Below are positions 1-64,000 of a DNA stretch of 64,000 bases, piece by piece. Each line of letters starts with the position of its first letter. Position 1 is the stretch's first letter. The DNA lies in assembly GCA_030324005.1 (NCBI GenBank), contig JARDVH010000193.1, forward strand, positions 30,813,337-30,877,336. Direction: 5' to 3'. The notes below the pieces were generated by a model that had not been told where the DNA came from, did not search any database, and saw only the letters and a program-made list of their open reading frames with translations. The DNA comes from Negaprion brevirostris. Its lineage: Eukaryota. Position numbers and translations under genes: made by a program.

Positions 1-387
1 GGACCCTGCCCAAATTAGGCCCTGGTCCCTTGGGACTGCCCGATGCCCAGTGGGCAGTGCCAAGGTGGTTCCATCTGGGCATGGGCACTTTGCCTCTTGG
101 GCAGTGCTGGGGGCACAGGCTGGCACTGCCAGGGTGTCCAAGCCTAGGGGGTACCATCCCTGCTGCCCAACCCCTCCCGGGGGGCACTGATTGCCCCCTT
201 CATTCCAACGAGGTCTCCTGCTAGCTCCCAGAATGTGGGGAGCTACTCTAAATCCCGTTGGAATGAAGTATTTTACCATCTCGATGGGTGAGGCTCCTAA
301 AATCCTGCCTGAGGCCAATAGTGAATTCTGTTCTGTGAGCCGTGCCCACCCCAATTCCAGGGCAGATGCGGTGGTAAAATTCCAGCC
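1..387. mobile_element. Right part of GC-rich non-autonomous DNA transposon (Harbinger-like MITE)
   Basis: GGCAGTGCC/GGCACTGCC subrepeats; ends in GGTAAAATTCCAGCC, like other MITE termini in the window. Confidence 0.55.
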
Positions 388-757
388 ACTACTGACTCCC
401 TTTTCTGCCTCATTATTTTAGCAATAATCAAACAATATGGCCAAAGGGCACAGATATATGTCATTCAGCATCAAATTCTTAATAATAGTATTTATTATGC
501 AATTGGCTATATCTATATTTCTAATTAGCTACACAATTACTGATTAGCGTATTGGATGATTTTGGGTCAAAGTATTTTGAAAGTTGAAAGCATAAGTTTC
601 AGTTTACATACATAGCTTAAAATCAGTTGAAGTGATGAAATACTTTTGATTTTACCAAGGAATTCAAAGTTAGTATTCTATGTTTATTCCTGGTTTCTTT
701 ATTCGTTATCTCATGTTAATATTTTTAAAACAAAAATTCCATTTTGCTCAAGGATTA

Positions 758-1087
758 TGAATCACAGAATCCCTACAGTGCAGAAGGAGGCCATTTGGCC
801 CATCGAGTCCGCATCCACCACAATCCCACCCAGGCCCTATCCCCATAACCCCCTTGCATTTACCTTAGCTAGTCCCCTGATACGTAGGGGCAATTTAGCA
901 TGGCCAACCCACCTAACCCGCATGTCTTTTAACTGTGGGAGGAAACCGGAGCACCTGGAGGAATCTCACACAGACGTGGGCAGAATGTGCAAACTACACA
1001 CAGACAATGACCCAAGCCAACTATTGAACCTGTGTCCCTGGCACTGAGAGGCAGCAGTGCTAACCATTGTGCCACCATGTTGCTGCC
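758..1087 (-). mobile_element. HE1-type tRNA-derived SINE with CR1-type tail
   Basis: Reverse strand shows GGTGGCACAATGGTTAGCACTGCTGCCTC (A box), GGTTCAAT (B box) and the CCTTCTGCACTGTAGGGATTCT tail. Confidence 0.9.
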
Positions 1088-1339
1088 CCATATCTGTTAC
1101 AACATCCAGAAGACACAAAATTAATAGTCTTCAAGAAACAGCTGCAACTAACATTAGAAGATAAAGTGACTATTTNNNNNNNNNNTTATCTATAATGTTT
1201 GTCTCACTCCTCAGTAACATTTTAGCAAGGTCACTGTTGGTGGCAACAAAGTAGATAGATTGCAGTGGACTCCTGTTTCAGCATAATTTTGAGTGTAAAA
1301 ACTTTTAGTAGTTGTGTGGTAGTTGTATAGCAGTTGTAA

Positions 1340-1475
1340 ATACATGAGTAGAGGGATATGGTCCCTCTATTCACATCCTATTCACTTTAGTTAAGTCAGG
1401 CAGCATGGTCAGTGCAGGGTCAGTGGGCCGAAGGGCCTGTTCCTATGCTGTAATTTTCTTTGTTCTTCTTTGTTC
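1340..1475 (+). mobile_element. CR1 LINE 3' tail fragment
   Basis: GGGCCGAAGGGCCTGTTCCTATGCTGTAATTTTCTTTGTTC, nearly identical to the tail at ~21598-21648. Confidence 0.75.
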
Positions 1476-2662
1476 CTCGTATTATTCTTCCAGTAGAATT
1501 TTCCTGGCCTTGAAAAGATGTTCACCTTCATTGTCCCTGTCAATTTTACTTAAGAAAGCTGTTAGAAAATCTTCAGTCACAATGTCTAATGAAAGGCTTC
1601 ACAGGGGAATTACTAAATGCTTATAACATTAAATCTCTTCAGTCTATTGAATGAAATGTATTCCTCTGTTGCAATTCTCGTATTAACAAGAAATGGACCA
1701 AATGTGTTTTCTTGTTTGGGATTAAAAGTGCATTTGGACACTTTGACAGGATTTGTGATTTATGTCTTTTAGATTTACTGCAGCCATCTGAAGATTTTCC
1801 TGCAGTCAGATTGAAATCAGGTCCTGCTTGGACTTCTTTCAATTCAAAGATCAGCAAAGGGTCAGAATCATACCCCCAAACTGATTAATGTTCGACTCTC
1901 CTGTAGGGTCTCTGTGTCAGTAAGTGAACAGCAATGACATTTTTCAATCTTAGAACCATTCCAGCTAAAGTCAGAAACGGAATGATCTAAAAGCCTTGGC
2001 CAGAATCAGTGAACCCTCTGGTGAGGAGCACTCATTCCGTTTCACATTGACATTCTGAGCAAAAGTATGAAATTAGAGGGACAGTTGTATCTATTGCTGC
2101 ACATAAATACCCTGTTCTTCATCATCCACTTTGCATTTTTTTTACAGACATGACTTGTCATTGATAAAGCTAAATTAACTGCCATTCACTAAAATTGCAT
2201 TGTTTCACATTACATTACAGCAGATTAACGTCAGTCCATTTGTTCAATGTAATTTAGCTTTTACCAGATAATGGGATACATACTTTACTTTTCATCATTA
2301 CTTGGTTAGTCCATCAGGAGTGATACATAGTGACCTTTCCCAGTTTCCAGTGATCCCTCTGTCATCAATCAGAAACACACACATTTTTTCAAATTTGGGT
2401 TGTCATTTCCAACAACGATTAAAGGAGTCAGAGGTTACAATTAATCTCATTGTAAAACACAAGTGGTGAGTCTGTGAAATATATTTTGAAAGAGTTTCTG
2501 AACAGACCCATGCAGCTTGTGAATGACACATACATTGCTTTTCAACTCACCCTTGTGTATCTGATGGGATTTTATCTGTGATTGGGTGTCATAAACAAAA
2601 TTGTTTTACTTTTGGATTGAGCTTGCCTCTCTTTTCAGAAAGTAATATCTTTTTCACTTTAG

Positions 2663-2817
2663 AACGAAACTGAAATATCAGATTGGAAACAACTTGGTTC
2701 AGCTACAAGTAAATCAGTGTTGGAAGCAGTTTGTTTCTGTCTGTAAAAGGTTCGTTGATAAGATCCACAGCGTTCGTGCAAAGAGGGACAACTCAAGTAG
2801 CAGAGGCCTTTTGGGAG
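2663..2817 (+). other. Candidate isolated internal exon (155 nt)
   Basis: Acceptor tttttcactttag|, donor GAG|gtgagt; one open frame (TKLKYQIGNNLVQLQVNQCWKQFVSVCKRFVDKIHSVRAKRDNSSSRGLLG); protein not recognised. Confidence 0.3.
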
Positions 2818-3150
2818 GTGAGTTAAGTTGTAGGTTTCATGTTGCCCCAAGCAGCAGATGTACCAGCCAGGTAGAGCGACCTCACTGAGCAGAGGTTCCT
2901 CACGTGTTACGGTTATTCATGGTGACAATGACAAATGTATGATGTCTCACGATCAGACATTCACAAGCTCAACAAAGCAACTTGCATTTATTTTCATAGC
3001 GCCTTAACATAGTAAAATGCCCCAAGGCACCCCAGCATTTAGCTGGCAAGAACAGTGAATGTGAAAATCACCAAGGTGCCATGCAACACAATTGTTTCAC
3101 TGGTGACCAGTGAAGACAAATATTTTGCCACATCCTATTGGACTGTAACA

Positions 3151-3225
3151 GATCTTGTGGTGCAGTGGGTAGTGTCTCCACCTCTGAGCCCGAAGCTACA
3201 AATTCAAGTCTCACCCCAGGATTTG
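3151..3225 (+). mobile_element. Degenerate tRNA-derived SINE head (third family)
   Basis: TGGTGCAGTGGGTAG A-box-like and ATTCAAGTC B-box-like motifs. Confidence 0.5.
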
Positions 3226-4679
3226 ATGGGAATACAAGGAAGGTGCATTTATAATACAGTCAACTAGGTTGAGTGTGTCAAACATGCCAGTGCCTGGTGG
3301 TAAGAGGGGGAGAGATCACTGGTCAGTCATGTTTGATGTGGCGTGGTGCCTCTCAAGCTATGAGCACCTGGCAACACACCTGTTCTGGGAATTATTAGCT
3401 GTGAAAACAGATGAAAGTCTGCTTTTCTGTACCATTAGGTGTGGGGAGAGAATTGGATTGAATTGTACTGGACCTGACTGCACCGTTTGACAGGGCTGAC
3501 CATGAGATTTTATTCTAATGTCTCTCATTGGGGCTGGTACAGGGAAGGTTTCCCAGAATAAGTGTGTTTTCCTATAATGAGAGGATGTGTTAATTCGGTT
3601 TATAATCTCAGGGGTTTAGCAGAATGAAAGGTAATCTTATTGTAACATTTAAGATGTGTCAGGGCAGTGCCAGGGCATATCCCTCACTCCTGGGTTCATT
3701 TGTCCTCATGCAATTAGTTGCCAGCCCTGATATGGGTCAGGTCCCCTGATCAACCCATGCAGTCTGGCCTCTCATGGGACCTCATCCATGGACCTCACAG
3801 TCTCCTTCTGTGCTGACCCTGTGATGTTTCCTGCACCTATCCACTTCTAGCTGCTACTGCAGAAAGGCACTGCCTCTGAGGGAAGACCTTTTAAGCCCCA
3901 GCAAGGTGGACCTGAGACAGGTGCCAGACCAGGTGCCAGACCCTTTGGAGACTTACAGCCAGCAACAATAAAAACCCATGAGCATGCACCTCCTTTCTCT
4001 CATGGCAAGACCCAACCCTCCCAATAAACATTTGCCTGGTTTCCCCACTTCCCCACCAGTGCCCTTTCTCTATTAGATTCCCTGGAAAGTGAGGGCGACC
4101 TGAGCACTCATTTCCAACATCCCCTTCAGAGGTGAGACTGCCAGGTTCTCATTTTTATGTTGCAACTGTTGTAAATCGCGCTGGTGTGACGTCATGCCGC
4201 GGATAAGGAATATTCAGTGAGGGCGGAGGTCAAGGGGGGAGAACAGCTTGCTAATGAGATTTTAATGCATTTAAATGAGGTTCCTGACCTTCTACAGTGG
4301 GAACCTCAATACGTCATGGGCAAGGATTGTGCAAAATTCCAAAATGGAATCCCAATCATGTTGGGATTTTGCATCCAAATCACCATTTACACTGGGGGCA
4401 AACACGGGCTCAAAATTTTGTCCAATATATTAAATTGAAAGAAGTACAAATAATGGCTGTCTCACTGGGAAGGATCACCTGTGCTTTGAATCAAGAGAAG
4501 GAAAGACGTACTTGCATAGAAAGCGAGGGGGCAGAATTTTCCTGTCCCGCCTGCCATGGGAATTGTACTGGGCAGAGATGGACCACGTTTAGAATCTGTT
4601 GACCTCAGGTAGAAGTTCCTGCCTTGGGCGGGCGAGGCCAGATAATCCTGCCAAGGTTGCTTCGGTTTGGGTGAGGAGT

Positions 4680-5280
4680 GGTTTGGGTTATCACAGAGGG
4701 AACAGTACCTTCAGAATGCTGACAGGGGAAGTGGGGGTAAGGCATGCTTGGCTGTGGCTGGAGATGGCGCACATGGAGGAGGATGATCCTTGTGCAGTTG
4801 CTGGGGGGGAAGGTGATGTCAAGGGGATCCGACAATCATTCTGGGAGTGAATGGTCCCAGGAATGGTGGGGGGGCCCTGTTAATTACGATACAGGGAATC
4901 CTCAGTTGAGGGAAATGGAAGGTATATCAGAAACCCTGACATGGAAGGCACATCTTTTGTTTCTTTACGTGTCTCATTGCCACTCTCTTTGGCTTGTGTA
5001 CCACAAAACCTTTTCGTCATGTATTCTGTCCGGCCCTCCAGCCTATCATAGAGCTCCACTTCTGTTCTTCCTCTACGATCTGCCCCCTCTAACCCCAATC
5101 CACCCAGACCGTCCCCTAACCCCCAGCCTTCACCTGGTCAAAACATTTCTTATTTTGCTCAGTTCTAATCAAAGGCCTGTGACCTGGAACATTTGTTTTT
5201 TCTCTCCACCAAAGTTGCCAGACTTGTTGTGAGTTTCCAGTACTTCAGATTTCCAACTTCTACAGTGTTTTGCTTTCCAT
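4680..5280. mobile_element. Penelope-like element fragment (minus-strand coding piece joined to plus-strand 3' terminus)
   Basis: Minus strand encodes RIILLHVRHLQ-like PLE peptide; plus strand ends in TTGCCAGACTTGTTGTGAGTTTCCAG...TTCAGATTTCCAAC PLE terminus. Confidence 0.7.
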
Positions 5281-5929
5281 TCTTTCCTGGAACTTTTATG
5301 CCGTTCTTCTACTTCCCAACCAAAAACAATGAGGAATTCATCACCACAGTTCCTCAACCATGGATCAATAATAATGATTGTCATCATTTTCCTGGATTAA
5401 ATTATCCGTTCATGCTTCTTTGACTTAAACGAAAAGTAATCGATTTTGTTGCCGGCAGCAGGGAGATGTGTATTGCCCCAAGTTATCTCACATTATTGTG
5501 AATTTTTATGCTTGACTCCTGGTAACTTTCAGATTTATTTCTAAACATGCCTTTTATATTATATATGTTGTTGTCATTTACCTCTTGTGACATTAGGGCT
5601 GGTGTCTTATCCGTGGGTGATCTGCCAAATGTTCCCTGATACCATCATCAGAGGAGGAGCTTGGATAAAGATCTATGAAAACCTTTTTTCAGTTTCTGGC
5701 CAGACTCTAGAATTGGCCCATATTTAGTTAAGAAAAGAGTTCAGTGTGGTGCATGGTAAAAATAAATCTTTATTTTCCATCTTGTTATCAATTCATACCT
5801 TTCACAATACCATTATCAGGTAGCAGGCAACCTTGTGCCAAATAGAAGGGCAGAAGTCCCATCCTACTCCAATATTACATTATTATGTGCAAGAAAGCTG
5901 AGTTAAACATACTAGTCATTGGTTGCGCT

Positions 5930-6450
5930 ACCTCTGATTCTTTGCCATACTACCTGCTATTGCCAGTCCCTCGAATACCTCAGTTGCTGAAACCATCACC
6001 CATGTCTTTGTTACTGTGAGACACAGTTACTCGAAAGCATTCTTGTCCATCCTGCAACACTCTATCCTTTGTAAACTTGGCTGATCCAAAGATCTGTGGC
6101 CTGTTTCCTAAACTGCATCAAGTCCCATTGACAGAGCATCCCTATACTCCCAGTCTAATGGCTCAACTTTCAAATTGTCATTCTAGTTTTTAAATCCTTC
6201 CATGGATTTGCCCCTCTCTATCTGTATGATCTTCTCCAACCCCACAACTCTCAGAGTTGTGGTCTCTTAATCATCCCTCATTTTAATTGCTGAACTATTG
6301 ATAGCTGTGCCATTAATTGCCTTGGTCCTGAACCTTGGAATTCCTTCCCTAAACCTTTCGCCCCCTCTTCTTTAAGACGGTCCTTAAGCCTACTACTTTA
6401 GCCAAATTTCTCATCATTTGTTCTAATATTTTCTTATGGGATTCTGTATT
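5930..6450 (+). mobile_element. L2-clade LINE 3' fragment
   Basis: AETITHVFVTVRHSYSKAFL resembles the L2 motif AETLIHAFVTSRLDYSNALL; followed by FKLSFLVFKSFHGFAPLYL. Confidence 0.75.
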
Positions 6451-7039
6451 AGCAGTGGAGGAAGCAGTCAGGGGAAGTGTAAATTCTAGCCAGCGGCAGC
6501 TTATAATTTTATCATTGAACACATTGGAGTACTCCTGCTTGTGATACTTTAAATAATTTACTTTGTTCATTGAGTTTGGACAGGACGAGTGTCTGGGCAC
6601 ATTCTTTTTTTTTCCCTAGAGCACTTTTCAAGATTGATTGAAGCTCGATTTTCAAAGTTAATCCTTATTTGTTTCTTGCCATTTATCTTCTGAGTGGTAA
6701 GGTCATCATTAGATTTGTTTAGCATGTTTAACCAATTATTTTACCTACCATGACCCTATCAGAAATGGCCAATATTAATTCAGGCCACTGAGAGCCCACT
6801 AAGTCACTGCACAACATGAATGCACCTCCCCCCACCCCCACCCCCGATTCTACCAGCTAGCCAACATTTTCTGCAGGGGGTGCTTCTGTTTAGTGGCTCA
6901 GGCATGATTGTGAATCAGGTGACAGCCTCATTATTATACCCAATTTGGATCCTAGGACCTTTATTGGATATTGATGCAATTTAAAGGGAGTATGCTCAAC
7001 ATACCTATATCAGGATAGGTAAAGTCAGTACAGCATCAT

Positions 7040-7737
7040 CAAGCTTAGTGGAGATCATGTCCCTGTCTACATCAATGGTGATGAAGTGGAAATGGTTGAG
7101 ACCTTCAAGTTTCTAAGTGTTCAGACCATCAACAACCTGTCCTGGTCCCTTCATGTGACACTATGGTTAAGAAAGCCCAAAAATGTTTCCACTTCTCAGG
7201 GGGCTAAGGAAATTTGGCATGCCCACTACGAGTCTCATCAATCTTTACAGATGCACCATAGAAAGCATTCTTTCCGGATGTATCACAGCTTAGTATGGCT
7301 CCTGCTCTGCCCAAGACTGCAAGAAGCTATAAAGGGTTGTGAACGTAGCCAAGTTCATCGCTGGAACCAGCTTTCCGTCCATTGACTTCTTCTACAGTTC
7401 CCACTGCCTTGGAAAAACAGCCAGCATAATCAAGGACTCATGCACCCTGGACAAATTGTCTTCCACTGGGAAAAATATACTAAAATCTGAGAACCTGTAT
7501 CAACCGACTCAAGAACAATTTCTTCCTTGCTGTCATCAGACTTTTGAATGGATCTACCATATATTAAGCTGATCTTTTTCTGCACCCTTGCTGTGACTGT
7601 TAACACTATATTTTGCAGCCTCTCGTTTCTATTTCCCCTATGTACTCTATGAGCAGTATGCTTTATCTGTATAATGTGCAAGAAACAATATTTTTCACTG
7701 TATTCCAACACATGTGACAATAATAAATCAAATCAAC
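7040..7737 (+). mobile_element. Rex1/Babar LINE 3' fragment
   Basis: HVPVYINGDEVEMVETFKFLSVQTINNLSWS...FYRCTIESIL motifs; tail GTGACAATAATAAATCAAATCAA. Confidence 0.85.
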
Positions 7738-8229
7738 TTTTTCTGGGGCCAAAGAAAGCAGGAGTTTTTTTCTGAGTTCTACCATAACCCGGTAGTCAGC
7801 TGCGATCCAAGCTTTCCGAAGGCATGGAAATGGGGCCAAGGTCTCTACTGGTTTGGGCCTCTAGCGACTTTGTGCTATGCCCATTGCCCTCCCTTTCCTC
7901 TGCCCCACTCTGGGTGAATNNNNNNNNNNATTTTTTTGCCTGTAGTAGATTTTACTGTTTACTGATCATTACTTTGATCATTGAGTTTGTTTTCAAGTCA
8001 CTGTTTTGCAGATTTCAGAATGATAACTGTTGAGTTTTGCTATAATGGTCATTCTTAGTATACTATTCACACTAAATCTGGTATGAATTGCTCTAGGGTC
8101 AATTAGTTTTGGTGATTTTGATCTTGCTGACCCTACAAATGGGTTGTTGTTGGAACAAGAGCACAGTGAATTGATTCATCGAAGTCCAACCTTTCCAATT
8201 TTTGGACAGATTTCAATTGAGCATTCTCA

Positions 8230-8935
8230 ATAGAAAAACAGCATATTGTTTAAAAGGAGAGAAATTGCAATACTCTTAAGGCACAGAAGGATCATACAGA
8301 GGGATCTGGGTGCCCTGGTACAAGAATCACAAAACGTTAGAATACAGATACGGCAAATAATTAAGAAAGCAAATGGAATTTTGCATTTATTGCAAGGGGA
8401 ATGGAATATAAAATTAAGGAACTTTTGCTACAATCTGTTGTTGACACCACATCTGGAGACTTGTGTACCTCCTTAAGTTGTGACCTCCTTACTTAAGGAA
8501 TGATATAATTGCATTGGGAACAGTTCGGATAAGGTTCACTTTATTAATTCCTGAGCTGAAAGTGTTATCTTATGAAGAAAGTTTGTGCCTGTACCCATTG
8601 GAGTTTAAAAAAATAAGAGATAATCTTGTTGAAATTTGTGATGGCTTGAGGGGACCTGACATTGTAGGTGTTTAAAAACAAGGGATATCCCATTTAAGGC
8701 AGCGATGAGGAGAACTGTTTTCTCTGAGGATTGTTTGTGGAAATCTCTTCTCCCAATAGCAATGGAAGTAGATTCATTGAATATTTTTATGGCTGAGTTA
8801 AATTATTGATTTGACAAGAGAGTCTAAGGGAATAGTGGGTGGAAGGGGGGAGTTGAGGCCACAATTAGACCTCTGCTATGATCTTAGCAAATGACCCCAG
8901 CTACTGAATGCTTCTAATTTGTATGTTGGTATGAA
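8230..8935 (+). mobile_element. CR1 LINE 3' fragment (decayed)
   Basis: QRDLGALVQESQ...QIIKKANGIL...PHLE peptide typical of the CR1 ORF2 C-terminus. Confidence 0.85.
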
Positions 8936-9282
8936 ACAGCTGAAACTCCCATCAAAAACTGTGGCAATTGCATTCATACATGATCATTGGAGTTAAATCA
9001 GTGTCTGTTCAGATTAGAATACCACTTTTGCCCCTGTTCATTTCACAGTCACCAGTGCCTCGACCTGCCCATGCACCAGGGATGGATGGTACAAGTTGGG
9101 AAGTGGTTATTTCCAATGGTATTTAAAGGGTTATTGGAATGCTGTAAAGGTCAGGGAGACATTTTACTTGTTTTAATTTGGTAGTTTTTTTGATTGTTAG
9201 ATTCTGATCAATATTTGTGGTGGCGGTGAACACTTGAAGCACTTGAAATGATGCATGCTTTCCTTCCTTTCTGGCACCTGGG

Positions 9283-9645
9283 GATGCCATAGCCGAGTGG
9301 TATTATCACTACATTATTAATCCAGAAACTCAGCTAATGTTCTGGGACCTAGGATTCGAATCCCGCCACAGCAGATGGTGGAATTTGAATTCAATAAAAA
9401 CACCTGAAATTAAAAATCTACTGATGACCACAAAACCATTGTCAATTATCGGAAAAACCCATCTGGTTCACTACTGTCCTTACCTGGTTTGGCCTACATG
9501 TGACTCCAGAGCCACAGCAATGTGGTTGATTCTCAACGGCCCTCTGAGATGGTCTAGCAAGCACTCAGTTCAAGGGCAACTAGGAATGGGCAATAAATGT
9601 TGACCAATCAGTGATGTCCATGTCCCACAGATTAATAAAATAAAA
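9283..9645 (+). mobile_element. tRNA-derived SINE, second family (family B)
   Basis: AGCCGAGTGG A box, GATTCGAATCCC B box, tail GGGCAACTAGGAATGGGCAATAAATG; related copies at 18985, 40927 and 48064. Confidence 0.8.
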
Positions 9646-9739
9646 CCTTCACTCTTGTTAGAGGCCGAGGACCAAGCGGAAGTGGAGGAGGGATAAGAGC
9701 AGCAACAGAAAGAAGGGGCAAATAGAATTGCTGAGAGGC

Positions 9740-10050
9740 AAATATAAAGATCTGTGCGCAAGAATTCATATCCCTGCAAGACAGTGTATGTACAGGATAA
9801 CATACCTTCAGAGCTCCAAGGAACAATGGAGATGGAGGCTGCCATACCTTAGAAGTCGTGACAGAGTTATGCCGACTTCTGTAACCCACCTGCCAGAACT
9901 ATTGCAGTCCTACCCGCTGCAGTTAAATTCATTCCAACCCTCACCTTCTTTGCCTTGAGCTGCTTCTATACCATCACAAAGGTTATCAGTGCCATCAGTC
10001 AGTCAGCAGTTCATGCTTACATTGAGAAGGTGACCAATGCCATAGAGCAA
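9740..10050 (+). pseudogene. PIF/Harbinger (HARBI1-like) transposase N-terminal fossil
   Basis: Frameshifted peptides TYLQSSKEQWRWRL / EVVTELCRLL / LPAAVKFIPTLTFFA / ISQSAVHAYIEKVTNAI match the Harbinger HTH region. Confidence 0.75.
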
Positions 10051-10769
10051 ACACTTCCATCATTTTCTCAGTTGTTATCTGCAGGAAGCAGAGTGAAGCT
10101 CTCGGATTTGTACAAAACATTTATCCAAGTTCATGGTCTCATCAACTGTTCTAGGCCCCCCCGTGGACTCCATTACATCATTTTCTTGCCTTCAACAATC
10201 ACAAGGACATCTAGCCCATTAAGGCTTAACTGGTGTCTTGTAACATGTCTGATCACCAGAAGAGCATCATGCAGGTCAGAATTAATTTCCTTGGCGGCAT
10301 CCTAACCGAGAAACTGGTTGCTTGGTGATTAGAGCTATATCCATCACGTTAAGGTCACCAAATGATGATGATGAAATAAGAAGGCCCAGCAGAGTCATCT
10401 CAGGGTCACGAGTGATGGCTACAATGTGCACCTTTTCCTTCATTACTCATGTATCCAAGGGAAGAAAAAAAGGAGCAAGATGAAACAATAAATCCTCCAC
10501 AATAAACTAATCTGCAGTTGAAGATGTCAAAATGACATACAGTTTCACCCTCTACACAGAATCATGTTGCTGGGTAAGTAATCAATATGGAGTAGCTTTA
10601 CCTCTAATCAGGTCTATCCTTCTCATTGTATCCAATTATCGCACTCAGTTATTGTGGTGTACCAATTAAAATATCTGCAGATTATTCAACCACATGGATT
10701 GTTTGTGTCTAAGTGTTCACTAATCCTCTTGAATAACTTCTCATTAATTTAAGAATCCAAGATTATGGA

Positions 10770-10968
10770 AACATAGAATCCCTACAGTGCAGAAAGAGGC
10801 CATTCAGCCCATTGAGTCTGCATCGACTCTCCATCAGGGCATTTTACCCAGGCCCACCCCTGCCCTATCCCTGTAACCCCACACATTTAATCCCCCTAAC
10901 CTGCACACCTTGGGGTGCTTAGGGCTAATTTAGCATGGCTATTCAACTAACCTGCACATCTTTGGACT
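10770..10968 (-). mobile_element. HE1-type SINE 3' half
   Basis: CATAGAATCCCTACAGTGCAG...ACCTGCACATCTTTGGACT. Confidence 0.85.
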
Positions 10969-11949
10969 AGACTAGATACAAAATGTATTTTAAACTTTTA
11001 ATATAATTCTTTTGCATTTTCAGATCTCCCAGGGAAGCTCTTATGAATATTCTAGGAACTAATCTGCAATTTCCAATATTTCCAATGGTCTTGCTGCAGT
11101 TGAAATGTGACAGTAGTTTATCCAATACAGTGAATTAACTGAAACAACACGTTATGACCAGTTTAGGTAGGGTAAGCTGACTTGTCCCTCTCCTAAAGTT
11201 TGAACTTTAAGAGAAAGGTGATATTGTCAATTTAATATGTGATTAACCATCTAAAGCCTGGTGTAAGAATTAAGCCTACTAGATTATTTGAATTAACAAA
11301 TAAGGAATGAGTTTTATTACCAAAACTCATTTAGGTAAAGATACAGAAACTGTTAAAAAAAGGTTTTGAAATGTACGACTTTGTGCCAATCCCCACCAAT
11401 GCAAAAAAAAGGACACAATGCAACTTCCCCAAGCATGCACAAAGTAAATAAAAAAACTTTCAAAACTATTAAAACTTGCTACACTAAAAAAAAGCAAAGT
11501 CAGAAGAATGATTCATGGATTCTCTGAATGTCTGCTTACAGCCAGGGAGTCACTTTCAAAGAGGGCAGCTGATGCTTTGGCTTGTCACTGAAGCAGTTGC
11601 TCTACATTTGTTGCTGATTGTTTCTCTTTACTCTTGAAAACAGTGGTGTTGAGTTGCAATTCTCCTTTAAGAATCCTTGTTTTGTAGCAATGAGGTCTTC
11701 TGGTAGGGTTTTCAAACCTCAAGTGGGACTTCACTTTCCTGAGAGAGGCAGCGGGGGGANNNNNNNNNNNNNNCATCCCTTCAAGCACTGCCCCGACAGG
11801 CCCTGTGGCAGTCTCTGCCCGTTAATTCAAATCCAATATATCTTGCAGTCAAGATCTGTGTCACATAGCCTCTCTCTGGTTTCAACCTGGAGCTCAGTGG
11901 CTCTGCCTCCATGAAGGGGTTTCTGGCCTTTATACTATAAATATATATA

Positions 11950-12156
11950 GGGTGGGATTTACTGTGCAACTTGTTGCATGTTTCACAGTAGCGGGAGACA
12001 GTCCAGTATTGATGAGTGGTGGAATTGTCTGGTCAGACCGTTGTCAATGGGCTTTCTGTTGAAAGCTCCCCTCACTACCATGAAATCCACAGCGGGGACG
12101 TGCCTCAATGGGACTGGAAAATCCCACTGGCAAGAATGACTGGAGAGTTCCGGCCA
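11950..12156. mobile_element. Short MITE
   Basis: GGGTGGGATTTAC...GGAGAGTTCCGGCC imperfect inverted ends; internal GTCAATGG motif shared with other short MITEs. Confidence 0.5.
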
Positions 12157-12257
12157 TTATATCCAGCAAATAACATTACAAATTAATATTCTATATAGCA
12201 TTCTATTTGAAACTAATACATTATTTCATTGATATGAGGTAAACAACTCATAAATAT

Positions 12258-12540
12258 GGGCGGCATGGTGGCACAGTGATTAGCACTGCTGCTTCACAGC
12301 ACCAGGGACACAGGTTCGATTCCTGGCTGGGGTCACTATCTGTGTGGAATTTGCACATTCTCAACGTATCTGCATGGGTTTCCCCTGGGTGCTCCAGTTT
12401 ATTCCCACATTCTGAAAGATGTGCTGGTTAGGTGCATTGAACCAAATAGGCGCTGGACTGTGGCAACTAGGGGAATTTCATAGTAACTTTATTGCAGTGT
12501 CAATGTAAGCCTTACTTGTGACTAATAAGTAAACTTTATT
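12258..12540 (+). mobile_element. HE1-head SINE with alternative (Rex1-like) tail
   Basis: GGCGGCATGGTGGCACAGTG...GGTTCGATTCC head; tail TGTAAGCCTTACTTGTGACTAATAAGTAAAC. Confidence 0.9.
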
Positions 12541-12640
12541 TTAAACACTTTGATACTTTTGTAGCACTAAAATAGATAAGCCTGATAAATACAGTGATAT
12601 ATTTAACAAATGACTTGCTCCTATTTCTTATGTTCTTATA

Positions 12641-12925
12641 CGGTGGCACGGTGGCAGAGTGGTTAGCACTGCTGCCTCACAGCGCCAGGGACCTGTGTTC
12701 AATTCTGGACTTGGGTAGCTGTCTGCACGGAATTTGCACGGTCACCCAGTGTCTGCATGGGTTTCCTCCGGGTGCTTTGGTTTAATGCGAAAGACATGCT
12801 GGTTAGGTGCATTGACCATGCTAAATTCTCCCTCAGTGTGCTGGAACAGGTGCCAGAGAGTGGCAACTGAGGGATTTTCACGTAACTTCATTAATGTAAG
12901 CCTACTTGTGAGACAAATAGTAAAA
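12641..12925 (+). mobile_element. HE1-head SINE with alternative tail
   Basis: Same head and tail as 12258. Confidence 0.9.
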
Positions 12926-13357
12926 GAATAATTATTTTGTTCTGTCTCCAAGTTGGATTTGAAATATTTGCTTTGGAAGCAAACACTTACATGTCTATTT
13001 ATTTTTCTACCTAGTTCTCTAAATCGTGCACCTTCTCAGTTATTTACTTGATTAATAAGAAAGATCTTGCTCCTTCATTCCCATGGCAGATTTATAATTC
13101 CTGCTACATCCAAACCGCCATCCTGGCAGAAAACGGTTTGTTTAGCATTGCCAAGGGATATTTTCTGCACTACTGAGACTTCAATAACCAGTATCTGATT
13201 GAGCGATTATTTCTTATGGTTGAGGACTGCCTGGCTGCCTGACTCTAACCGTAATATCTGAAGATAGCATCAAAGAGTCACATTAACATTCTCACCTGGC
13301 CCTGAAGGAAACATCAGTTCATCTCAGTGACACAAACAAACAGCAGGCCAAACATAG

Positions 13358-14956
13358 GACAGAATTTTCCCCCCAAAAAATGAAGTGTCATAGAGAGGGA
13401 TTCTCCGTGCACGCTCGCTCCAATCGCACATCACGATGGCCTGGAAAATCGGGAGTTGGTGCACAAGTGGGGTTTTGCGTTGGGTACCAAGCCAGCTATG
13501 ACCCTCCCAGGCCCCGATCGGGTTTCTGCCCATGGTGGGCAGGAACCAAGTGCATGTCAAGTAAACAACTTCAAATATAATTAGCAGGCTTGATGCCTGA
13601 TTCAAATACCTCTCGCTATTCACTCCTCTCTGAGCAGGATCTGCACCAGGTGGAATTTTGTACAGGTCCTCACAAGCGAGGGGCTGGCTTGTTGAAAAAG
13701 CCACCACCAAGCCCTCGGCAATGAGAAGTGTCTTCCCCTCACCTCCCCCCCACCACATACAAGCATGAGATTTATCCAACCTGCACCTCTCCTCCACTCA
13801 GACCACCTCCCCCTCAGACACCCACACAATCTATTTCCCCCTCAGACATCCTCTCTGCCACCCTTCAGGACACCCGCCTTGGCAGTGCCAATTGTGTATT
13901 GTCCCCTGGCAACAAGGCAGTGACTCCCTGGCCTGACGCCTTGGATCCTTGGTGGTGGGGCAGGGGAGCAGGAAGTGGGGGGGAGTCTCAAGGTTGGTCC
14001 AGTGGCCATTTGTCCCTCTACTGCTGCCATGTTGCAAAGGACAAGTTGTTCAAGAGTCCCGGAGTAGGGCAGGTTCAGGTTGAGGGCAATAGGTTGACCT
14101 TACCATTCCCTGCCAGGATGGCGGTTTTGTAACTGGATTGCCCCTTATAAACCTGGCAGACCTGGAGATCTGCCTGGCATGGTGATTTCAGGCAGAGCAC
14201 TCCTGCCTGTCAGCTGTGCAAATTCTGAAGTGGCCATGCCCCCAGTCACGTGGCAGGATTTTAAATTACTGCAGCTCTCCATTCCGCAGCACAGATTTTC
14301 TTTTCTCCCTCAGAAACTGCAGGTGAGAGCAGGCCCCTTTGAAGTCCTTCACCAGAGAGATGTCAATGTCACCAGGTAAGATGTGCGCATTCCAGTCTGC
14401 TCAGCTGTGCACTGAGTCTCAATGCATGTACACTGCTTTGACTTGAGGNNNNNNNNNNCAGTAAGTTGAAGCCCTCTCTATTGCACTTGAAGCATTTGAT
14501 CTGTAACACATTCAACATGCAGTGCTTCATAAAAGATTCAGCTGTCAGATCAATGGATTTTTATCATCCTCCAGCCACCTACATTTATTTTTATATCCTC
14601 TCATGGTTGAATATACCTCAAGTCTAATCCTGATTGATAGATAGCCTGTGGTTTCACTTCTTCCTTTGCACACCAGAACTGGGGGCTGCTAAGCATGCCG
14701 GTGAGCCCGGCTGCAGGGCATTCAGGCGCTGTTTCACAAGGCTGTCCTGTTTTCACACTGTGCTGGGGGACCTCTCCTTCTCCCACAGACATTGGGAGAC
14801 CCCATCTTTGTGACATGTTCCCCACCTCCTCCCTGACATGGGTCGCCAGCATTAGGGCATTGGTGCCCCCCACCCGATGCATCCCCCTGATATGCACCCA
14901 TCATGAACCCTGATATCTGCCCTTCTGCCTCCTTTCACACTCCAGCCCTGTGTAGG
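13358..14956. mobile_element. GC-rich Harbinger-like element (truncated by gap)
   Basis: Starts GGACAGAATTTTCCCC; weak minus-strand GAIQ...VLCNMA resemblance to the Harbinger C-terminus (GALQY...LHN) near 14000-14160. Confidence 0.45.
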
Positions 14957-16303
14957 NNNNNNNNNNNNNNNNNNNNNNNNNNNNNNNNNNNNNNNNNNNN
15001 NNNNNNNNNNNNNNNNNNNNNNNNNNNNNNNNNNNNNNNNNNNNNNNNNNNNNNNNNNNNNNNNNNNNNNNNNNNNNNNNNNNNNNNNNNNNNNNNNNNN
15101 NNNNNNNNNNNNNNNNNNNNNNNNNNNNNNNNNNNNNNNNNNNNNNNNNNNNNNNNNNNNNNNNNNNNNNNNNNNNNNNNNNNNNNNNNNNNNNNNNNNN
15201 NNNNNNNNNNNNNNNNNNNNNNNNNNNNNNNNNNNNNNNNNNNNNNNNNNNNNNNNNNNNNNNNNNNNNNNNNNNNNNNNNNNNNNNNNNNNNNNNNNNN
15301 NNNNNNNNNNNNNNNNNNNNNNNNNNNNNNNNNNNNNNNNNNNNNNNNNNNNNNNNNNNNNNNNNNNNNNNNNNNNNNNNNNNNNNNNNNNNNNNNNNNN
15401 NNNNNNNNNNNNNNNNNNNNNNNNNNNNNNNNNNNNNNNNNNNNNNNNNNNNNNNNNNNNNNNNNNNNNNNNNNNNNNNNNNNNNNNNNNNNNNNNNNNN
15501 NNNNNNNNNNNNNNNNNNNNNNNNNNNNNCTATTTTTACTCTCCTCTCATTTTAATGCTGTTAATATAGACATTTCATTGGACAATTGGTAAATTTCAAT
15601 GTGGTTCCTGCCAATGTTCTGCCTCAATTAGAATGGCTGATTGGGAGGACTCTGGGAAACATTTGCAGCATTAAGCTTCGGAGGTAATTTCTTTCTTTAA
15701 AGAATGATGGATGGAAATTGCAAAACTTTCATATTCTCAGAATCGATGGCTTGTGAATGGATGATATAGTCAAACATCAGAATGTTAATGGATGTAGTCT
15801 AAATAAATGTTAGAGAGAATGATTATATCCAAAATGAAGTGCCTCTAATTACAAAAAATTCTTTTTCCCTTGATAATACATCCCATGGCCTTGACATTTA
15901 TCTACAAAATTACAAGTACCAACAGTTCATCACTCCTTCAGAATTAATATTCTTCTTTTTATCTATATGATTGCCTTTTAAGTGTATTTTATACCTGAGA
16001 GGTAAATGACACGTCAAAAGTAATTGGCAATCTTAACATCGTTAACTGCGGGATGAGAAATTATTTCTGTTGACTGCTTTTTACAATAATCGTGATCAAA
16101 TTTACATAACAATACCAATTAATGGAAGATATTTGTTCATAATCTGCTCATTCCTGAACACCTGTTTTAGCAACTAAAGATGTAGAATAAACAGTGTAAA
16201 ATTATATACATTCCCTTCATATTATAAATTTACACATAATATCAGGAAGCAATAAAGTGATAGTAGACACCTTGTAATTCAAGTTTGCCCAAGCTGTAAG
16301 ATT

Positions 16304-16585
16304 AAGTTTATTTATTAGTGCCACAAATAGGCTTACATTCACACTGTAATAAAGTTACTGTAAAAATCTCCCTGTCACCACACTCCAGCGCCTGTTCGGG
16401 TACGCTGAGGGAAAATTTAGCATGGCCAATGTACCTAACCAGCAGGTCTTGTGGAATGTTGGAGGAAACCAGAGCACCCAGAAGAAACCCACGCAGACAT
16501 GGTGAGAACGTGCAGACTCCGCATAGTCAGTGACCCTAGCCGGGAATTGAACCGGGGTCCGTGGCGCTGTGAGGCAGCAGTGCAA
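16304..16585 (-). mobile_element. HE1-head SINE with alternative tail
   Basis: Reverse complement of the family at 12258/28481. Confidence 0.9.
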
Positions 16586-16726
16586 ACTTGTAAGTGATTT
16601 CATTGTCTTCTGTATGTCCTCTCTTGACTGAAGAGACTGATATGAGATTGGCACTGATGTCCAGAGCACCAAGCTTCACCGCTGCAGGTATTTCTGCAGC
16701 TGTGCCAACTCTGGCCTTCCTCTGAG

Positions 16727-16840
16727 CAAACACAGTAAGAAGCCTAACAACGCCAGGTTAAAGTCTAACAGGTTTATTTGATAGTAAATGCCACATGCTT
16801 TCGGAACACGCTGTTCCTTTGTCAGGTGAATGGAGATTCA
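16727..16840 (-). mobile_element. Penelope-like terminus containing hammerhead relic
   Basis: Minus: CAC CTGACAA A GGAACA GCG TGTTCC GAAA GCAT GTG...TTTAACCTGGCGTTGTTAGGCTTCTTACTGTG; homologous to 31323-31365. Confidence 0.75.
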
Positions 16841-17062
16841 ACATCATGACTTCCTTTGAGCAAATCAGGTGTCGGGAATGTGTTGTAGATGTTTTTTGAA
16901 ACATGCTGAATGATTTTGAGTGCTTGCCTTGACGTGGGCTCGTTGGCAGCAGTGTTTTTCCAAGAGGCCTAGCAATGCAGACGTTTTTAAGGCTCTGCTG
17001 GTTTTTTGGGTCCCCTAATATCTTTGGTACTCCTTGTTGATGTGGAAAGTAGAATAAAATAG

Positions 17063-17368
17063 AATAGAATCCCTACAGTGTAGAAGAGGGTCATTTTGGC
17101 CCATTGAGCTGCACCAACAGCAATCCCACCCAGATCCTGTAACCCCATATATTTATCAAGCTAGTCCCCCTGATGCTAAGGGGCATTTGAGCATGGCCAG
17201 TCAACCTAACCTGCACATCTTTGCATTGTGGGAGGAAACCGGTGCACCTAGAGGAAACCCACATGGGGAGAATGTGCAAACTCCACACAGATAATGATCT
17301 GTGGCTGGAATTGAACCCAGGTCCTTGGCACTGTGAGGCAGAAGTTCTAACCACTATGCCATCATGCC
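17063..17368 (-). mobile_element. HE1-type SINE, CR1-type tail
   Basis: Full head, core and tail on the minus strand. Confidence 0.9.
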
Positions 17369-17852
17369 AACAACAAAATTGCATTCCTTTAAACTATAAC
17401 TCTGCTTAAACAGGCTGAAGAGTTTTTTAAAAAAATCTTTGTAATTCTTTTTATTATTATGTCTTATATATTGGCTCTTGAAATATTTGGATTGAAGTTT
17501 AAAGCCCTTTAACTCTCACGTTGTGTCTGGGGAAGAATATTCAGAAAATTGTACTATCAACAGTTTTGGGAAAACAGTGGTGTGACTGGATTCAGAAGAG
17601 AAAATGCAAAAATACCTAAATAGCTGGAAGCAGAAAGAAGGGAGATGAGAGGACCTTTATAAAGTTGTTTTGCTCTCGCAGATTTACTCAATTTGAAAAC
17701 CACTTTGAAGCAAGCTGCACCTGAAATTTAGAGTAGTGATGAACTTGCTCTTAGAGTACNNNNNNNNNNCTTTTCATCCAACCAAGACAAGAAGAATAAT
17801 AGCTTAGTTGGTGAAAAATAAATTGAAGGATTGCACATAACTCAGACACTAT

Positions 17853-18833
17853 GAGCCGTATTTCACCATTTTGATTCTAAATTCTGGGCAGACTTGTAAC
17901 TGGCAGAGTTTCAGATCCGACTTTTCAGATCCATTCTTGGGCGGCCCCATATGCACTCTGCCTGAAGAAACAGCAGTGATTCTGAATTGTGCTGCAGAAG
18001 CCTGTGGGAGGGGCCTAGCATGCCCAAAATCCTGCAGCTCCAATTGAAGCCTTCAACTGCGCATGTGCAGTAAAAAAAATAGAAGGATGTTCTCCTGCCA
18101 CATTGCTCCCAGGCTTGTTAATGAATCCCTCTGGTCTCCACAAACGTTGCCCCACTCTCCAACATTACTGACCCCTTAATTACCCATCCCCATGCTATCC
18201 AGACCGATCGCAGCCGCCTGCCCCCTTCCCCCCACTGATCACAGGCAGAGTGGCAGTGGACCTCGCCTTCCCCCCACCCATCACATGCAGAGTGGCAGNN
18301 NNNNNNNNNNNNNNNNNNNNNNNNNNNNNNNNNNNNNNNNNNNNNNNNNNNNNNNNNNNNNNNCCCCCCCACCAGAGAGCGAACTGAACCACCTCCCTCC
18401 CTACCATAGTGCCATCTGAACCATCTCCCGCCTCCCCCCCACCACCAGAGAGCCATCTGACCCACTTCTCTCCCAACCACACCACCCCCACCCACCACTC
18501 TGCTGAGTCAGAGAGCCGCAGGAAACTCTGAACTTACCTCCTCAGAAGTTGGATCGCCTGAATCGTTTTGTGCCGTATCTGGATGGGTGAACATGGTGGT
18601 TAAAGGTGGAAACGCCGATAAGTTTGGGTGTGCAGCCTGTTAAGTCAATTTAAATGTATTTAAATTGACATTGCACCCATTTTGGGCACGGTGCCGATGG
18701 TGGCCATTTTCAGCCCTTGGTAAAGAGGGAATGGGAGCAGAGGCGGGTGCGGATTGTGCTACTCACCTCGCACCCAACTTTACCAAGTTTTCGAATCTGA
18801 AAATAGGCACAACTTGATGGTAAAATAGGACCC
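17853..18833. mobile_element. Non-autonomous Harbinger-like transposon
   Basis: TIRs GAGCCGTATTTCACCA / TGGTAAAATAGGACCC (12/16 match), flanked by 3-bp TAT duplication. Confidence 0.75.
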
Positions 18834-18984
18834 TATTAAGAGGGATCCCACAGTTTTTCTTATTTGACTAGATCATCAACTTGTCTGGCTGTTAACCATT
18901 AGGAACTGATCAATATAGTCACTGAATTTTGTGAATATCTATTTGAATCATTTTAGAAGCCATACATTTGGAGACATATGTAGG

Positions 18985-19128
18985 TCATCCATCCTTACCT
19001 GGTCTGGCTTACATATAACCCCAAATGGGTGGCCTCTAAAATGAATCACAGTTCAAGGGCAGTTAGAGCCGGACAATATATGCTGAGCCAGCCAGAGCTG
19101 CCCACATCCTGTGAATGAATTTTAAAAA
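18985..19128 (+). mobile_element. Family-B SINE 3' fragment
   Basis: CCTTACCTGGTCTGGCTTACAT...GTTCAAGGGCAGTTAG, as in 9478-9640. Confidence 0.7.
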
Positions 19129-19132
19129 ATTA

Positions 19133-19437
19133 TGGTGACACAGTGGCACAGTGGATAGCACAGCACCAGAAACCCAAGTTCAATTCTTGCCTTGGGTCAG
19201 TGTCTATGTGGAGTTTGTACATTCTACCCGCATCTGCGTGGGTTTCCTCCAGGTGCTCCGGTTTTCTTCCACAGTCCAAAGATGTGCAGGTTAGGTGGAT
19301 TGGCCATGTTAAATTGCCCCTTAGAGACAGGGGGATTAGTGGGGAAAATATACCCAGTTAAGGCTGGGGTGGGATTGTTGTTGGTGCAGTCTTGATGGGC
19401 TGAATAGCTTCCTTCTGCACTGTAGGGATTCTATGAT
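19133..19437 (+). mobile_element. HE1-type SINE, CR1-type tail
   Basis: Core GTGGGTTTCCTCC...CAGTCCAAAGATGTGCAGG; tail CTTCTGCACTGTAGGGATTCTATGA. Confidence 0.9.
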
Positions 19438-20974
19438 ATAGATTAATATATTCACTGAATTAAGAACTTTAAGCGTGAGCAGATTATGACATCATTGTAG
19501 ATATAGCCATTCAAACTAGACTTGTATTTTTGTTTGGTTGTGGTTATTATTATGGTGGAATTGTTGGAGATGTTGTCCAGAATGCAATGACTGGCATCGA
19601 ATCCCTGCANNNNNNNNNNNNNNNNNNNNNNNNNNNNNNNNNNNNNNNNNNNNNNNNNNNNNNNNNNNNNNNNNNNNNNNNNNNNNNNNNNNNNNNNNNN
19701 NNNNNNNNNNNNNNNNNNNNNNNNNNNNNNNNNNNNNNNNNNNNNNNNNNNNNNNNNNNNNNNNNNNNNNNNNNNNNNNNNNNNNNNNNNNNNNNNNTTG
19801 CAAAGAACTGTACCCTCCTAACATTATAGAATCCCAATTGATGAGGCCCCTACCCGAATCCAGCAGGTACCTTTGGCGACTAAATTGGCAGTCAATGTAA
19901 AAACAGCAAGATACAAGTGGTAAATGCTCTGAGAGGATTTTAACGATTTGCATGCCCCTTTCTGCTTGGTGTCAAATCACTCTTCCAATTCTGGAGACCC
20001 AGCTGTAGGGATTGCAACAAAGAATATCTCTAATTGGACCAGTGCAATGGAAAGCAGGTCAACATGATTTTCCAAGGTTGGCACACATCAAAGCAAATTC
20101 AGAATACATTTTTCAGGCGTCTGCAGAAGTCTCAAACTAAACATTTCTTTCTTTGTATACATGCTATCCCTTTCTCCTTGGGACATAGCATTTGTACTCT
20201 TCCATCCCTTTGCAGATACAGGATGCAGTTTGTATGTATCCTTTTCACAGTATGCAATGCAAGGCGTAAGTTATAGTACATGGACAGGAAGGTAGATCAT
20301 TGTTATTTTGTCAAGGTTAATTAGCAATGGGTGAGAATTTCATGGCTCTGCCAGTGACAGTCATATCCCACACAACACTTAAAAATATACAGCAAGATAT
20401 CTTAACACAATTAGCTTGAAATGTCTGCTCCAACTCAGTACTAAAACACCAGGCTTTCCCAATTATATAACAAGGGATGGAATGAGTTCCTTTACTATTC
20501 CTCACTATGTTCAGCCTTTAGGCAAATGCTGCATGTGCCAACTGAAAAAGATCATGACAAGCAGAACTCTGATAATCACCAAGACCTTTCCATGAGGTGC
20601 TCAGACATAACGTTGTTAAGTCTGTAACTACTGGGGAGGTAGTTTCAAAGCAGTCACACCAAAGGCAAGCCACAGGAACAGTAGGCTTATTTGAAGGCCT
20701 GTGCAACTCGCACTGCAGCCCTGAAGTGGCTGTTGGGTTTTCCTGGGCAGGTTACTTAACCCTCCAGGTCACCTGACCTGTCCTCTTGAAGAAGCTACGC
20801 CCTGCATACATCACAAAATCTAACAACCACACTATTAAGCAACATTGTGTAATCTACATTCACCCGGCATTAATAGCCTCACGGGATAGGTAATTCTTGA
20901 ATTTGAAGAGATATTTGGTGAAACAATATTCAAAACTGATGAAAACTATATGGAGAAGGCAGGAGATAATCGAG

Positions 20975-21648
20975 CGTGCAGTACACAGGTCACTGAAAGT
21001 GGCAACACAGGTGGAAAAGGTAGTTACGAAGGCATGCTTGCCTTCATCAGCCAGGGCATTGAGTTTAAAAATTCCCTAGTCATGTTGCAGCTTTATAGCA
21101 CCTTGCTCAGGCCGCACTTGATATATAGTGCTCAATTCTGGTGGCCACATTACCAGAAGGATGTGGAGGCTTTGGAGAGGGTACAGAAAAGATTCACCAG
21201 GATGTTGCCTGGTGTGGAGGACATTAGCTACAAGGAGAAGTTGGAGAAACTTGATTTGTTCTCACTGGAACGACGGAGGTAGAGGGGCAACCTGATAGAA
21301 GTCAACAAGATTATGAAGGACATAGATAGAGTGAATAGTCAGAGGCTTTTTTCCAAGGTGGAAGAGTCCATTTCTAGGGGGCATAGATATAAGGTGCAAG
21401 AGGCAAGGTTTAAAGGAGATGTGTTTTACACAGAGGATGATGGGTGCCTGGAACTCACTACTGGGAGAAGTAGTGGAAGCAGATACAGTAGTGACTTTTA
21501 AGGGGCATCTTGACAAATACATGAATAGGATGGGAAAAGAGGGATATGGTCCCTGGAAGGGCAGCGGCTTTTAGTTCAGTCAGACAGCATGGCTGGAGGG
21601 CTGAAGGGCCTGTTCCTGTGCTGTAATTTTCTTTGTTCTTTGTTCTTT
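20975..21648 (+). mobile_element. CR1 (HER1-like) LINE 3' end
   Basis: GMLAFISQGIEFK..LYSTLLRPHL.YSAQFWWPHYQKDVEALERVQKRFTRMLPG; TTCTTTG tail. Confidence 0.95.
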
Positions 21649-23544
21649 GAAGAAGTTTGCAAGTCCATGATTTGTCTTCGCAGCATGGTTAAAAGATTGG
21701 TATGCTACAGAACTTGCCTTGAGTAGTGTGTCTTGTTTCAAGAGTAGTTAAAGGAAAAAGAAAAAGAAATATAAAGACCGGGGCGGCAAATTTGTGCAAA
21801 ATTCCCCTTGGTGCCGCTTTCTGTGACATTTTCTGTCAGCTCCCAGGCAAGTCCTACCTCCTGTTGAATGGACTGTTCAGACTGAAATAACACGGTCGGA
21901 ATACTCCTACCCGTTCTTCACGCGACTGTCAGCTGTGGTTCTTTTCCAGCAGCATTCTTCAAAGTCCCAGAGCAATGCTTGCTCTCCAACCCCTTCACTA
22001 GAACAGAACGCCATTGGAATGCTTAGGCTGTGAACCCACCTCATTGCCAGTTATTATGTATGCCCCTGTGGGCTAAGGGCATAATAATTATGAGGGATGC
22101 TTGAATAGTTCAATACTGGGAGCTGTTTATTGAACATGTGCGCTAATTCACAGTCAGGTCTAAGACTGCTCAACACTGGGTGGAGCTGATAGCCCAGGGG
22201 CCACTTGATTTGTACTCTTAAAGGGGCAGTCTGCACCCTAAACCCCAATATGCTATATGTATAAAATATATGCATCATGTTAACATATTTGAGGTTTTGT
22301 TATAGAACAAAATTGTTCCTGCCTTTTGTAGTTATATTGGTGAGATATATATGGCACCGCTTTAGAAAGATTACTGACTATGTCTGAGAACAGTTTTCTA
22401 TGACTTTGACTGTATTAAATTCATCTTGAACTTGGGTTAATCACTGCTAATTTTTAATACCGGGATGAAAAATGGAACGTTGTTGCACCCATTGTTTGTG
22501 CAATCACTCTCATCAAGAATCCAAGTAAATTTCCACATAAAATGTCTCCTGGAAGTATGCCAGATGCCAAATTAAAAACCGCTGTAAGTGTGCAGGACAT
22601 CTGCTAGAAATGAGACTTGAGGTGCCATACGTAAGCAGATCAGAATTCTAATCATGTTTGTAGGATCTTGGTCGGGCAGCAAGTAAGTGGAGCTTGAGGC
22701 TGTTTGCCCTGCCCAATCGTTCTGGGCCTGGAGAAACTTAGACAGAGGTCCTTAAATGCATTACTGACAGCCATTAAGTGAATATAAGAAATTTCTTTTT
22801 TGAACGGTTTCAGTTTTATGAAACCTGTAGAAGCAGAATTGTTCCTCCAAACTTCACAAAAATACCGTGGACCATTGCCACTTCAGCCCGAAGCCCCTTT
22901 CCAGTCGCGTGTTTGGATCACAAGTTGTTTTGCTTCCCCCAGTACTTTTACCTGAAAATTGTGCTTTGTGCTATTTTCTCCCCTCTCAATGTCTTAATTC
23001 ACATTTTTTTTCAGCCTGTCTTAATGTTTTCCATTTTACCCTAATGCCTAATGGAAGACTGAGATGATCACGACACCAACGATCATCCAGAAAAACAGGT
23101 TTTCGCACCACATTGAACCTAATCAAAAGCTAGCACTAACAAATAAATGTTAGTTTTATTGGTGACCCACCAAATAGGATTAGAACTCTGGTGAATCAAA
23201 TATTACATTTTTTAAAAAATCTGAAAGCAATATAGCAGTGATACAAGATAGGAATTTAGATGAGATACTGGTAGATTTATCTAAGCTGATGTAATTTTCA
23301 TTTCATACGTGATCAAAGAGGGAAAATTTCCAGGTTGCATCCCAATTGCAATTGCGATATCCCCTGTCTGGGAAAGGACTAGCAACAGCTCGCTTACGGA
23401 GTCAATGCATTTCTAGAAAGTGTTCCTATCATTCTTGAACAAACTGTTAAATGTATTCCATTTTATAAAAATTAGGTTACTAATAGACAAATTGGTGTCT
23501 TTATTGTGTATGCTGAGAATATTTTACAGCAGTGCTTACAGTTT

Positions 23545-23620
23545 AAAAATACTTCATGAACTGTAAAGCACTTTGGGATGTCTTGAGGTCATGAAAAGTG
23601 CTATACAAATGCAAGATATT
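23545..23620 (+). mobile_element. L2/Deu-SINE-type 3' tail remnant
   Basis: TGTAAAGCACTTTGGGATGTCTTGAGG...GTGCTATACAAATGCAAG; similar remnants at ~2975 (-) and ~31520 (+). Confidence 0.6.
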
Positions 23621-24517
23621 TCATTTCCTTTTCATTTTAAGGATGGTTAAGTGCCTTTGATTGCCTAAGTGGATTTTAGAGAATCCAATTTTTGCCAAAA
23701 GTGAACAGGTGCACCCAAGTATAATACAAGGAAGCAGCATTATAATTCACATTTTGAATTTGACATTGCTAGTCTTTTTCACAAAGTAGGACATTTTTCT
23801 TCCCCACTGGCATTCACAACATATTCATATTGACGTTATTTCCTCGCACAAATCTATTTATAGCACAGTCAGAGAATAGTCTGGTAATGTGCGGGAGAAT
23901 GCTTGTGGTATAAAGTTATGGCATTATCTGATTGGAGTGTGCAGAGGGGAATAGGAAAGGAATATCAGTCTAAGGGTGAGCTGTGAAGCAGAATGATTAT
24001 TTCATTATTATATGTAACTGCACCTTTGAAAAATTAAGTTAAAAGCCATATTGACCCAGTCTATTTTGGTGGTTTGTCCACAAAGTTATTTTGAATTAGA
24101 CAAACTTATTTGATAAATTACTGTTTTTCCCAATCAGGTTTGATTTTCTAGTATCCTTTAATTTCAACAGAATCAATTACAGAGAACAGGATTGATAAAT
24201 GTATCAATCACTATGCAGAAATAACTAAAGATGACAATTTTGACCATGGACAATATCGTATAACAGCTAATATCAGCTAGGCTGCTTGTTGAACACTTTT
24301 CCGGATTTTTATTTCCATGGACCTCTGGAGTGGCACTTCATGGATGACCAAATCAATAATTCATGTTTTACCTGTTATTTAAAGACAAAATCACTACCGA
24401 GCAGATTCCTTTCTTTGGCATCATTGAATGGACACTGCTTATTACGTGGGCCTTTATATATCAACTGAGAGAAAATCAGAAGTAGACTTGCAGCTTATGA
24501 AATCCTAAAACTACTTC

Positions 24518-24605
24518 ATAGAGTGTCTACAGTACAGAAGGAGAGACCATTTCGCCCATCGAGTCTGCACCAATCACCATCCCACCCAGGCCCTATCCCC
24601 GTAAT
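24518..24605 (-). mobile_element. HE1-type SINE tail fragment
   Basis: CCATTTCGCCCATCGAGTCTGCACC...CCCACCCAGGCCCTATCCCC. Confidence 0.8.
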
Positions 24606-27121
24606 ACCTTGTTGGTCTCAATTTTAATTTTAAAGTTAATTATATTTTCAATGATCAATTTAGTCCCTGAATTTGTCAAAAAAGTCACTCAAGAGATACA
24701 AAGCAATGAATCTGTGTTAATGGGTTTAAAATAATCAAGACACATATATGTACATTCTGCTCAGCTTGTTGGCTCACATGTTTATTTATATATATGATAT
24801 ACATTGATTTGTACTAAAATAACCGTTAAACTATATTATCAATATCGAATCAAGCAAATTCATTGAGAAAATTCAACAGCATATAAATATTCTGAAAAGA
24901 TGCTCATGAATAAATAAAGGAAATTCTGAATATTTCTTAACAAAAGTAGATTCCTTTTTTAAAAAGCAGTACATTGTGCTCTTTTGCTCACACGTTCTGG
25001 TCACCTCCACATTCTGGTCATCTCCACAAGGTCCATGGAGAATCACTGATTGATCTCCCTGTGGGGCTCATTGAGTTCCCCTGGTAACTGGCTGTGGTCT
25101 GCCTAGCTGGAACTCATTACCTGAGCCTTTTATAAGGCAGACCCAGGACTGGGCCTGCTAAACAGTCATCCTAGGCAGGGACTAGTGTGTGTATACCATG
25201 GTATGGTTTTACTTTGTGTTCTGTAATATACTATGTTCATTTCCAGTCAGACATCCTGAATAATTGCACATACATAATTTTTTACCATGTGCTTTTAGTA
25301 ATAGCCTGCTATCAACTTACAACCTTACAATGAAACAGCTTCAATTCTTTCCCTTCCTGCAGTTGATAATGTCCAGGATTGAAACACAGGATTTTTCTGC
25401 ATGCAGCTTGTTTTGCTGATCAGTTTTAATGGTATTTTATCTGATTAAATAAAACTGTTCGTAAAGAACAACTGAACATAGTTTGACTAAATTGTTTTTA
25501 TCTGCCCATCACCCAGTTTGACTGTGACACTTGCGTCCCTCCTTCAATTGTCCCAAAAAACATCTTCATCTTAAAATCACAAATCATTATCAGGTACTTG
25601 AGAAGTGTAGCTCGTTATTTCTGACACAGAATAGAGTACCTGTAACCTTTTAAACCCACCTTGTAAGACGCACGTTCACCGACTTCTCAGAAATACAACA
25701 GTTATCTACCAGCAAGGAAAAACTGTTCCCCTCAGACTTTGGAATCTTACTGTCTGCCGCCCCACATCCTCCCGCAGGCTAAGCTTGGATTGGGAGCCTG
25801 GCAATCTCAGCCTCTTAATTTTCCTGGACCAGGTCCTGCAACTCCTTAGGACAATTTTCCCTTTTTATTCAAAACACTGGTCTCTGTGTTCTCTTTTCTT
25901 TTAAAAAAAAACTTTGTAACAACACTTTTTTTTAACTCAAGTGCCAGCTTCCTTTAAACTCAAAATTACAACTCTTTTCTCTGAGAGTTAATTTCTCCAT
26001 ATTTCTAATCTTTTGATTGTATTGGCTAACCCAGGCTCATTTTGTATCCATTCTTTAGGGTCTGGTAACATCACAACATCTCACTTAGTCTATCCACGTA
26101 GAGGCAGGCATTCAGGTGACTATCTTTTTTCTTCAGATTTCAATCAAAGCAGAATATTCATAGGTGTCGGGCCACAGGCAGTGTTCTCATAATTCATCCC
26201 ATCCTTGTCACCAATGCAATGATGCACACTCACAGATTTCCAGAAACATAAAAACTATTAATTAATTAGGAAAAACTGGACGGAGGCCAGGAGTAGCCCA
26301 TCGGCTGATCCAATCCCTACACGCCTTCTACGTGTCTTCAGATTGTCTTCTGCCTAAGAGAGAGCACAACCCCCTGGGGTGATTACCCACTCTTGTCCTC
26401 ATTGATCCCCCAAGTCTGGTGAGCCTCTTCTACTGTGTTGTCCTTAAAGGGACAATCACTACACACCTCAGGTTGTACAAAGCTTGTGGTGTAGCGCTAT
26501 GTTAAATTGCTACTTCAGACTCCATCAATTACCATGACAAACAAAAACACTAAACGTTCAACACCATGGAGCAGTAATGCCATAATCTAGTCCTAGATCT
26601 ACACCGATCTTGCATAGAAACATGATCAAGTACATTCATTGAAAATCAATGTATTCCAATGACTGAACCCAGGCTCTCACTATGTGTGTTTTCCAATCTG
26701 TTCATGGTGTGACATGGTTGTTTCATTTGGTAGTGTTATTGCAATCACTGCATATTTCTAATTAATGCAGTTCACAGCACTAATAATTCCACCTCCTTGC
26801 CTACAGTAAGGCAGATTGAGGATGGGGTGTGGGTTGAATGTCGTCCTGGCTTAGGGTACACTGAAACAACACAGCAGTAGCATTAATGAAAGCTGGGTAG
26901 GACTTTCTATGTGATGTCCTCTGAATGTTACAGAAGACTACTACATACTCCCATTTTACAGCAGTCCCTGACCCATAACCCTATCCCTTCCTGTGCAACC
27001 TTCTGTGCGGATGGAAGTACTGTCCCTTTCTTTATGAACAAGATTTTGTCCAATTCAATGTTGTGTTAGAGGTAGAAGTCTCCAGCTATTTTGGAGGCTC
27101 TTATCTAAGCCTCTGATTTAA

Positions 27122-27330
27122 GAAACCAAAAGAGAAAGTGCTGGAAAATCTCATCAGGTCTGACAGCATCTGTANNNNNNNNNNTGATGTTTTGAGTCCA
27201 GATGATTCTTTATCAAAGTGGGCTTTGGTACATCTCTTTTCTTTCCTTATAGATACTGTCAGACCTGCTGAGATTTTCCAGCATTTTCTCTTTTGGTTTC
27301 ATTCCAGCATCCTCAAGAATTTGCTTTTAC
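27122..27330. mobile_element. Penelope-like termini in inverted arrangement
   Basis: 53-bp inverted arms 27122-27174 / 27248-27300 (4 mismatches), with a minus-strand hammerhead relic between them. Confidence 0.8.
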
Positions 27331-28480
27331 TCTGAAGTAAGACTATAGAATTCCCCTTATTTGGTCAATTGCAATATTGGTATAGGCCACGTTATAACTG
27401 TTGTCCCTTTCTGGATGAAGAAACCTTGCTAGCATTATAGGTCATGACTTCAAAGAATAGCTCTGATCACCAATTAATATTTGACTCCAATTTCGAAGGA
27501 GTGGTATGGTAATTTGCTATATAATGCTTGCATGATTACAGTTTCAAGCATATTGGACACTCGCCTGCTGTATCGGGCAATTGGCATCACACACTAACTG
27601 TCCAGAATTATAAAATTGATGCAATCTCATATGNNNNNNNNNNNNNNNNNNNNNNNNNNNNNNNNNNNNNNNNNNNNNNNNNNNNNNNNNNNNNNNNNNN
27701 NNNNNNNNNNNNNNNNNNNNNNNNNNNNNNNNNNNNNNNNNNNNNNNNNNNNNNNNNNNNNNNNNNNNNNNNNNNNNNNNNNNNNNNNNNNNNNNNNNNN
27801 NNNNNNNNNNNNNNNNNNNNNNNNNNNNNNNNNNNNNNNNNNNNNNNNNNNNNNNNNNNNNNNNNNNNNNNNNNNNNNNNNNNNNNNNNNNNNNNNNNNN
27901 NNNNNNNNNNNNNNNNNNNNNNNNNNNNNNNNNNNNNNAGACTCGATGGGCCAAATGGCCTCTTTCTGCAGTGTAGGGTTTCTATGATCCTAGCCTTGGC
28001 CTTCTGCAGAATTGCATAGCTCTCTCTTGAATTGGGAGGCTATTAATTATCTAGATCTTCTGATTAGAGCATCAGTTACTTTCTTGATATATATTGACCT
28101 GCTGATTGACTTATGCAGCATTTGCTGCCTAGAAGGATCCAGTTGAAAAGAAATTTGCAGCATGCAGATCTTCATCTAGCAGTTGACGTATCTTCACAAT
28201 CATGTCAGGTGGGTGAGAGATGGTGGGGAAAAGGCCATTAACAGCCATCTGAGATTGAAATATTCAAAGATTTCTGACGATGTGGTATATCGGTGTACTC
28301 ACGCTGCCATGATGCTGTATATTAGGATTCCTACCGGAAAATCAACTTTCATCGTGAAAAACTCCACTTTCTGCTAATGAAAGAGGGCAGTAAAGGTTTT
28401 GACAGATTCTACAGAGGACCAAATTGATGCGGGGTTAATCTTCAACAAGGAAGATGCCTTCTTCAGAGTTATATTAATCA

Positions 28481-28755
28481 GCGTGGCACAGTGGTTAGTA
28501 GGGGCCTGAGTTTGAATCCCGGCTTGGGTCACTGTGCGGAATCTGCACGTTCTCCCCATGTCTGCATCAGTTTTCCCCTAGGTGCCCCAGTGTCCTCCCA
28601 CAGTCCAAAAAAAGTGCTGGTTAGGTGCATTGGCCATGCTAAATTTTCCCTCAGTGTACCCGAACAAGCGCTGGAGTGTGGCAGCTAGGGGATTTTCACA
28701 GTAACTTAATTGCAGTGTTAATGGAAGCCTACTTGTGACTAATAAATAAACTTTA
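28481..28755 (+). mobile_element. HE1-head SINE with alternative tail
   Basis: Tail GCAGTGTTAATGGAAGCCTACTTGTGACTAATAAATAAAC. Confidence 0.9.
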
Positions 28756-29631
28756 GCTGTAAGCTCTATATTGTCACTTATGTACTGGTGGTAATAATTT
28801 GGACAGAGTTTAGAATAAAGATTGGGAGAAATGGAAGTGGAAAATGTGAGTCACATCCATTTAACTCTATTTAACTTTAACAAATGGCTTAACAGTGGGT
28901 GTTAAAGGGGCTTGTCAGATTTTCCAGGCATCTTTTTGTAATGGTTTCCAGGAAATGGCCATTACAATTTCATTTTGCCTAATTTTGTGCCTCAAAATGG
29001 ACAATAATATAGTATATTAGGAGGTAAAGCCTATGTGTCCATTTAATAATCCTTGTCAGCTTTCCTTTACAGAGGAATCTCTGTCAAATCATACAGCTGT
29101 TAATGCTATTTGGGATAATGTGACTTAAATTTCCTTAAGTTGACAGAATTAAATTACAGTCTGCTCAATTCTGAACACAACATACTTAAAGCTGTCATAT
29201 CAATTTATTGTTATTAAAGGACAAAGAACTGACCAAAATTTAACTTGTGACTCTTTATAAATCTCAACATTTGGGGCAATCTGCATTTTGATGAGGGATC
29301 AGCTCAAAATTCAATTGACCAAGATTTGTTCCTAAAGTTATTAATTAAAATATAAATGGAACAAGAACAGTTCAGCATTGTGTCTGCTTTGTAAAATGTA
29401 ACCTCCCGTGACAATGTATTTCTTACTTTTATAAATTATGAAAACCTCCAGAATTGAAATAAAATGAAATATGCAAAGTTGCCATTACACCACTGGCTTC
29501 CACCTTCTTCTTTTCACAGCACTTCCTAGAAAATGTTCATGCAATTCACCTGACTGTAGATCCTCATAAATATTTTATTTTGTTTTAGTGGACTGCCAGC
29601 AATGTCTCCTCGAGTTCCCTCCTTTATTTCA

Positions 29632-30228
29632 TACTTAGAATCACAGAATTGTTACTGTGCAGAAGGAAGCCATTTGGTCCATCATGTCTGTACCAGCTCT
29701 CCAAATGAGCATTGTTACTTAGTGGCATTCTCCTGCCTTTTCCCGGAACCTTGCACATTGTCTGAATAGAAACAATCTCCTAAATAGCCCCTTGAATGCC
29801 TCAATGGAACTTGTCCAGTGCATTCCGGACTCAAATCACTCATTTTGTGAAAAAAAATTTTTTCACATCACATATGATCCTTTTGTAAATCATTTCAAAA
29901 TGGTTTCCTCTCATTCTCAATCCTTTTATGAGCAGGAACACTTTCTCCGTATATACTCTGTCCAGCTCCCTTGTGATTTTGACCACCTTTATCAAATCTC
30001 TGCTTAGCCTTCTCCTCTCTAAGGAAAGCAGTTCCAATCTCTCCAACCTATCCTCATAACTGAAGTTTCTCATCCCTGGAACCATTCTTGTAAATCTCTT
30101 CAGCACTCTCTCCAATGCGTTCACATCCTTTCTATAGTGTGGAGCCCAGAACTGTGCACAGTACTCTGGTGAGGTCTAACTAGGGTCTGGTATAAGTTCA
30201 GCATAACCTCCTTGCTCTTGTGCTCCAT
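29632..30228 (-). mobile_element. CR1 LINE 3' end
   Basis: ALERVLKRFTRMVPGMRNFSYEDRLERLELLSLERRRL. Confidence 0.95.
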
Positions 30229-30349
30229 GTTGTGGGTTCAAGCCCCACAATGAAGAATTAAACACAAAATGTTGGCTGACACCCTGATACAGTGCTGAGG
30301 ATGTTTCAAGATGGCATCGGAGTGAGGTGACTTCTTGCAAGTTGTGCCT

Positions 30350-30533
30350 AGTATACCTTCTAATTCTACCTTTTACTCTTGTTCTATGCTTCTAAAACTT
30401 AGTTTTAACTCTTTTGCATCCTGCACTCTCTTTTTCCCTTTTCTATGAACGGTATGCTTTGTCTGTTTCACGTGCAAGAAACAATACTTTTCACTGTATA
30501 CCAATAGAAGTGACAATAATAAATCAAATCAAA
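30350..30533 (+). mobile_element. Rex1/Babar 3' tail
   Basis: CAAGAAACAATACTTTTCACTGTATACCAATAGAAGTGACAATAATAAATCAAATCAA, as at 7679-7737. Confidence 0.75.
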
Positions 30534-31290
30534 GGGAGTACTTCACTGACAGAACTTCAATCATTCAGTTGAGATTGAGGGGGAATAATAATCCATATTA
30601 ATAATTATGGAGGAAAATGGCAGGCATATCAATAACTGTCCAGTGAAAGGGTTAATAGAGACAAGTCACAAAGGCTACAAAATATTTAACTGCAGCTAAT
30701 TCTAGACATCTGACCTTCAGTTAAGAAAGGGAGAAAGTTGTTATGCTGGGAAAGGCCTTTAAACCAGGCAGTTGGAAAAGGGAGTTGATTCCTGTTCTAA
30801 CATTCAGACACAGCTGGGATGTTTAAAGATAGTTGATAACAATACCCCATTGATGCAATTAAAAACCACATGCCGATTGGATATTACAATTCAGCAAGTG
30901 GTTGTGATTGGTTTTAAAAACTGTACTTTATAGATGATGTAACCTTTATCAATGAATGTGAGTGGATAGAGATATCTCCCAAACTTTTGTTGACATATGC
31001 TAATAACTTGTGATCAAATTTGCTTATGTAGTTCAGATTTTTTCACTTTGAATGGTATGAATGACTTAATTCAGGGTCCTATAGCTATAGCCTTTAATAA
31101 ATTCATCTTAAAACCACTCTGTGACTTGAGGGGAATGATAGTTTTCAATGCACTAAGAAAACCATCCTGACAGCCCCATAACAGAGATGTTGAAACAAAG
31201 CACCGCATGCTGTCTCAAGTGGATGCAATGGTTCCCAGGACACTCTAACAAAAGTAGACAAATCCTCCAGTGGCCTGTGCAACATCTATA

Positions 31291-31406
31291 ATGATGTGGG
31301 TATGCCGGCGTTGGCCTGGGATAAACACAGTAAAAAGTCTGACAACACCAGGTTTTAGTCCAACCAAATCGGTTGGACTAAAACCTGGTGTTGTCAGACT
31401 TTTTAC
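31291..31406. repeat. Penelope-derived terminus folded into a perfect inverted repeat
   Basis: Arms 31330-31365 and 31371-31406 are exact reverse complements (36/36); loop AAATC. Confidence 0.9.
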
Positions 31407-33540
31407 AACATTTATAATATCAGTAAAGCAGATTATCTGGAGCGGATCAAATTGCTGTTAGTGTAACCTTGTTGTATACAATTTGGCTGCTATGTTTTCT
31501 ATCATAGAATAATGATTATGCTTTAAAAACACTCGATTGGCTGCAAGAGCTTTGAGATATCCTGAGGTTGTGATGAGTGTAACATCAATGCATCTCTTTA
31601 AGTATTGTATATATTAACACATCTCATCAGCGATATTCATTAATTTATAAGTTAGAGCATTTCTCACTTAAGGATTCTTAATCAGCAAACGTTCTATGAA
31701 AGATTGTACAACTAAAGTATATTCTGTTGTCCATGGGAAGGAATTGGAATTGCCCAGTTAAAGCTCCAAACTGAATTCCTGCACAAACGGCAGCATATTA
31801 TTGAGACCACTTGGCAGATGGCTGTTTTGGTAAGTAAACTGCTTCAATTTTCCATTTTTAAAAATAGTATTGAGGTTCCCTTTAAAAGAGACCTATATTT
31901 ATCACCTTTCCCAAACAGAATTAAATCAGGCATAATGTTTATAGGATAGATACCATGTTGAGCTCTGTGCAGCCTATCATTGTGATGAATGTGTCAATGC
32001 AAAAATGTCACAGACTTGGTGCATATATGCAGCCGTGTACTAACAACAAGATGGCATTCCTCTGTGTATTTTGATGTATCGCTGAAAATATTTAAACTTG
32101 TCTGAAAGATTAATGGTGGCAAAACATATTTTAATCACAATAACTTTCTGAGGAGCTCTCCAGGCCGGCAGGATAACAGATTGAGACTCAGTAAATTTGG
32201 TACCCAGGTTCAATGATGAAAAATTCTCTTCAGTTACTATGCATAATTTGTCATTTAGCTTTACTTCAGAAGGGAACATTTCCATTTCATCTTTAGAAGA
32301 GCTTGTTTTCATACAAGGTGAACAGCTACATCAAAACCAGTTGCAGAGAAAATGAATCGCTGTTGCTTTTATAGAATGAATAACCTGTGTAAATATACAC
32401 ACAGAAGGTACAAAAAAAAAGATGCATTTGCATTGCAGTGTGCACTTGTTTCATTTCAATAATTACTTGCAAACCAAACAGCAGCTGGGGAAGAAAAGTT
32501 ACCTCCCCCACACACACAAATTATGGTGCCATGATTTTTACCCTAGTGTGTTGATTACTTCAAATAAAACCGAGCAGATTTGCCCTAGCCTAGGTCAATT
32601 CAAATTACAGGAACACTTTTGGATATATTATTGTTATTACTGTTGCTACAAAAATGCAATCCGGACCTCAGTGATCACTTTGAATTATTTATCGAGGGAG
32701 ATGCTAAGTAATATGTGTGCATTCCCTTTTTGTTTACAGATTTTGTTTCTCTTTAATCACCAGTGATTCTTCTTTGGTATTTCATACAGTCAGTCGGCCA
32801 GTACACTCTCTCATAACACAGGGGCATTGCACAATGTACTATTTGAATTGCCTTTGGTAGATACAATAGGCAAAGTCTATCACAATAAAAAGGATCACTG
32901 GTGAATGCCTGAAATACTACGAGATTTATCGTCGCTTTAAAGGATAGTAGTAATCACTATAGAAACCAATAATGGAAATGCAGCAAATCCAATCACTATT
33001 GGAGGAGGTTGAGACTATATTTTTTTGTTAACATAAAGTATTTCAATCACCTCATAACAACTAAAATCCTTTAATAGCATTTTTTATAATTAAAATAGCT
33101 ATCAGCATATTAAAGGCATGGCTGACTTTAGAGTGCAAACAGTGATAATAACTTACATTTCTATGGTTCTCATTTGCCGAAAGTTATCTCTGAGTGTTTT
33201 ATATTAAGGAGGATAAAGCAGCAAAGGCTAAGCAGGAATAGTAAACTAAAATTAGAGGGAATTGCAGTGAGAGGCAAAGGCATAGAATGATAACATTGAT
33301 AATACACGAGGAGATTTATTTAGTCTCTCATATTTTTGCTCATCCTCTGAAAGTTATCAGCTTAGCCCCACACTTCTACTTTTTCCAAAACCTTTTTTTG
33401 TTTTTTTTCAAAAACTAATAGAAAATTTGCTCCCACCACTATTTATGCATTCTCTGTCCCAACAACTCCCTGCACGATAAGTAAATTCTCCTCTGATTAC
33501 TTTGGTGATAACCTTAAATTTATCAACTTCAGTTCACTAG

Positions 33541-33912
33541 GGCGGCATGATGGCACAGTGCCTCACAGTGCCAGAGCCCTGGGTTCCTGGCTTGGATCGC
33601 TCTGTGTGCAGAGTGTCCTCATTCTCCCTGTGTCAGCATGGGTTTCCTCCGCATGCTCCGGTTTCCTTCCACAGTCCGAAAGATGTGCTGGTTAGGTGTA
33701 TTGGTCATGCTCAATTTTCTGACAGTGTATCTGAACAGGTACTGGAATNNNNNNNNNNNNNNNNNNNNNNNNNNNNNNNNNNNNNNNNNNNNNNNNNNNN
33801 NNNNNNNNNNNNNNNNNNNNNNNNNNNNNNNNNNNNNNNNNNNNNNNNATTTTCAGAATAATTTATTTGTAGTATTAATGTAAGCCTACTTGTGACACTA
33901 ATAAATAAACTT
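33541..33912 (+). mobile_element. HE1-head SINE with alternative tail (gapped)
   Basis: Head GGCGGCATGATGGCACAGTG; tail TAAGCCTACTTGTGACACTAATAAATAAAC. Confidence 0.85.
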
Positions 33913-34214
33913 AACTTCAGCAGTTCCCTAAGCTGGCTTCCCCAGCTTCCCCTGTCAAAACCCAATATAATTTTAAATTCCCGTCAAGTCTTCTCTTTAC
34001 TTTCTTTGTCCAATGAACAAAACACCAGTTTCCCTAATTTCTCCTCAGAATTAAAATCTCTCATAACTGATAACATTTTGCAAAGTCTCCTTCCCATTCT
34101 ATTTATGGCCTTGATACCTTTTCAGCAGTAAAGCATCCAAAACTGGAAATGATGTTTTATTTGCAGCTGAACAAATTATTTTCATGGCTTGACTATATTT
34201 TTTGTACCATTGAA

Positions 34215-35330
34215 GCTAAGAAGTGTTATAGTACAGAAAGAGGCCATTCAGCCCATCGTATCTACACTGGCCATAAAAGAGAAAAAAGAAACTAGCCACT
34301 CATTTTAATCCCATTTTCCAACACCTGGTCCATAGCCTCACAGATTCCAGCTTCAGATGCAGATCCACATACCTTTTAAATGAATGTTTGAGCTTCAACC
34401 ACCACTTTAGGCAGTGAATTCCATATACCCACTGTCCTCTGGATTAATATGTTCGACATGTCCCCTCTAATTTTTCTACAAATCAACCAAAGTTTATGCC
34501 CTTGGTAATTGTCCCTCAGCTTTGTTTGCCTTCCCCAAATGCATTGCCTGTTTCCTTTCTAGGTTGAATTCCATTTGCCGTTATTTTGCCCACTCAACTA
34601 AACCATTTACATCATTCTGGAGAAGACAGCTATTCTGTTCATTATCCATTAACGGCCAACTTTTGTGTCATCTGTAAATTTCCCAATCATATCTCCCACA
34701 TGTAAGTCTAAATCATTAATATATACAATGAACANNNNNNNNNNTTTCCATTTGCAAAAACTTCCATCGATCACTACCCTTTATTTGCCATCATTGATCT
34801 ACGTTTGGATCCAACCTGCCACCTTCCTTTGTATCCCCTGGGATCTCACTTTTCTGACCAGTCTGTCATGTGGGACCTTGTCAAATGCCCCACTGAAATG
34901 TATGTAGACAAAATTCACTACGCTACTTTCATCAACTCTCCTTATTACTTCCTCAAAAATCTCCATTAATTTAGTAAGACAAGATCTTCCTCCAGCAAAA
35001 CCATGCTGACTATCCCTGATCAATCTGTGTCTTTCTAAGAGACATTTTATCCTATATGGCAGAATTGTTTTCAATAATCTGCCCACCACCAAAGTCATAC
35101 TGACTGCCCTATATATTCGGGCTTATCCCTTTTAAATTATAATATAATGCTTGCAGACCTCCAATCCACCTGTTATTTGCTCGCTGGCTTCCTTCGACAA
35201 CCTGGATACAATTCATCTGGCCCAAATGATATCCACCTTCAAGGAAGAACTGCCTCTCTCTTGCTTATTGTATCTAATATTTCACACTCTTTTTTGACTA
35301 GAATGTCTGCACCCCTTTCCTTAATCTAGG
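34215..35330 (-). mobile_element. CR1 LINE with RT-domain remnant
   Basis: LIRDSQHGFAGGRSCLTKLMEIFEEV...VYIHFSGAFDKVPHDRLVRKV. Confidence 0.95.
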
Positions 35331-35475
35331 CAGAAATAAAGTGCCCATCGAGAATCCTACCCACATCTTCTGAATCAATTCTGTTATCATATACATCTCC
35401 AATAGGCTCTTGGGATTTTCTTCAATTTTACCTGCCAAAATTTCTTCATATCCTCTTTTTGTGTCCTATTCATCT

Positions 35476-35652
35476 GGGGTAATTCAGCATGGCCAATCCA
35501 CATAACCAGCTCATCTTTGGATTGTGGGAGGAAGTCAGGGCCCCTGGAAGAAGCCCACACAGACATAGAGAGAACGCACAAACTCCACACAGATAATCGC
35601 CCAAGGCCAGGATCGAACTGGAGTCTCTGGCACTGTGAGGCAGCAGTGCTAA
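35476..35652 (-). mobile_element. HE1-type SINE 5' half
   Basis: GGCACTGTGAGGCAGCAGTGCTAA head on minus strand. Confidence 0.85.
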
Positions 35653-35759
35653 ACAAGCTGCCTGTCACATTCGCTCTTCTAACTCCCTTCCACTATTTGG
35701 AGGTCTGTAGTACAGTCCCAGCAGTGTGGCTGCCACTTTTTTATTTCTGAGATAAACCT

Positions 35760-36920
35760 ATATTGCCTCATTTGATGCTTTGTTTAGTATATCATCCCTC
35801 CTTACAGCTGTAGTTGATTCTTTAACCAATAATGCTCCACCCCTACCTTTTTTATGCCCCTCCCTATCATGCCTGAAAACTCTATATCCAGTGACATTTA
35901 GCTGGCATTTATTCCATTATAGTGATGGTATCATGCTGCCATGTGTCTATCTGTGCCCTCAGTTCATTGGCTTTATTTAGTGTGCTCCTTGCATTTACCT
36001 ATGTACTTTTTAAACACTGCCAAGTTCCTGTGCTGTACACTTTTTAACCTGTGCTGTTTCTGCCTCTGAGTCACTCACTAATTCTCCATCTCTCATTGCC
36101 TGCTCTGAATTTGCCCTCAGGTTCCTATCCCTCTGCCCATCTAATTTAAACTCCTCCCTATAGCATCAGCAAATCTCTCTGCGAGGATGTTTGCCCCAGT
36201 CCTGTCTAGGTATTGGCCATCTGCCTTGTGCATGCCCCACTTTCCCCAGAGCTGGCCCTAGTTCTTTAAAAATCTGAGGTCCTCCCTCCTACACCAGCTT
36301 TCCAGCCATATGTTTAATCTCTCAATCCTCCTGTTTCTATACTCGCTTGCATGTGGGACTGGGAGAAATCATAAGATTACTGCTTTAGAAATCCCATTTT
36401 CAATCTTCTACCTTGCTTTCTAAAGTCTGCTTTCATGATGTCATTCCATTGCCTACTTCAGTCATTGGTAGCTATGTGGACCATGACCTCTGACTGATCA
36501 GCCTCCCCTCAAAAGAATGTCCTGCCGCTGTTCCATGACATTCTTGACCCTGACACGAGGGAGGCAACATACCATCCTGGAGTCACATCTACAGCCACAG
36601 AGAAACAGCTCTGCTCCCCTAACGCATGAATCCCCAGTCACTATTACTCCTCACCTCTTCCTCCTCCCTTCTTTTACAGCAGAGTTGCCTGTGGTGCCAC
36701 AAACCTGGCTCTGACTGCATTCCTCTGAGGAATCGATGCCCTCATCAGTATCAAAATGGAAAACTGATTTCTGAGCAGGACGTCAGGGTCTCCTGCACTA
36801 CCCGCCTAGTTTTCTTGGACTGCCTGGCAGTCACCCATTCTCTTTCTGCTTCCAGGCTCCAAGGCTGCGGTGTGAGCACCTTTCTGAAGGTGTTTTCCTT
36901 ATAGCTCTCAGCTTCACATA
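35760..36920 (-). mobile_element. CR1 LINE 5' region (ORF1 SGNH-esterase-like remnant)
   Basis: Minus ~36530-36645 encodes GDSCVRGAELFLCGCRCDSRMVCCLPRVRVKNV, resembling the CR1 ORF1 GDS...CCLPGARV motif. Confidence 0.8.
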
Positions 36921-37342
36921 TGTGCTAAAGTCACTCCAGCTGCCACATGAGCTCCAAAACCCAATATTTATAAAAGAAAGGATTCCACTGGCTTATTTTT
37001 GCAGCTTTATCAACTTGTCTTCCCATTTTGAAAGATGTGTGTATCTGAATATCTCAGTGTCTCTGTTCCTTGATTCCTTCTGTGATGTTACCATGCCTTT
37101 CAGGAATGTATTTACATCATTGTTCTTGTGAAGGATATGTTAAACGTCAACTCTGTTTAAATAGTGCCACTCTGTCTGCTCCAGGCAGCCCACATGCTGA
37201 GAACGGAGAAGAACAATCAAACATTTCCCAGAACTAAAGCCAAGTAATGAGGACCAGAAAATGTACATTGAATTCCATGGCAATCTGCTCCCAATTTCGG
37301 CAAAATGTACGCTGGAGGACTCCTTGCCCCCTGCAGACACAT

Positions 37343-37598
37343 TGGGTGGGATCCTACGATCTCGCCCTTCCTGAAACAACAAAATCCCATCCAAGATCAA
37401 TGGACTTCCCATTGTCCACCCCTCGCCCGTTCCGATTCCAGTAGCGGGTGGGGCAGTAAAATTCTGGTGTGCGATGGGACTTTACAGTCTTTGTCATCTC
37501 AAAACCATAAAATCCTGTCTGAGGTCAACTGTGTATTCCATTGTCCACCCCTCACCTTCTACAATCCCCCAGGCTGGTAGGGCAGTAAAATTCTGGCC
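37343..37598. mobile_element. Two tandem ~125-bp MITEs
   Basis: Both units contain CCATTGTCCACCCCTC and end GGGCAGTAAAATTCTGG. Confidence 0.65.
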
Positions 37599-37939
37599 AT
37601 TGCCTTAGTTCTTCTTTCCACCTACATCTTAAGACCTTAAGGTCCCCAACATTGCATTGGAATATTCTGGAACTCTCTGACTTATTGTTCCATTGTTTTT
37701 CTGTCCTACTTGTGCAAAACATTTTCAGAAACAATTCTAACACCTGTTTTCGCGTAATGCACCTCGACAAGGGGCTGGCTTTATGAAGTGCAGACCAGCG
37801 TTAACTCCTGTTGAAGTTGAACGTGAACTCGAGCCACTTGCTGTGCATTCATGGACCTAACATGAAGATGGCCAGCAGCAGAAAGTTTGTGTGTTGCCTG
37901 CATCAACTCGATCGGGCGCAGGATAATCACACATCATGA

Positions 37940-38400
37940 TCTCTGTGTCCAAAAATAGGCCATATCCAATTTTTAGCCCCAATTTAGTTTTATCAACAAA
38001 CTTCTTACACGTTTCATCCAGAACCTTGTGAAAGTTTACATGGCAAACATCCATCACATTTCTCTGATTGATATATTCCATTATTTTCTTAAAGGATTCT
38101 ATCAAATGTTAGAAATGACTCACTATTGATCAATTTATGTTGGCTATTTTTTATCAACCATTGTCTCTCGAGGTGAGTGTGTTATTTGATGGGATGTCCT
38201 GAGATACATATCCACTACCAACATTAGGCTGACTGCTCTATAGTTACCTGATGCATTTCTTTCTTTCTTTTGAACAGAGGTAATCTTTCAATCTGCTGCC
38301 ATAAATTTCTTCTCCAAGGATGCTTGAAAGATTGTGATCAGAAGCTCTGTACTTCCTGTCTGGCATATATGAGCATTCCGGGATGCACACCATGAGAGCC
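37940..38400 (-). mobile_element. Old CR1 RT fragment
   Basis: IESFKKIMEYINQRNVMDVCHVNFHKVLD resembles EFFE.V...D...VDV.YMDFQKAFD. Confidence 0.65.
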
Positions 38401-39009
38401 CAGTGCATCATTTTTTCAGTATTGCTTCCTTAGTTATTGCATCTAATTACTCTGACACCTCCTTCCCTACTTTCCAATGTCATACACCTCTGAGCAAATC
38501 AAGGATAAGTGCTCATTTAAGATCTCCACCATTAATTTAGCCACTGTATGATTTCATTTTCATCTTCAACTAGAGTTAGCTCTGATCTTTACACTTTTTG
38601 TGTAATATTAATAGAACAGTGCTTATGAAAGCTGACTGGTAGGTGGCAGAGCTATGTAAGCCAGAGGGAAATTCTCAAGAAAAGTATTTATCCAACTTTT
38701 TCTGTTTTTATTCTGTAGAAAGTTGAATGGACTGAAAATAATGGTGTTGTGGGAGAGACAAGGAGAAGCCCAATTGCAGAGGCTGGAGGGTGGTTAAGGG
38801 GGCATGACATTGTTGGAGTTAACCAAAGTAATGTGGGGTGAAATCATTGGGAGTGTCTTAAAAGTAGGGATGAGAATTGAAATCTAACTTCCAGCTAACC
38901 ATCCCCACAAAGTGACCAAAACCTTGGGTTCTTCTCATCTTTAGTAATGGCTGAGTTGAAAAGCCCCTGATACTCGCCAGTTCTACTATATCCTGAACCT
39001 CATTGTTTC

Positions 39010-40140
39010 CAATGTTACAGAAGATGTTTGACATGTCTATCCTCTGTTGCTTTCTTACTTGTCTTTTATCATCTTGACGCTTTCTCTGTGACTTTCTCAG
39101 TTTCTGCCCTCATACTTCAGACTTTCTCGGTCTTCTGGCTTTATAAAACGAAAGCCTTCAAGTCCAAGAAGATGGATGTCATTTGCATGTTCATGGTGTA
39201 CTGGAAGTATGCCAAATTGATTTGGGCTTTTCCCTGGGTGTCCAGCCTTGTTACCAGATTTAAACAAGGGCCTTACATCGACTATAGAATGTTTTTTGTG
39301 ATATTACAGCAGTGTGAGCTGCCATGGACTCAGGGGAGTCTCCATCGAGGTGCACAAAACTCTCGTGTTCATGCAGCTGACCATTCACCCCCTGTTTGGT
39401 AGAAACGTCAACGTGCTCTTCTTGAAGCCCTGGTACAAGTTGGAGATGGACTTTCCATACTCTGACTCACTTCAGATAAGCTTGTTGGCAGCCAGCTGAG
39501 TGCACCTAACATCCCCTGGTAGATTCCCACCAGCCTTCCTCAGTAGCCTGGCTTCTTGCAGTCATTAGCAGCAGCATTAGCATGTGACTGAACTCTCCAG
39601 TAAGCTGGAAACGTGCAACATTCTACCTTCTTGTCATTGTTCCTGCACACAATATATGTAGAGCCAACCTCTAAGTTGGAACTTATGAAGGAGAGTTTGG
39701 GTGAGGCTGCACCTTTAGGAAAGCTTGCCTCCCCTTCCTCTAATAGCAATGCTGCTTCCACATCTTCCACAGCTGGACTGAAGGCAAGACAAGGTTCCTT
39801 AATGTGAAGCAGAGCAGATGGAGAAGCGGTTGATGAAAACAGCCGAAGTTTGTCTTGCAGATTATATAGGATAAGTGAGAAGTAAGAAGAGAAAGAGCTA
39901 AAGGTGTGAAGAATGCCTATGCAAACAGCTCCTTCACCTATATGCTTGATCATGTTTTTGTCCACTGGTGTGTTCAGATGGACTCGACCTCCTGCATTTG
40001 TGGCTTCTTCTTGCAAGTTGTGTGCAACTATGTAGTTCCCAAAAGAGAGCAAGTGTGTTAGTGACGTCCTTGTGAGATGTTGATAGAATGTTGCCTGTTG
40101 AAATACAACTAACAGGAAATGGGGGGAACCTGAAGTAAAA
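39010..40140 (-). pseudogene. Decayed long ORF with SWIM-like Zn-finger; probable DNA-transposon fossil
   Basis: 170-aa open stretch 39540-40052 with TYIVCRNNDKKVECCTFPAYWRVQSHANAAA; coding-like but frameshifted or stopped continuation to ~39010. Confidence 0.45.
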
Positions 40141-40926
40141 CACTCCAGTGTTTTATCTCTCTAAATGGTACTGAACCATCCTGAGAAATTGGGCACAGTG
40201 TGCTTGTTCAGATTACACAATGTGCATCCCAACTAACCGAATCCTGCTCTGGGTAGAGATATCCATCCCATAACAAGGGTTCTGGACAGGTGAAGGACAA
40301 AACTTTAATGAAGGCATCCCAAGACACAAAATAGAAATCAATTTTAAAAAATTGAACCATTATTATGAAGCATGATCTTTTAAAACAGTTTTATTTATTT
40401 GAATTCTTATATTAATAAATGACTGGAGCCAATGGCGGATGAGTTTTTTTCTGAATGGATTTGAACGATTGTGGGGTAGAGATTAGAAAACATTACCTAG
40501 TGGTGTGACAAGCAATCTTGATTGCTTTACTTCCAAACTTCACATCTTACATCTTCAAATAATGCAATCACTGCATCATTTTATTTTCATTTAACAATGA
40601 CATTCGCATTGAAGCTTGACATTGTAATAAGTAGTGGTACAGGTTGCAGATAGATAATAACATTTGATTATTTGTGAAAAATTAATGTTGCAGCCCGTAT
40701 AATCGTTTTAACCAACTCTGTCACTTCTATGTGGCACACCACAAGGAATGAATTTACATATGCAAAAATGTAACCTACAATATGTATTTCCTCCATTAGT
40801 GGTGCTATTGCACTTGCTTTCTTCATTTTCGGGAACTTACCAAGGCTCTTCTCTGCTTTCCAAGCTTAGTCTACAGAACACCAAATCTAAAAGTACTTTT
40901 TCTTAATTTTTAACTGTAGAAGCAAT

Positions 40927-41233
40927 TTTTTTATTCATTCATGGGAAATGGGCATCGCTGGCTGGTGAGCATTTATTGCCCATCCCTAGTTGCCCTTGAG
41001 AGCCAACCACATTATTGTGGCCGTGGAGTCATATGTAGGTCACACCAGGTTAGTATGGCAGATTTCCTTCCCTAGAGGACTTTAGTGAACCAGATAGCTT
41101 TTTCTGACAATGGGCAAAGATTTCATGGTCATTCTTAATTCCAGATTTTTTCTTATTGAATTCAAATTCTGCTGTGGCAGACTTTGTCCCCAGAACATTA
41201 ATTAAGTTTCTGGATTAATAGTTTAGCGATAAT
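40927..41233 (-). mobile_element. Family-B SINE
   Basis: Reverse complement of the 9283-9645 family (CATTTATTGCCCATCCCTAGTTGCCCTTGA). Confidence 0.8.
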
Positions 41234-41779
41234 NNNNNNNNNNNNNNNNNNNNNNNNNNNNNNNNNNNNNNNNNNNNNNNNNNNNNNNNNNNNNNNNNNN
41301 NNNNNNNNNNNNNNNNNNNNNNNNNNNNNNNNNNNNNNNNNNNNNNNNNNNNNNNNNNNNNNNNNNNNNNNNNNNNNNNNNNNNNNNNNNNNNNNNNNNN
41401 NNNNNNNNNNNNNNNNNNNNNNNNNNNNNNNNNNNNNNNNNNNNNNNNNNNNNNNNNNNNNNNNNNNNNNNNNNNNNNNNNNNNNNNNNNNNNNNNNNNN
41501 NNNNNNNNNNNNNNNNNNNNNNNNNNNNNNNNNNNNNNNNNNNNNNNNNNNNNNNNNNNNNNNNNNNNNNNNNNNNNNNNNNNNNNNNNNNNNNNNNNNN
41601 NNNNNNNNNNNNNNNNNNNNNNNNNNNNNNNNNNNNNNNNNNNNNNNNNNNNNNNNNNNNNNNNNNNNNNNNNNNNNNNNNNNNNNNNNNNNNNNNNNNN
41701 NNNNNNNNNNNNNNNNNNNNNNNNNNNNNNNNNNNNNNNNNNNNNNNNNNNNNNNNNNNNNNNNNNNNNNNNNNNNNNN

Positions 41780-42455
41780 CCTTAAATTTACTCACTGTCC
41801 CAGCATCCACCACAATTTGGGGTAGTGAATTCCACAAATTCACAACTCTTTGGGAGAAATAGTTTCTCCTCAATTCTTTTAAGTTTGCTACTCCTTTTCC
41901 TAAGACTATGGCCTCTCACAAGAGGAAGCATCCGCCCCACGTCTACCTTCTCCGTACTTTTTATCATCTTGTATACCTCTATTTGATGTCCTGAGATTCT
42001 TCTAAGTTTCAGAGCATATAGGCCTAAGCTGTTCAATCTCTCTTCATATGACAAACCCCTCATCTCTGGAATCAATTGAGTGAACCTTCTCCGAACTGCC
42101 TCCAGTGCAATACATCTTTCCTCAAAGAAGAGGACCAAATCTGTGCACAATACTCCAGGTGAGGCCTAACCAATGTCTTGTATAGCAGCAACAATACTGC
42201 CTTACATTTATATTCTATTCCTTTAGCTATAAATGCCAACATTCCATTTACTTTCTTTATTACCTGCTGTACCTACATGCTAGTTTTGTGTGATTCATTA
42301 ATGAGGACAGCCAGATCTCTCTGCACGGGGGCACCCCACAGTCTCTCCTCATTTAGATAATAAATCGCCTTCCCATTTTTCCATCCAAACTGCATGACTT
42401 CACACATATCCACATTAAACTCCCTCTGCCACATTTTGGTTCACTCTCCTAACCT
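41780..42455 (-). mobile_element. CR1 LINE fragment
   Basis: IALEAVRRRFTQLIPEMRGLSYEERLNSLGLY; RRNYFSQRVVNLWNSLPQ. Confidence 0.9.
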
Positions 42456-42833
42456 TGGGGGCATAGCCAGCCTCTAAAGTTAGAGGGAGTGAGCACATAA
42501 AAAAGGCGCCACGACACATACCAAATAATTTTAAATTCATTATACATTTTTGTTTTGTATTTAAAATCAATGCATAATAAAAACACGTGTTATCTAATTA
42601 TTTTACATTTAAAAAGTAAAATGAAAACAAAACGAAGCAATATGAAAAAGATGTGAAGCAACTACAACAACCTCTTTCATCTAGGTTTCATTCTAGCGAA
42701 GTTATCTATTACTTTATTATAATCTATCTCAGTAGCCTACTTCAGAGGAACACCCCGTTGAAAAGGTACCACTTTTAAAGAATGTGCTCAGGGGAGCGGT
42801 CGCTCCCTCGCTCCCCCTCTAGCTATGCCACTG
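42456..42833 (-). mobile_element. hAT non-autonomous element (internal deletion derivative)
   Basis: Perfect 8-bp TSD CCTAACCT (42448-42455, 42834-42841); 15-bp TIRs TGGGGGCATAGCCAG / CTAGCTATGCCACTG (11/15); minus 42662-42730 encodes EIDYNKVIDNFARMKPR, like hAT transposase C-termini. Confidence 0.9.
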
Positions 42834-43071
42834 CCTAACCTATCTTTGTTAAAGTGAAAAGAAAGGTTGGTTGTTCATCCATAGTTCGCTATCCCAGTTT
42901 AGGAAGACAGACTTTGAACTGAGTATGAATAAAACATGGTACAAAAGTAGAATTATGCGAGGAAAACTGAAGTATTGCTGAAATTGAAAGGAAAAATCTA
43001 CAGGACAGTTGTGAGACCAGCCTTGTTATATAGTTTAGAAACTTGGGGAACAGCAAGAGGAGAACAATAAT

Positions 43072-43950
43072 GGCTGGAATTCTCAAAAAAAGACTAAGTG
43101 ACCAATGGGCGAGAAAATGGGAGAATTTCCTGTCCGTTCTTTGGACGTGCTTACCTGAATGAATCTCCGGCACTCTGTGATGCACAGAGTGCCTCAGAGA
43201 GATTCACGCTGGAAAGCGGGCGCGAGTCTCGTCCAACCCGAGAGGCTGGCAGCATAGTGATGAGCAGTCTACTGCTCATGTGCCAATCTGTCCTCATCTC
43301 GCCCCCTCCCCATGCCCCCTCCCATTGCCAGCCTTCCGATCACTGGCCTCCTGTTTATCCCCGAACCCACAGCCTGATTGCTGGGTGCCCCATCCCGATT
43401 ACTGGCCTCCCGACATCACTGCCCTGATTGCGGCCTTTCCCCCCCCCACCAATCACTGGCTTACCAGACCTCTGCGAGGCAGCCCCGATCTCCCCTGGGG
43501 AGAAGGCCAGCCCCAATCCATCTCCGTCACCGCCCCCAACAAGCCCCCCCATTCCCCCACTCCCTCCATGGCCAGCCCTGATCCCCTCCTCCCCCTCTNN
43601 NNNNNNNNNNNNNNNNNNNNNNNNNNNNNNNNNNNNNNNNNNNNNNNNNNNNNNNNNNNNNNNNNNNNNNNNNNNNNNNNNNNNNNNNNNNNNNNNNNCT
43701 GATCCTATTGTAGACTGGCAGCAAATCCCCACCCCACCACCGATCACTCCTCTCAATGGGCCCTATCTGTTCTGGCTCCACCCCATTGACAATGCCCAGT
43801 GCGCAGTGCCTAGTGGTCGGTGTCAGTGAGTCTCTTGACTGGTGCCAGGGTGCGAGGCTGACAACCCCCTTGCCCCCGAGTTGATTATGTTGAAAAAAAG
43901 GGCCTTGGGGACTTGCGATCAGCCAGATGCTGATCACAAATTCTGCTATA
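43072..43950. mobile_element. GC-rich MITE-like element with internal tandem subrepeats
   Basis: Starts GGCTGGAATTCTC; repeated CCGATCACTGGCCTCC-like units; gap inside. Confidence 0.5.
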
Positions 43951-44619
43951 GGTCCCCTACCCTCCTCCCTTGTTTCCTGGTCAATGGCTGGATACTAATA
44001 AGATGTGGACGCTGAGATGCATGTGTGGAGTAATGAGGAAAGACAAAATCAGGAATCAGCATGTCAGGGGATCAGTGAAGATGGGGGCAGCATTGAAGGA
44101 AGTGAGATCAAAATAGCATGGTTATCTGTTATGGAGGGAGAGAGAGAGAGAGAGAGAAGAAATGGAGGGAGGAGGGTGATAGAGATCGGATGGCCAGGAA
44201 GATGGAGAAGAGGAAGGTCTAAGGCCAGATGTAAAGATACAGCGGTGAGAGGTTTAAACAAAGTGGAATTGGTAGAGCAATGGATAACGACACAAGTACA
44301 TAGGGAAGGGTGATCAACCAGCATTGCGGCTACCCTGAGTAAATCGGGGAAACCAATAAAAAGAAGTGCAATAATGCAAATCAAAAGACAAACTCTCAAC
44401 TTTCTGAGCTGGCTATGTGGTTAATATTCATGGACAAATTTCCCTCTTCATTCTGGTCTAATACACAGCTACAAACATGTATATGAGTGGTCTGAAAAGT
44501 CTAGTTCACCAAGGGCTGAATTTTAATTCCAGGTTTGGGATCCTGATATCAGGACAGTTTCTGGGTCTCACCTCCACTTGGCATCACTGCTGGATATCTG
44601 ACTGTATTTTAAAGAGCCA

Positions 44620-45450
44620 CCCATTTCCTTTGGCATGATACCTTCAATGAAGGCATCATGACAGCTGTCAGGAAAACTTGCATACACCGACAGGAACCAG
44701 TTGTGTTGGTTGCACACCAGCTGGGCATTGAGGGAATGCTACGACTTCCTATTGATTCATGCCACTGTTTGCTCTGCTGTGCCTTGATGGTCACATAGGT
44801 GGAGCCATTCATACCTGCCCCTAATGGAGTCCTGCCAAAGAAAAAAATCCCACATTCCTCTGAATGTGAGTAGACTTATCAATCTGGACGTCAAACTGTT
44901 CCAATGCCCTCTTATACAGGACAATCCCTCACCTGACTAATGATATGATGGGCAACCATTATGAGATGCCACACATGTCTGCTGCCAGCCCTTGAAGCAA
45001 TTCAGAGACAAAGATATTCAAAGCCACTAGAACCAGGGAGCATGGCCTCAAAATAAGGGACAGCAGATTTAGGGCTGAGTTGAGGAGGAACTTCTTTGTC
45101 TAAAGGGTTGTGAATCTGTGGCAATCCCTGCCCAGTGAAGCAGTGGACAGTACCCCACTAAATGTTTTTAAGGCAAGGATAGATAAATTTTTGAACAGTA
45201 AAGAAATTAAGGATTATGGTGAGTGGGCAGATAAGTGGAGCTAAGTCCACAAAAAGATCAACCATGGCCTTATTGAATGGTGGAGCAGGCTCGAGGGGCC
45301 AGATGGCCTACTCCTGCTCTTAATTCTTAAGTTCTTATGTAAACCACTATCTCATTCATGGCCATTGGTTACACATACCCTTGTGATTGATGAATATTTT
45401 CTTCCCTGAGAACATGCAAATCAGCAATCACCTGCCTCACAATCTCTTGT
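44620..45450 (-). pseudogene. PIF/Harbinger DDE transposase fossil (interrupted by CR1)
   Basis: Minus peptides VALNIFVSELLQGLAADMCGIS, NGSTYVTIKA and INRKS*HSLNAQLVCNQHNWFLSVYASFPDSCHDAFI match HARBI1-type IDGTH, NRKG.HSINVQ.VCD and PGS.HD motifs. Confidence 0.9.
45030..45340 (+). mobile_element. 5'-truncated CR1 3' end nested in the Harbinger transposase
   Basis: RRNFFV.RVVNLWQSLP; flanked by AAGCCACTA (45021-45029) / AAACCACTA (45341-45349). Confidence 0.9.
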
Positions 45451-45764
45451 GTCACTGAGTTTTTGATGCTATATCTCATTCCTCATTGCCCAGGGATGGC
45501 CTTACTTACCACTAGCTGGACGCGAATGATTCCCTGGATCTCACTGATGTGGTTCATTAATCCCTGAAGGTACAAGCCCTAACAATAGCCTCAGTGCCTC
45601 TATCTGAAATACCTTGTGAGCTTTGCCACTGTGTGTCAATGCACAAGTTCCCCTCTCCTTATTATACCACTTACACAGCATCAGCCTCAGAAATGGATTG
45701 CACCTCTCTGAACGGCTATGCAGTTTTCTCATTTTCTTGGACATGATGCCATTTGAGTATGTTT

Positions 45765-45900
45765 ACCAGGCTGATTCCTGGGATGGCAGGTCTGTCATAT
45801 GAGGACAGACTGAGTCAGTTAGGATTATATTCACTGAAGTTTAGAAGAGTGAGAGGACATCTTATGAAACTTATAAAATTTTAACAGGATTAAACAGGGT
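45765..45900 (+). mobile_element. CR1 fragment (gap-truncated)
   Basis: FTRLIPGMAGLSYEDRLSQLGLYSL. Confidence 0.85.
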
Positions 45901-46369
45901 NNNNNNNNNNNNNNNNNNNNNNNNNNNNNNNNNNNNNNNNNNNNNNNNNNNNNNNNNNNNNNNNNNNNNNNNNNNNNNNNNNNNNNNNNNNNNNNNNNNN
46001 ACATTGAAGATACAGAGTTGCACAATGATGGAGTCGTTCTTCACAGTGGAATGTATTTCTGAGAGCTTAAGGAATAAGCAATGGATATTTGCCTTCAATA
46101 AACATGGTTAGAGGTAGGGTGATCCCTGATGACCCATACTCTAAACCAATGAAAAAGGTTAATTTAGACTATTTCCTAATAAGAAAAGGGCAGGCAGAAT
46201 GATGGATAACGGTTGGAAACCCAGAGTCTTTGTTGGCACAATTTCACCATTGCCTCTTAGTATAATTCTTCTGAGACAACAGTCAACATAACATTATTTC
46301 AGAAACTGAAGAGGAAAGGCATTGCCTGTGCTTGCGGCATTTGAGGGATCCTAGGGGCATGACGAATAA

Positions 46370-46655
46370 GAACCTTCTCTGCCATTTGGCCATTCACACC
46401 CTTTATTCTCTCTGTGGACAGCCATTAGCAGTCTTTTCTCCTGGTTTCTGTGGCTGTGACTCATCTTTCATTCCCTTCCCCTGCGGTATTAATATCTCCC
46501 ATTTCTATGCCTTTTAGCTTTGACAAAGGATCACCTGTACTCGAAACGTCAGCTCTTTTCTCTCCTTACAGATGCTGCCAGATCTGCTGAGATTTTCCAG
46601 CATTTTTTCTTTTGGCTTCAGATTCCAGCATCCACAGTAATTTGTCTTTATCTTG
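46370..46655 (+). mobile_element. Penelope-like 3' terminus
   Basis: Pyrimidine-rich UTR then CAGATGCTGCCAGATCTGCTGAGATTTTCCAGCA...CAGATTCCAGCATCC. Confidence 0.85.
46516..46554 (+). ncRNA. Minimal type-I hammerhead ribozyme motif (U3-A8 variant, stem II imperfect)
   Basis: AGCT-TTGACAA-A-GGATC ACCT GTACTC-GAAAC-GTC-AGCT: stem I AGCT/AGCT, GAAA box, palindromic ACGT stem III, GUC cleavage triplet. Confidence 0.7.
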
Positions 46656-48063
46656 CTTAATAAATTCTACTTGATTCATGAATGCTAGTTATTCGTTCCT
46701 TGTTGGGTCAGGCACAACTGAGGAACCCATTGTTGGAAATAAATAATTTGGAACTTAGATGTTTTAAATAAAAGGATTTTCGACATCAAACCCTCAAGAC
46801 ATATATGTGGTAGTTGTAGGGCAAGGAGTGATGAATGGGGGGCACTAATTTGGCATCAGACTATAAAGGATCATTGGGATTGGGTACAAGGGCATGGATT
46901 GAAATGGAGGGCGTGAAGAATTATGGAGGGGTTGGAGTCAGGTATGAGTTGGCATGAATGGGATTTGGGGGGGTTATTGAGGACTAGAGAAACATTTTAT
47001 GTTTTATTCTTTATTTTAAAAATTGAACACAGTGCAGGCCCCGAGGCAGGCCAACCACCTAGCCTGCCTCCGCACCCAGCATCCTCCTCTTTACTTCTGG
47101 GGACTTCTAATATAGCCTGTCCCCTCCTCTTACACCAAAACTATTGGGTCCTGCAGCCTATTTGAAAAGTTGCATTCAGGGAGCCAGGAATTCTCCCAAC
47201 TCTGTGCCTCAACTTGCTGATGAAAATCTGGACCCGCAGTCTTGTGAAGAGCACAGCACAAGACTATTAGTCATATAAAGAATTAATGAGGATCATGTTT
47301 TCTGTAGTTTAGAGTAATATTAGTGTCACTAAGTAATGTTTCGTCAATGTTGCTTTTAGTTTGTTTACTACAGTAAAAGTCTTGTAACTTGAAATCCTTT
47401 ATGTGGATCACTGGGAATTCAAGTGTCTTCTTAAAAGTTATCAGCCTCTACAGGGATCATAGCAGTTTTGTCAAGTATTGTGTGCACACTTCAATAACTC
47501 TGTAGTGGATAATGAATGTTTTAAGAAAAGTTGTCATAAATTAGCACTTTGAATTGGTTTCAGCTGCACTTGCTGAAAGAGCGCTCTGTGTTTTTGGAAA
47601 CTGTAATTCTGAGCCTGTTTTATAATATTTTCTTACGATTGGGATGTCATACCCTGTTTGTTGTGTAGTTGTGCTATTTCCAGCAAAATATAGTTCATCC
47701 TATATGGGGCAGCTCACACCACTGTCTAATACACTATTCTTCTCCATGCTAAATGCTGACAAATCAAACCGATATGAACTTGAGCTACAGATTTAAATAC
47801 AGGTGCACTGTTTTTCCAATTATTTCTAGGCGTTGTTATTAACTTCTGAAAATTATTAATGCCACCCCTCTTTCCTGACACTAAAATGTTAATGATTTGA
47901 CCTAATTCTCCTAAAGTATCCAAGTTGTCTGTAGAATAGTAAATTTGGCCGTACTATAAATGGGGCAAGTTGTATTGCTCAGTCACTTGAGAGTAGCACT
48001 GTTCCTTCAGTCTCATTCACTTTATCCACTCACTTAAGTTTTCCTTTACTTATCCATGCATGG

Positions 48064-48170
48064 GGAAGCAGTGATGTAGTGGTAATTTCACTGGATTTGT
48101 AACCCAGAGACCCAGGCTACTGCTCTGGAGACATGGGTTCAAATCCCACCATGGCAATTGGTGAAATGGA
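48064..48170 (+). mobile_element. Family-B SINE head
   Basis: GATGTAGTGG A box; GGGTTCAAATCCC B box. Confidence 0.7.
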
Positions 48171-48184
48171 AATAGAAGCAGGCA

Positions 48185-48890
48185 GAAACAAAGGCAAATG
48201 GCATGCTGGCCTTCACAGCAAGAGTATAGGAATAGGGATGTTTTACAGCAATTATAGAGAGCCTTGGTGAGGCCACACCTGGAATATTGTGTGCAGTTTT
48301 GGTGGTCCCTACCTAAGGAAGGATATCCTTGCTATTGAACGAGTATGGCAAAGGTTTACTAGGTTGATTCCTGAGAAAGCAGGTCTGTCATAAGAGACTA
48401 AGTTGGTTAGGATTATATTCACNNNNNNNNNNAAAGCTGTACCAGGCTGATTCCTGGGATGGCAGGTCTGACATATGAGGAGAAACTAAGTTGGTTAGGA
48501 TTATATTCACTGGAGTTTAGAAGAGTGAGAGGGGGTCTCATAGAAACTTATAAAATTCTAACAGGGTTAGACAGGGTAGATTCAAAAAGAATTTTTCTGA
48601 TGGTGGGGCAGTCCAGATTGAGAATCAGAACTGAAGTGAGAAGAGAAATCTTCACCCAGAGAGTGGTGAATGTGTGGAATTCACTACCACAGAAAGTAGA
48701 TGAGGCCAAAACATTGTCTGATTTCAAGAAATTAGGTATAGCTCTTGGAGCTATAGAAACCAAAGGATATGGGGGAAGTGGCAGGGAGGGGTTTGTCAGG
48801 ATATTGAATTTGATGATCAGCTATGATCACAGCGAATGGCAGAACAGGCTCGAAGGGCCGAATGGCCGACTCCTGCTTCTAGTTTCTATG
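48185..48890 (+). mobile_element. CR1 LINE 3' end
   Basis: LVRPHLEYCVQFW...GLTYEEKLSWLGLYSLEFRRVRGGLIETYKILTG...FTQRVVNVWNSLPQ. Confidence 0.95.
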
Positions 48891-49835
48891 TATCACTTCA
48901 AATATGTAAAGCAGCCTGCATAGACCTTATAAGTGGCTCGCTAACTGGCTGAATTGATTGCCTGCCGCTTGCGGGCAGCTTTCCCTGACCCCTCCCTCAG
49001 GTGATGCCACCAAAATTGCCGGAAGGCAGGAATGTATTGAGAAACCAGGATGCCCGTCTCCAAACCCGTCTCTGCCTTGAGAGATACAACCATTTCAAAT
49101 TCTTCAAAGCTAAAAATGGTTCAGATTACTCACTAAGATGTATACCATTTATAAAGGATGCATGCTCTGCATTTGTAACATAAAATTCAGCTTGATTTAA
49201 TAACTTTTCTCAACCGAAAGTCAACTTTATTAACAGCAGGGGGAAATAATATTAATGGGACTTTAAAGTCTGATCAGACAGTTAAATGTAAATGATCACT
49301 CCAAGTAGGCTTTATTTTCTCAATGAGTCTTTTGACATATTGTAGGGGCTGTGACAGATAATTAATTTATTACTATTGGGTAGGAAATTGAGATTGATTC
49401 CCAGAAACGGTCGTCTATCCTATTATAAGTGAGGGAGAGAATCAACAGCATTTAAACTAATGTAACCCTGCGTACGGGTTTGTTATTGAGGTACTTAAGG
49501 CAGTGATTCTGATAACATCTTTCGTTTCATTTAGAAATTAAAACAAAGCATTGTACCACTAACTCCCCAGTAATTGCCACAAAAAGCAAGGCTCGATGGA
49601 ACAATGCAGCATTAATTCTGCACTTTACTTAATTTCACAGCAAATCAGATCAGCCGATCATTAGTTCTGGATAAGCTTCGAGAGACAATAACATGAGATA
49701 AAATTAATATGCACATAGAAAATATGGGTTAATTAAGGAGAGCCAACATTGATTTCTAGCAGACATGCACTGCCTGAAGAATTGAATCGGGCTCTTTCAG
49801 GAAATAACGGAGTGTATTAACAAAGATTTCTTGTT

Positions 49836-50505
49836 CATTTATTTGATTTATTATTGTCACGTATTGGGATACAGTGAAAAGTATTATAGAGCCAAAGCAC
49901 ACTGTTGATAGAGTACATAGGGGAGATGGAAAGGAGAGGGTGCAGAATGTAATGTACAGTCATAGTAGAGAGAAGTCCATTCAAAAGTCTGATAGCAGCA
50001 AGAAAAAAGCTGTTCCTGATATGTGACCTCAGACTTTTGTATCTTTTTCCCATCAGAAGAAGGTGGAAGAGAGTATATCTGGGGTGTGTGGGGTCCTTGA
50101 TTATGCTGGCAGCTTTTCTAAGGCAATGGGAAGTGTAGACAGATTCAATGAATAGGAGGTGGGTTTGCATGACAGATTGGGCTACGTTCACAACCCTTTG
50201 TGGTTTCTTGTGGTCTTGGACAGAGCAGGAGCTGTGATACAAGCAGAAAGAATGCTTTCCATGGTACATTTGTAAAAGTTGATGAAAGTCGTAGTGGACA
50301 TGCAAAATTTCCTCAGCCCCCTGAGGAAGTAGAGATGTTGGTGGGCTTTCTTAACTGTAGCATCAGCATGGAGGGACTAGAACAGGCTGCTGGTGATCTC
50401 AACACTTCGAAACTTGAAGCCCTCGACCATTTCCACTTAATCCCTGTTGATGGAGACTGGTGAATGTCCTCCACTATGCTTCCTGAAGTCAATGACTATC
50501 TCCTG
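49836..50505 (-). mobile_element. Rex1/Babar LINE 3' fragment
   Basis: PQRVVNVAQSV...CLRKAASIIKDPTHP..LFHLLLMGKRYKSL...RNSFF; GTGACAATAATAAATCAAAT tail. Confidence 0.9.
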
Positions 50506-51142
50506 TACTGATACTTTTAAATATCTATTTATGAGATATGGTCAACACGGGCAAGTTTCATTCATGACCCAGCAGCAGTTGTGTTGAGAAGATGGTTATG
50601 ACTATTCTCCTTGAATCACTGAAGTTTGTGTTCTGATGGGGCTCCCATCACGGTATTAGTAATGAAGGGGAGGAGGCCAGGTAGATAGGTGGGGGAAGGA
50701 GAGGATAAAGTCTAATTTGGTTGACTTGATACAGCACAGCCATTGTAATATCCTCTTGATGCCACATTGTCTTTCGCATTGGATTTAAAACCATGACACA
50801 CAATTTACTTGTGGTCAATTTAGATGGAGTTTTGAAATGCAGAACTGACTGACTTCAGAGTGATTGAGGGGTCATGACCTCCACTATTGTGGGTGAGAAA
50901 TTCCAGGATTTTGACACAGTAATGAAGGATTGTACATACAAGTTAGGATAATATGTGACTCGAGAGTGGAACGATCGGGTAATTGTTCCACCAGAAATAC
51001 AACTGAATTGCTGTCCTCATCCTTCTGGGGCACAGAGGTCACAGGGCTGGTTGCTGTCAAGCTAACCTTGGTGAATTTCTGCATTACGCTAGTGGTAGCG
51101 ACATTTTTACATACTCACCCTGGATACTTTGGTGTAATTATA

Positions 51143-51472
51143 TAGAATCCCTACAGTGCAGAAGGAGGTCATTGGGCCTATTGAGTCTGCACTGACTCTC
51201 CCACAGAGCATCTTATCCAGGCTCTTTTCCCTTAACTCCACTTATTTACCCCACTAATTCCCATAGCCTACTGGACACTCAGGGGCAATTTAGCCTGGCC
51301 AATCAAGCTAACCTGCACATCTTTGATCTGTGAGAGGAAACCAGAGCATTCGAAGAAACCCACACAGAGGCAGAACATACAATTGGCACACAGACAGTCG
51401 ACCGAGGTGGAATTGAACCCAGGACCCTGGTGCTGTGAGCCAGCAGTGCTAATCATTGTGCCACCATGCCAT
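51143..51472 (-). mobile_element. HE1-type SINE, CR1-type tail
   Basis: Full-length on the minus strand. Confidence 0.9.
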
Positions 51473-52469
51473 CCCTGTGTATTATGGATGCATGTTTACG
51501 TTTATTTATATGTAAGTTAATTTATCTCATACATATTTGTTACATTTTATATATGTTATTATAGTTTATATATAATTGAATTATATATTCTTACGCTTGG
51601 CTGAGATGACAGAAATCCATTACACTTGTGTCCCAGGGGAAATATTCCTTGATTGACAGCCCCAGCTTTCTGACCTCTGTTGTCAAGCACACAATGTTTA
51701 TTCACACCAGATTAAGTGTTGTCAAGTGTTTGTGGTTTCTGTTATTGATCATTTAAAGCTTGAAGATACCAAAGATGTGTGTGCGTTCTGCTCAGGGAAA
51801 AAGTGAAACTAAGACTTGATCACTTGACTCATTCCCTTCTAGTGATGTCATGCTGATAATCCTTAAAGACATATTCTTACAATTACCCTCTTAGATCATT
51901 ACTTCTCATTGCTTGAGATCCCAGACTAACCTGACATATAACATGGGATTTTTCCACCTGTTGTGAGCATTGTCTGGCCATGCTAAAAGTCAATGGACTG
52001 TTGGATGGGACACCAAATCTCCCTCAGCCAGTCCTGCTGCGAAAGGGTCAGAAAATCTCAGCCATAATTTTCCTTCCTTCTCACTCCTATCTGCTGCTGC
52101 CCTGCGCAGATTCTGAAGGAACCCAGTAAGAGAAAGTTAAGGATATGCATAGCCCATGCAGCATTAGAAATCAAGAGATCTGTCTTGCAGTGTCTTTGCT
52201 GACTGATGAATGCCATTGTTGCTGCAAAAGTCAGCATCATAAGCAAATTTAACCANNNNNNNNNNNNNNNNNNNNNNNNNNNNNNNNNNNNNNNNNNNNN
52301 NNNNNNNNNNNNNNNNNNNTTAGCATTTAGATGGAAAGTACATCGATCATAGAATGTTTGTGACCAGCCCTGCCCTGCTGAACCAGCACATGCAATGTCT
52401 CGTACTTTCTTAATCCTTTCAACAAGGTGTAATTAACGTGGCAGATTTTTTTTTTGGTGAATGCGCAAG

Positions 52470-53560
52470 CAAAACACTACAGATATTAGAAATCTGAAAT
52501 AAAAACAGGAAGTACTCAGCAAGTCTGGCAGCATCTGCAGAGAGAGATACACAGTTAACCTTTCAGTTCTTCCATCAGAACTGGGAAAAGTTAGAAATGT
52601 CATAGGTTTCGACAAGTGAGAGAGGATTAAAGGAAGAGAATGAAAGGACGATCCTTTGACAGGCTAGAGGGCTGACAGGTGAATTGGGAAATGTTTTAAT
52701 CTCTGCTCATGATGTGGGGAGACCAAACGTAGACTGGGTGACAACATTGCAGAACCCCTCCACTCAATCCACAAGCATGACCCCAAACTTCCTATTGCCT
52801 GTGGCTTTGATCCTTCACCCTGCTCCCACTCTGACCTTTCTCCCCTTGGCCTCCTGCAATATTTCAATGAAGCTTAACACTAGCTTACAAGAAGTAGTTC
52901 ATTTTTCTCATTGCTTCTGAAGATCTGCCTTTGCGACAGCCTCCCACCTCATAGACCCCCCAACATGATCAGCCTGCTCCTGCCTCTTTCCCAGAAGAGG
53001 AATGAGCTGGTAGGCTCATTATTTCAGCCTCTCTTTGCTCCACTGAATCGATTGCTTCCTTTTTCAGCATTCTGAAGGGAATGTTCGTTCCATGATACCC
53101 CGGTTCGCTTCTCAGTCATCCTCCATATCTCTTCCCTTCTTGTGGCATCTTTCCATGCAAGTATAGGCGATGCAATACCTCTCCTTTTTAATGTCACCCT
53201 TCCTACTATCAAAGGCCCCAAACATTCCTTTCAGGAAAAATAGTGATTTATTTGTAGTTCTTTCAATTTAGTATACTCCATCTGTTGTATACTATATGGC
53301 CTGATCTACACTAGGGAGATGAAATGCGGACTGGGTGACTAATTTATGGAGCATGTCCACTCAACCTGCACATGTGACCACAAACTTCCAGCCACCATTG
53401 TTTTCATTCTCCATTTGCTTCCAGTCTGACTTTTCTGTCCTTGGCCTGCTACAACGTTCCAATGATACTCAATGCAAGCTCAAGGAATGACACTTTATCT
53501 ATTGACATGTCACTTTACATTCCTTATGGACTTAATATGGAGCCAAACAATTTTGGATCC
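52470..53560. mobile_element. Penelope-like element: inverted terminus plus GIY-YIG endonuclease remnants
   Basis: Plus ~52716: GETKRRLGDNIAEPLHSIHKHDPKLPIACGF; plus ~53250: CSSFNLVYSICCILYGLIYTREMKCGLGD; minus-strand terminus 52470-52585. Confidence 0.85.
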
Positions 53561-53654
53561 TATCCTCTATCCCATTTTGTTTCATTTTTCCATTTGGTTT
53601 GATGTTTTTCTCTTTTGTCCCTCTTTCTTTTCACTCCTGGAAGTTATTCAGGAT

Positions 53655-54290
53655 TATAAGACAATAGGAAATAGGAACAGGAGTAGGCCATTTGGCCCCT
53701 TTAAGTTTACTCTGCCCTACCATTCCATAGGATAATTGTTGAATTCACATTTTTCAGGTCCACTTTCCTGCTCTTTACCCGTAGCCCTTGATTCCCTTAC
53801 TGATCAAAAATCAATCTATCTCAGCCTTAAATGTACACAAGCGACGGGATTTTAAGGTCTTTCTCGGGCAAGATTGTAAAATCCCCCTGAGGCCAATGGA
53901 TATTTCTGTTCTGGGAACCTCGCCCATGCTGATTCTGGAGTGGGTGAGGTGGGAGAGTTCAGGCCAAGGGCTCTGAACGAACAGCTCTCTGTGGTAAGGA
54001 GTTCCAAAGGCTCATAATCCTTTGAGAGAAGAATTTCCCCTCATCTCAGTCTTAAATTGAGGTCTCTTTATTCTGAGACTATGCCCTCTAGTCCTAGACC
54101 CCCCCCCCAATGAGGGGAAACAACCTTTCAGCATTTACTTTGTCAAACTCCTTAAGAATCCTTTATGTTTCAATGAGATCACCTCTCATTCTTTTAAATT
54201 CCAATGAGTTGAGTCCCAATCTGTTTAACCTTTCCTCATAAGACTGGCAATCATCCTAGTGAACCTACTCTGAACTGCCTCCAGTTAAAT
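53655..54290 (-). mobile_element. CR1 LINE 3' end with nested short MITE (~53845-53965)
   Basis: AATAGGAACAGGAGTAGGCCATTTGGCCCC tail; TCAATGAGATCACCTCTCATTCTT body. Confidence 0.85.
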
Positions 54291-54427
54291 ATTGGGCAAA
54301 TTTTACAGGTTTACTCCACCCATCAATGGGCAGAGCAAACTGGTAAAATCATGAGAAAGTTGAGAAATCAGGATCATGTCCGATTTCTTGGCTCTTGCGA
54401 TCCTAAGAGAACTGAATTTCTGGCAAG

Positions 54428-54750
54428 GGGTGGCGAGGTGACACAATCGTTAGCACTGCTGCCTCACAGCGCCAGAGACCCAGGTTCAATTTTGACCTCA
54501 GGTCACTGTCTGGAGTGGAATTTGCATATTCTCCTCATGTTTGCATGGGTTTCCTCCGGGTGCTCCGGTTTCTGCCTACAGTTCAAAGATGTGCAGGTTA
54601 GCTGGATTGTCCATGCTGATTTGCCCCTTAATGTTAGGGGAACTAATAAGGTAAATATGTGGTGTTGTGGGGATAGGGCCTGGGTGGGATTGTTGTCAGT
54701 GTAGACTCAATGGTCTGAATGAGCTCCTTCTGCATTGTAGGGATTCTACG
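54428..54750 (+). mobile_element. HE1-type SINE, CR1-type tail
   Basis: Head, core and CTTCTGCATTGTAGGGATTCT tail. Confidence 0.9.
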
Positions 54751-54899
54751 AGTCAGCTGCTCGTCCATTTCTGGTGAGAATCTGAATATATTATTTAAAT
54801 TTATTCTAATATTCATTAACATGTGTTTAGTGAGTTTGGCACTCAATCATTCAGGCTCACTTTATGGACTTTATGACCTTATGGACTCACCTGGAAATG

Positions 54900-55714
54900 T
54901 TTTCTTCAGCGAGGAAAAGACCTGCTCCCCATGAATGGGGAACAGTCGTTTTGCCCGTGCTGGTAGAACCAGAGACCATTCAGGCATCCCAGAGAGGCTG
55001 AGTGCAAAGGGGGGAGTGGTGAAGAGAGTGCCAGTCTGGCCATGCCATTCTGGCACCTTGGCACTGCCAGCCTGGCATCTTGGCAATGTTCACTGGGCAG
55101 CGCCAAGGGACAGGGATGAAGAGGGTGGGCCCTGAAGGGAACATGGCCTATGGGAATGGGGACTGGAGGAGGCAGGGCCCTGAGGTGGGGGTGGTCTGGA
55201 GGGGGTGAGGCCAGATTGGGGCAGTCTGATCTGCGAAGGAGGACCGCTATGCATTCTGCTGATGATCAATGGGGGTGGTGGGGGTGCTGCTGCTCTGCAT
55301 TGCAATTGGTGGATGGAGGGAATGGGGGGGCCACTGTGCATTCTGAGAGAGATCAATGACAGATGAGGGGGCCCATCTCTGCTTTGCATTGTGTCCAGTG
55401 GTGGTGGAGGGGGAAATTGGTCTGGGTGGCAGTGGGGCTATGGGTTGCGCTGAGGCTGGCTGCAACAGCAGAGGCCTGACAGCTTTCTCTCTCTCTCTGT
55501 CTCTCTATCAGTCCTTTGCTTTTGCTGTTGCACAAGTGGAGCCACAGAGGTATGCACATGCGCAAAAGCTCCCTCTACTGCCATCAGATGATTTTAGCCC
55601 CACCCACTGCCTGTAGTAATTACAAACAGTCTAGCCCATTTTTTTAAACCACGATGTGCATAGGATTGGGAGTAAAAACTCACCCAAAAACAGATCTGCA
55701 CCTCTCCCATTTTT
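54900..55714. mobile_element. GC-rich MITE-like element
   Basis: GGCACTGCC subrepeats as at 1-387; G-rich subrepeats; gap-truncated. Confidence 0.45.
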
Positions 55715-55814
55715 NNNNNNNNNNNNNNNNNNNNNNNNNNNNNNNNNNNNNNNNNNNNNNNNNNNNNNNNNNNNNNNNNNNNNNNNNNNNNNNNNNNNNN
55801 NNNNNNNNNNNNNN

Positions 55815-56110
55815 AATACTGCCCATAATCTTTCCAAAACTGCTCACAGTACTGCAGCTGTGGTCTCACCAATTACTTGTAAATTTGCAGCAAGACTTCC
55901 CTACTCTTATACTTCAACCCTTTTGAAATAGGGACGAACATTCTGTTAGCCTTCCTGATTACCTGCTGTGCCCGTGTGCTAGCTTTCTGTGTTTCATGCT
56001 CAAGTACCACCAAGTCCCTTCGTGTTACAATTTTCTGCATTTTTTCCCATTTAAATAACACTCTGTTCTTTCGTTCTCTCTTCCAAAATGAACAACTTCA
56101 CATTCTGCCA
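55815..56110 (-). mobile_element. CR1 fragment
   Basis: RRDLVVLEHETQKASTRAQQVIRKANRM...GLKYKSREVLLQIYK. Confidence 0.85.
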
Positions 56111-56149
56111 TTCACATCTCCTCATGAGATATTTTGTTTATTTACTAAT

Positions 56150-57170
56150 CCCATTACCACTCACTTTGGCCATTTGGAGCGAAACCTTTAGTTATTTCAT
56201 CTCTCCTGCCCTCAGCCCCATCACAGCCTTCCCTTTTGTTCTTCCTCCCTGTCTTTCTCTTTCCTTCACTTAACCAAAGCATTTACTAGAAAGGTCGGCA
56301 ACCTGAGACGTCAGGCTGAATTATCCTGGTCCTAAGGATTGGAGGTGGTGAGGCAGGGAAAATATCGGAACCATGTCAGGTTGGCTTCCTGACGTAATCC
56401 CATCCTGGCAATTTTTCCCAGGGACAGGCTGAGAATTATTGGCTACCCAGTCCAGGGTGGCAGACAGCCAATTTATTCAACTAATGCCCCAGTTAGGGTC
56501 CATATTGTACTGTTACCAGTATTTACTGACATTGGAGTGGCCCCTTGCTATATGCAGAGGCTGCCAGCTCAATTGACACCAGGCCTGGGGTCCATTAGAG
56601 CTGGAAACTCCATGTCCCAATGGTGAAGTGATGGGGTTGGGACCAGTGAGAAAAGCTTTGGAGCTTTTACTGGCGTCTTCTGTGAAGCCTTTCTGCACTG
56701 GCCAGCAAGGGCACCAATGTGGAGTACCTCCGTCCTGTGGCACCCTTACAGTCCTTGACCTACCTCAGCAGTGACCAGTTCCCCTGATGGAGCTGCCAAA
56801 CCTCCAAAGCTTTTAGCTTTGGGCCTACAACATAGGTAGCCCCACCTATCCTCCTTAATAGNNNNNNNNNNNNNNNNNNNNNNNNNNNNNNNNNNNNNNN
56901 NNNNNNNNNNNNNNNNNNNNNNNNNNNNNNNNNNNNNNNNNNNNNNNNNNNNNNNNNNNNNTAATAGGATGGTGAATGTGGAGATGGCCAATAAGGGGCT
57001 GTCACCCGAAAGATTGTGCCCCTTGTTTCATTGCTGGGAACCTTGAGCTCAGTACCTCATCTAGTCCATACCTCAGGGTCCTTAAGGCTACTGGAAAATT
57101 GAGCTCAATAATTCTGTTTTCTCCCTCCATAGATGCTGCCAGGCCTACTAAGCATTTCTAGCATTTTCTG
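56150..57170 (+). mobile_element. Penelope-like 3' terminus split by a MITE (56313-57106)
   Basis: AAAGGTC..ACCTGAGACGTC | AGGCTGAATTATCC...GGAAAATTGAGCTC | ...TCTGTTTTCTCCCTCCATAGATGCTGCCAGG. Confidence 0.7.
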
Positions 57171-57904
57171 GTCTTTAAGTTTTTGAAAAAAAGGTTTTCT
57201 TTAAATAAAGTACACTTAGATAAATGACCCACTTCACTACATCACTTCAGATATTAGTGTTTTTTTAAATCCCATGTAAAAAAACCTGCATTTATTGTAC
57301 CTTCCAAGTGTCAGTGGCTAATTGAGAAATATTACCATCTGTGCAGTGACCTTGGTATGAGTGTATGTCAATATTTCTCAGCAGTGTTGGGGAAGAATTG
57401 TTTGACTTGTTAAACGCAGTGACACTATGAATTAATTCACAAAAGAACATTGAATCTTTTTGCTGTGCACCGGAATGAAAAAGTCCCCAGCTTTCAGTAG
57501 GAGTGTGTGGTGATTTGATAAACTCACCTTTTGATTTGGTCTATTTAAGGTGAGGCATTGGCCGAGTGTCGATTGGGTTTTATTTTTATCTCAAAATTGA
57601 AACCTGGCAGGAAGAAAGTTAAGCTTGTCCCACAAAAAAAAATCTACTGACCTCTGACAACCAATCCAACCATCATAAAAAGGTTGAACTTTCACGCCAA
57701 GAAGAGTGGCAGCTCAGTAGCAATATGTCAATAATCTAAATGTATTTCATTAAATGTTTCACACATACAGCACTCTCTTTCTAAACTGGCAACCTCTGGA
57801 TAGAAGCCATGCTGGATATTGGATTTTACCGAATGTGAGTTGTGGGGTGGGGAGGTTGGGGGTGGGGTGTAAGGGGTGGGAGGGGGGTGGTGGTGGTTGG
57901 GGGT

Positions 57905-58222
57905 CCAGGTTTAGAGTTGCTGCCTCTCAGCGCTAGGGACCCATTCTAGCCTTGGGTGACTATATATGTGGAGTTCGCATGTTCTCCTGTGCCTCTGTGG
58001 GTTTCTTCCTGGTGCTCCAGTTTCCTCCCACAGTCCAAAGATATGCAGATTCATTGGATTGGCCATGGTAAATTACCCCTTGGTGCAAGTTAGGAGATTA
58101 GCAGGGTAATTACGTGGGGTTATAGGGATGAGGCTTAGGGTGGGATGCTTTATAAGAGAATGCAGACTTGATGGGCCAAATGGTTTCCTTCTGCACTATA
58201 GGTATTCTATAAAATTCTATGA
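57905..58222 (+). mobile_element. HE1-type SINE, CR1-type tail
   Basis: Core CTCCCACAGTCCAAAGATATGCAG; tail CCTTCTGCACTATAGGTATTCTAT. Confidence 0.85.
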
Positions 58223-58617
58223 AGGGTTGTTCGGAGTGCAGAAATAGACTGACGTCTAAGCGGCTAAGCAGATAGCTACTCCAATGCAAAGCGGTGCCAA
58301 GTCGAATTGTCCAGGTAAGTGAATTTTAATTGAGTAAAATATATAAAAAATATGCATGGCACAGTCTAAATATGTCCTGTTTCTCTGACAATTCCAGTTT
58401 TGAGGTATCCGGTTTTGAGAAGGTGTACCTGCACTTCCCACTTACAAAACCTAACATCATGTTGTTATGCCGTTACCATTATAAATTCTTGTGCCCATAT
58501 TTAAAATGGAAACAATCTACATTGATTTTTGACTAGGTTAATGCAAGCTTTGCCCCACCTGAGACGGTCTAACATCAATTCAGCATTTTTAGAAGTTCAT
58601 AAGCTGATCTGATTTCA

Positions 58618-59308
58618 AGAACAAAGAGAACAAACAACAAAGAACAGTACAGCGCAGGGATAGGCCCTTNNNNNNNNNNNNNNNNNNNCGATTATGATGC
58701 CCTAACAAAAAAAATCCTTCTGCTCTTGCTCAATCCGTATTCTTCTATTCCCTCCCTATTCATGTGCACATCCAGATGCCTTTTAAATGTTGCTAATGTG
58801 CCTGCTTCCACCACAGCCTTATTCTAGGGATCCACTACTCTCTATGTGAAAAGCTTCCCGTGCACATCTCCCTCAAACATTCTCTCTCTCACCTTGAACC
58901 TGTGCCCCTTGTAATTGACACTTCCACCCTTGGAAAAAGCCTCTGACTATCCATCTCTGTCTATGCCTCTCATAATTTTGTAGACCTCTCCAGATGTCTG
59001 CCCTCAGCTTCCGTCTTTCCAATGAAAACAATCCTCATTTATTCAACCTTCCATCATAGTTGCCTTTGAGGCCAGACAACATCCTGGTGAACCTTCTTTG
59101 CACTGCCTCCAAGGCTTCCATGACCTTCAGGTAGTGTGATGACCAGAACTGCATGCAATACTCCAAATGTGGCCTAACTAAGGATTTGTTTCGTTGCAAC
59201 ATGATTTCCCAACTCTTGTACTCAATGCCCTGGCTGATGAATGCAAGCATGCCATATGCTCTCTTAATCATCTTGATTGCCAGTGTTGCCACTTTTGGAG
59301 AACTGTGG
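58618..59308 (-). mobile_element. CR1 LINE 3' end
   Basis: AYGMLAFISQGIEYKSWEIMLQ..SLVRPHLEYCMQFWS...LEAVQRRFTRML. Confidence 0.95.
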
Positions 59309-61699
59309 TGTATTTTGGAATGAGTGTGGATTTTTGTTTATCATTGAGTACTTTATAACTGATTGTTCAAAGTGCTTTTTATATTGTTTTCATCAATCAA
59401 TTTTCTTAGCGCATGATATTTTTAGTTGTAAAGTAAGGATAATGACAAAATAAAAAAAACACAAAATTTGATACAATAAAACACAGTTCAATGGATAAAT
59501 GTAAATTGATGCTTTCCTTAAAGATTGGAATGCTCCAAAAGACTGGACTTGAAGTTAATACTTTATCTAGGGTTATGATGTTGTTAGCTAAATGCAGTTC
59601 ACACAAATGCCAAGGCTTTATAAAGATATAAGTTATCTTCAAGATATATTTTTAGAAGAGAGGCTGTTGGTGTTACTAACAGAAAATACACTCTGCTGTT
59701 TACACAAAGTATTCCAGCTTTTGTCTTGTATTCAATTTTAGAACAGACATTTAACTGGAAGAAAATCTTTCCTCATCCTAATTTAAGACTTCTTTCTCCA
59801 GCATAAATTGAGGGTTGAAAACAATGGAAAACTTTTAATTATCTCTTGCCTTTCTGTTGACTGATAATCTTAACATGCTAATTGTAGCATCTGGGACACA
59901 GCAATACAGAGATAGAGATGGGCAGCTGCCCTGGGGATTGTGGCAATTTGTGACAGAATCATCAAAATAAGAGTATAAAAACCAGAAATTCCAACCAGAA
60001 TTTCCCGACTCCCTCTTTACACTCCAATATATAATCCTATTCTCCAATAATTCCCATCAGTCCTAAGAAAGGGATCNNNNNNNNNNNNNNNNNNNNNNNN
60101 NNNNNNNNNNNNNNNNNNNNNNNNNNNNNNNNNNNNNNNNNNNNNNNNNNNNNNNNNNNNNNNNNNNNNNNNNNNNNNNNNNNNNNNNNNNNNNNNNNNN
60201 NNNNNNNNNNNNNNNNNNNNNNNNNNNNNNNNNNNNNNNNNNNNNNNNNNNNNNNNNNNNNNNNNNNNNNNNNNNNNNNNNNNNNNNNNNNNNNNNNNNN
60301 NNNNNNNNNNNNNNNNNNNNNNNNNNNNNNNNNNNNNNNNNNNNNNNNNNNNNNNNNNNNNNNNNNNNNNNNNNNNNNNNNNNNNNNNNNNNNNNNNNNN
60401 NNNNNNNNNNNNNNNNNNNNNNNNNNNNNNNGCCAAAGGCAGAGGGGGGGGGGGGGAATAAAGGGCGGACACCAAGAAAAGGGATGGTGTGGGCTGTGGC
60501 TTCTTATGGCCTTGTTCAAGATGGACAACTGCTGTCTTAGTGAGCTGCAGACCTCTACACATTCAATGTGATAAAAAAAAATTCCACAAATTGTATATTC
60601 AAGGACCTGGCATCAGAACTCAGAAAACCTCAGTCCCCAAATTTTTTTTACATTTTATTTCAGCCCTGACCATTTACCCCGCTCTGGATTAAGGTTGTAG
60701 CTAAAATCTGAAGGCAGCTTGGCCAATTGGCCCACCTGCCAATCACAAAGGTAGACGGGCCACATACTTTTTAATTGACTCCTTAATGGTTCTAATAGCT
60801 CTCTGAATTGTCAGCAGGTGCGCTTTTGAAATATCGTGTGAGTATGTGATGATGTCAGGACACGCACCCAATATCCTTTCACGTGATTTCACCCACTTCT
60901 GGGTTGTGTATGTGCCCACCTGAGCAATGTAAAATTCTGGCCCTGACTTCTGCATTGGATTGTGTTTTACACACAGGGCCATCGTTCCAGAGTATTTTTC
61001 AATTCATTGAATGACTGCCATTTCTTGTGCACCAATTACTTTAGCAAAAGATCAATTGGACTAATGCTTGGCAAATGACAGAATAACATTTTTACTTAAC
61101 AAGAGAATGCACTCCCCCAACTCAAAACCTGATGGGACTCAAGCTGGCAAAGATGCCAAGCTTCCCATATGGTATAACTTCTTATTAATTGGATAACTAC
61201 ATCATTGATTAACCTACATGGAACGATAAACGGATCTGCATCTGCTTAATATGTATCCAGCGGAGTTCCACTTTAATTACTGTGGCCTTCCCAAACACTT
61301 GGCTTGCCAAACAGTCAACATTTCTATGAATTTCAGCTGTGCATTTACATTGCTGTCTCTGGCTAGGCAAAAGAAAATGAGACTGGGGACAAAGTTAACT
61401 TAAAATGTTCAACGCTTAATGGTTAATATTTGGATTTTTTCATTTGAAGTTTTGTTTGTGTTTACAATCTCTGTTAAATGCTCTGAATGCTGAACTAAGC
61501 ACTGAACTGTTCCAACACAGAAGAGCAGATATTTGACATTGCTGCTTGAAATCCTTCCAAAGTAATTGAAAATGTTTAATGGAACCTGGAGAGCCAACAT
61601 ATCGAAATTGTAACTGTGGGAATGGGCCATAATAATAAGCACTCCACATCTTCTCGTGCTATTATTGATTGCCTACTGCAAGGAACTTGGAATTAATAT

Positions 61700-62650
61700 T
61701 TCAGGAAGGATGGCCTCGTCAAAAGGTTGGGTCATTCAGCTCCTTGAGCCTGGTCCACCATTCAGTTCGACCATGGCTGACCTGTATCTTAACTCTCTCT
61801 ACTCTCTGTGGTTCTGTTACCCTTAATATTGTTGTTAGACACAAATCTATCATTCAGTTTGCAAATTTTCAACTTACCTAACTGCCCTATTTCTTTGTGA
61901 GGAAAGAGAGTTTCACGTTATTACTACACCTTGTGTGAAGAAGTACTTCTTGACATCATCGCTGATGATGTTTTTGAAGTTTATACTCCTTGATCTAGAC
62001 ACTCTGTCCAGAGGAAAGAGTTTTTTTTCTCTAATTTATTCTACCTATGTTCTATGGGACAGTATGGTGGCAATGGTTAGCACTGCTATCTCACAGCACC
62101 AAGTACCCAGATTCGATTCTTGCCTTGGGTCTCCCTGTGTCTGTGTGGGTTTCCTCCGGATGTTCCAGTTTCCTCCCACAGTCCAAAGATGTGCGGGTTA
62201 GATTGATTGGCTGTGCTAAATTGTCCCTTAATTTCAGGGAGCTTACCAGGGTAAATAAGTGGTGTTATAGGTATAGGGCCTGGGTGGGATTGTTGTCAAT
62301 GTAGGCTCGTTAGATCAAATGGCCTCCTTCTGCACTGTAGGGATTCTGTGATTCTATGATTCAAAGCCTTTAATAATCTTAAACACTACAAGTTGATCAC
62401 GCCTTAGTCTTCTACATTCAAGGAAATGCAGGCAAAGTCTATGCAGCCTGTCCTCATCAATTAACCCTTTAGCTCTGATATCATTCTGATGAATTTGGAG
62501 TGCCTTCTTCCAAGGCCAATATACCGTTCCCAGAACATGTTGCAATACTCCAGGTATTGTCTTTCCAGATCTCTATACAAGTATAATATAACTTGATTCT
62601 CTTGTTTCCTAGTGCTTATGTGATAGAAGTCAGCTATGAACACTCTTATG
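61700..62650 (-). mobile_element. Old CR1 3' end interrupted by a SINE
   Basis: LYRDLERQYLEYC...FIRMISELKGL..EDRLHRL.LHFLECRRLRRD..VFKIIKG (62360-62650); tail-like 61700-62045. Confidence 0.7.
62058..62358 (+). mobile_element. HE1-type SINE, CR1-type tail
   Basis: Head GGTGGCAATGGTTAGCACTGC; tail CCTTCTGCACTGTAGGGATTCT. Confidence 0.9.
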
Positions 62651-62669
62651 CTATCTATGTTCACACAAT

Positions 62670-63130
62670 TAGCAATTTACATTTATAAAACACCTTTAAC
62701 ATGGTAAAATGTCCCAAACTGCTCCACTGAGGCCTTCTCAAACAATATTTGGCACTGACCCACTGAGGTCATTATTAGGGTAGGCAACCAGAAATGTGTT
62801 CAAAGAGATAGGTTCTAAAGAGTTTAGAACAGTAGAGAGGTGCAGAATTTCAGTGAAGGAATTGCAAAGCACAGGGATCTGTGGTGGACCTAGGCAGCTG
62901 AAGGCAAAACCCCCAGTGCTGGGGTGAAGGAAATCAGGAATGCATAAGAAACAGAAACTGGAGGAATGCTGAGTTCTCTGTTATACAGTTGGAATCAGTT
63001 TCAGATGTAGAAAGGAAATGAAGGGATTTGAACACAGGGGTGAGAATTTTAAAATCAAGGCATTGCCAGATCAGGAGTCAGTGTGGGTGAACAAACGTAT
63101 TAGTGTCTGGAATCCAAAACTTAACATGAG
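62670..63130 (-). mobile_element. L2-clade LINE 3' fragment
   Basis: Reverse L2 tail (CATTTATAAAACACCTTTAACATGG); GGGATTTGAACACAGGGGTGAGAATTTTAAAATC corresponds to DFKILT.VFKSL. Confidence 0.65.
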
Positions 63131-63185
63131 CCAGAATATGATTAGTAGATGTTTGGGTGCGGTTTACAGAGCATGGAAGAATCTG

Positions 63186-63440
63186 ATGGCACAATGGTTA
63201 GCACTACTACCTCACAGTGCTGGGGATCTGGGTTCGATTCCCGGTTTGAGTCACTGTCTGTGCACAGTCTACACATTCTCCCCATGTCTGCATGGGTTTC
63301 CTCCAGATGCTCCCAGTTCCTCCAACAGTCCAAAGATGTGCGAGTTAAGTTGATTGGCCATGCTAAATTGACCTTAGTTTCGGGGGCATTCGTAAGGTAA
63401 ATATGTGGGGTTACGGGGATAGGCTGGGATTGTTTTCAGT
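63186..63440 (+). mobile_element. HE1-type SINE
   Basis: TGGCACAATGGTTAGCAC...GGTTCGATTCC head and core. Confidence 0.9.
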
Positions 63441-63899
63441 GCAAAAGAGTTTGGAGGTAAAAAGAAACTTGGGTGACGCTTTAAGCTGCAGATAGGCCAA
63501 GATAGGAGTAGAAATGAGTGCTGTCACAGGGGTAAAGTTGCTAGTTTTAGTGACGAAGAGGGTACGGGATCGGAAGCACAGCTCAGATTAAAATAGATCG
63601 TGAATGGTTTGATTCAGCTTTAAGAATTTGCCACTTCGCATTAGGATCTCAGGATGGCCTTTGGATCCAACCCTGAGGCCCTTTGAAATTCATGTTCAAT
63701 GATTCAGGTCAAAGATCTTCCATCAGTACTGGAAGAAAATAGACAGGTTTGAATCAAATACAGAGACAGGGAAAGAGGAGAGGGGACGATCGAACAAAAG
63801 GGAAGGTAAAAAGATTAAAATGACAACAAGAATAATGGTTGAGTGGAAAATGGAATGGTAATGCGACGAATGAGGAAATAAAAGATGAATCCAGAGGAA

Positions 63900-64000
63900 G
63901 TCTGATAAAATAAAACTCATCGTGAATTGAAATGATCAAATTCAACTCTGAGTCTGGAAGGCTGAAAGGTGTGGAACTGAAAGATGATGTGTTGTTCCTC
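63900..64000 (-). mobile_element. Penelope GIY-YIG C-terminal remnant (runs off window)
   Basis: Minus encodes EEQHIIFQFHTFQPSRLRVEF, like PLE LEEQHLIFRLGTLQP.GLN.EF. Confidence 0.75.

Follow-up and report, generated by a model that had tools for sequence, protein, structure and literature searches.

Is the hammerhead-like sequence at positions 46516-46554 of the window (the whole stretch of 64,000 nucleotides analysed here) a ribozyme whose core was inherited in altered form from the founder of a repeat family, or a standard core altered copy by copy by ordinary decay? The question is raised by its core, in which the C3-G8 tertiary pair reads U3-A8. A sequence-only reading of the window had assigned the motif to a Penelope subfamily and proposed that a covariant core had been fixed under selection for self-cleavage. 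Our analyses make it probable that the focal stretch is a worn minimal type I hammerhead at the end of an abundant, likely Penelope-like repeat, with a U3-A8 pair that was likely inherited from the founder and not made by decay.

Anatomy of the motif and its expected chance rate

Read directly from the window, the sequence runs AGCT-TTGACAA-A-(15 nt)-GAAA-CG-TC-AGCT, the layout of a minimal type I hammerhead (Table 1). In hammerhead numbering, the residues of the core box at 46520-46526 are U3, U4, G5, A6, C7, A8 and A9. Stem I of the focal copy is 4 bp long with all four positions paired (AGCU/AGCU), each strand being self-complementary, and stem II is closed by G10.1-C11.1 (G46528-C46542). 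The GUC triplet is present, with the predicted cut after 46550 (46550/46551). The sequence-only reading had described a tiny palindromic stem III; the palindrome was confirmed as the bare helix III side of the motif, A15.1-C-G-U16.1 (ACGU), but loop 3 is absent and the element is not a hairpin.

An extra nucleotide, a G10.1-C11.1 pair and a palindrome are listed as traits of the minimal hammerhead class by Cervera and De la Pena (2014, PMC4209133), whose paper defined the motif. The focal motif has the extra nucleotide after position 9 and before 10.1, G10.1-C11.1, and GAAA together with a U3-A8 box variant listed in that paper, as well as a palindromic 15.2-16.2 pair, no loop 3, an NUH triplet and a short stem I.

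To estimate how often such a layout arises, we used a relaxed descriptor that accepts any Watson-Crick 3-8 pair, demands complementary 15.2/16.2 positions and a 3-bp stem I, and does not require stem II. It gave a single match in the 64-kb window, at 46516-46554, compared with a mean of 0.07 matches in Markov-simulated windows (at least one match in 6 of 100), and the anatomy is as the earlier reading had claimed. The core box UUGACAA does not satisfy the strict CUGANGA descriptor, and at E values up to 10 a hammerhead was absent both among 13 Rfam matches in the window and from the one match of a 191-base stretch. Whole families thus go undetected when the search relies on a strict CUGANGA descriptor or on Rfam. 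Single-strand folding of the focal copy gave a structure unlike a hammerhead and no stable fold (z +0.42). A hammerhead fold was not obtained from single-strand folding of the window copies, nor was a dimeric hammerhead formed when two unchanged window copies were cofolded. The focal copy, judged by its two lost stem II pairs, is probably inactive.

Table 1. Features of the focal repeat end and of related ends in the window
Feature	Position	Strand	Basis or remark
Upstream portion of the same repeat (partial)	46472..46515	+	Loose ends of the 57-base core before 46502 resemble 46472-46501 in 4/4 runs
Stem I 5' strand AGCU, positions 2.4-2.1	46516..46519	+	Window sequence
First core box UUGACAA (U3 46520, C7 46524, A8 46525)	46520..46526	+	Window sequence
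Extra nucleotide A between A9 and G10.1	46527..46527	+	Trait described for Penelope minimal hammerheads (PMC4209133)
Stem II and 5-nt loop; 3/5 pairs in the focal copy	46528..46542	+	
GAAA (46543-46546), C15.2-G16.2 (46547-46548), U16.1-C17 (46549-46550)	46543..46550	+	
Stem I 3' strand AGCU, positions 1.1-1.4	46551..46554	+	Window sequence
Downstream tail of the repeat	46555..46651	+	First part common to sister subfamilies; ends cluster at 46644-46654
Copy 2, left target-site duplication	27111..27122	+	10/12 match to 27330-27341
Copy 2, arm carrying the decayed hammerhead (box UUGAUAA, 27216-27210)	27122..27218	-	10-N gap at 27175-27184
Copy 2, inverted arm (tail, core absent)	27231..27329	+	
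Copy 2, right target-site duplication	27330..27341	+	12 bp
Sister subfamily end, decayed	52553..52582	-	Retains C3 and G8; stem I AGUU/AACU; tail begins as in the focal copy
Further sister end with heavy decay	5161..5273	+	AGTT then CTAATCA; C3 kept
Different repeat family, decayed hammerhead	16791..16829	-	CUGACAA; intact 5-bp stem II

The family majority completes stem II

For family-level data, we aligned 7 of 24 listed public sequencing runs, one from each of seven related organisms (A-G), with run X1 aligned twice; the 24 runs cover 8 labelled organisms, with some runs unlabelled. Two query stretches were used, 46490-46660 (171 bases) and a 57-base core. Repeat-bearing contigs were present in all seven runs aligned. 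The 171-base stretch recruited 23,870-46,932 contigs per run, sister subfamilies included, and the 57-base core 1,373-2,032 contigs per run. Depth is not copy number, and comparison with simulated copy numbers points to a family perhaps of the order of thousands of copies.

In all four runs of the 171-base stretch, the majority letter differed from the focal copy at 46530 (G, 66-95%), 46534 (T, 82-94%) and 46538 (G, 95-99%). Majority G at both 46530 and 46538 pairs stem II at five of five positions, compared with three of five in the focal copy. This completion by the family majority led us to reject a chance likeness to a hammerhead. The missing Rfam match and the unstable fold of the focal copy speak for coincidence; against them stand the 0.07 descriptor matches expected per window even with stem II left out of the pattern, the filled stem II, and a layout that agrees part by part with the published consensus. 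We regard the probability of a chance resemblance as practically nil.

Decay of the two CpGs inside the motif affected 16-32% of depth in organisms A, B and C, compared with 8-15% in organism D. Part of this decay is loss of G12, seen in 9-26% of depth, and we conclude that inserted copies decay freely. The lower CpG decay in organism D implies that its copies are younger, and of the organisms covered, D and F seem to have the least decayed copies. In run X12 (organism D), CpG decay was about half that of A-C, and private variants at 4-9% were seen at 46533, 46571, 46580, 46602 and 46618, which suggests a later burst of the repeat family in this lineage.

Other copies and sister ends in the window

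Relative to other copies, the focal copy has a small deletion near 46501, and no target duplication of at least 8 bases was found around it. The tail stretch at 46571-46606 folds as a long hairpin in the focal copy and is the part most widely common among sister subfamilies (depth peak); it is a candidate protein-binding or priming element, as judged from the predicted fold.

The second copy of the subfamily (copy 2, 27111-27341) is a fold-back insertion, in which two inverted arms of one repeat end lie inside a 12-bp target duplication. The sequence-only reading had recognised this copy by its UUGAUAA box on the minus strand and by a shared CTTTT..CC flank. The box is where it was claimed to be, but on that strand the flank is covered by the 10-N gap, and the full flank lies on the plus arm (27231-27301). 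Copy 2 has lost G12 (AAAA in place of GAAA) and G16.2 and retains only 2 letters of the 5' strand of stem I. Since G12 is the proposed general base of the hammerhead (PMC6155905), copy 2 is very likely dead. The suspicion of the sequence-only reading that both copies are inactive is probably right.

The earlier reading had also held that other Penelope subfamilies in the window keep C3. This is true of the ends at 52553-52582 and 16792, but the latter belongs to another family and carries a lone A8, giving a C3-A8 mismatch, with an altered cleavage triplet. The occurrence of a lone A8 in this decayed copy means that two copies alone could not prove a compensated core. The sister end at 52553-52582 differs from the focal stem I by a two-sided change of pair 2.2-1.2. 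A further end with the same tail start lies at about 57089-57170, where the core is not recognisable.

A near-perfect 69-base inverted repeat at 31334-31402, which drew a spurious Rfam microRNA match, has an arm resembling the tail after the 16792 hammerhead; it is probably a fold-back end as well. The window also contains many copies of a SINE-like repeat, with short repeats that accompany it, at 12259-12439, 54429-54754, 62056-62356 and elsewhere (families D1-D17). Pattern scans for further copies of the motif returned none in viral contigs and none in metagenome contigs; three bacterial matches among prokaryote genomes were taken as chance.

U3-A8 as the likely founder state

The differences listed for the 171-base stretch seem to miss positions near alignment ends, and none are listed for the 57-base core. 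We modelled the depth profile of the core, treating short contigs as clipped at majority mismatches in a simulation that uses no letters, with aligner settings that were fitted and not known. The observed 57-base profile steps at exactly three known majority mismatches. Increment correlation was highest for a founder equal to the window at positions 3 and 8: a single parameter set gave 0.97-0.98 in all four runs, compared with 0.83-0.85 for a C3-G8 founder. The root-mean-square error was 0.019-0.027 for the window-like founder and 0.048-0.099 for C3-G8, with founders carrying a single change in between. In run X17, a C3-only founder tied on this error (0.027) but not on increment correlation (0.94 vs 0.97). 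When a C3-G8 founder was mixed in, admixtures of up to 20% fitted about equally well, 40% somewhat worse and 60% or more clearly worse; in this simulation, then, a 20-40% share of an otherwise identical C3-G8 founder may be compatible with the depth profile.

Letters at the fold-back junctions bear on the same point. Loose ends before 46516 terminated in CAA in all seven runs that listed them and in TCAA in six of these seven, and never in CAG. Reverse-complemented, the opening of a U3 box reads CAA or TCAA, although the consensus agreement at these ends, which lie outside the alignment to the reference, was low (0.34-0.35). In run X17, ten letters of the loose ends were the exact reverse complement of 46520-46529, A8 included. 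The differences listed provide a further, weak accounting: no A>G change was left unaccounted for in three of four runs and no C>T in two of four, the unaccounted changes being one A>G and two T>C in X5 and one T>C each in X1 and X12. U3-A8 was read in both core-bearing copies of the window and in one copy from run X5.

The opposite reading, which the sequence-only account had itself named as the case that would overturn it, is that of a CUGACGA founder whose copies acquired U3 and A8 one by one in the course of ordinary decay, with loss of the CpG giving A8. The dinucleotide C7-A8 does look like a decayed CpG, and the 16792 copy has exactly the lone A8 that such decay would leave. This founder was nevertheless the worst fit in all four runs, with errors of 0.048-0.099 that rose to 0.10-0.13 at full admixture, and the junctions read CAA and not CAG in seven of seven runs. 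Moreover, the CpGs of the motif are decayed in just 8-32% of depth, and under a CUGACGA founder G8 should have stayed the majority letter. We rejected copy-by-copy CpG decay on these three grounds, and consider it highly improbable. Together, these indirect lines (depth-profile modelling, fold-back junctions and change counts) favour the view that the founder of a high-copy subfamily likely had U3-A8 already, and that the pair is not the product of independent decay, in line with the earlier claim that the lineage had fixed this pair.

Apparent copy starts at the 5' edge of the ribozyme

In simulation, the 57-base depth profile was best reproduced when about 30% of copies started at 46516 (out of 0, 15, 30 and 45%), and unique and shared sequence upstream of these starts fitted about equally well. 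Opposite-strand joints cluster at 46516-46520, and many of the starts appear to be head-to-head fold-backs centred on the AGCT palindrome. The predicted cut site, 46551, was absent among the best-supported loose ends listed. Taken at the level of sequence, the pile-up at 46516 would be consistent with uncut RNA being copied, and fold-back or truncation then taking place at the self-complementary AGCU.

Identity of the element

The repeat has the insertion layout of Penelope-type elements, with an inverted, 5'-truncated arm beside the terminal repeat and a variable tail, as seen in the copy 2 fold-back, the opposite-strand joints and the tail ends at 46644-46654; the inverted layout has been described for Penelope insertions (PMC8557442). 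A six-frame motif scan and a Pfam search of 46 frames did not find a Penelope protein beside the motif, which truncated stubs would in any case lack. The GIY-YIG domain was found in none of the 46 frames scanned with Pfam, 45 of which came from 87 listed frames with those over N runs left out. One RVT_1 match was obtained in the 46 frames, 11 kb from the motif. It corresponds to a reverse transcriptase fragment at 34802-35122 on the minus strand (E 1e-7) that adjoins no hammerhead end. The assignment to a Penelope subfamily made in the sequence-only reading agrees with the minimal hammerhead consensus of Penelope-like elements, but a protein gene was not found beside the end in the frames scanned.

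Alternatively, the repeat could be a hammerhead element that is not autonomous, carried by Penelope machinery in the manner of a retrozyme or SINE, and not the end of a coding element. A reading frame linked to the end was not found, and in a 2026 preprint animal retrozymes count as Penelope sequences that are not autonomous and are present in its one chondrichthyan genome (bioRxiv 10.64898/2026.07.22.740005). That preprint, however, defines retrozymes as tandem repeats, whereas the copies in the window are dispersed stubs; one of them has an inverted arm and a target duplication, sister subfamilies have the same tail, and most minimal hammerheads are described as single remnants of truncated elements (PMC4209133). 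A passenger is accordingly improbable, and the repeat, as far as its sequence features indicate, is likely the end of a Penelope-like retrotransposon.

Proposed mechanism, origin and selection

In an active element, the RNA would fold into a 4-bp stem I and a 5-bp stem II, with U3-A8 replacing the C3-G8 tertiary pair. Without loop 3, the ACGU palindrome would pair with a second copy or the element's protein would assist, and the RNA would be cut after GUC at 46550/46551. Once inserted, copies decay unconstrained, the focal copy with the loss of two stem II pairs. C3-G8 sisters with the same tail, together with the two-sided change in stem I, indicate that the founder probably descends from a C3-G8 relative. 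The likeliest route, we infer, would be a change of G8 to A at the CpG followed by a change of C3 to U.

Whether cleavage was selected is less clear than the founder state. The U3-A8 founder may have been fixed with no selection on cleavage, by two common transitions in a ribozyme irrelevant to transposition. Several observations favour such a course: insertion of an anole element in vitro was unaffected by hammerhead mutants (PMC11167929); Naiad elements thrive without canonical hammerheads, and their authors suggest that the motifs may parasitise elements (PMC8557442); both changes are transitions, G8A being easy at a CpG, as the lone A8 of the 16792 copy illustrates; and the 2014 alignment contains a U3-G8 family of Saccoglossus (PMC4209133). 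Yet the only two core positions that changed are the partners of one pair. The 11 conserved positions can form 55 pairs, which makes this 1 outcome in 55, or roughly 1 in 10 with G8A assumed; neither figure allows for the fact that this very feature drew attention to the motif. In the family majority both stems are also intact, and a two-sided change separates stem I from that of the C3-G8 sister. We therefore consider fixation without selection rather unlikely and, from the pattern of sequence change, lean towards selection for self-cleavage.

A bolder reading joins these elements: a vertebrate Penelope lineage would have independently re-invented U3-A8 through CpG loss of G8 and rescue by C3U, with stem I changed in step, and multiplied it into thousands of copies across seven or more related species under selection for cleavage. 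We put this forward tentatively, with somewhat more doubt than belief. If true, it would provide a natural experiment for selection on Penelope hammerhead cleavage, although one in vitro system dispenses with cleavage, and the pile-up of copy starts at the 5' edge of the ribozyme would mark a place where the self-complementary AGCU fixes processing or fold-back.

Comparison with known systems

Natural U3-A8 cores were reported in 2011 and presented there as the first natural occurrence; in vitro activity is reported for covariants at positions 3 and 8 (Perreault et al., PMC3088659). Those hammerheads share the 3-8 covariation of the focal motif, and in the passages that describe them the U3-A8 examples are not tied to Penelope ends or to the form lacking loop 3 (PMC3088659). 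The link with Penelope-like elements was made in 2014, when U3-A8 was found in the minimal hammerheads of the Cercyon elements of Schistosoma mansoni, where hits number roughly 1,300 (Cervera and De la Pena 2014, PMC4209133). The boxes in the 2014 alignment include UUGAAAA and UUGAUAA, and also U3-G8 (PMC4209133). The sequence-only reading had missed this earlier publication of U3-A8 in Penelope hammerheads. Minimal hammerheads have no helix III and are considered to work as low-activity dimers (PMC4209133; review PMC6765202).

The Cercyon motif is among the closest known matches to the focal motif. Both are type I with no loop 3, a palindromic C15.2-G16.2, an extra nucleotide after A9, G10.1-C11.1, a short stem I and a U3-A8 core, and both occur mostly as single dispersed copies (PMC4209133). 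The focal motif differs in its host group, which is vertebrate-like, in having C at N7 and a 5-bp stem II, and in that both of its stem I strands are the self-complementary AGCU. The presence of C3-G8 sisters in the same window suggests an origin separate from that of the Cercyon U3-A8 core.

The anole Poseidon element PAc provides a functional comparison. There, cleavage is abolished by C3G and by G8C and is restored in part when the two are combined (Frangieh et al. 2024, PMC11167929); cleavage needs protein, and the hammerhead is dispensable for insertion in vitro (PMC11167929). Like the focal motif, PAc carries a vertebrate Penelope-type hammerhead; it is located at a pseudo-LTR, its 3-8 pair matters, and its insertions end downstream of the ribozyme (PMC11167929). 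Unlike the focal motif, PAc keeps C3-G8 and has a known protein (PMC11167929). Animal non-LTR retrozymes resemble the focal case in having a type I hammerhead in a Penelope-tied repeat, including in one chondrichthyan genome, but they are tandem repeats and the focal copies are dispersed stubs (bioRxiv 10.64898/2026.07.22.740005). The term 'U3-A8' is absent from the main text of that preprint, and terms for shark, skate and Callorhinchus are absent from one supplement file of PMC4209133. In the literature outside subscription journals and repeat databases, a report of U3-A8 from a shark was not found, and a search for 'U3-A8' gave the 2014 paper.

The U3-A8 variant, the motif class and the fold-back style of insertion have all been published already, and the focal family is a new example of them. 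On its own it matters little, and it is material for the question of whether Penelope elements require their hammerheads or simply carry them as passengers. With a high-copy U3-A8 family found in seven related organisms, alongside C3-G8 sisters that have its tail, a subfamily tree combined with a simple cleavage assay would bear on that question.
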